Shown: piece by piece, positions 1-30,280 of the stretch
How the letters are laid out: every line of letters begins with the position of its first letter
Numbering within the stretch: the stretch's first letter is position 1
From: a virus
Lineage: Duplodnaviria; Caudoviricetes
Length of the DNA: 30,280 nucleotides
Virus record (IMG/VR): IMGVR_UViG_3300033512_000173
Coordinates: 1-30,280 of that record
Reading direction: 5' to 3' (one strand)
Made by a program: the position numbers and the translations under genes
The notes under the pieces: generated by a model
The model's database searches: none
Told to the model about the DNA's origin: nothing
The model's input: only the letters and a program-made list of their open reading frames with translations

Positions 1-1
1 A

Positions 2-64
2 AAAGAAACAGGGAAAATCGAAAAGACTGGGGTGTACAGGTATAAGCCAAAAAGCGGAGGTTAA
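2..64 (+). CDS. 3' end of a probable replication-initiator paralog (partial)
   Basis: Frame 2 reads KETGKIEKTGVYRYKPKSGG*, resembling the C-terminus of 1966..2823 (KEVAQNIPKTDVYQFNP). It also sits directly upstream of a paralog of 2820..3251. Confidence 0.5.
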   Translation, partial: KETGKIEKTGVYRYKPKSGG

Positions 65-67
65 AAC

Positions 68-505
68 ATGAAAACTGTTGAAGAATTTATGATTGAGATG
101 GACGCCTATTTTGGCGGTTTTTCAAATGACGCTGTAATTAAAGATTATGAGGAAGAGTTACAGTTCGTTTCACCTGAGGATTTAGGAGCTTTATTAAAGC
201 AAATTAAAAGAAATACACCTGTTGCATTCAAACCAGATATTAAGGCACTTTATGAGGCAATCAAAGATGCAAATATAAAAATACTTGATGAGCCACATTT
301 AGAAAAGCTTTGTCCGAGTTGTAAAAAGAGGTGGTACACATCGGGAATTTGTCCTAGCTGTTGTTATGATCCCGGGGGTAAAGATACACCAGAGGAATGG
401 CGAAAGTTTGTTCTCGATTATCGTGAGGGTAAAGTTCCTCATTTCAATGTTGCAGAAATGTTATCTTCCTTGTGTAAAAACAAACAAGCGGGAGTCGTTT
501 TGTGA
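68..505 (+). CDS. Zn-ribbon protein, putative replication accessory (helicase loader/inhibitor-like); paralog of 2820..3251
   Basis: GGAGG RBS; CPSC...GICPSCCYDP motif; aligns without gaps to 2820..3251. Confidence 0.75.
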   Translation: MKTVEEFMIEMDAYFGGFSNDAVIKDYEEELQFVSPEDLGALLKQIKRNTPVAFKPDIKALYEAIKDANIKILDEPHLEKLCPSCKKRWYTSGICPSCCYDPGGKDTPEEWRKFVLDYREGKVPHFNVAEMLSSLCKNKQAGVVL

Positions 506-717
506 AAAGTGATATAGAAATGCATGCCATAAATTATCGAGATGGAACTAGCGAAAGAAATTGTCAGCGTTGTGTTTATATAAAAATAAAATTGGCTACT
601 GGGTTGCAATGTTGTTATTACGATCTTCCAACCAGTATTGGGAAATGGTGTAGCTTGGGATTATTACCGTTAAAGCAGGAAGGTTGCGTACCAATAGCGC
701 AGGGCGAGTTGTTTTAG
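502..717 (+). CDS. Small Cys-rich hypothetical protein
   Basis: GTGA overlap with the upstream stop; CxxC, CC and further Cys residues; C-terminal QGELF resembles a sliding-clamp-binding QxxLF motif. Confidence 0.6.
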   Translation: MKSDIEMHAINYRDGTSERNCQRCVYIKIKLATGLQCCYYDLPTSIGKWCSLGLLPLKQEGCVPIAQGELF

Positions 718-720
718 GGA

Positions 721-788
721 TCTTAGACTGAACAGTGATGCAGTTGTTAGATGGATTCTTTAGCCGTAAAACAAGTTTTACGGACACG
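721..788 (+). repeat. 68-bp dispersed repeat, copy 1 (cassette upstream site + leader hairpin)
   Basis: 52/68 identical without gaps to 30116..30183; hairpin CCGTAAAAC-AA-GTTTTACGG at 764..783. Confidence 0.9.
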
Positions 789-1065
789 AACTAAACCAAG
801 GAGAAAGAAAATGGAAAAGAGATTAGCGAACCTCAAGGAATTGCTGGCGGTACAAGGTTGCGATGGTAATTGGAACTATGACCAGTACATGAGAGGTATG
901 TATAACGGGATGGAATTGGCTGTTGCTGTTTTAGAGGGACGGAATCCTGTTTATCGGGATGCCCCCAAAAAGTCATTTACTAAATGGTTTAAGCGTACTT
1001 TCCATAAGCCACATCTAACAACTGCTTCAACGTCGACAAGCTAACGCTTGCGAGTTAAGCAAATG
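747..1065 (+). mobile_element. Integron-type gene cassette (single ORF + attC)
   Basis: Begins G|TTAGATG (746..753), the exact complement of CATCTAAC (1012..1019); ends with an attC at G|TTAATC (1065). Confidence 0.8.
811..1044 (+). CDS. Cassette-borne hypothetical protein (77 aa, GNWNYDQYMRGMYNG motif)
   Basis: AGGAG RBS at 799..803 favours ATG 811 over 751. The tail HLTTASTSTS is encoded by the attC left arm and the stop lies in the attC loop. Confidence 0.8.
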   Translation: MEKRLANLKELLAVQGCDGNWNYDQYMRGMYNGMELAVAVLEGRNPVYRDAPKKSFTKWFKRTFHKPHLTTASTSTS

Positions 1066-1071
1066 TTAATC
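1013..1071 (+). other. attC: attC recombination site (59-base element)
   Basis: R'' ATCTAAC, 5-nt spacer, L'' CTTCAACG with extra C, CAAGC/GCTTG stem with TAAC loop, L' AGTTAAG, 5-nt spacer, R' GTTAATC. Confidence 0.85.
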
Positions 1072-1100
1072 TTGACCACAAAGTAAAAAAGTGATACTGT
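1072..1100 (+). promoter_or_regulatory. Sigma70-type promoter
   Basis: TTGACC-17-TACTGT with extended -10 TG. Confidence 0.65.
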
Positions 1101-1103
1101 TAA

Positions 1104-1200
1104 TAGTCGAGATTGACTACGGATGCCTACCACTATCCGCGGTCAATTTGGAATCTTGAGCCGGTTTAGCGTGTGGTAGCGCAAGACCGGCTTTTTTATT
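1104..1200 (+). promoter_or_regulatory. Structured leader / attenuator with complementary loops
   Basis: Hairpin ATTGAC/GTCAAT + CGGAT/ATCCG with loop CTACCAC (1127..1133). Terminator AGCCGGT/ACCGGCT + T-run with GTGGTAG (1173..1179) in its loop. Confidence 0.7.
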
Positions 1201-1216
1201 TTACAAGGGGTGTAAA

Positions 1217-1783
1217 TTGACAGTTAAACAAATTGCAGAAATTGCAGGCGTATCTCAAAGAACGGTTAGAAGAATAGCCGAAACGCAAGTAGGTTTTGTT
1301 TTCGAAAAAGGTAAAACAGCACACTTTACAGAGAAAGAATCCATCGAAATTATGGGACTTTTAAGAAAGCAAGGGTTTATACAACATGTTCAAAATGCCG
1401 ATGTACTTAGGCAAAATGCCGATGTACCTGTCCAAAATAACCAAGTTGATAGGTTAGATCGTCTTGAATCTTTAGTAGAAAAACTTTTATTAGCCGTTGG
1501 AAACATGATGCTAAGTCAAACTACTCAACAACTAGACAGAAAAGCTCTTCCAGCGCCTCAATTAGACCCTAGATCAACAATAATTAAGCTTGTAAACGAA
1601 TATATATCAAGAACAGGCACGGCTCATAAAGATGCATATATGATGCTTTACAGGGAATTCGGGTACAGAACGCATTGTAATGCAGTTTTAAGCGCAAAGA
1701 ATCGAGGTATGAAAATAATTGACTATATCGACAGCGAGGGACAAATAGAGATTCTTGAAGCAATAGCAAGAGAAATATTTTAA
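1217..1783 (+). CDS. HTH DNA-binding protein, antirepressor-like
   Basis: TTG start with AAGGGG RBS; N-terminal HTH (TVKQIAEIAGVSQRTVRR), coiled coil, and a C-terminal domain reminiscent of phage antirepressors. Confidence 0.65.
   Translation: MTVKQIAEIAGVSQRTVRRIAETQVGFVFEKGKTAHFTEKESIEIMGLLRKQGFIQHVQNADVLRQNADVPVQNNQVDRLDRLESLVEKLLLAVGNMMLSQTTQQLDRKALPAPQLDPRSTIIKLVNEYISRTGTAHKDAYMMLYREFGYRTHCNAVLSAKNRGMKIIDYIDSEGQIEILEAIAREIF
1391..1438 (+). repeat. Direct repeat CAAAATGCCGATGTAC x2 (+ partial), 21-bp period
   Basis: Copies at 1391..1406 and 1412..1427; partial CAAAAT at 1433. Confidence 0.8.
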
Positions 1784-1790
1784 TAATATA

Positions 1791-1819
1791 TTGATAAAAC
1801 TGTTTAAGCGTGCTACAGT
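1791..1819 (+). promoter_or_regulatory. Sigma70-type promoter
   Basis: TTGATA-17-TACAGT with extended -10 TG; same design as 1072..1100. Confidence 0.65.
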
Positions 1820-1825
1820 ATAAGA

Positions 1826-1953
1826 GTCAAGGCGGCAATCTTGACAAAAAGATTCCGTACAGGGAATAATTTCAGAGCCTTTATTGAATCTATGACGTTA
1901 CCTGTACAACGTCTTAACCTTGCCGGGGGATTCAATAAGGGCTTTATTTATTT
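1826..1953 (+). promoter_or_regulatory. Structured leader / attenuator with two complementary loop pairs
   Basis: Loops CGGCAA (1833..1838) and GTACAGG (1857..1863) are complementary to TTGCCG (1920..1925) and CCTGTAC (1901..1907), which lie inside a 15-bp stem (1876..1890/1929..1943) followed by a T-rich tract. Confidence 0.75.
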
Positions 1954-1965
1954 GGAGTGCAAAGA

Positions 1966-2823
1966 ATGGCAAAAATTGATATCTGGATGCCTATTTACAT
2001 AGGCGATTATCTAGGCGATACAATAGAATTATCAGCCGAAGAACATGGGGCATATTTACTTTTGTTAATGCATTATTGGATTAAAAAGGGTGAAATTGGA
2101 TGCGACATTGAAAGACTTTCAAGGGTTTGCAAGTCAGATATTAAAACCTGTAGCTTTATTCTAGGTTATTACTTTACCCTAGATAACGGTAAATATAAAA
2201 ATAAGAGAGCTGATATAGAAATGGTAAATGCAGAAAAAAGACGCTTAATATCCTCTGTAAACGGTAAAAAAGGGGGAAGACCTGCCAAAAATAACCTGCA
2301 AGAAAGCTATGGGTTATCTTCCGGGTTATGTGCAGGTAACCTGCAAGAAAGCTCTTCATCTTCATCTTCATCTTCATCTTTACCAACAACAACACCTTTA
2401 AAACCAGTAAGAGAGGAATCGCTCACTCATGAAAATCCAGTAACCTTAAATGATGGGAGCAAGAGACTTTCAAAAGCTCAAGGGGCATGGAACTATGCAC
2501 AGTTAAAACCAGCTTCAAGAATAATGCCGGTTCAATTCAAGCCGGATGATCTTTCGGGATGCCTTGCGGTTTTACAGGTATATACTGACACAGAGATTCA
2601 AGACGCTATCACAAACTATGCAGAAATTAAGAACAGCCCTGATTATGAAATAGGGTTTGAATACGGTTCTTTTCAAGGATTTATGAAAAGCGGTGTTGAG
2701 AAGTTTATAAAAGACTCTGACCCCTGGGATAAATTCAGGAAAGAAGTTGCTCAAAACATCCCTAAAACCGATGTTTACCAGTTTAATCCAAACGATTTTG
2801 ACGAAGAAGGGAATCTAAAATGA
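1966..2823 (+). CDS. Phage replication initiator, YdaU/DUF1376-like
   Basis: N-terminal WMPIYIGDYLGDT..LSAEEHGAYLLLLMHYW and NGKKGGRP motifs; Ser-rich linker; GGAG RBS supports ATG 1966. Confidence 0.8.
   Translation: MAKIDIWMPIYIGDYLGDTIELSAEEHGAYLLLLMHYWIKKGEIGCDIERLSRVCKSDIKTCSFILGYYFTLDNGKYKNKRADIEMVNAEKRRLISSVNGKKGGRPAKNNLQESYGLSSGLCAGNLQESSSSSSSSSSLPTTTPLKPVREESLTHENPVTLNDGSKRLSKAQGAWNYAQLKPASRIMPVQFKPDDLSGCLAVLQVYTDTEIQDAITNYAEIKNSPDYEIGFEYGSFQGFMKSGVEKFIKDSDPWDKFRKEVAQNIPKTDVYQFNPNDFDEEGNLK
2292..2379. repeat. Iteron-like repeats inside the initiator gene (putative origin)
   Basis: TAACCTGCAAGAAAGCT at 2292 and 2337; inverted GGGTTA half-sites at 2311 and 2323; palindrome TGCAGGT-A-ACCTGCA 2331..2345; then (TCTTCA)n. 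Confidence 0.6.
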
Positions 2824-3251
2824 AAACAGTACTAGACTTTATGACAGCCTTAAATGACTATTTTGATGGGTTAAAGAACAAGACCGTTTCAAGCCTGATT
2901 ATGCAAGAACTGGCATATATTAAGCCCTCTGATCTTGATAAACTGTTTAGACAGCTTATAATTTCACAGCCTGCAAGCTGGAAGCCGGATCTTAAAGCCA
3001 TAATTGAATCAATCAAGGCAGCAAAGATTATACCGCTTCAAGAGCCTGGACAAGAAGAAGCTTGCCCTGTATGCAATGAAGTCAATCATAGTTCTGGAAT
3101 ATGCCGAAACTGTTGCTATGACCCTTCAAGAGATGGCACTCCAGAGCAATATCAAAAATGGTGGACAGACTGGAAAGCAGGGATTGAACCTCACTACGAC
3201 ATAAAAGACGTTCTTTCAGGGATTGAACGGAAAATTAAAATACAGGTTTGA
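2820..3251 (+). CDS. Zn-ribbon replication accessory protein; paralog of 68..505
   Basis: ATGA overlap with the initiator; CPVC...GICRNCCYDP. Confidence 0.75.
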   Translation: MKTVLDFMTALNDYFDGLKNKTVSSLIMQELAYIKPSDLDKLFRQLIISQPASWKPDLKAIIESIKAAKIIPLQEPGQEEACPVCNEVNHSSGICRNCCYDPSRDGTPEQYQKWWTDWKAGIEPHYDIKDVLSGIERKIKIQV

Positions 3252-3276
3252 CAATGTATAAAAACAGTGGTATGTT
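3248..3276 (+). promoter_or_regulatory. Sigma70-type promoter for the packaging operon
   Basis: TTGACA-17-TATGTT with extended TG; ATG follows 6 nt later. Confidence 0.7.
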
Positions 3277-3282
3277 AATAAC

Positions 3283-3795
3283 ATGGTAACAAAGAAAGCA
3301 CCGGTTAAAAAGGTAGTGGCAAAGAAAAAGGCTCCAGTTAAGCCGAAATACGACAAGGCAGGTCAACCTACCAAGTATAGGCAAGAGATGTGTTTAAAAG
3401 CCTATGAGCTTGCTTCACAGGGCTTTTATGATGCCATTATTGCAAAAGAATTAGGAATTAATGCAGATACCTTATATGCTTTTAAGAAAGATCACAAGGA
3501 ATTTTCCGAGTCCATCAGGCTAGGGAAGGAAGTTGCAGACAATAAAGTTGAGTTGACTTTGTACGAAATGGCACTTGGTCACAGCCATGTAGTAAAAAAA
3601 CCGATGGTAGTAGGTGACGGTTTAGGGGAATCTCATGTTGAAATTGTTGAGTATACCGAAAAATTACCGCCAAACATGCATGCTATTGTTTTTCACCTCA
3701 AGAACAGAAAGCCGAAAGAATGGCGTGACAAACAAGAAATTACGCAAGAAACGACACTCGAGATCAAACACACGTTTGATCCAAAGGGGATTTAA
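3283..3795 (+). CDS. terS: Terminase small subunit
   Basis: GQPTKY motif, HTH (IAKELGINADTLY), HKEFSESIRLGK and FHLKNRKPKEWRDK, typical of HTH-type TerS. Confidence 0.85.
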   Translation: MVTKKAPVKKVVAKKKAPVKPKYDKAGQPTKYRQEMCLKAYELASQGFYDAIIAKELGINADTLYAFKKDHKEFSESIRLGKEVADNKVELTLYEMALGHSHVVKKPMVVGDGLGESHVEIVEYTEKLPPNMHAIVFHLKNRKPKEWRDKQEITQETTLEIKHTFDPKGI

Positions 3796-3902
3796 TGAAC
3801 AAGTTTATTCAAGATGTATGGACAACGATAATCGGGGGAGTGATAGGATTGATTATTTGTTTAATAATTCAATGTGCTATTAAATATTTAACAACGGTTT
3901 AA
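3795..3902 (+). CDS. 35-aa membrane peptide
   Basis: TAATG overlap with terS; MNKFIQDVWTTIIGGVIGLIICLIIQCAIKYLTTV. Confidence 0.55.
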   Translation: MNKFIQDVWTTIIGGVIGLIICLIIQCAIKYLTTV

Positions 3903-3912
3903 GGGGTATAGT

Positions 3913-4443
3913 ATGGGTTATAAAAGAGCAACGGCAAAAGAAATAATTAAACAGAACGGAGCTTGCAAGGGGATAAGCTGCAAAAATATAATAAATCAAC
4001 CAATGTGTGTATTAAAAAAGTTTTGTGAGACTCCAGCTAGATCAAAGTGTGAGCGCATTGTTAAGGCTCATGATTGGCTTGCAAACCATCCAAAGAAAGG
4101 CGAAGAATTAAAGATTGGCACAGATAGAAATACAGATAAACTTGATTCTTATGTGCAAGAAAAGCCACAAAGAAACAACAAAGCCCTGCTTGAATCGCTT
4201 AATAAAGCGGTTACTGAAAGGCTTGATGACCCAAAGAATGTAGAAAAGGGCGAGTTTCCTAAACTTATGGGAATTGTTATTGACGGCATAGATGAAGAAT
4301 ATACTGAAGTTATTTCAGAATGTTCTAAAGCTATTGAAACAGGAAAGCTTATAAGTAAAAGACTCAGGGAAGAACTAGCAGACCTTGCAACCTTTTGCGC
4401 ATTTGGAATAGTTTTGTGCGATAAAGAAAAGGGGACGAAATGA
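3913..4443 (+). CDS. Hypothetical protein (N-terminal Cys cluster; C-terminal EELADLA helix, MazG-like motif)
   Basis: AAGGGG RBS; EEYTEV...LREELADLATFC resembles the ExxE...ExxD all-alpha NTP-pyrophosphatase pattern (weak). Confidence 0.6.
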   Translation: MGYKRATAKEIIKQNGACKGISCKNIINQPMCVLKKFCETPARSKCERIVKAHDWLANHPKKGEELKIGTDRNTDKLDSYVQEKPQRNNKALLESLNKAVTERLDDPKNVEKGEFPKLMGIVIDGIDEEYTEVISECSKAIETGKLISKRLREELADLATFCAFGIVLCDKEKGTK

Positions 4444-4826
4444 ACATTTTTATTTTAGTAATTGTTGGACTGGTTGTTTTCTTACTTATTTCACTAGGGA
4501 TAGACTTTACAAGGTTTATACAAGGGAAAAACAAGGAAGCTGAAAGTAATGACCCTCAAGGGTTAAAATGTGACTCAGGCGGGGTTTTATTCGTACAGGG
4601 TAATAAAACATATTACAATATGCCAAAAGGTGAACGCCGGTTAATTGCTGAATATGCAATGGACTTAACACCTGGTAGCCGTGACATGAATATGTTTTTG
4701 GCAACTATGGAGCAAGCACGCAAGGAAAAGATAAACGAAGCACGAAATGAGAGGAAAGAAGCTAAGTTGAGAATGGAAACCGTTGCCAAAGATGTTTCAC
4801 GTGAAATAAAGATGAGTAAAAGATGA
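4440..4826 (+). CDS. Membrane-anchored hypothetical protein
   Basis: N-terminal hydrophobic helix; ATGA overlaps on both sides. Confidence 0.7.
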   Translation: MNIFILVIVGLVVFLLISLGIDFTRFIQGKNKEAESNDPQGLKCDSGGVLFVQGNKTYYNMPKGERRLIAEYAMDLTPGSRDMNMFLATMEQARKEKINEARNERKEAKLRMETVAKDVSREIKMSKR

Positions 4827-5257
4827 TAGCCGAAACTATCAACAACGAAATTCCGGTTTACACTTTCTGGCAAAAGATACACCGCTTCTTTCTTTTCTGG
4901 ATAGAAACATTCAAACACCCGAAAAAACTGGTATTAACTCAAGAACAGGCGGAATACATTGAAAGCCTTTTTATGGGCGGTAGTGACCCCGAAGCCATTG
5001 CAAGGGCAATGAATAGCCGTTGGGGTAGGGAAACATGGCTATATTTTCAGACCTTTGACGATCTTCCGGGGCGTTTTGTATTCAAGCCAGCCGATTTTGA
5101 GGTCGATGGGCTTGAATACCTCTGGTCAGCTATGCAGGCACAAGGGGCACTTGTCAAAAAGAAAGATGGGCTTTATTATCAATGTGATCACCCTATGGTG
5201 AAAAAACTTGCAGGGATTGCCGTAAATGCTCCAGTCCCTCAAAAAAAGGAAGTTTAA
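4823..5257 (+). CDS. Hypothetical protein
   Basis: Coupled ORF in the operon. Confidence 0.7.
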   Translation: MIAETINNEIPVYTFWQKIHRFFLFWIETFKHPKKLVLTQEQAEYIESLFMGGSDPEAIARAMNSRWGRETWLYFQTFDDLPGRFVFKPADFEVDGLEYLWSAMQAQGALVKKKDGLYYQCDHPMVKKLAGIAVNAPVPQKKEV

Positions 5258-5260
5258 AGC

Positions 5261-6982
5261 ATGAAAAAAGGTTATAAAGCAATCCCTGTTGATGCATGGA
5301 TTATATCAGCAGCGGAATTTCTATCTATTTTGTCTTGGTGCGGTGCTACTGAGTACAGCATAACAGACTCAACTCTAGTTCTAGGTGATACTCAGGGCGG
5401 TATCGGGGATTACGTTGTAAAAGACGTTGAGGGTAATTTCTCAGTTTGGGAAGATGTAGACTGGTTAAAGTACAATGCTTTGACCGATGGCTATAATATT
5501 TCAGCATTACGTAGACCGTCAACTCAGTCGGTAAACATGACAGAAGCTTCTGCCGGTAGTACAGGTATTACCATTGCCGATAATGCAAACCTTGATTTTG
5601 GGACAGGTAATTTTGCAATTGCTTTTACCGGAGCGCTTGATTCTTGGGAAGAAGGATCCCTTCTTGTACAAAAGTGGGTAACAAACGTAGGCTATAAGCT
5701 TAGTATTCTTGCAGCAACAGGGCGTATTCAGCTAAAACTTAACACTGCTGACTATTTTTCCTCAGAAGCTCCAGACCTTGAAGATGGAACCAGTCATACC
5801 ATAGTTGCCGTTGGAACCGTTGGAATCACGAATACAACAGTCGATTTTTATGTAGATGGCGAGATTCTCGGCGTTCAACAGACTGCTTTGAATCCGGGAA
5901 CAGTATCAAATGCGGCGGCTATTTATTTCTTAGGTGATAGCGCAGCAAGAACAGCCGGGCAAGTATCTTTTGTTGCTTTATTCAGTAGGGCGTTGACAGA
6001 AAGCGAAGTTTTAGACCTTTACCGAAACGGAATCAATTATACAGACAAATGGGCTTCATCCTCGGCGGTTTATACAAGTAATTTCAGCGCAACGGATGAC
6101 GGTTGGACAGCTTCGGCGGGTGCAGTTGCCGGAAACGTTGACGGTATAGCCGGGGAAGATGACTGGTTGAGTTTGACGGTTGATAATACAAACGCCGAGC
6201 ATTATACCGAAAAAGCACTAGGTTTAACCGTTGGAAAGAAATACACTTATAATTACAAGTTTTTCTTGCCCGGTACTAATACCGCCGTAAATGGACTTCG
6301 TTTCTTTGCCAGCGATGGTGTTACACCGTATTCAAATATCCTTGGTGGTATTAACCTTCCACAGTCAGGAAGTTTCTTGGTTGATGATGTTTCTCAGGGC
6401 GTGCGTATTTATTTATACAACGGCGGGGATATTGTATTCGAGGAAGCCACAGGAACAGACGTTGCTTATGTAAAGGGAATAGTTGTAACCGAGGAAGGGG
6501 CAAGACTTGCACTACAACCAGAGGGAATACAAATTGACAAATGGTACGATGCTTCAAGCAATGGGTTAAACGCAAGCTATCCAGTCGACGGAGCGTCTTT
6601 GGTAGTTCCCTTGTCTGCAAGAACGAAACAGCCAACACCAACAGCCGAAACGACTGGAGCAGTTACGCTTACGATAGCGAGACTGTTGACCGGTATCATA
6701 ACAGGGACCCCGGATTCACCAAGAGCTTACACTCTTGACACAGGAGCCAACATTGACGCACTTAACCGGTTTAATATAGGCGATTTTATTGACTGGGTTA
6801 TCATAAACAACGATACAACAGCAATAAACATAATTACTGTTACGGCGGCGGCAGATCATACAGTCGTAGGTGTAATGGATGTTGCAGCGAATAATGCACT
6901 AACCGGCGCATTGTGGGGAAATTCGGCAAGATTTAGAACCGTAAAAACAGGCGTTGCAACTTACGTTACATACAGAGTTTAA
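5261..6982 (+). CDS. LamG/concanavalin-A-like domain virion protein (decoration or receptor-binding)
   Basis: LDFGTGNF, H.IV....FYVDG, ALFSRALTESEV.DLY LamG signature; beta-rich carbohydrate-binding-like segment; Thr-rich C-terminal domain. Confidence 0.7.
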   Translation: MKKGYKAIPVDAWIISAAEFLSILSWCGATEYSITDSTLVLGDTQGGIGDYVVKDVEGNFSVWEDVDWLKYNALTDGYNISALRRPSTQSVNMTEASAGSTGITIADNANLDFGTGNFAIAFTGALDSWEEGSLLVQKWVTNVGYKLSILAATGRIQLKLNTADYFSSEAPDLEDGTSHTIVAVGTVGITNTTVDFYVDGEILGVQQTALNPGTVSNAAAIYFLGDSAARTAGQVSFVALFSRALTESEVLDLYRNGINYTDKWASSSAVYTSNFSATDDGWTASAGAVAGNVDGIAGEDDWLSLTVDNTNAEHYTEKALGLTVGKKYTYNYKFFLPGTNTAVNGLRFFASDGVTPYSNILGGINLPQSGSFLVDDVSQGVRIYLYNGGDIVFEEATGTDVAYVKGIVVTEEGARLALQPEGIQIDKWYDASSNGLNASYPVDGASLVVPLSARTKQPTPTAETTGAVTLTIARLLTGIITGTPDSPRAYTLDTGANIDALNRFNIGDFIDWVIINNDTTAINIITVTAAADHTVVGVMDVAANNALTGALWGNSARFRTVKTGVATYVTYRV

Positions 6983-6994
6983 AAGGGGAACAAA

Positions 6995-7264
6995 TTGGCA
7001 ACACCAAAGAAACCGGCTCCATTGCCAGTAAAAGCAAAAGAACCGGAAAAGACAAAAGAACCTGAGATTAATCAGGACGTGAAAGACTGTCCGAAATGTG
7101 GAGACAAAGCCGTCAAACCGTATAAGGATAAACACGGTTTATGGCGTTGCCATTGCTCACACCCTAAATGTGGGTACTGGGATTCTCAGTGTTATAATAC
7201 CGCTAATGATGCCGTAAACGGTTGGAACTCGACAAAGGCTCCAGAGGACAGATCGGGTTGGTAG
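6995..7264 (+). CDS. Lar-like (restriction alleviation) Zn-finger protein
   Basis: CPKCG...C..PKCG...A...WN pattern; AAGGGG RBS with TTG start. Confidence 0.6.
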   Translation: MATPKKPAPLPVKAKEPEKTKEPEINQDVKDCPKCGDKAVKPYKDKHGLWRCHCSHPKCGYWDSQCYNTANDAVNGWNSTKAPEDRSGW

Positions 7265-8688
7265 TAGAATCATCGGTTACTTTGACCGATGACCAGAAAA
7301 AAGCAATGGCGCTTATCCGTGAGGGCAAGCGCCATACTCTTTTATACGGTGGGTCAAGATCGGGAAAAACCTTTTTAATCATGCTCTGTATAGTTATTCG
7401 GGCTTTAATGTATCCGGAGTCAAGACACCTTGTGTATAGGTTAAGGCTTAAGGATGCCATTCAATCACTTTGGATGGAGACTTTACCCAAAGTGATAGCC
7501 TTGTATAAAGGTTTGGGGGGTATGGTCAAAATGAATGAAACCAGACACGTCGCAGAATTCCCAAATGGTGCCGAAATATGGGTAGCAGGTGTTGACGATG
7601 CCCGATCAGAAGATAGCGTACTGGGGAAAGAATACGCAACGATATATGCAAACGAAGCTAGTCAAATCCCTTTTATGACCGCATGGAAGGTAAGAACAAG
7701 GCTTGCTCAAAAAGTTCACGGATGCATTAATCGAGAATTCGTTGATCTTAATCCAACTACAAGAGCGCACTGGACGGCAAAGGAATTTGTAGACAAAATA
7801 GACCCTGCACACGCAAAGCCCGGAGATAAAAGACCGGTTGACAATCCTTCTTCCTATGCATGGTATCAGCTTAATCCAGGCGGTAATACTCAGAACTTAG
7901 ACGCCGATTATCTTAGATCCTTACAAAATGCACCAGAAAGCATGAGAAGGCGCTTTTATGAGGGTGAATATGCCAGTGATAATTCTCTTGTGGTTTTTCC
8001 TTTTCCAGATACAAGCTTTTACGCAGGCAAAGACTTTGAGAACTGGGTAAAAGAAGTAGGGTCAGGTAATGTTCGGCTTGCTGCAGGTTTAGACTTAGGG
8101 TTTGAGGATGCCGATGGTTTTGTAATCGTTGCATATTGCCCGAAGTTTGACAGAAACATGAATAAAGCAAGGGATGAAATAGAAGCTGCAAGGAAAGGGC
8201 GAGACGTTGATCAGAAAATTCCAGAGTCTTTGCGTAAAAGATGGCTCATTTATGAATATAAAGCACGTAGAACAGGTTTGTCAGACCTTGCAAAAGCGGT
8301 ACAAGTTGGATTGAAATGGGCGGAAAAGAGATCAAGTGAACTCGGCTTATCCTCGGCAAACATTTTAATCTACTCAGACACAGGCGGGGGCGGTGCAAAA
8401 ATGGTTTATGATCTTAGAACAGAACATAAATTACCAGTATTACCCGCTTATAAACGTGACAAGCTCGCCGCTATTGAGATGCTTCAGGATGATGTCAAAG
8501 AAGGTCGGTTTATGGTGCCAGCTGATGGGGCTTTTGCACAGGAAGCTGAAAGCATTGTATGGACTAAAGACCCTGAAACAGGCGAGGTTATACGAACAAT
8601 TGACGATAAACAGTACCATCCTGACATTATGGACGCTATTTTATACGCTATGCGAGCGGTTTGGGTTCAATCTGTTGGTAATGTATAA
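7222..8688 (+). CDS. terL: Terminase large subunit (start may be TTG 7258)
   Basis: Walker A YGGSRSGKT, Walker B IYANEASQ, motif DLNP, nuclease GLDLGFED, C-terminal DIMDAILYA. Confidence 0.93.
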   Translation: MELDKGSRGQIGLVVESSVTLTDDQKKAMALIREGKRHTLLYGGSRSGKTFLIMLCIVIRALMYPESRHLVYRLRLKDAIQSLWMETLPKVIALYKGLGGMVKMNETRHVAEFPNGAEIWVAGVDDARSEDSVLGKEYATIYANEASQIPFMTAWKVRTRLAQKVHGCINREFVDLNPTTRAHWTAKEFVDKIDPAHAKPGDKRPVDNPSSYAWYQLNPGGNTQNLDADYLRSLQNAPESMRRRFYEGEYASDNSLVVFPFPDTSFYAGKDFENWVKEVGSGNVRLAAGLDLGFEDADGFVIVAYCPKFDRNMNKARDEIEAARKGRDVDQKIPESLRKRWLIYEYKARRTGLSDLAKAVQVGLKWAEKRSSELGLSSANILIYSDTGGGGAKMVYDLRTEHKLPVLPAYKRDKLAAIEMLQDDVKEGRFMVPADGAFAQEAESIVWTKDPETGEVIRTIDDKQYHPDIMDAILYAMRAVWVQSVGNV

Positions 8689-8734
8689 TAAAATATACTT
8701 GACAGATATAAAAAAGGATACTATACCTTAATGT

Positions 8735-8983
8735 ATGGTATACAAATGGATACAGAAACAAGTAGAAAAAGCGGTAAAAGAATACCTTGACCGACTTCCC
8801 GATAGTATTATCATTCCAGCGGTTGCCAAAGTGATGAACTCACAGGGCTTGACCGAGGGAAACTATAAAAAATTAGTAGAAACAGCCACAGGTGAAAAAA
8901 CCGTGACCATTTATTTTGGGAATGGAGATTTTGCCGTAATATCAAACGGAAAAAGACAAGATAAAGGCGGTCCCGGATGGTAA
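8735..8983 (+). CDS. Hypothetical protein
   Basis: 82-aa ORF overlapping the portal start; TTGACA upstream at 8699. Confidence 0.65.
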   Translation: MVYKWIQKQVEKAVKEYLDRLPDSIIIPAVAKVMNSQGLTEGNYKKLVETATGEKTVTIYFGNGDFAVISNGKRQDKGGPGW

Positions 8984-10767
8984 AACCAATCGAAGGGAAA
9001 AACGAAAAGTATACAAATGATGAAGCCCTTGAAATAATCGGGCTTATAGGTCGTTTATATGGCTATTCCTCGGCAAGAGAAGCAAAGTTTAACAGAAACT
9101 TGAACAGATATTATAATTCCGGTCGAAACGTAGGGGATGCAAGTGCTACGATCTGGAACCCTGGTTATCAGTCAGTAGGTTTTAACCGTATTTTTTACGA
9201 CGATGCAAGCGTCCAGACCCGATTAAACGTGATTAAAAGCGCAATTGACACAGTAACCTCAAAATTATCCCAGGCTCGTGTAAGACCCTTCTTTGATGCA
9301 GTCAAGGGCGATTATCAGACCATAAAAGCAGCGCGATCTGCACAAATATTTTTTGATCAGTTCTTTGACACTCAAAAGATATACGAAAGGGCGCCGGAAA
9401 CCGCAAGGGCTTCAATGTTATTTGATGGCGGGCATTTTTGGATTGATGAAGAATCCATGATGATAACGCCTTTGCCTCACTGGGAACTTTATGTAAATCC
9501 TTACGAAGTAAATGCCGTAGGTATCAAGAATGTAACTATGGGGATGGTAAGGAAACAGAATTATCCTGTTTCTTCTGTCAAGCAACAGTTTCCCGGCGTA
9601 GAATGTTTGAAAAAATACAGTAATTCTGCAAGGGATGGCGTTGTTGAGTTTATTATTTTCTACGATCTTGAAAAGGGTAGCAAGTGGTTTATATGCAATA
9701 AAAAGATAATTTGGTGTAAAAAAATAGAATATGCCCGGCTTCCAGTAACTTCAATTTGGTGGGCAAAGCCGATTTTAGGATGGTCGACAACTTGCCTTGC
9801 GGATGATCTTTACACGATACAAGTAACAATTGACGAAATACAGTTAAGAATTGACCAAGCAGTCAAGCAATCGCCTTTTAATACCGTATATATACCTCAA
9901 GGGTCGGATATAAAGGCAACAATGCTTTCGAATGAAGCAGGGCTTGCAGTTCCATACCTTGAAGGTCCGGGCGGCGGGATGCCGGTTATAGCTACTCCAG
10001 CCCCGATCTCGCCAATGTATACGCAACTTTTGGATAGTTATATATCAAAGGCTTATGAGCTTGCCGGAATTTCTCAATTATCCGCACAGTCAAAGAAGCC
10101 GGCGGGGGTTACCTCTGGAGTGGCTTTCCAGACCCTTGAAGATGTGGAATCAGAACGCTTTAATGTTATAGTGCAAGATTACATACACCAATTTGTTGAG
10201 CTTGCAGAACTTTGCGTAGAAGTTTTTCCAGAGGGTGCCGATGTTTTACCGGATACAATGGACAGGGCAAAAGTTAAATGGGGCGATATAAAGAAACAAC
10301 GTGATTTATTTCGTGTACAATTTTCCGCCGGCTCGGCTTTATCAAAAGACCCAGCAACAAAGATCCAACAGATTCAACAGCTTCAAAGTTTGGGTATCAA
10401 TTTACAACCTATACTTCCACAGCTTTTGGAATTGCCAGACCTTGAGACGGCTTACAGTGTTACGACTTCAAGTTATGACTATGTGCAAAGCGTAATAGAA
10501 AGAGCAGCCGAGACAGGGAAAACCGATTTTGTTGAAGTTGTAAACATGGAAATGCTTTTCGCAGAAACTACACGCTGGATTTTAAGACTTTCAGCCGATG
10601 AAGCAAACAAAAAATACATTGAAAACCTGATATCTTTACTTGAAAAAGTTCTTAAGGCTCAAAAAGCTGCTACAGAACCAGAACCGGCTCCGATGCCGAT
10701 GCCTGAGAATGTACCAGTACAGCAAAATATACCGCCGGTTATGATGCCGGTACAAGGAGGAGTTTAA
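8977..10767 (+). CDS. Portal protein
   Basis: 596 aa after TerL; NVIKSAIDTVTSKL..RP.F, LAGISQLS, TSGVA motifs typical of P22-like portals. Confidence 0.85.
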   Translation: MVKPIEGKNEKYTNDEALEIIGLIGRLYGYSSAREAKFNRNLNRYYNSGRNVGDASATIWNPGYQSVGFNRIFYDDASVQTRLNVIKSAIDTVTSKLSQARVRPFFDAVKGDYQTIKAARSAQIFFDQFFDTQKIYERAPETARASMLFDGGHFWIDEESMMITPLPHWELYVNPYEVNAVGIKNVTMGMVRKQNYPVSSVKQQFPGVECLKKYSNSARDGVVEFIIFYDLEKGSKWFICNKKIIWCKKIEYARLPVTSIWWAKPILGWSTTCLADDLYTIQVTIDEIQLRIDQAVKQSPFNTVYIPQGSDIKATMLSNEAGLAVPYLEGPGGGMPVIATPAPISPMYTQLLDSYISKAYELAGISQLSAQSKKPAGVTSGVAFQTLEDVESERFNVIVQDYIHQFVELAELCVEVFPEGADVLPDTMDRAKVKWGDIKKQRDLFRVQFSAGSALSKDPATKIQQIQQLQSLGINLQPILPQLLELPDLETAYSVTTSSYDYVQSVIERAAETGKTDFVEVVNMEMLFAETTRWILRLSADEANKKYIENLISLLEKVLKAQKAATEPEPAPMPMPENVPVQQNIPPVMMPVQGGV

Positions 10768-10771
10768 CAGC

Positions 10772-11326
10772 ATGGACACCGAACAAATGATAACAGAGTT
10801 AATCGATGTCGTGCGGACTTTGTGCGAACGCGTACAGTGGCATGATGAAGTTTTAGATGATCTGACACAAAAGAAGATCACAGACCGGCTAGACGGCATC
10901 GAAAAAGAATTTGGATGCTTTACAGGCGGATTAAATGACATCATTGACGGTAGACGCAAGAGGGAATACACCGACGGTTTAAGATCAAATAAACCAGAAT
11001 TCGGTAAGTATGAAGATATCGGGAAAAGGTTTGGTATTGATGTTTACGACACAGTAGCAAACAAAACATTCGATATGCCAGACGAAGAGCGAGAGGGAGC
11101 AATCGGCGAGATGATGTCAGAATTATCTTCAAAGTTTGATGACCTTATAGCTGCCCTTGAAACGCATAATCAGCACGAAAAAGCGGAAACTCCAGCAATG
11201 GAAGCAGCAGAACACGCCCCGGAAAGCGGAGCGGTTGAAATTGAGGTTCAGACAGGTGTTAAGCCTGATCAGAAAATTATAGAAATGGCTCGAAAAATGA
11301 AAGCTCGAGCTGAGGGGAAGGAATAA
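10772..11326 (+). CDS. Probable scaffolding protein
   Basis: Acidic helical protein between portal and capsid, with a basic C-terminal helix. Confidence 0.6.
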   Translation: MDTEQMITELIDVVRTLCERVQWHDEVLDDLTQKKITDRLDGIEKEFGCFTGGLNDIIDGRRKREYTDGLRSNKPEFGKYEDIGKRFGIDVYDTVANKTFDMPDEEREGAIGEMMSELSSKFDDLIAALETHNQHEKAETPAMEAAEHAPESGAVEIEVQTGVKPDQKIIEMARKMKARAEGKE

Positions 11327-11332
11327 AACAGA

Positions 11333-12742
11333 ATGGCATTCGCAACCACACCGGGCTTTAGCTCGGCAAACGCACTTGCGGTTCTTAAAGAATCGTATGC
11401 AGAAAAAGAGGTTCAGAACCTTATTGAACGGAATTCGCCAACTTTGGCAAAAATCCGCAAAGTACCGGGATACGGTAAATATTACGTAATCCCGATGTTG
11501 TATTCACGAGGTGGCGCTGTTACCTCTGATTTCACAAAACTAACCGCTTTGATTGGAACAACCGCACACAACAAAAGTATGCAGGTAACTTTCGGGCAAA
11601 TTTTTACTGGTTTTTCAATCAGTCCAAAAGAACATTTGGCTTCTGAGTCTGAACCCGGCGCCTTTGTCCAGTTAATTCGGGAATACTATTTTGCTTCTAC
11701 AGAAGCACTTAGAAAAACCGTTGGACTGGCAATATTTGGCATGGGTTACGGAGAAGTAGCTCCAGTTCTTTCCGTAGACGCTGTAAACCAACTTTATATC
11801 ACTATGAGTCAATTTGGCGCTATGGGTATTGATATCGGTAGTTCTGTACAGTTTGCAACTGGACCCACTCCAGAAGGTGCATACCGTGCAGGTGGTGCCG
11901 TTGTAGTATCAAAGATTGATGATAATGGCGATGACACTGTTACTGTTACCTTTGGTTCAGCTTATGGTGCAGCCGTTGCCGTTGGTGACTGGATGGAACT
12001 TGACGGCGCTAGAAGCTCCGGCGGTGACCCTTTACAGTTTGTCGGTTTTCGTGGATGGCTTCCAACTATTGGAAACCGAACAGGTGCAACATGGAACGGT
12101 TATATCGCAACCAGCTTCTTTGGTGTAGATCGCTCTGTTTATCCAACACGTTTGGGCGGACAGTTTATCCTTAGAGATACTGGAGCCGGTGAAAAACTTT
12201 CAGCAGCCCTTACTCGTGGAGTTCGTGCCGTAAGACGTGCCGGTTCTGTACCTGATATGATCGTACTTAATGACGTTGACTTTGGTACAATCATAGAAGA
12301 ATTGAAAGCTAACCAGTATCAATGGCAAGCAATCAACGGACCTAATGCCGGCGGACAGCTTAAAGCTACTTCTGGAATCAGTTCTTTGATGTTTGCTTTC
12401 TCAAATACATGGGTACAATATGTAGTAGATGACCCCTATTGTCCAGTTGGCTTTGGTTATGTACTTGAAACTGAATCTGTTGGAATCTCTATGCTTTCTA
12501 ATAAAAAGCCAATTGATACCGAAGTTCCAGTAACCAATGAAGGCGGTTCACCTAAGATATCCAGTCAGGATATGCCACCAATGGAATACCGCTGGAATAT
12601 CGACGATCTACTTGCAACGGCTCCAAGTGACACGATCGACGGTCAAGGTGCCCGAATTACTACCCAGTTCTTTGGTGCTTTCTTTGTTCGTAATCCTGCA
12701 CATTGTGCAGTTGTAAAGTTTGCTCCAACTACTGCCTGCTAA
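11333..12742 (+). CDS. Major capsid protein
   Basis: 469 aa; LKESY N-terminus, VVDDPYCP, terminal RNPAHCAVV; followed by a terminator. Confidence 0.85.
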   Translation: MAFATTPGFSSANALAVLKESYAEKEVQNLIERNSPTLAKIRKVPGYGKYYVIPMLYSRGGAVTSDFTKLTALIGTTAHNKSMQVTFGQIFTGFSISPKEHLASESEPGAFVQLIREYYFASTEALRKTVGLAIFGMGYGEVAPVLSVDAVNQLYITMSQFGAMGIDIGSSVQFATGPTPEGAYRAGGAVVVSKIDDNGDDTVTVTFGSAYGAAVAVGDWMELDGARSSGGDPLQFVGFRGWLPTIGNRTGATWNGYIATSFFGVDRSVYPTRLGGQFILRDTGAGEKLSAALTRGVRAVRRAGSVPDMIVLNDVDFGTIIEELKANQYQWQAINGPNAGGQLKATSGISSLMFAFSNTWVQYVVDDPYCPVGFGYVLETESVGISMLSNKKPIDTEVPVTNEGGSPKISSQDMPPMEYRWNIDDLLATAPSDTIDGQGARITTQFFGAFFVRNPAHCAVVKFAPTTAC

Positions 12743-12747
12743 AAAAT

Positions 12748-12779
12748 AGGGCGGGGGCTTAGGCTCCTGCCCTTTCCTT
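12748..12779 (+). terminator. Intrinsic terminator after the capsid gene
   Basis: AGGGCGGGGGC-TTAG-GCTCCTGCCCT stem (two G-U pairs) with a weak T tract. Confidence 0.6.
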
Positions 12780-12811
12780 ACCTGCTTCATCCTGTTGAGG
12801 GACAAATCAAA

Positions 12812-13447
12812 ATGACAATAGCCGAAATTATAGCCGCCGCAAGGCAATACACTCAGATTACAGGGTCAACATGGTTCACAGCAACCGATGAACTACGCTC
12901 AGTTAATCGTGCATACCGTGACATTTACGAGAAAATACTAGACTCAAATGACGAATTCTTTATAACTGAAATTACCGTACCTGTTTCAACAATGACGTTA
13001 ATCAGGGATAATACATATTCTTACAACTTGCCCGCCGATTGGCACAGACTCAGAAAACTTTCCGCCGTTTTACCACAGGGCGAGAAACAACTAGAACGGC
13101 TTGACCCTCAAGAGATTCAAAGATATGAGGGGTACAGGTTTTTCGGGAATACTTTAAGGATTACCTTTCAAGATAATTACGATGATTTTAGGCTTGAATA
13201 TTACCCTTCTCCTGTAGAATATACTTTACCAGCGGAAACGGTTGTTTACCCTCCTCAGTTAGAACCTTTGATTATTGCTTATCAGATAGCAATGGATATT
13301 ACAAAGGCACAAAACGGAGACGCAACAAAGCACGCCGAGGAATATCAACGCCTTTGGATGCGGTTTGAGAACGCAACAAAGAAAAGGGATAATTTTAGAT
13401 ATCCTAGAATTGCAAACGTATACCGCTCAACTTATCCAGGATGGTAA
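12812..13447 (+). CDS. Head-tail adaptor (tail tubular protein A-like)
   Basis: Position and size; MT..EII...R, VNRAY, Y.LPAD motifs. Confidence 0.7.
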   Translation: MTIAEIIAAARQYTQITGSTWFTATDELRSVNRAYRDIYEKILDSNDEFFITEITVPVSTMTLIRDNTYSYNLPADWHRLRKLSAVLPQGEKQLERLDPQEIQRYEGYRFFGNTLRITFQDNYDDFRLEYYPSPVEYTLPAETVVYPPQLEPLIIAYQIAMDITKAQNGDATKHAEEYQRLWMRFENATKKRDNFRYPRIANVYRSTYPGW

Positions 13448-13450
13448 AAA

Positions 13451-16204
13451 ATGGCAGAAATTAAACCTTTAGAACTTAGGGCTTCAATAAACACAGATAC
13501 CACACCGGATAGTTTGCAAACTTGGGATGCACAAGCAAAGGTTATTAAAAATACTGGAATTGAAAGGGATGGTGGGGTTACAAACCTTTATACTCAGGTT
13601 GAATCAAACAGTCAGTATGATAAAACCTTTTACACTCGAAACGATAAGCGAGTTAGGCTTCTTTACGATGCCTTAAACAATGCTTATCGGGTCTTTTCTA
13701 ATGCCTTAGAGGTTGGAAGGGTGCCACCGTGGAGCGTAGAAAGCCGGAAAGTGGTTACTATTGACGCTAATGATGTTATGGCAACCACAGACGATAAATT
13801 TCTAGTTTTACGGCTTTCTTCCTCTGTCGCAACGATACAAGAGGTAGACAGCAACTTTGTTTTAATTCAGCAAAGATCCTTTGCAATTCCCGCAAATATT
13901 ACCGATGGTATGTTAGTCAGAAACAAGGCTCCTACATGGGCAAACGTGACCAGCATAGTAGGAATTTTTGCAAATTCAGCAAAACTTAATCATATTATAA
14001 TCACGGATGCAGGCGTTACCTATACAATGGCGGGGCAAACAGGCTTTGTAAATGCCTCTCAAGTTTTCGCATATTATGAAAATGGTTGGATAGTTTCAGC
14101 AAATGATAAAACAGACAATAAAACATTCTTGCTAAATTCAGCTGGCGTTCAACAGGGTACTTATACAGAAGCGGTTTTTATTGTAGCAAATTATAACCAG
14201 GGTACAGGGCTTGTTTCCTTTATCGGCTATAGAGACGTAATAACTCTAGGTACGGCAGGCACTTATGGCAACGCTTTCACGCCTCCAGCTGCTCCTTTAG
14301 GGGTCTGGGTAATTACAGCCCTGACTAATGGTTTAACAACTCCTGTTGCCCTTCTATACACGTTTGGCGGGTTTGAAATGTGCTATGGCGGAGCAACAAA
14401 AAGCGTATTCTATAATAATAACACAGCAACTAATAGAACATGGGTAATTGGACATTCAACACCTGTTGAAATATACGGATATATTGACAATGGGGCGGAC
14501 GTTGCCTTTAAGGTTCATACAATTTTGGGCGATGGTGCTTATATTTCAGCTTCATTCCTTGCCGATGGTATCGGGGTGCCTATAACCGAAGTTGGCGAGC
14601 TTAATGCTTTTTATCTTCCACAGGTTCTAAAATGTTCAGATGGATGTTATAAAATAGTATACAGGCGAGGCGATGGGGCTTTTGCTTCAGTACAGCTTTC
14701 AACAGCTGCAAGTATTGACAGAATGCAAGAAATTGCCCCAAACATAGTCAAAATTAACACGACATCGGCTCTTTGCATTGTCGATACTAATGATAATGAT
14801 CTTCAATATGGTGGCAATGCCTTTAATGGCTTCGTGATAATGGGGTTTGACGCCGTTTCTCCGGTGCAAAAAGCTTTTGTCGCACGTTATAGAGGGGATT
14901 GGGGCGGGTCGGTTGACACAAATTACAAGTCTACAGGGGCGGTTTTAGTTGGAACACCTAATCTAATAGTCATCCCTGAAAGCCTCTCTTATACTCCAAA
15001 CAATGAAACCATAGATATTTACTATGGACCTCCTCCATCTTCTTTAACTTATTACCGATCTATAAAAGATGGCTTTGCTCAAATGGTTAAAACCAATCTT
15101 TTGGGAACTCTTTACGTAGACGATTTAATCGTACCACCTCCTATTGGCGTTGAATATTACGAACAAACGATCTCATTAGTGGGGTCAACGGTTATTCGGG
15201 AACTACAGCTAGACGGATACCAGCTGTTAAATGAAATAATCGGGAACTTTATATCTTTTGTGCTATACGGAAACCTCTATTTATTCGATCAAGATTGGAT
15301 TTACCTAGCTTCTTTGTCAGGAAACGTACTCCAGAATAAAAGCAAAGTCGCAAATGCTTTGGGCTTGCAATTCCTTGCAGAAAGTCCAACGGCAATATAT
15401 TTCTACTCAGGGTTTGACAATTCCATTTATATCTTTGACGGCGGTCAGGCAGTATCAAAACAAAGCCGTTTCTCACAGAAAGGGGCAATCAGGGCGGCGG
15501 TTTTTAGCCCTTATGAGAACACTTTAGGCATTTTCCTTGATAATTCAGTTATATGGAACCGTGACGGCGTAATGTCAGAAACCTTTTTGCCATTAACCTA
15601 CCCTTACGATATCTTTTCAACTAGCGCCGGAATCTGGATATCTCAAAACAAATATGCCGTAAAATACCTTTATTCAACTATCACAGGGGGCGGTGGTAGT
15701 CCGTCGGTTATAGTTATTGACCTTGACCTTGACGGTGGTATATGGGGAACAGCTTACGCAGATGATTATGATGGCGGGATATGGGGAACGCCTTACGTTG
15801 ACACTTTGGATGGCGCTCCGTGGGCGGGAACCTCTGGGGGCGGAAGTATAGTTGACCCTTTAATCTGGAAATCTCAATTTTTAGGCTTTAACGATAAGAT
15901 GAAGCAAATAATTGACAGGTTTACTTTTAGGGTGTATAAACAAGACAAGGTGCAAAGCCTTATATCATTCGTTTATTCAGCATACTACGAAAATGGCATG
16001 ATATCAGAAACCGGCTCTGTAATAATAGGAGACGCAAACAATCCCTATGATACAGATGGCTATGCTTATGTGGAATTTGTACCAGCCAATAAAAACGCCG
16101 TTGCAAGTGCAATACAGCTTACTTGCGTCGATAAAATTGTGCTTGTAGCAGGGTTTGCCGAGGTAACAATGCCGAATGTATCAATCGCAAAGAATAGGAG
16201 CTAA
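13451..16204 (+). CDS. Tail nozzle / hub protein (tail tubular protein B-like)
   Basis: 917 aa beta-rich protein after the adaptor; C-terminal WKSQ...K.IIDRF segment typical of podoviral nozzles. Confidence 0.6.
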   Translation: MAEIKPLELRASINTDTTPDSLQTWDAQAKVIKNTGIERDGGVTNLYTQVESNSQYDKTFYTRNDKRVRLLYDALNNAYRVFSNALEVGRVPPWSVESRKVVTIDANDVMATTDDKFLVLRLSSSVATIQEVDSNFVLIQQRSFAIPANITDGMLVRNKAPTWANVTSIVGIFANSAKLNHIIITDAGVTYTMAGQTGFVNASQVFAYYENGWIVSANDKTDNKTFLLNSAGVQQGTYTEAVFIVANYNQGTGLVSFIGYRDVITLGTAGTYGNAFTPPAAPLGVWVITALTNGLTTPVALLYTFGGFEMCYGGATKSVFYNNNTATNRTWVIGHSTPVEIYGYIDNGADVAFKVHTILGDGAYISASFLADGIGVPITEVGELNAFYLPQVLKCSDGCYKIVYRRGDGAFASVQLSTAASIDRMQEIAPNIVKINTTSALCIVDTNDNDLQYGGNAFNGFVIMGFDAVSPVQKAFVARYRGDWGGSVDTNYKSTGAVLVGTPNLIVIPESLSYTPNNETIDIYYGPPPSSLTYYRSIKDGFAQMVKTNLLGTLYVDDLIVPPPIGVEYYEQTISLVGSTVIRELQLDGYQLLNEIIGNFISFVLYGNLYLFDQDWIYLASLSGNVLQNKSKVANALGLQFLAESPTAIYFYSGFDNSIYIFDGGQAVSKQSRFSQKGAIRAAVFSPYENTLGIFLDNSVIWNRDGVMSETFLPLTYPYDIFSTSAGIWISQNKYAVKYLYSTITGGGGSPSVIVIDLDLDGGIWGTAYADDYDGGIWGTPYVDTLDGAPWAGTSGGGSIVDPLIWKSQFLGFNDKMKQIIDRFTFRVYKQDKVQSLISFVYSAYYENGMISETGSVIIGDANNPYDTDGYAYVEFVPANKNAVASAIQLTCVDKIVLVAGFAEVTMPNVSIAKNRS

Positions 16205-16206
16205 AC

Positions 16207-17772
16207 ATGGCAAATGATTATAATTTAGACTTTTCTAAAATGGACTTCAGAGGGGATGCTTTTAAAAATGCATTTGCAAAAGGTTTTGCCCAAACTCCTG
16301 CGGGGTCAGCTAATCCAATGGCAGGTTTTACAGGTACAGGGTTAGTAGGTGGACCACAGTCAGCAGGGGGGACAAACGCCGCTGCAAACACAAGTGGTAG
16401 TTCTAAAGTCTCAGAAGGACCAGCCCCTATTATGGGAACAGTAAACGCTCCAGCGGCGGTAACGATGGGAACCGTAGCACCACAAAGAACAGTAACGAGG
16501 GGGACGGTTGAAAAAGCCGCCGATCCTACTTTGGGAACAGCAACTTTAAAAGAGACAACTTACGATAAACCCACATATAATGCCGTCAATCCTAATCAAC
16601 CAATGTCTGAGCAACAGCAACAGGCAGTAAAAGGGGCGGCGGCTAATAGAGACGCTTACGACGCATACACAAGGCAAGCTCTAGGATCAAGCGTAGAAGA
16701 TACCATGAGTAAAGCAGGGGCGGCGGCGGCTCAACAGGCTCAAGGCGTTTCCGATCAGGCAGTACAGCAAGCTATAAAAGCCGCTAAGTCATCCGGTGCA
16801 ATGGGTGGTAAAGCCGCTCTAGCTGCCACTGGTACGGCGGCGGGAGCTTATGGGGCGGCTCAAGATGCGGCAAGAAAGGAATATTTCAACACCGCTCAAC
16901 TAGGGGCAACTTTAGGAGCCGAAAACGCTGGACGATTACAGAAAGCAGCGGATGACCAGACTCAGAGATATGGCATAGACGTTGGAGCCAACACTCAAAG
17001 ATATGGAACAGACGTGGGGGCGGCGGCTCAAAAATACAGCTCAGAATTAAGCGCAAACCAACAGAAATACGGCGTTGATGCAAGTACAGAAATGGATAGA
17101 TATAAAGCCATATTAGCAGGTAATCAACAGCGATATGACACAGATGTTGGAGCTGCAACCTCAAGATATGGTACAGACGTTGGCGCCGAACAATCCCGAT
17201 ACAATACCGATGCGGGTTTAGCTTCCTCAAAGTATAATACAGACGTAGGGGCGGGTACTTCCAGATATAACACAGAGGCAGGGCTAGCGGCACAAACTTA
17301 TAATACCGATGTAGGGTCAAGAGATCAACGCTATGGGGTTAATGTAGGTAATGCAGTATCTCAAGAACAGCTTGCTAACGAACGGCGAGGGCAAGATTTA
17401 GGGCTAGTCAGTCAGGGAATAGGGGCAGCGGGCGGTGTTTTTGGAGCTTTAGCAATGTCAGACAGAAACCAGAAAACCGACATAAAGCAAGAAAAAATGA
17501 CAAAGGGTTTAGACTCTTTGCGCTCATTCTCATATAAATATAAAAAAGGTCCAGCTTATGAGGGCGGACGTAAAGAAGCCGGAGTTATGGCTCAAGACCT
17601 TGAAAAAACAGCCATGAAGCCCGCCGTGGTTCAAACTCCAATAGGCAAGATGATTGACACTAAAAAGCTTGCTACGATGAACACAGGGGCGTTATCAGAA
17701 CATGAGAACCGCTTAAAAGCAGTAGAAAAAGCCCTTTCATACTTAGGGACGATGAAAAAAGGAGCTAAATAA
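16207..17772 (+). CDS. Virion protein with 11-aa repeats and a C-terminal peptidase S74-like intramolecular chaperone
   Basis: Ala/Gly/Gln-rich; SDRNQKTDIK, SYKYK, GVMAQDLEK and a terminal coiled coil form the S74 signature. Confidence 0.75.
   Translation: MANDYNLDFSKMDFRGDAFKNAFAKGFAQTPAGSANPMAGFTGTGLVGGPQSAGGTNAAANTSGSSKVSEGPAPIMGTVNAPAAVTMGTVAPQRTVTRGTVEKAADPTLGTATLKETTYDKPTYNAVNPNQPMSEQQQQAVKGAAANRDAYDAYTRQALGSSVEDTMSKAGAAAAQQAQGVSDQAVQQAIKAAKSSGAMGGKAALAATGTAAGAYGAAQDAARKEYFNTAQLGATLGAENAGRLQKAADDQTQRYGIDVGANTQRYGTDVGAAAQKYSSELSANQQKYGVDASTEMDRYKAILAGNQQRYDTDVGAATSRYGTDVGAEQSRYNTDAGLASSKYNTDVGAGTSRYNTEAGLAAQTYNTDVGSRDQRYGVNVGNAVSQEQLANERRGQDLGLVSQGIGAAGGVFGALAMSDRNQKTDIKQEKMTKGLDSLRSFSYKYKKGPAYEGGRKEAGVMAQDLEKTAMKPAVVQTPIGKMIDTKKLATMNTGALSEHENRLKAVEKALSYLGTMKKGAK
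16963..17358 (+). repeat. Twelve tandem 33-bp (11-aa) degenerate repeats, consensus xRYxTDVGAxx
   Basis: QRYGIDVGANT, QRYGTDVGAAA ... SRYGTDVGAEQ ... QRYGVNVGNAV. Confidence 0.9.
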
Positions 17773-17773
17773 C

Positions 17774-18571
17774 ATGGACGCAGATTTTAGACAGCCAACA
17801 AATACAGGGAAAGTACCAACATTTGCAGAAACTCAAGAACTTATGAGGCAAGAAACCGCAAGAAAAGCCTTGATTGAGGCACAAGAGAGAGAGAAAAAGG
17901 CAGAACTAGACCGACTCGCCTTGATAAAAAAGAATAAAGACGCCTTTGAAGCAGAAAACAGGAATGTTACACCATTCACAATGCCCGGAGAGAACGAAGG
18001 AAACAAGCTAGGAATGGCGGCGAATTTGCCTATACAAGAGAAAATCAAAGATACTAATGCACTTTTACAGGCGTCAGGTGTAAAACCTCAATCGAATATT
18101 ATGGGGAACATAGATACTGCAAGGAAAGAACAGACAGCATTTAGGCAACCAGTATCCGCAAAGACTCCAGACCCTCAAGAACTTGCAAGGCTCAAGAATC
18201 CGACAACCTCGGCAACAGAATTGGCAAACGCCCCGCCCTCACAGGCAAAGGCAGTTATTGACAAGCTCAAAGAGGAAGAAAAAAGAGGGGGACCAAACTT
18301 CTTTGACATAATTGAAGCCGCCGCCGCCGGATGGAATGGCAACGTGCCAGCATATATAAAAAAGGCTCTTGCACAAAAAGAGCAAGAACAAGCACTGGAA
18401 AGAATGCAAGTACAAGCTGACACACAAGCTCAACAGGAAGCGGAAAACAGAGCATTCCAGACAGCTCAATTTAATGAAGAGATGGCATTAAAGGAAAGAA
18501 TAGCGGGCTTAAACCCTGCAAGCGGTTTAGGTGCCAGATTATCAGTACCGGGCTTCTTAGGGGGTAAATAA
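17774..18571 (+). CDS. Probable internal virion (ejection) protein
   Basis: Helical Gln/Glu/Ala-rich protein in the podoviral ejection-gene position. Confidence 0.55.
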   Translation: MDADFRQPTNTGKVPTFAETQELMRQETARKALIEAQEREKKAELDRLALIKKNKDAFEAENRNVTPFTMPGENEGNKLGMAANLPIQEKIKDTNALLQASGVKPQSNIMGNIDTARKEQTAFRQPVSAKTPDPQELARLKNPTTSATELANAPPSQAKAVIDKLKEEEKRGGPNFFDIIEAAAAGWNGNVPAYIKKALAQKEQEQALERMQVQADTQAQQEAENRAFQTAQFNEEMALKERIAGLNPASGLGARLSVPGFLGGK

Positions 18572-20658
18572 TGGCGTTTAACTGGGAAGATGTAAAAGCG
18601 GGCGGACTTGGTGCGATTGACGAAGCTCTTTTCGGTTTGCCAGAGTATGCACTAAAAAAGCTTGGTAAGCGTCAAGAGGTTGAAGATTATATAAAAAAGA
18701 ACGAAAAAGCATATAGAACAGGTGAAACCGTTGGAACTATTGGCAGTATGTTTATTCCAATACCAGGTGCAGGGGCGGTAAAAGCTGGCACGATGGCGGC
18801 AAAGGGATTAAAAGCAGCGAAAGCCGCCGATACTGTTACTGATCTGGCACGACTGGCAAAAGGGGCGGATACTGTTTCGGATGTTGGACGGCTTATAAAA
18901 GGCGTTGACACAGCGGCGGATATAGGGAAAGCCGCCGATACTGGAATAAAACTTAAAAAAAACATAGATTTTAGCAAACTTGCGACAAGGGGCGCTCTTG
19001 CAGGCGGTGCAGAATCCGGTGTCAGGGGAATAACTTCTGAAAAAACGCCAGCCGAAATACTCAAAGATATACAGACAGGTGCGTTATTTGGAGCCGGGGG
19101 AGGTGTAGTTGGCGGTGTTTTAGGCAATAACCTTAAAAGGTATGCCTCAGAAGCTGCAGAAGGTGCGGAAAAGGCTTATTTAGGTACAACCGATCTGGTT
19201 AGAAAGCAAGCTCTTGCACACTTAAAAGATGTTGCAGGAGCAGGAGCGAAAGGGTTTGGCAAATTAAGCGTTGCGGATAAAGCCAGAAGGGAACTTGTAA
19301 GGGTAGGAAAAGAAATAGGCGCACATATTCCCGGTAAAATGGACGAAGCTATATTTGAAAATAAAAAAATGTGGAAAGCCCTTGATGATGTAGTTGAAAA
19401 CGCTATGCCTAATGTCAGAGGGTCGGAAATATATTCAGAGGCTTTAAACAAGTTGGACATGGACGCTTTATATGCTCAGTTTCCAAAGGCAGAGGTAGAC
19501 GGCTTTCTAAAACAAGTATTAGTTGACGGTGTAGACCGTTCAGGGCTTGCGAATTCAAGGGCTTTTCTTAGTGATCTAATTGACGCCGCAAATAATAAAA
19601 GCACAATAAAAAGCGGTAAAGATGCAGCCACACAGCGGATGCAAAAAGAAATTGCAAAAAGCTTAAAAACAGGCGTTGACGAAATTGTCATGGATACCGC
19701 AGAAAAAGCTGGGTTAAACATAGACTTTAATAAACTTAAAAAAGATTATTTACCAATGAGAGCCTTTGCAGAATCTGGGGCTATTGATTCCATAGTTCCA
19801 ACTAAAACCTTTCTGGGTTCTCCAACTATGGAAAAACTGGCAATGTCAGGGGCGGGAAGTGCTTTAGGCTTTTCTCAAGGGGACGATCTTGAAACAAGGC
19901 TTAAAAATGCCGCTATTGGCGGGGTCGGTGGGTTTGCAGTTAAAAAAGGACTCGAAAAACTTATAACAAAAGGAATCGCCTCTACAGCCCCGCTTGCCGG
20001 ACTTGCAAGCGATGCCCTTGAAAAGATCGCTCCAGAAGTACTTGAAAAGGCAGGGGCAACGATTGGCGGGCAAGCCGGCTCTGTTATATCCAGAAAAGTA
20101 CTTGATGAAGTTCAACCAGAGACACCAAAGGAAGCAGAGGCAGCAGAAACAGCCGCCGTATCAGATAATGAACCGGTTTATTTAAGCCGTGTTCTGCAAA
20201 AAATGCAGGATTACGCTATTGCAAACGGCGTTGACCCTGAAAGTCAAGAATTTCAAGACTTTGCCGGTCAAGTTTATTCAGCGACAGGCGGTTTTGACCC
20301 TGAGAAAATCGGCTCAATTCTCTATACAGACCCCGGCGAGCAAGCTTCATATCTGAAAGCCCTGCAAGTTTCAAAAGGTTTGAGGGAAGTAATGCCAACA
20401 GCAACAGCTAAAAAAGCCGGATTATTTGACAAAGCAACAGCCGAGGAAGATCTGGCAAGAGGTACGGCAATTGACAAGCTTTCTGCTTTAGTTGGAGACG
20501 TTGCAAAAGAAGCGGGAACAGAGGCTTATGCTAAAAAAGCTCTGACAAAGATACTCAATTCAAATGATGATCCCGAACGAAAAGCACAACTTGTCAAGAC
20601 GTTGCTTTCTGGGTATGGTGTAGACATAGACGAGCTGGAAAGCATGGGAGTTGTATAA
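18571..20658 (+). CDS. Probable internal virion (DNA ejection) protein
   Basis: 695 aa, Ala/Gly-rich with glycine-zipper hydrophobic segments; short 13-aa repeats (KAADTVTDLARLA / KGADTVSDVGRLI). Confidence 0.6.
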   Translation: MAFNWEDVKAGGLGAIDEALFGLPEYALKKLGKRQEVEDYIKKNEKAYRTGETVGTIGSMFIPIPGAGAVKAGTMAAKGLKAAKAADTVTDLARLAKGADTVSDVGRLIKGVDTAADIGKAADTGIKLKKNIDFSKLATRGALAGGAESGVRGITSEKTPAEILKDIQTGALFGAGGGVVGGVLGNNLKRYASEAAEGAEKAYLGTTDLVRKQALAHLKDVAGAGAKGFGKLSVADKARRELVRVGKEIGAHIPGKMDEAIFENKKMWKALDDVVENAMPNVRGSEIYSEALNKLDMDALYAQFPKAEVDGFLKQVLVDGVDRSGLANSRAFLSDLIDAANNKSTIKSGKDAATQRMQKEIAKSLKTGVDEIVMDTAEKAGLNIDFNKLKKDYLPMRAFAESGAIDSIVPTKTFLGSPTMEKLAMSGAGSALGFSQGDDLETRLKNAAIGGVGGFAVKKGLEKLITKGIASTAPLAGLASDALEKIAPEVLEKAGATIGGQAGSVISRKVLDEVQPETPKEAEAAETAAVSDNEPVYLSRVLQKMQDYAIANGVDPESQEFQDFAGQVYSATGGFDPEKIGSILYTDPGEQASYLKALQVSKGLREVMPTATAKKAGLFDKATAEEDLARGTAIDKLSALVGDVAKEAGTEAYAKKALTKILNSNDDPERKAQLVKTLLSGYGVDIDELESMGVV

Positions 20659-20659
20659 A

Positions 20660-20965
20660 ATGAACGCTTTTAATCCGCAATTGATAACAGACCCTAGATT
20701 GAATCCTAATGCCTCAATTCCTATGGATATACCACCACCCTTACCACCGGCTCCTATAGCCCCGCCAGTGACGCCTCAACCGGTATTTATACCAGTACCA
20801 ATGAAAACGCCAACGCCTCAAAAAAAGGCTTTGTCAGTATCCTCGGCGGTAGCTAGAAAAGCGCAAGGTATTTACCCGGCAGAACAGCAAGCAAAGCAAA
20901 AAATGATTGATAATTCTAAGCCTGCAAGACCGGCTCCAACTGGAGCATGGGGAACAGCTGAATGA
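20660..20965 (+). CDS. Proline-rich hypothetical protein
   Basis: ATG 20660 just after the upstream stop; overlaps the next start. Confidence 0.6.
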   Translation: MNAFNPQLITDPRLNPNASIPMDIPPPLPPAPIAPPVTPQPVFIPVPMKTPTPQKKALSVSSAVARKAQGIYPAEQQAKQKMIDNSKPARPAPTGAWGTAE

Positions 20966-21675
20966 TAACGCCGATTAATCCGGTCTTAAATGACGTAAAA
21001 GACAGGGAGGAAGTCAGAAAGGCACTTTTAAACCTTGCTAAACAGTTAAACGAGCAACACGAAGCAGATAGAAAGAATTTTCAAGCACTACTTGCAAGGT
21101 TTGGCTCAGAGCTTAACTATACAACTTTTGACATTGACGGAGTTCTCCAATCTTTCGGCAAGGCTCGGCAATATAAAGACCTGATAACAGCGGCGGCAAA
21201 CCTTAGACCGGGCAACACGCCGCCAACTTATGCAGCTTTTTTAGGTGGTATTTATGCCCCTAGATTCAATGCCGGTGTAGCAGATGAGGTTTACGGCTCT
21301 TTTGAATTGCAGCATGATTACTATGAAGGGTCAGATATGTTTTTCCATGTACACTGGACACCTACGACAACAAACACCGGTAATATAGTTTGGGGAGTAG
21401 AATGGACGATAGCCAATAATGGCACGGTATTTTCTTCTGTATTGACAGCTTTGGGGACACCAACAGCGGCGCCGGGTGTAGTGGCTCAACACGTAGTACA
21501 AAACGTGTTATTAATTCCAGGTATAGGCTTAAAAATAGGGGCGGTTTTTAGCTTTCGCTTGTTTAGACAGAACGGCGGTACAGATACTTTCACAGGGAAC
21601 GCTTTTTTACATTCAGTAGGGATACATTATGCGGCGGACACTTTGGGGAGCCGTCAAGTTTTTACAAAGCAATAG
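20962..21675 (+). CDS. Putative virion structural protein
   Basis: N-terminal coiled coil plus beta-sandwich (ELQHDY..GSD..FHVHW) in the tail module. Confidence 0.6.
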   Translation: MITPINPVLNDVKDREEVRKALLNLAKQLNEQHEADRKNFQALLARFGSELNYTTFDIDGVLQSFGKARQYKDLITAAANLRPGNTPPTYAAFLGGIYAPRFNAGVADEVYGSFELQHDYYEGSDMFFHVHWTPTTTNTGNIVWGVEWTIANNGTVFSSVLTALGTPTAAPGVVAQHVVQNVLLIPGIGLKIGAVFSFRLFRQNGGTDTFTGNAFLHSVGIHYAADTLGSRQVFTKQ

Positions 21676-21687
21676 GAGACAAAGAAA

Positions 21688-22422
21688 ATGAATTTACCAT
21701 TTTATGACGATCATTTTGGAAAATGCCCGATACTTAAAGGGCGTGGGGTTATTGGAGCTTCTACGGTTAATATTTATGCTTTAATACAAAATATTAATTG
21801 GGACATTGTTTTTCTAACGGCTCATGAATTAGATATCACAAGTTCTAGCAATGACGATGCCTTTGCAGGCACAGGAACTAATAAAATTGTTATCTATGGA
21901 CTAGATAATGATTTTAACCCTTTAGCCGAAGAAGTAACAATGTCAGGGCAAACAGCCGTTACTACTCTTAATAAATTTCGCCGAGTATTTGCAGCCTATG
22001 CAACTATCAACGGTCTAGGAAGTGTAAACGCCGGAGACATTTATATAGTCAAAACAGGTACAAGCACATGGACAGCCGGAGTTCCCGACACCTTAACAAG
22101 CGGATGTATTAAAATGCTAGTAGGTGATAATCTTGGTTATTCCGGACTTTGGACAGTACCAAGAGGCAGGCAATTTCATCTTGAAAATATGATACCAGTA
22201 GGAAACAAAGCCGCTTCTTTAGAAGTAAGGGTAGGTTATCCCGCCGAAAATGTTAATCGTGGACCATACTCAATTTATAAAGTTGACGTTGGAACCGGTG
22301 TAGGTTCTGTTGGAGGGGCACCTGATATTTATTTACCAGAAAAAACCGATGTTTATTGCAAAGGAATTGCCCTTGCAGCGTCAACTATTGTTTCAATGCT
22401 TTTGAAGTTTAAAGAGGTTTAA
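21688..22422 (+). CDS. Putative virion structural protein
   Basis: AGGAG RBS; SSSNDD..AGTG..I.IYGLD...EEVT.SG motif; tail-module context. Confidence 0.6.
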   Translation: MNLPFYDDHFGKCPILKGRGVIGASTVNIYALIQNINWDIVFLTAHELDITSSSNDDAFAGTGTNKIVIYGLDNDFNPLAEEVTMSGQTAVTTLNKFRRVFAAYATINGLGSVNAGDIYIVKTGTSTWTAGVPDTLTSGCIKMLVGDNLGYSGLWTVPRGRQFHLENMIPVGNKAASLEVRVGYPAENVNRGPYSIYKVDVGTGVGSVGGAPDIYLPEKTDVYCKGIALAASTIVSMLLKFKEV

Positions 22423-22424
22423 TC

Positions 22425-23483
22425 ATGCCAACTACAACCGCAAGAATATTACAATCACACGGATTAAATGCCAATAAATCGGCGATACTTGCAAGAGAAA
22501 TAGGCTTAACCGATGACACAGAACAGCCGGTAATAGGTTCAACTGTTGGCGGTGCAAAATATTTAGGGACAGAAGAATTTCTGCAAGTAGTGACAGCGGT
22601 ACCGGCTGCTATTCCTATTTTAAGAAGATCACAGACCATTATTGAATGTAATACAGCAACGGCGGGGGCAGATATTGCCCTTGATATCCGTAATGGGGCA
22701 CAGGTAGCAGGGTACACCGTTAAGGTTTGCTCTGTTGGTAGTGCCAGCAAAGCGGTAAACGTGCAATATGCAACAGGGGTGATTTTTGTAGTTCCCTTTA
22801 TGGGGACAAAAGAATTTGTCTGGAGTGGTACTGCATGGGAACCTTTAGACGCGTCGCAACCTGTAGTAATATTACCATTGACAAGTATTCCAGCCGGTAA
22901 TGTGACTTATACTTTACCGGTAGAGCCTCGTTTATATACTTGCTTCATTCCAAAGGCTTATTTAGTTGCCTCGGCGGGGGGACCCTTTGCTCTTACAATT
23001 ACAACTGGAGTTGCTGGCAAAGAGACAATAATTATACCCCTTTTAGTGGCAGGCTCTACAATAGCAGCAGGAAAAGAACTTCCTGTTTATGTAGATTCAG
23101 AAGGCAATGTTTATTCTTCATATCAAAGAAACGGACTAGGAACAGGATTTGATGCTGATACAGTTGACGGCGTCCAAGGAACTTCCTTGTGGTATTCATC
23201 ATCAGGGACTGGAGGCAGTGACGGCAACGGAGGACAGCCTCCAGCACCGAAGCCGAATAAAACAGGGTATGGAACTGCTGGGTATTTTACAGGTTCAGAC
23301 TATGCTTCTTCGGGGTCTGTTGTATCAACACCTTCGGCAACAGGAATATGGAAAGGTTTTGTAACAGGGTATGGATTAAGTACATCTTTAGGAGACACCT
23401 TTATCATTGCAGGCAGTTCTAGTTCAGTAGCAACTACTATAGGGGCAAATGTTAGGATAATATGGGAATTGGTAACACCATGA
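22425..23483 (+). CDS. Tail fibre / receptor-binding protein
   Basis: N-terminal REIG..DD....IG attachment-like motif; GTGFDADTVDG fibre motif; Gly/Ser/Thr-rich tip. Confidence 0.7.
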   Translation: MPTTTARILQSHGLNANKSAILAREIGLTDDTEQPVIGSTVGGAKYLGTEEFLQVVTAVPAAIPILRRSQTIIECNTATAGADIALDIRNGAQVAGYTVKVCSVGSASKAVNVQYATGVIFVVPFMGTKEFVWSGTAWEPLDASQPVVILPLTSIPAGNVTYTLPVEPRLYTCFIPKAYLVASAGGPFALTITTGVAGKETIIIPLLVAGSTIAAGKELPVYVDSEGNVYSSYQRNGLGTGFDADTVDGVQGTSLWYSSSGTGGSDGNGGQPPAPKPNKTGYGTAGYFTGSDYASSGSVVSTPSATGIWKGFVTGYGLSTSLGDTFIIAGSSSSVATTIGANVRIIWELVTP

Positions 23484-23803
23484 TAAATAAAACTAATGAA
23501 CCTATAGTTTTACGCAAAGATGGCAGCTATGCGATTACACTTAATAACTTACCTTATGGGGTGGAATTAAACAGCGAGCTACATACTGAAGTCGAAGCCT
23601 ACCTCAAAGACCATCCAGAAGCCTTGGTTGACGAACCTAAGCCTCCAGAGCCAACAGAAGCAGAACTTAAGCAAAGCTTGCTTAATGATGCTCGTATTTA
23701 CCTCTCTTCAACAGATTGGTATGTCACAAGGTTTACTGAGACAGGCAAAGCAATACCTCAAGAGGTGTCGGCTAAACGATCAAAGGCTAGAATGCTTCTT
23801 TAA
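23480..23803 (+). CDS. Tail fibre assembly chaperone-like protein
   Basis: ATGA overlap; YLSSTDWYV.R..ETG..IP..V...R..AR motif. Confidence 0.7.
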   Translation: MINKTNEPIVLRKDGSYAITLNNLPYGVELNSELHTEVEAYLKDHPEALVDEPKPPEPTEAELKQSLLNDARIYLSSTDWYVTRFTETGKAIPQEVSAKRSKARMLL

Positions 23804-24353
23804 ATCTCTCTATGCTTTGCACAATTTCGGGCGAGGCATAGCGTTCAAATTTGTATTTACCATCTTTACAAAGGTACAGCGTAGCGCACTGGTCAGGATT
23901 TACTCTATCGCCAGTATCCATTGAAGCCATTGAATACGCAGCGTTTTGTAAAACGTGCCATTTAGCTTTAGCCCCTGTTTTAATATCAATTAAAGTTCTT
24001 TTACCGGCTATAACGGCTAGTAGATCAAAGGTGCCACAATAACGCTTGCCGTTTATAGCGTGGTTAATTCTACACTCTGTTTTAATTGCATAGGGTTTCT
24101 TATCTTGACACCAAAGCGCAAAGGCGTTGACGTACTCCAAAGAGGCTAAAAATCTACCCTCGGCGTCATAGCGAATTCCTTTAATATACCTTTCGCAAAG
24201 CTCATGCACAGCGCTTCCTCTGTCCCTTGCCTCGGTGGTATAAAATTTGTTGTTTATAATTCCAGATTCGGTTAATATCTGGGTAACCGAAGGAATAATC
24301 ACGCCTGTTTCACTGTCGGTATATTGATGAAGTTCTGAATCAAAGTTTATCAT
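23787..24353 (-). CDS. PD-(D/E)XK (Cas4/RecB-like) exonuclease
   Basis: PSVTQIL, RGSAVH, GTFDL, IDIKTG, LQNAAY motifs. Confidence 0.85.
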   Translation of the reverse strand: MINFDSELHQYTDSETGVIIPSVTQILTESGIINNKFYTTEARDRGSAVHELCERYIKGIRYDAEGRFLASLEYVNAFALWCQDKKPYAIKTECRINHAINGKRYCGTFDLLAVIAGKRTLIDIKTGAKAKWHVLQNAAYSMASMDTGDRVNPDQCATLYLCKDGKYKFERYASPEIVQSIERFKEAF

Positions 24354-24495
24354 TTTGTAGGTTATCCCTTATAGTTAGAAGTACATCCGCTTTTTGTCTC
24401 CAAATATGCGCCATATCCCATTTTTGCCGTAATTTACAGCGGTCACAAGCCAATTGAAGCAGGAATATTTTTTTAGCTAGTTATGTTTTATCCAT
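24340..24495 (-). pseudogene. Small ORF with premature TAA at codon 5
   Basis: AAGGAG RBS + ATG; MDKT*LAKKIFLLQLACDRCK...NDKL* fills the intergenic gap and overlaps the exonuclease start. Confidence 0.55.
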
Positions 24496-24505
24496 AAAAA
24501 CTCCT

Positions 24506-24540
24506 TAAAAACCGGCTCAAGCAGTAAAGCCAAGCCGGTC
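24506..24540 (-). terminator. Terminator-like hairpin
   Basis: Minus strand ACCGGCT...AGCCGGT followed by a T run. Confidence 0.45.
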
Positions 24541-24545
24541 TAGTC

Positions 24546-25205
24546 TTATCTACGTGCCATGCTATCAGTGGCAACCACACGAACTCCTGGGATAGTTTCC
24601 ATTCCCTTTGTCGCTCTCGCCCATCCATTCAGGGCAACTAGATCGGCGGTAAGGTAACAAAGAGGTGTCTTACCATCGGCAACGGATTTTACCAGAGCCA
24701 TAAGATCAACACACTCAGCGGAATAGATTGTGCGATAGCTTACGCCTTCTGCTTTAGTCGGCTCGGCTATCTCAACCTTTTGAATTACCACCGGAGCGTC
24801 AAGGGCGGCTTCTGCCGCCGCGGTCATGCCTGCCTCTTGTAAAAGCTCGGCGGCTGCAAGTTGAGCTTCCTCTGCAACTTTTCTAGCGGCTTCCTCGGCT
24901 TTTCTTTTTTCTTCTGCAATCCTTGCTTGTTCTGCCCTATACCATGCCGCTTGTTTGGCTCCAGTTACTTTGACAACGTAATCAAGGGGGTCGTCAATAG
25001 CTTTGCCTTGTGCTAATGTTGCTTGACGTTGCTTTTTACTTGCTTCGTCAATCGGGTCAAACCAAACATGGAACGCTTTTTTTTCATCCCTTGCTGCCTT
25101 GTTTAATGCGTCGCAAGCGTCATAACTCGCCTGATCGACAACAGCAATCAAATCCGCCTTTGTCTTGATAGTCATAACCTTTTCGGCAATCTCTTTTGTT
25201 TCCAT
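24546..25205 (-). CDS. Coiled-coil protein associated with the phage recombinase (Gp157/Gam-like)
   Basis: AGGAG RBS supports ATG 25205; long coiled coil and C-terminal IPGVRV motif. Confidence 0.6.
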   Translation of the reverse strand: METKEIAEKVMTIKTKADLIAVVDQASYDACDALNKAARDEKKAFHVWFDPIDEASKKQRQATLAQGKAIDDPLDYVVKVTGAKQAAWYRAEQARIAEEKRKAEEAARKVAEEAQLAAAELLQEAGMTAAAEAALDAPVVIQKVEIAEPTKAEGVSYRTIYSAECVDLMALVKSVADGKTPLCYLTADLVALNGWARATKGMETIPGVRVVATDSMARR

Positions 25206-25226
25206 AAATACACTCCTTATGCTTAA

Positions 25227-25264
25227 TATGATATTACCATAATACAATTATTATAATAAATCAA
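25227..25264 (-). promoter_or_regulatory. Promoter with overlapping palindromic operator
   Basis: TTGATT-17-TATGGT; operator TATGGTAATATCATA at 25227..25241. Confidence 0.55.
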
Positions 25265-25287
25265 TAGGTAAAATACGTTTTGAGCAT

Positions 25288-25314
25288 AAAAAAAGCGGGG
25301 GTTTAAGCCCGCTT
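25288..25314 (-). terminator. Intrinsic terminator after the recT-like gene
   Basis: AAGCGGG/CCCGCTT stem running into T7 on the minus strand. Confidence 0.75.
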
Positions 25315-25319
25315 AGTGT

Positions 25320-26207
25320 TTAGCTTGCCGTTTTTACACGTTCAAGCAATTCTGATAACTTTACAGGGTCGCTTTCTTTTGACTCAAAGGCTTGACGAAT
25401 ATCTTTTTTCGCTGCTTCGGGGCAAGATTCTGAGCGTTCGAATTCTTCAAGGGCAAGGATAATTCCAGATATATCAACTGGAGCCGGAGCATTTAATAAA
25501 CTTTCCAGCGTTGAAATATAAACTTCTAAGTCCTCGCCGCAATCTTTCCACATAGCGGATTTTTCTTCTTTGTCAAGTCCAGCCTTTGCAGTCAACTCGG
25601 CGGCTTTTTTTACTAGATCAGGGTTTGGAGCGGTTTTTATAAAAACCGGATTTTCAGCAATCTTGACAATCTGCTCTGGTTCTTGATGCGGTGTAATGTT
25701 TTTTAAGGGTTCAAAGTCTTGCACTTCCTCGGCTAGATACATACGGTTTAAGCAAGCAGGATAAACAGCCCGAACACCTTCGGCAACGCAACGCCAAGAA
25801 AGCATAATGCCTGGCATTTTTTGCCAAGGGGTTTCCTGTCCGTTGGCACCTCTTTTGTCCCATAAGCCGGCTTTTTTAGCTCTTGAAACGTCCCATGAAA
25901 CAGTCAGAGACCCGCCTTGAGGATGCGAAAAGGTTGCCTTTGCTTCGCCGTCGGTCTTGACTAACCAATTTACACACCCGCCGGACTGTTGGAAACGAGC
26001 AAGTGCAGCTTGTCCCTTGAGAGCTGGTCGTCCTTGAATGATGTCGTATTCCATAGCTGCCAACGCCGGGTGCAAGCCCTCGGCTTGTGCAATCATCATG
26101 AGCGATAACATTTGATCTGGATTTTTCCCAAACATTCCAGAATTTGCCATACTCTTTGCCATTTGAACCAGATCACTAAAACCAATTACGCTTAAATCAT
26201 TCATCAT
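25320..26207 (-). CDS. RecT/Red-beta-like single-strand annealing recombinase
   Basis: GLHP..A...DIIQGRPAL, RAKKAGL, WQKMP..ML.WR......R.VYP, EEVQD motifs. Confidence 0.75.
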   Translation of the reverse strand: MMNDLSVIGFSDLVQMAKSMANSGMFGKNPDQMLSLMMIAQAEGLHPALAAMEYDIIQGRPALKGQAALARFQQSGGCVNWLVKTDGEAKATFSHPQGGSLTVSWDVSRAKKAGLWDKRGANGQETPWQKMPGIMLSWRCVAEGVRAVYPACLNRMYLAEEVQDFEPLKNITPHQEPEQIVKIAENPVFIKTAPNPDLVKKAAELTAKAGLDKEEKSAMWKDCGEDLEVYISTLESLLNAPAPVDISGIILALEEFERSESCPEAAKKDIRQAFESKESDPVKLSELLERVKTAS

Positions 26208-26424
26208 TTAACCTTCTTTTCTTATTGCTAGAATTAAACTCCGATACGCTCAAATGAGTGGTATGGAACCAACCGCAGACTTTGCAAGGGTAAAACCGCT
26301 TAGGAATCTTCTTGCAAAACGAATTACCTTTACTACGATGAGCTCTGTTTACTACTTCCCTTGCTTGCCTTTCAGTGTAACAAATCTTGCCACACAGACA
26401 GATCCCGCCAGAGTCATAAATCAT
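26197..26424 (-). CDS. Small Zn-finger protein
   Basis: CGKICY...R.YPCKVCGWFHTTH; start coupled to the upstream small ORF. Confidence 0.65.
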   Translation of the reverse strand: MIYDSGGICLCGKICYTERQAREVVNRAHRSKGNSFCKKIPKRFYPCKVCGWFHTTHLSVSEFNSSNKKRRLNDE

Positions 26425-26566
26425 AGCGGGTTTTTGAATGTAGCTCGCTTTTATCAGGGTTTTTATCATATAAATGATTCTGGACAGCCTCAATTATAAT
26501 GAAAATACTAAAACCTGCAGCAAGACCGATACATGCCCAAAAAACAAACGCTTTCCCCAAGTCCAT
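26414..26566 (-). CDS. 50-aa membrane peptide
   Basis: AAGGAGG RBS; MDLGKAFVFWACIGLAAGFSIFIIIEAVQ... Confidence 0.7.
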   Translation of the reverse strand: MDLGKAFVFWACIGLAAGFSIFIIIEAVQNHLYDKNPDKSELHSKTRYDL

Positions 26567-26586
26567 AAATGCCTCCTTATTCAACT

Positions 26587-26614
26587 ATTATAATACAATA
26601 ATAGAAAATGTCAA
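26587..26614 (-). promoter_or_regulatory. Consensus sigma70 promoter
   Basis: TTGACA-16-TATAAT on the minus strand. Confidence 0.75.
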
Positions 26615-26622
26615 CAGGTTTT

Positions 26623-26979
26623 TTATGGCAAAATTGACCAATCTTTTAAAATGCTTAAAGCTTCCTCAAAAGAATAAGCGACAGAATAAAAAGCGTTATT
26701 CCAAACAGCTTCCTTTTCAAATAAAATTTGATTCTCTGATTGTTTTCCTTTGGGAGCTTTTAACTCAAGGAAAAAAACTCTACCTTTTTTAATGATAACT
26801 AGATCGGCTACTCCATGCCGTAAACCCATTTTGCGAAACTTTGCCATTCGAGCAAGACCAGCAGAGGTTCGTGCTTTTCCCATTAACTCATTTGGTACGG
26901 AAAAAAACATAAAACCGTATTGATCTTTGACAAGTTCAAGAAATTCTACAAGCTGAATTTGTAGATCGGCTTCTTTCAT
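26623..26979 (-). CDS. VRR-NUC domain nuclease (Holliday-junction resolvase-like)
   Basis: E..LQ, VPNE, GVADL, FLELKAPKGKQSENQ motifs. Confidence 0.88.
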   Translation of the reverse strand: MKEADLQIQLVEFLELVKDQYGFMFFSVPNELMGKARTSAGLARMAKFRKMGLRHGVADLVIIKKGRVFFLELKAPKGKQSENQILFEKEAVWNNAFYSVAYSFEEALSILKDWSILP

Positions 26980-27167
26980 TTTACAGCCCTGTCCATTTTA
27001 TCCTGTTCAAGCTCGGCTTCTATGAATTCCCTGAGACGTGTACAGGGTTTTGACCCTATCCTTTCGCAGTAATCATCATACGCTGTCTTTGTTGAATGCT
27101 TCATAAGCGTGACAATCCTTGACCTAAACTGTAAATCCGGTGCAATACCGTTATTTTTACCCATCAT
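26976..27167 (-). CDS. Ribbon-helix-helix-like transcriptional regulator
   Basis: Strand SRIVTLM + helix ..YCERIG + helix ..LREFIEAEL; AAGGGG RBS. Confidence 0.55.
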   Translation of the reverse strand: MMGKNNGIAPDLQFRSRIVTLMKHSTKTAYDDYCERIGSKPCTRLREFIEAELEQDKMDRAVK

Positions 27168-27202
27168 TTTACCCCTTGTTATAATATTTCATACACTTAA
27201 TT

Positions 27203-27276
27203 ATTATATGCACATAATAAAACTTTATGCAAGTAGTAATATTTATCTTGCATAAGTGAAATTTTACTGATATTGT
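27203..27276. promoter_or_regulatory. Divergent promoter pair
   Basis: Inverted repeat TTATGCAAG (27225..27233) / CTTGCATAA (27247..27255) gives TTGCAT-18-TATAAT leftward and TTGCAT-17-TATTGT rightward. Confidence 0.65.
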
Positions 27277-27307
27277 AAAAAAAGAATAAATATAACAAAG
27301 GTGATAC

Positions 27308-27661
27308 ATGGAAAATTTAATTTTGAGTGGGGCTTCGGCGGTCTTTTCTGTATTAGCAGCCATAATTTCAGTACGTCTAGGAATAAGACAAATTAGACAA
27401 GAGGAATCGGGAAGATTGATTAAACAGGCATTATTAGAAAACCACGTACAAGAATTACTTGCTTCAACAGAACACGCTCATGATAAAATCAGGGAACTAT
27501 ATTCAAAAAACAACGAAATTACCGTATGCGTAGCAGAAATTAAAACTTCATTACAAGAAAATACCAGAGTTTTAAGACTAGTAGAAAGTTCTTTGACTAT
27601 CCTTACAAAGATAGAAGAACGATTAAACGGTCATATTGAAAAGGAAAGGGGCGAGAGATGA
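27308..27661 (+). CDS. Membrane-anchored coiled-coil protein (holin/antiholin candidate)
   Basis: One N-terminal TM plus a coiled coil; first gene of the lysis cassette. Confidence 0.55.
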   Translation: MENLILSGASAVFSVLAAIISVRLGIRQIRQEESGRLIKQALLENHVQELLASTEHAHDKIRELYSKNNEITVCVAEIKTSLQENTRVLRLVESSLTILTKIEERLNGHIEKERGER

Positions 27662-28119
27662 AACACACCGTTAGGTTTGCACACTTAGAAAAAAAACCCG
27701 AATGGAAAATAGGGGACGTTATAAAGTCAGGTAATGTTATCGGTAAAATGGGGACTTCTGGACAGTCTACAGCAACCCATCTTCATATAGATTGTGTAAG
27801 AGGTGAAAAAAACAAGCCTTATCAGCTTTTTGAAATGGACGACGATTTTCTAATTCCTGCACCTAAACAGCTTTTATATTTCATAGATAAAGACCTTTTC
27901 GGGGTTGAACCAATAATTACAACCGGCTATGCAGACCCAGAATATTTTTTTCAGCGTAAAAAAGTTCATCATGGCTTTGATGTTGTACCAATGAACAGAA
28001 AAACTACTAGAGAAAACTATAAAATTCACTGGAACCGGACAAGTCCAGGTACAGTTACTTTGATAATGGATGACCCGAAAGGGTATGGGCATTGTCTTTA
28101 TATTTCATTCGAGGGGTGA
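27658..28119 (+). CDS. M23-family Zn peptidase endolysin, circularly permuted
   Basis: FAHL, IGKMGTSGQSTATHLH, then ITTGY, HHGFD, GYGHCLYI. Confidence 0.85.
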   Translation: MKHTVRFAHLEKKPEWKIGDVIKSGNVIGKMGTSGQSTATHLHIDCVRGEKNKPYQLFEMDDDFLIPAPKQLLYFIDKDLFGVEPIITTGYADPEYFFQRKKVHHGFDVVPMNRKTTRENYKIHWNRTSPGTVTLIMDDPKGYGHCLYISFEG

Positions 28120-28122
28120 GAA

Positions 28123-28338
28123 ATGGAATTAGGAAAAGAGCTTTTAAGCAAAAATACAACTGATTTAATTTTAATTTTTGGGGTTGTAGTAGTTGGGATT
28201 ATTTTAGTTCTAGCTATGTTAATGATATTCTTTAAGGTTGCAAGGGTTGAAAAGATCGGTATTGGCGGTATTGAATGTGACCCAGAGGACGAAAAACCAG
28301 CGGTAAAAAAAACATTCAGGAAAAAAGACGTTAAATGA
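28123..28338 (+). CDS. Single-TM protein (holin candidate)
   Basis: One long TM and a basic C-terminus; follows the endolysin. Confidence 0.55.
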   Translation: MELGKELLSKNTTDLILIFGVVVVGIILVLAMLMIFFKVARVEKIGIGGIECDPEDEKPAVKKTFRKKDVK

Positions 28339-28853
28339 AAAGGATCCTTTTACTTTTAGCAGCCTGCTTTCTGCTTTTCTCATGCCGGACGGCTCCGAAA
28401 GTCAGGGTAATTGAAACAATCAAATCCGATACCGCTATCATAGAGACGTCCATACAAGCAACAGAAATAGCCTTGACACAAAAAGACATAGAGACATCAT
28501 CAGAGTCGCTAGGAAGTACCGTTTTGACGCTCCAGCAAGGGAAAACATTGTCAGCTCCGGTAATAGAAAAGCTCAAAACAGATACGGAAAAATTAAAAAC
28601 AGTTGTTGCCAAACAAACAGTACAAATAAAAGAGCATTTACAGACCATTGAAAAGCTACAAATTATTCGAATATCCGAAAAAAAAGAACTATCTGACATT
28701 ATAACACAGCTACAAACCGAAATTACAACCTTGCAGGCGGATAAACAACGTCAAAAAACATGGATACTACGCCTTTCTACTATCTTTGCAGTGATTACCA
28801 TTACCGTAATTGCTTATGTATTCCTTAAAATAAAAAAATTATTACCGTTTTAA
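28335..28853 (+). CDS. Lipoprotein with C-terminal TM (unimolecular spanin-like)
   Basis: Signal peptide with lipobox LLFS-C17, coiled coil, C-terminal TM. Confidence 0.7.
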   Translation: MKRILLLLAACFLLFSCRTAPKVRVIETIKSDTAIIETSIQATEIALTQKDIETSSESLGSTVLTLQQGKTLSAPVIEKLKTDTEKLKTVVAKQTVQIKEHLQTIEKLQIIRISEKKELSDIITQLQTEITTLQADKQRQKTWILRLSTIFAVITITVIAYVFLKIKKLLPF

Positions 28854-28884
28854 TAGAAATTTATCAAAATAAATCCTTTTGCCC

Positions 28885-28913
28885 TTGACTATGGTATTAT
28901 CATAATGTAAGAT
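28885..28913 (+). promoter_or_regulatory. Early promoter with palindromic operator in the spacer
   Basis: TTGACT-17-TAAGAT; TATGGTATTATCATA at 28890..28904. Confidence 0.65.
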
Positions 28914-28934
28914 AAAACAGAAAGGGGGTTATAA

Positions 28935-29081
28935 ATGCACGAAAAAATTATAGAACAAGGCTTGCCTTTAATACCGAAAGGCATGGAAAGCACATGGAAA
29001 TGGTGGGTTAATAAACAAGGTGTTACAGAAAAGACCGACTACAGAGATCTTGTAGAATTTTTTTATCAGAACATGAATTAA
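28935..29081 (+). CDS. 48-aa hypothetical protein
   Basis: AAGGGGG RBS; MHEKIIEQGL...FYQNMN. Confidence 0.65.
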   Translation: MHEKIIEQGLPLIPKGMESTWKWWVNKQGVTEKTDYRDLVEFFYQNMN

Positions 29082-29092
29082 AGGGGTGTATA

Positions 29093-29230
29093 ATGTTTAA
29101 TTATAAAGGGTGTAAAGGCAAAAAAGAAGGGGAATTCTGGTGGCTAACTTATGAAGATGGAACAAAAGACGTTTGCTGTTTTCTAAGAATAGCCCTAATG
29201 TTATGTGATAAAACGCTTAAAAGAGCGTAA
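29093..29230 (+). CDS. 45-aa hypothetical protein
   Basis: AAGGGG RBS; MFNYKGCKG...TLKRA. Confidence 0.65.
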   Translation: MFNYKGCKGKKEGEFWWLTYEDGTKDVCCFLRIALMLCDKTLKRA

Positions 29231-29241
29231 AGGGGTAACAA

Positions 29242-29442
29242 ATGGCAAAATATTTTTGCGATAGTTTTGGAGTTCATTTGGCTTGTGGGCTTTGCTCGCA
29301 TGGAGCTAATGATCATGATACACCAATTCATCCGTGGAAAGAACCAAACAAATTATGTACAGAGGTACATACTTGCGAGGTTTGCCCTGTAGGTGTTAAA
29401 TGTATCGAAATAGGAAGCAAAGAGGATAAATACAATGGGTGA
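29242..29442 (+). CDS. Cys/His-rich small protein
   Basis: AAGGGG RBS; CxxCxH...H...C...CxxC...C. Confidence 0.65.
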   Translation: MAKYFCDSFGVHLACGLCSHGANDHDTPIHPWKEPNKLCTEVHTCEVCPVGVKCIEIGSKEDKYNG

Positions 29443-29794
29443 GAAAATATATTGCGGTTCTGCAAAAGCAAGACAAACACAATACGGCGAAGAATTAACC
29501 GTATCAGTGAATGTATCAAAAGTTTTAGAGAATTTGTTGGAACATGGTTATGTATCAAAAAATCAAGAAAAGTTTATAACTTTAAAAATTAGTCAAAGAA
29601 AAGAAACTGGTAAGTACGGCGAAACGCACACGGTTATAATAGATACATGGAAACCTGATTCAAGCCGTAAACAAGCGCAACCAGAGCAAAACACTCCGGT
29701 AAACCAAGAAAGACCGCAAAGCCCCTCTGTGGCAAGCCAAAGCGCACAGGCAACGGATAAAGACCTTCCTTTTTCCGATGATATTCCGTTCTGA
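29435..29794 (+). CDS. Single-stranded DNA-binding-like protein
   Basis: Beta-rich N-domain (YGETHTVIIDTWKP), Gln/Pro-rich linker, acidic DDIPF tail. Confidence 0.65.
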   Translation: MGEKIYCGSAKARQTQYGEELTVSVNVSKVLENLLEHGYVSKNQEKFITLKISQRKETGKYGETHTVIIDTWKPDSSRKQAQPEQNTPVNQERPQSPSVASQSAQATDKDLPFSDDIPF

Positions 29795-29803
29795 GGTCGT
29801 AAA

Positions 29804-29995
29804 ATGACATATAACGAAATTATACAAGAATTGTATCATGGTAAAGCGATTACAAAGAAAAGAGCGGGCGATATAGCAGAAGAAATTGACGTTGAAACGG
29901 CGAGAATTTCTTTTAGAATTAACAAGATGATTGACGCTTTGGGATCGGTTTTGTTTGAACAAGGGTGGTTTTTTGATGAAAAAACAGATGCTTAA
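29804..29995 (+). CDS. Hypothetical protein
   Basis: GAGG RBS; 63-aa ORF. Confidence 0.6.
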   Translation: MTYNEIIQELYHGKAITKKRAGDIAEEIDVETARISFRINKMIDALGSVLFEQGWFFDEKTDA

Positions 29996-30113
29996 TATTA
30001 TTTATACATGGTTTGTGTCTCATGCCGATACTTATTTTTCTCTAGTTTACACGTTAGGAATGTTGGCAACTGCTAGCTTTTTAATATGGGTAATAAGCTG
30101 GATACTTGAGTAG
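29988..30113 (+). CDS. 41-aa membrane peptide
   Basis: Start overlaps the upstream stop; hydrophobic C-terminal half. Confidence 0.5.
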   Translation: MLNIIYTWFVSHADTYFSLVYTLGMLATASFLIWVISWILE

Positions 30114-30115
30114 GT

Positions 30116-30183
30116 TCTTATACGGAACAAGCTAATATTTGTTGGATGGACGCTTTAGCCGTATAACTAGTTATACGGACACG
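30116..30183 (+). repeat. 68-bp dispersed repeat, copy 2
   Basis: Matches 721..788; G|TTGGATG at 30141; hairpin CCGTATAAC-TA-GTTATACGG at 30159..30178. Confidence 0.9.
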
Positions 30184-30216
30184 CGCCAAGATGCGGGCGA
30201 GTTTTCAGGAGGAAAT

Positions 30217-30280
30217 ATGAACGAATGGATTAGCGTAAAAGAACGATTACCACAAAAACCAACTTTTGACTGGGTTTTGG
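30217..30280 (+). CDS. DUF551-like protein (partial)
   Basis: AGGAGG RBS; MNEWISVKERLP N-terminal signature. Confidence 0.7.
   Translation, partial: MNEWISVKERLPQKPTFDWVL

Follow-up and report, generated by a model that had tools for sequence, protein, structure and literature searches.

Integrons have been seen as platforms for bacterial adaptation and lately as stores of anti-phage genes. In their core reaction, as given in the available part of PMC5027507, IntI recombines the folded bottom strand of an attC with attI or with another attC. Phage attC clusters are already in print, including the attC family that we describe here: in a set of 10,705 phages, Qi et al. (2023; PMC9892861) identified 17 CALINs, which they treated as sporadic captures. 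In that work attC1 and attC2 of phage TJE1 recombined with IntI1 (results and Table S3), the motif before the TJE1 array was described as a predicted terminator, and a cryptic Shewanella prophage, which contains a complete integron as well, was noted to have an attI ahead of its CALIN. In the accessible portion of Ghaly et al. (2022; PMC9668308), CALINs in Bacteria and Archaea are proposed to be served by an IntI encoded elsewhere and attI is placed immediately downstream of intI. In the accessible portion of Loot et al. (bioRxiv 2022.09.11.507474), IntI1 inserts cassettes genome-wide at GWT sites, and the section available of the report on Treponema integrons (PMC3607928) has intI transcribed toward attI. 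Apart from PMC9892861, a literature search, mostly of sources other than subscription journals, turned up no paper on attI platforms carried by phages.

The window, by which we mean the whole stretch of DNA that we analysed (30,280 nt), is the entire linear IMG/VR record IMGVR_UViG_3300033512_000173, which is 99% complete by CheckV and has genes for terminase, replication, RecT-like, exonuclease and lysis functions. The gene cassette in this phage is genuine and of the integron type, and it lies behind what is likely an attI belonging to the phage itself. The features of the two cassette regions are as follows.

722 to 748, plus strand: attI-like site 1, with an R-like direct repeat, an L box and an R box; predicted crossover G746/T747; 15.0 bits, second-best score in the window
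746 to 810, plus strand: cassette leader with R' tail, hairpin (764–783) and ribosome-binding site (799–803), of a leader family common to other phages' cassettes with unrelated genes
747 to 1065, plus strand: complete one-gene cassette, 319 bp, with 8 nt of complementarity between its R'' and its 5' end
811 to 1044, plus strand: cargo ORF behind the ribosome-binding site at 799–803, 77 aa, a small phage protein with no function assigned (phrog_23796, E = 9e-8)
1013 to 1071, plus strand: attC site, 59 nt, called from box architecture, fold and covariance model, with arms as in the attCs of Treponematales integrons and of TJE1
30117 to 30143, plus strand: attI-like site 2, near consensus; predicted crossover G30141/T30142; 22.6 bits, best score in the window
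30141 to 30280, plus strand: 5' part of a second cassette, with leader and an ORF that begins at 30217, has a weak DUF551 match and runs off the contig

With a single attC and no integrase, the window record has the composition of a SALIN. It shows one attC, fewer than two within 3 kb (the second cassette being cut by the contig end), and so differs from the phage CALINs of Qi et al. (2023) in not being one itself, while many of its relatives are.

We found that the attC has the full set of boxes: R'' (ATCTAAC, 1013–1019), a 5-nt spacer, L'' (CTTCAAC, 1025–1031), a terminal stem (1033–1053), L' (GTTAAG, 1054–1059), a 5-nt spacer and R' (GTTAATC, 1065–1071). R'' and R' fit RYYYAAC and GTTRRRY, including the invariant AAC and GTT, the folded strand has L'' paired with L', an unpaired central spacer and a terminal stem-loop, and three bases in the hairpin are unpaired (1028, 1032 and 1036). 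The bottom strand, folded as single-stranded DNA, has an energy of –13.4 kcal/mol (z = –4.06) and 0 of 200 shuffles folded as well; the top strand folds with z = –4.65. A home-built attC covariance model, which is partly circular since most of the records behind its 60 family attCs (alignment A1; 60 of 88 short attCs, all from records other than the window) were found via the window's arms, matched only 1013–1071 in the window (59.3 bits, E = 7e-13; next match 12 bits). An Rfam search gave no match for the window attC. At the 5' end of the cassette, GTTAGATG (746–753) is the exact complement of 1012–1019 and lies 319 nt upstream of the downstream GTT, and an 18-nt inverted repeat (736–753 and 1012–1029, one mismatch) was equalled in 0 of 100 shuffles. 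The preliminary description had placed an attC at 1013–1071 with a complementary 5' end 319 nt before GTT, and had named the bottom-strand fold as a check; the boxes, a fold with z near –4 and the model match bear out the site, the complementarity holds, and of the extrahelical bases the two that it named are confirmed while a third, G1032, had been overlooked.

That description also took the matched ends as the footprint of a circular intermediate, and this is supported by the wider family. Of 100 units between adjacent sites in records of phage type, 81 begin with an exact complement of their own R'', as compared to a mean of 7.6 and a maximum of 19 in a permutation null (10,000 permutations); some of the 19 units whose ends match imperfectly may contain sites that were missed. 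The attC arms covary, with 94.5% paired and 111 double changes as compared to 28 in shuffles, in sites that were pre-selected for pairing. The window's attC arms occur in 60 IMG/VR stretches from 53 contigs, frequently as part of arrays, and also in 18 cellular loci, of which 8 are titled spirochaete; the numbers of viral contigs and cellular loci are not a measure of enrichment, and the 15–45 nt gap in the search pattern excludes long host attCs. In one complete Treponemataceae chromosome (G002), a long array with these arms lies behind an intI whose product scores above the TIGR02249 cut-off. Among 50,697 curated phages, the best match to the window attC is TJE1 (87% over 53 nt); the third TJE1 attC is identical at 45 of 55 positions, and the TJE1 attCs that were tested with IntI1 only at 35 of 55 and 36 of 57. 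TJE1 resembles the window in having the same attC family, the same leader family, methyltransferase cargo and no integrase.

To locate attI-like sites, we used a conserved 24-nt motif found upstream of first cassettes, in which an R-like heptamer and an inverted L box are separated by 5 nt, with G/TT following after another 5 nt. The matrix was trained on 14 of 31 array-head rows of other phages, the rows left out being 14 that are preceded by an attC and 3 (L003, L036 and L043) without the motif. In the window, position 30141 scores highest and position 746 second, each directly 5' of a cassette leader; in 100 shuffled windows the best score averages 9.9 bits with a maximum of 19.5 and reaches 18 in 3. 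The case for attI at these array heads is one of sequence, degenerate at site 1 and near consensus at site 2. Site 2 looks intact, and the leader behind it belongs to the same family as that of TJE1's first cassette; the attC of this second cassette lies outside the record. At site 1, the last 10 nt before GTT depart from the consensus and are part of an inverted copy of the attC left arm (736–753 is identical to the reverse complement of 1012–1029 at 17 of 18 positions), so the L box is probably damaged and the site may be inactive. The spacer match at site 1 is 6 of 6, as compared to 1–4 of 6 at 24 other array heads. Site 1 is a chimera, its 3' part coming either from a template switch or from a past insertion of the top strand. 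Reading 722–753 as a second, inverted full attC was rejected because the closing arm is absent. The preliminary description missed the full 18-nt extent of the inverted repeat, the attI-like character of this flank, the hairpin leader, and the second attI-like site and cassette start (30117–30280).

When we applied the matrix to other phages, it marked the head of the array in 26 of 48 records, half of which (13) lay outside the training set. The arrays behind these heads hold 1–6 cassettes, in many phage records without IntI. The other 22 records are TJE1 (1), records with less than 650 nt upstream (7) and records with no motif (14); in these 14, with upstream DNA in view, no attI-like site exceeds 10.4 bits. 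Across 270 kb of other DNA from these phages there were 0 matches of 14 bits or more, and an independent pattern scan of IMG/VR gave 9 matches, all 9 followed by a cassette leader. In 17 of 34 host intI loci, the site picked by the phage-trained matrix is on the same strand and lies 152–208 nt past the stop codon of intI, a position that agrees with the Treponema layout in the section available of PMC3607928. Among metagenome pattern matches with at least 200 nt upstream, 24 of 104 have an IntI-like match, always on the same strand and in 21 of the 24 ending 144–166 nt before the motif (the scan covered 120 of an estimated 900 stretches). Because cellular loci place the motif behind intI, we read it as attI. 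The pattern is also common beside non-spirochaete-looking integrons, and in G044 one 80-nt attI context occurs twice with different first cassettes. In TJE1 (NC_019930.1), the "terminator" of PMC9892861 has the attI layout, one base short at the join of the record (23.5 bits with the base added), and this attI-like feature lies directly before a cassette with a leader of the window's second type; thus what is a terminator in that paper is read here as an attI common to many phages.

The cassettes behind these sites differ from those of hosts. The 81 phage cassettes have a median length of 320 bp, a 59-nt attC and 45% GC, as compared to 877 bp, 121 nt and 34% GC for 232 host cassettes (most from G002); leader hairpins are stronger and leaders longer in the phage set, and we found no protein overlap between the two sets. 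The Treponema-type sedentary chromosomal integrons (PMC3607928) share attC arms and a similar attI core with the phage platform but differ in having intI, longer cassettes and attCs, lower GC and no shared proteins. PHROGs families were matched by 29 of 80 phage cargo proteins, and these 29 include six DNA methyltransferases, two RtcB and one Mom-like protein. The window's own cargo ORF (811–1044) reads through R'' and stops within the attC loop, so that its C-terminal tail is encoded by the attC. It has 7 homologues at 67–76% identity (phage-family and metagenome relatives), no Pfam match, and Atlas leads below 0.9 that are mostly viral; a search of IMG/VR with this ORF gave a single 10-residue match, which is spurious. 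In other phages, leaders of the window's type precede six ORFs that are unrelated to one another, and the pattern of this leader occurs in 8 IMG/VR stretches, all in attC-bearing records, and in 0 of 301 genomes of G002's order. Since the same chassis of leader and attC surrounds unrelated phage genes, new cassettes may be built inside phage genomes.

These comparisons bear on the reading closest to the preliminary description, that IntI dropped a lone host cassette at a chance GWT site (attG), which would make the locus an ordinary SALIN. The record does contain one attC only, attI-like site 1 reaches only 15 bits with an altered L box, and IntI1 uses GWT sites genome-wide in the part of Loot et al. 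(bioRxiv 2022.09.11.507474) available. The window shares with SALINs the single attC, the lack of an integrase, the G/TT footprint and IntI acting in trans; as far as that part goes, it differs in its target, attG being a generic GWT unlike attI, whereas here an attI-like motif lies directly upstream of the cassette. The two best attI scores of this 30-kb record precede both cassette starts, the motif is found again where the arrays of other phages begin and downstream of intI in hosts, and both the leader and the cargo are phage-like and unmatched by any of the 232 host cassettes. We consider a chance insertion of a host cassette highly improbable, and on sequence grounds it is already largely refuted by the conserved head motif. 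Insertion at an arbitrary spot of the early region, and a host-like cassette, had been expected earlier; by its sequence the cassette is instead one of a phage-specific family and not a lone insertion, and the phage itself supplies the target, a conserved attI-like site that is present twice.

It is also conceivable that the att sites came once from a host integron and are now shuffled by phage homologous recombination between attC arms and leaders, with IntI dispensable. RecT-like and exonuclease genes are present in the window, several shared segments terminate within an attC stem or a leader and not at G/TT, one ORF is found with different leaders and attC loops, and the 14 arrays without a detectable attI fit such a process. 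On the side of IntI, cassettes that resemble one another recur in other arrays and some of them are bordered at G/TT; copies of one 284-bp cassette, 94% identical, sit in arrays that differ, and their borders fall 1 and 3 nt from G/TT. Crossovers outside G/TT would also unlink the 5' R' from R'', and the 81 units keep this match exactly; the unpaired bases and compensatory pairs of the attCs are likewise kept (in sites selected for pairing), and unrelated phages conserve an attI that would be of no use if IntI were absent. We therefore regard homologous recombination as an unlikely main route and favor recombination by IntI.

No such enzyme is encoded by the phage. A search for the tyrosine recombinase domain PF00589 gave 0 matches in this 99%-complete record, in keeping with the earlier statement that the phage lacks an integrase, and no intI lies beside the array. 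The IntI model TIGR02249 matched in 0 of 50 phage records, including 0 of 8 that are at least 90% complete. PF00589 was found in 2 of 36 records, in both cases far from the arrays and not as IntI, and 0 of 8 near-complete attC-bearing records had IntI or any PF00589 match. IntI was found in 96 of 251 genomes of G002's order. An IntI-type recombinase acting in trans, as proposed in the preliminary description, is the likeliest enzyme, and that phage attCs exist without an integrase was as such already published (PMC9892861). The idea resembles that of Ghaly et al. (PMC9668308), in which cassettes without intI can be mobilised by IntI in trans; the arrays there are cellular, and the text available of that paper contains no phage-resident attI or phage cassette pool.

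The integrase could instead come from another mobile element, such as a co-infecting phage or plasmid with intI, or from a missing part of this phage. IntI relatives are encoded in 355 IMG/VR stretches, one of which (L368:5704–7100, a viral record) carries a primase and an IntI 56% identical to that of G002 with a same-strand attI-like site about 130 nt behind it, and the window contig is linear with its second cassette cut. Against these points, the window's attC arms occur in none of the best 80 of the 355 viral IntI loci, a completeness of 99% leaves little room for a missing gene, the near-complete attC-bearing records lack IntI and PF00589 throughout, and chromosomal IntI is common in candidate hosts. 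We judge a source other than the host chromosome to be very unlikely. In two further viral records intI lies among head-packaging genes (L388, between terminase and portal with attC-like sites on the opposite strand, and L383); these are candidate complete phage integrons of another type.

That the enzyme is chromosomal and the host a spirochaete is what the shared att sites and the replication genes of provirus G028 would suggest. G028 and the window share replication genes (35–44%), and the attC locus of G028 is on a Spirochaetales-titled scaffold of a genome that has IntI. The window capsid was found in 0 of 301 Spirochaetota genomes, relatives of its terminase only at 34–43% (in 23 of 401 genomes), and a relative of the TJE1 portal in 1 of 301 (37%). 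Of the 18 cellular loci with the window's attC arms, only 8 are titled spirochaete. The recorded host of TJE1 is the actinobacterium Tetrasphaera jenkinsii, which conflicts with a spirochaete host. TJE1 has spirochaete-type att sites and 58% GC, though its recorded host is an actinobacterium.

Taken together, these data suggest that the locus is an integrase-less phage integron platform served in trans by IntI, most likely from the chromosome of a spirochaete (Treponematales-type) host, and we consider this reading probable. In the window itself we see the attC, matched cassette ends, two attI-like sites and no recombinase; in comparison with other records, the attI motif, attC arms and leader type recur at phage array heads without IntI, and the same motif lies just behind intI in cellular integrons. 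From established integron biochemistry, phage replication would expose the folded attC bottom strand to recombination by IntI: attC by attC would excise a circle, and attC by attI would integrate it at the front of the array, where R' would then form the 5' end. The promoterless cassettes would be transcribed from the upstream early operon, a reading that follows from attI site 1 beginning 4 nt after the stop of ORF 502–717 and from no plus-strand sigma-70-like promoter being called within 500–1300. Cassettes would move mainly from phage to phage, as small accessory genes that form a pool of their own, separate from the cassettes of hosts.

Two further checks named in the preliminary description yielded no usable data. 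We found no relative in which the window sites are vacant or differently filled: relatives sought via the flanking gene (68–505) gave none, and of the terminase relatives (7 loci) none spans the cassette locus, with attC by model R1 in 0 of 5. The matching sequencing runs were three contig sets with a small share, none of them RNA, and these contained no circle junction and no joint. In one contig the leader after an attC is similar without being the same; this is a junction within an array and was rejected as a cassette circle.

Integrase-less phages thus likely borrow a host enzyme and swap accessory genes by it. The part that appears to be new, from sequence comparison, is a phage-resident attI common to many phages with a distinct cassette pool. 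A wider proposal is that diverse phages of one host group purposely keep integrase-less integrons, with 1–2 attI each, a borrowed host IntI, an exchanged phage-only cassette pool that runs from DNA methyltransferases, RtcB and Mom-like genes to numerous small genes with no assigned function, and new cassettes built in phage genomes; we offer this tentatively, as a possibility to which we give somewhat less than even weight. If true, it would provide a tractable system, with TJE1 as a cultured member, for the open question of how cassettes are made, and would indicate phage genomes as a place for studying cassette birth. A phage-side platform running on host integrase would turn that machinery into a gene-shuffling device of the phage, with methyltransferases as frequent cargo, and would give a site-specific route to phage mosaicism. 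The analysis also reinterprets a published feature of a cultured phage, TJE1, and supplies an explicit attI consensus in a clade where such sites are difficult to identify.

Several other features were observed. The array of G002 (L186–L194, L096) extends over about 180 kb, and its long attC loops hold short motifs that also end phage leader hairpins, a hint that attC loops and phage leader hairpins are of common origin. Among metagenome loci (L216–L335), many cellular-looking contigs carry an attI-like motif that is highly conserved and has a longer repeat upstream; intI is absent from 40 of 48 of these loci with at least 1 kb upstream, and several keep only the last 25–50 intI codons, so solo attI platforms may be widespread. 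Two loci (L109 and L112) have attI and a leader followed by a gene with no attC, and are possibly domesticated cassettes. In the window, paralogous ORFs with CxxC motifs (68–505 and 2820–3251; 143–145 aa) flank a replication gene and have homologues in three other attC-bearing phages, and a 32-nt inverted repeat (20402–20433 and 25854–25885, 88% complementary) spans 5.4 kb. Directly after the attC (1072–1200) is a promoter-like stretch, followed by stem-loops, a T run and an HTH gene at 1217; its –35/–10-like elements were flagged by a regular expression and not by the promoter scan, and are a lead only. A promoter-like stretch after the last attC is also present in about five other phages.

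Follow-up and report, generated by a model that had tools for sequence, protein, structure and literature searches.

A conserved palindromic site and a hairpin leader at the head of integron-type gene cassettes in phages

The question raised by this DNA, a 30,280-bp viral contig that was analysed whole and is referred to here as the window, is why one 68-nt sequence should be found twice, at 721..788 and 30116..30183, each time in front of a different gene. The answer proposed here is that the 68-mer is two elements joined: a phage-resident site of about 25 bp, likely to be an attI-like pad for a host integron integrase (IntI) acting in trans, and a leader, predicted to fold on the bottom strand, that opens the cassette docked there. 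We give this reading a probability of about 0.6. The recurrent phage cassette system itself is real, and its cassettes are canonical.

Two copies of a repeat and the cassettes behind them

The two copies align without gaps, 52 of 68 positions being identical, or 37 of 43 when counted from the GTT, as in the preliminary description. The second-best ungapped 68-mer match on both strands of the window reaches 35 of 68 (mean 17.7, sd 3.6). It is likewise the case, as described there, that the repeats start 3 and 2 nt past TAG stop codons (the stops ending at 717 and 30113), that both carry G|TTRGATGGA, at 746 and 30141, and that both are followed by a purine-rich ribosome-binding stretch, an ATG (811 and 30217) and a small gene. 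These genes differ, encoding a hypothetical protein behind copy A and a DUF551-like protein, recognised by a weak Pfam match, behind copy B. The leader was also considered as protein-coding, which was rejected, copy B having an in-frame stop.

Homology to other phages starts exactly at G|TT, and the left part is therefore regarded as phage-resident and the right part as the 5' end of a cassette. The earlier proposal of a common 5' leader before unrelated genes holds for the part from G|TT, but not for the 68-mer as a single leader. In loci L001/L002 and L019 a leader nearly identical to that of copy A precedes different genes, each closed by a CATCTAAC attC. The B-type leader is present in eight further loci, where it follows immediately on an attC or else on a motif resembling the first 25 nt of the 68-mer. 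Such recurrence in other phage records supports the suggestion of integron-type cassettes with a common landing mechanism. It had been reasoned that the suggestion would fall if the DUF551-like gene had no attC behind it, or if homologous motifs always preceded the same gene with no attC; the homologues carry many different genes, mostly with an attC.

On the plus strand, a phage ORF of 71 aa without a family match (502..717) ends in a TAG 5 nt before the palindrome of landing site A. This site (723..746) is degenerate, with the left box TTAGACTGA, an altered right box, a 5-nt spacer and the crossover at G746|TT, and scores 7.0 bits, second of 1,193 GTT positions, with a matrix made from 33 other sites. 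The cassette leader (747..792) comprises the remainder of R', GA at +8/+9, an outer stem (756-758 with 788-790) and an inner hairpin (764-783). The gene behind it (811..1044, plus strand) encodes a hypothetical protein of 77 aa matching phrog_23796, and reads into an attC at 1013..1071 on the same strand, with R'' at 1013-1019, L'' at 1025-1032 including the extra base, L' at 1053-1059 and the crossover at G1065|TT. With its R''-L''-L'-R' inverted repeats, AAC/GTT and an extrahelical base, this is a canonical attC by our own pattern. Cassette A is complete, extending over 747..1065, and its 5' end is complementary to R'' at 8 of 8 positions. The attC is 86.8% identical over 53 nt to the third attC of Tetrasphaera phage TJE1, the only INPHARED phage with a clear match to it, and its type presumably resembles that of spirochaete sites. 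In run X1, a short contig matches the window attC and right after the GTT enters another leader.

Two further observations concern this region. The right half of site A (733-754) matches the bottom strand of its own attC (1012-1033), the two forming a perfect inverted repeat of 14 nt that spans the crossover; the site looks as though it had received a copy of part of an inverted attC. A promoter-like motif, TTGACC-17-TACTGT, recognised by eye at 1073-1101 and absent from the promoter scan, begins just past the R' box of the attC.

Cassette B is similarly placed. A hydrophobic phage ORF of 41 aa (29988..30113, plus strand) has a TAG that ends 4 nt before the palindrome of landing site B (30118..30141, plus strand), which consists of TTA-N12-TAA, a 5-nt spacer and the crossover G30141|TT. 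With the same matrix from 33 other sites it scores 23.4 bits, first of 60,506 window positions, the runner-up having 11.4. The leader (30142..30187, plus strand) has its outer stem at 30151-30153 with 30183-30185 and its inner hairpin at 30159-30178; the outer stem is CGC/GCG here and TTC/GAA in leader A, making the window copies a compensatory pair. The gene (30217..30280, plus strand) is cut by the contig end after 21 codons, and the 21 readable residues match phrog_924 (E 8.5e-5) and, weakly, DUF551 (Pfam E 0.0021, 19.3 bits against a cut-off of 22 bits). The attC predicted to follow this gene would lie beyond that end. Within the contigs from three runs, one of which contained a small share of the window's words, none extends past 30280 and no joints were seen; the window has no terminal redundancy. 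Among 12 other contexts with the copy B leader start, an attC half lies downstream in 9 and in 3 there is none, a count biased by four loci that were fetched via the attC motif. Five of these 9 are exactly CATCCAAC, while 4 have a variant R''. In one of the homologous loci (L184) the copy B leader opens an attC-bounded gene that is identical to the window gene start at 11 of 13 positions and ends in CATCCAAC, and the orf1 cassette of TJE1 has the same layout as cassette B and the same ending.

Elsewhere, the window genes include a terminase, a RecT-like gene and DUF1376. Paralogous ORFs (41% identical, E 2e-40) are found at 68-505 and 2820-3251, the second of them behind the DUF1376 replication gene, and a replication module may thus have been duplicated. 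Two intergenic stretches, at 1085-1200 and 1815-1955, before an HTH gene and the DUF1376 gene, are structured, have hairpin-like ends that resemble each other and no Rfam match, and are reminiscent of c4-type antisense regions. Coding repeats are present at 16963-17186 and 18817-18963 in two predicted structural genes.

The site at array heads and the cassette cargo

Across phages, 33 sites give a consensus of about 25 bp in which TTAKRCNGA is followed by its inverted copy, 5 nt and G|TT (TTA-N12-TAA-N5-G|TT). The 9-bp box thus appears three times, as a direct copy, an inverted copy and a third completed by the cassette across G|TT. The direct box, at -23, is by its sequence a candidate integrase box. 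A leader-bearing 5' end was matched to 38 of 67 first attC sites (37 distinct), and none to the other 29. The palindrome precedes 22 of the 37 distinct array heads, as against 32 of 8,560 background GTT, with exact TTA and TAA ends in 19 of the 22; 5 of the 15 heads without it are behind attC tails that our own pattern had missed. The position expected of an attI, heading the array with its crossover at G|TT, is occupied at these 22 of 37 heads and at both window sites. Scanning with the site motif alone returned 21 loci. The leader test was passed by 13, and 12, of which 5 are in previously unseen records, have an attC or half of one downstream; one chance family accounts for 5 loci, and 1 locus is too short.

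An apparently empty site (5 loci), antisense within a small gene of a T4-like phage, was taken as chance, and the loci and run contigs examined contain neither an empty site nor an excised circle or a joint. In L001 (2955-2988) the head site is a variant whose spacer to G|TT is longer, and there are shifted palindromes in L194 and L211.

No integron integrase (TIGR02249) was found in 78 distinct phage records, which are mostly fragments and include 9 of at least 90% completeness as well as the complete genome of TJE1; a host IntI acting in trans is therefore inferred. There is no integrase family among the 43 ORFs of the window, a partial contig. It fits the definition of a CALIN, attC without a neighbouring intI, with one complete attC, and the arrangement of a complete integron, intI adjacent to attI, was absent from the records scanned. 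Nor is any gene common to all 12 genomes compared; neither a phage-encoded recombinase nor a shared helper gene was found. Because the array-bearing phages have no universal gene in common, the system is not limited to one phage family, as had been supposed. The host side was searched with the attC motif in 51 Omnitrophota, 401 Actinomycetota and 401 Acidobacteriota genomes, with 0 hits and no host integrase or attI. No named phage is close to the window by its terminase, whose relatives do not cover the cassette regions, and a plasmid search returned nothing useful.

The cargo was scanned in 77 representative ORFs (78 were chosen and one left out). There are PHROGs matches for 23, including six DNA methyltransferases, Mom, Lar-like proteins, RtcB and a kinase-like ATPase, and several of the cassette genes are predicted to counter bacterial defences.

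The alternative that survives best, although it is unlikely, is that the arrays are passively captured pieces of host chromosomal integrons, a host attI with its first cassettes, taken up by illegitimate recombination; passive capture is what Qi et al. proposed for phage CALINs (PMC9892861). The site may simply be the attI of a host integron not seen in the three phyla searched, and decay is evident in many arrays. Conservation, however, ends about 30 nt left of the crossover, and two sites per record are present not just in the window but in four other records (G005, G006, G007 and G031). The cargo also appears phage-like, given the 23 PHROGs matches and the absence of any toxin-antitoxin or acetyltransferase Pfam family among the 77 ORFs, and the leader palindrome variant that was scanned has no true match in GTDB genomes, where 8 chance loci were returned. 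Docking by a host IntI at a site that belongs to the phage is preferred.

The hairpin leader and a proposed reusable chassis

The leader is laid out as G|TT-N5-GA, an outer stem of 3 bp next to a bulged A, then an internal loop and the inner hairpin. In 82 loci from 73 records, fetched by the attC motif alone, a structure test finds it in 65 of 73 distinct cassettes with attC on both sides, compared with 46 of 1,204 random GTT, and it is also behind 37 of 64 terminal attC sites. R' matches R'' at 7 of 7 positions in 55 of the 73 internal cassettes. The outer stem covaries (CGC/GCG 21, CAA/TTG 18, TTC/GAA 15, TTG/CAA 12, and others) and pairs completely in 50 of 71 contexts, where shuffling gives a mean of 9.9 and a maximum of 19; the inner stem is detected in 115 of 144 candidates.

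The inner GTT of the leader as a second crossover fits 1 of 155 cases and was not adopted, and likenesses to group II intron domain V, nut-sites, retrons and operators were dropped, loop lengths varying widely and there being no Rfam match. Scanning metagenomes for the leader palindrome alone returned 120 loci, mostly chance matches, with one true context (L019/L125). The single junction at an inner GTT is at 4016-4040 of L242, where an attC runs straight into the right half of a leader, which may reflect a secondary crossover or slippage. The attC P12002L_attC2 of a Polaribacter phage (PMC9892861, Table S3) contains a minimal TAAAAC-AA-GTTTTA hairpin that resembles the inner stem of leader A, and given this hairpin the leader may derive from an attC L box.

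Among 70 distinct inner stems the mismatches are solely A-C on the top strand, hence G-T on the bottom, in 45 and solely G-T in 4, although the sequences are related, so that these and the other counts are not independent events, and strand-biased mutation could also yield an A-C excess. In predicted folds, G-T pairs on the top and bottom strands number 51 and 239 in leaders, 34 and 108 in attC, and 41 and 30 in terminator-like controls. A bias of this kind, as in attC, would suggest folding of the bottom strand, which is the strand recombined by IntI (PMC4792948). For the two leaders of the window itself, folding is equal on the two strands.

This bias bears on a second, improbable alternative, that the leader is a sense-strand RNA element controlling translation, processing or antitermination and that the palindrome is a terminator or operator. 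Such a role would account for the position of the leader directly before the ribosome-binding site, and the TJE1 copy of the site is annotated as a putative terminator in the phage record and called a predicted terminator in PMC9892861. The arms of the site show covariation, in 113 of 200 pairs as compared with 78 after shuffling (the set has 50 pattern hits, about ten of them probably chance), and have a slight top-strand excess of G-T, 16 against 8. The leader mismatches favour the other strand, however, no Rfam covariance model matches the window at E up to 1, and the palindrome is at a constant distance from G|TT with a consensus that has no U-tract.

Sequence comparison also suggests how the cassettes, each a leader opening a docked gene under the preferred reading, were assembled. 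Among the 94 distinct cassettes we count 82 ORF clusters and 58 leader types. As many as 7 unrelated ORFs stand behind a single leader type, and the A type of the window is found before 6 others. Where cassettes with the same leader have unrelated ORFs, the 3-6 nt before R'' are alike (0.61 against 0.36 permuted, maximum 0.48), a similarity which fades by about -7 to -10, and there is little similarity past the start codon. This is read as a swapping of ORFs into an existing chassis of leader and attC. The attC bodies follow leader type weakly (0.816 against 0.764, maximum 0.844), and a target-site duplication around the ORF is unsupported (3.95 against 3.72, maximum 3.97). All attC calls were made with our own pattern and not with IntegronFinder; the pattern also recovers the TJE1 sites, and in its strict form, giving 4 hits in 1.38 Mb of simulated DNA, it replaced a looser finder with 10-22 null hits per 30 kb. 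Near a cassette array in L205, at about 3237-3500, there is a long tandem repeat of 18 bp that is degenerate.

Proposed docking by a host integrase and comparison with known systems

On the preferred reading, an excised single-stranded cassette circle would recombine via its attC into the phage site, and new genes would enter the phage operon just behind the upstream stop codon. The docked genes would be expressed from phage promoters with the ribosome-binding site of the cassette; a sigma70-like promoter is found upstream of 5 of 32 sites, against 52 of 1,300 in the background, and promoter scans of the window are near chance level. More speculatively, the leader hairpin would adjoin the attC in the circle and rebuild another copy of the box, and the leader could be an accessory element for binding or folding. 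Leader and attC together would form a reusable chassis into which different ORFs were swapped.

It is likely that dozens of related viruses borrow a host integron recombinase to dock and shuffle small genes. If so, phages are active users of integrons and not passive carriers, gaining and reordering anti-restriction genes through a host enzyme. The 25-bp site is carried by the cultured phage TJE1, which has validated attC sites, and would be testable in a standard conjugation assay. The common leader and pre-R'' bases in unrelated genes are, in addition, a lead on the open question of cassette genesis. A fuller account, in which diverse phages of one host group have integrase-less docking sites, hijack the host IntI and carry cassettes built by ORF swaps into the leader-plus-attC chassis, the leader aiding recombination as a second hairpin on the bottom strand, is possible but distinctly more tentative. 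Were this cassette economy true, it would be a counter-defence mirror of the defence integrons of bacteria and a visible route of cassette genesis.

A dif-like site, acted on by XerC/D of the host or by some other tyrosine recombinase than IntI, is very doubtful. The spacing TAA-N6-TT equals the 6-bp spacer of dif, but the right arm of the site varies with the cassette, unlike the XerD arm, and the partners are canonical attC with the extra base in L''. PF00589 is matched in 2 of 25 records and in 0 of 11 among those at least 90% complete. Although attG sites have been compared to dif (10.1101/2022.09.11.507474), TJE1 attC1 and attC2 recombine with attI1 by IntI1, as reported in PMC9892861. 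It is just as hard to credit that the site is what remains, without function, of a cassette that collapsed through loss of its interior and attC, leaving R' followed by R''. The left arm does look like the start of a cassette and the right arm like an R'' box, but 33 distinct sites share the 18+5 geometry with covarying arms of different types, and the left arm equals the start of the docked cassette in just 3 of 50 pattern hits.

The preferred attI-like pad can be compared directly with known attI. Both attI1, with its spacing TAA-N7-TT, and the Shewanella attI share with the phage site a position at the array head, crossover at G|TT and an inverted box of the L type; the direct box upstream is, in the phage site, a candidate counterpart by sequence. 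The phage site differs in having no adjacent intI, apparently seldom a promoter of its own, and one direct box that abuts the L box, forming an 18-bp palindrome. It is about 25 bp, whereas attI is about 65 bp (PMC4792948), and at TAA-N6-TT is one base shorter than the TAA-N7-TT of the Shewanella attI as given in PMC9892861. The L'-R' spacer of the phage attC is likewise one base shorter than that of aadA7. The site is attI-like by position, but it departs from attI in lacking an adjacent intI and in its spacing.

Phage attC arrays are already published, Qi et al. (2023) having reported 17 phage CALINs (PMC9892861). The TJE1 CALIN is like the window in having the same site, leader and attC family and no intI; its first cassette opens with the leader start of the window, carries a gene judged by eye to be DUF551-like, and has R'' CATCCAAC, and the leader is on all three of its cassettes. 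The accessible text of that paper has neither the leader nor a conserved site, whereas here the site heads many arrays and is found twice per genome in several phages. Literature searches, in which subscription journals were thinly covered, returned no description of either.

There is also a partial likeness to attG, an integrase-less target with a central cut, whose hotspot motif is CRGM at +6..+9 with a GWT core (10.1101/2022.09.11.507474). At these positions 94 phage cassette starts have NNGM in 92, and hence GM at +8/+9, YRGM in 60 and the strict CRGM in 32. The attG sites are sporadic genomic sequences, whereas the phage site, as a module, is conserved, found again in one phage after another, and placed before arrays of several cassettes. 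Sedentary integrons, described as libraries of anti-phage defence (10.1101/2024.07.02.601686), are likewise cassette arrays with conflict-related cargo; the arrays described here are in phages, and their recognisable cargo (methyltransferases, Mom and Lar) is that of counter-defence.
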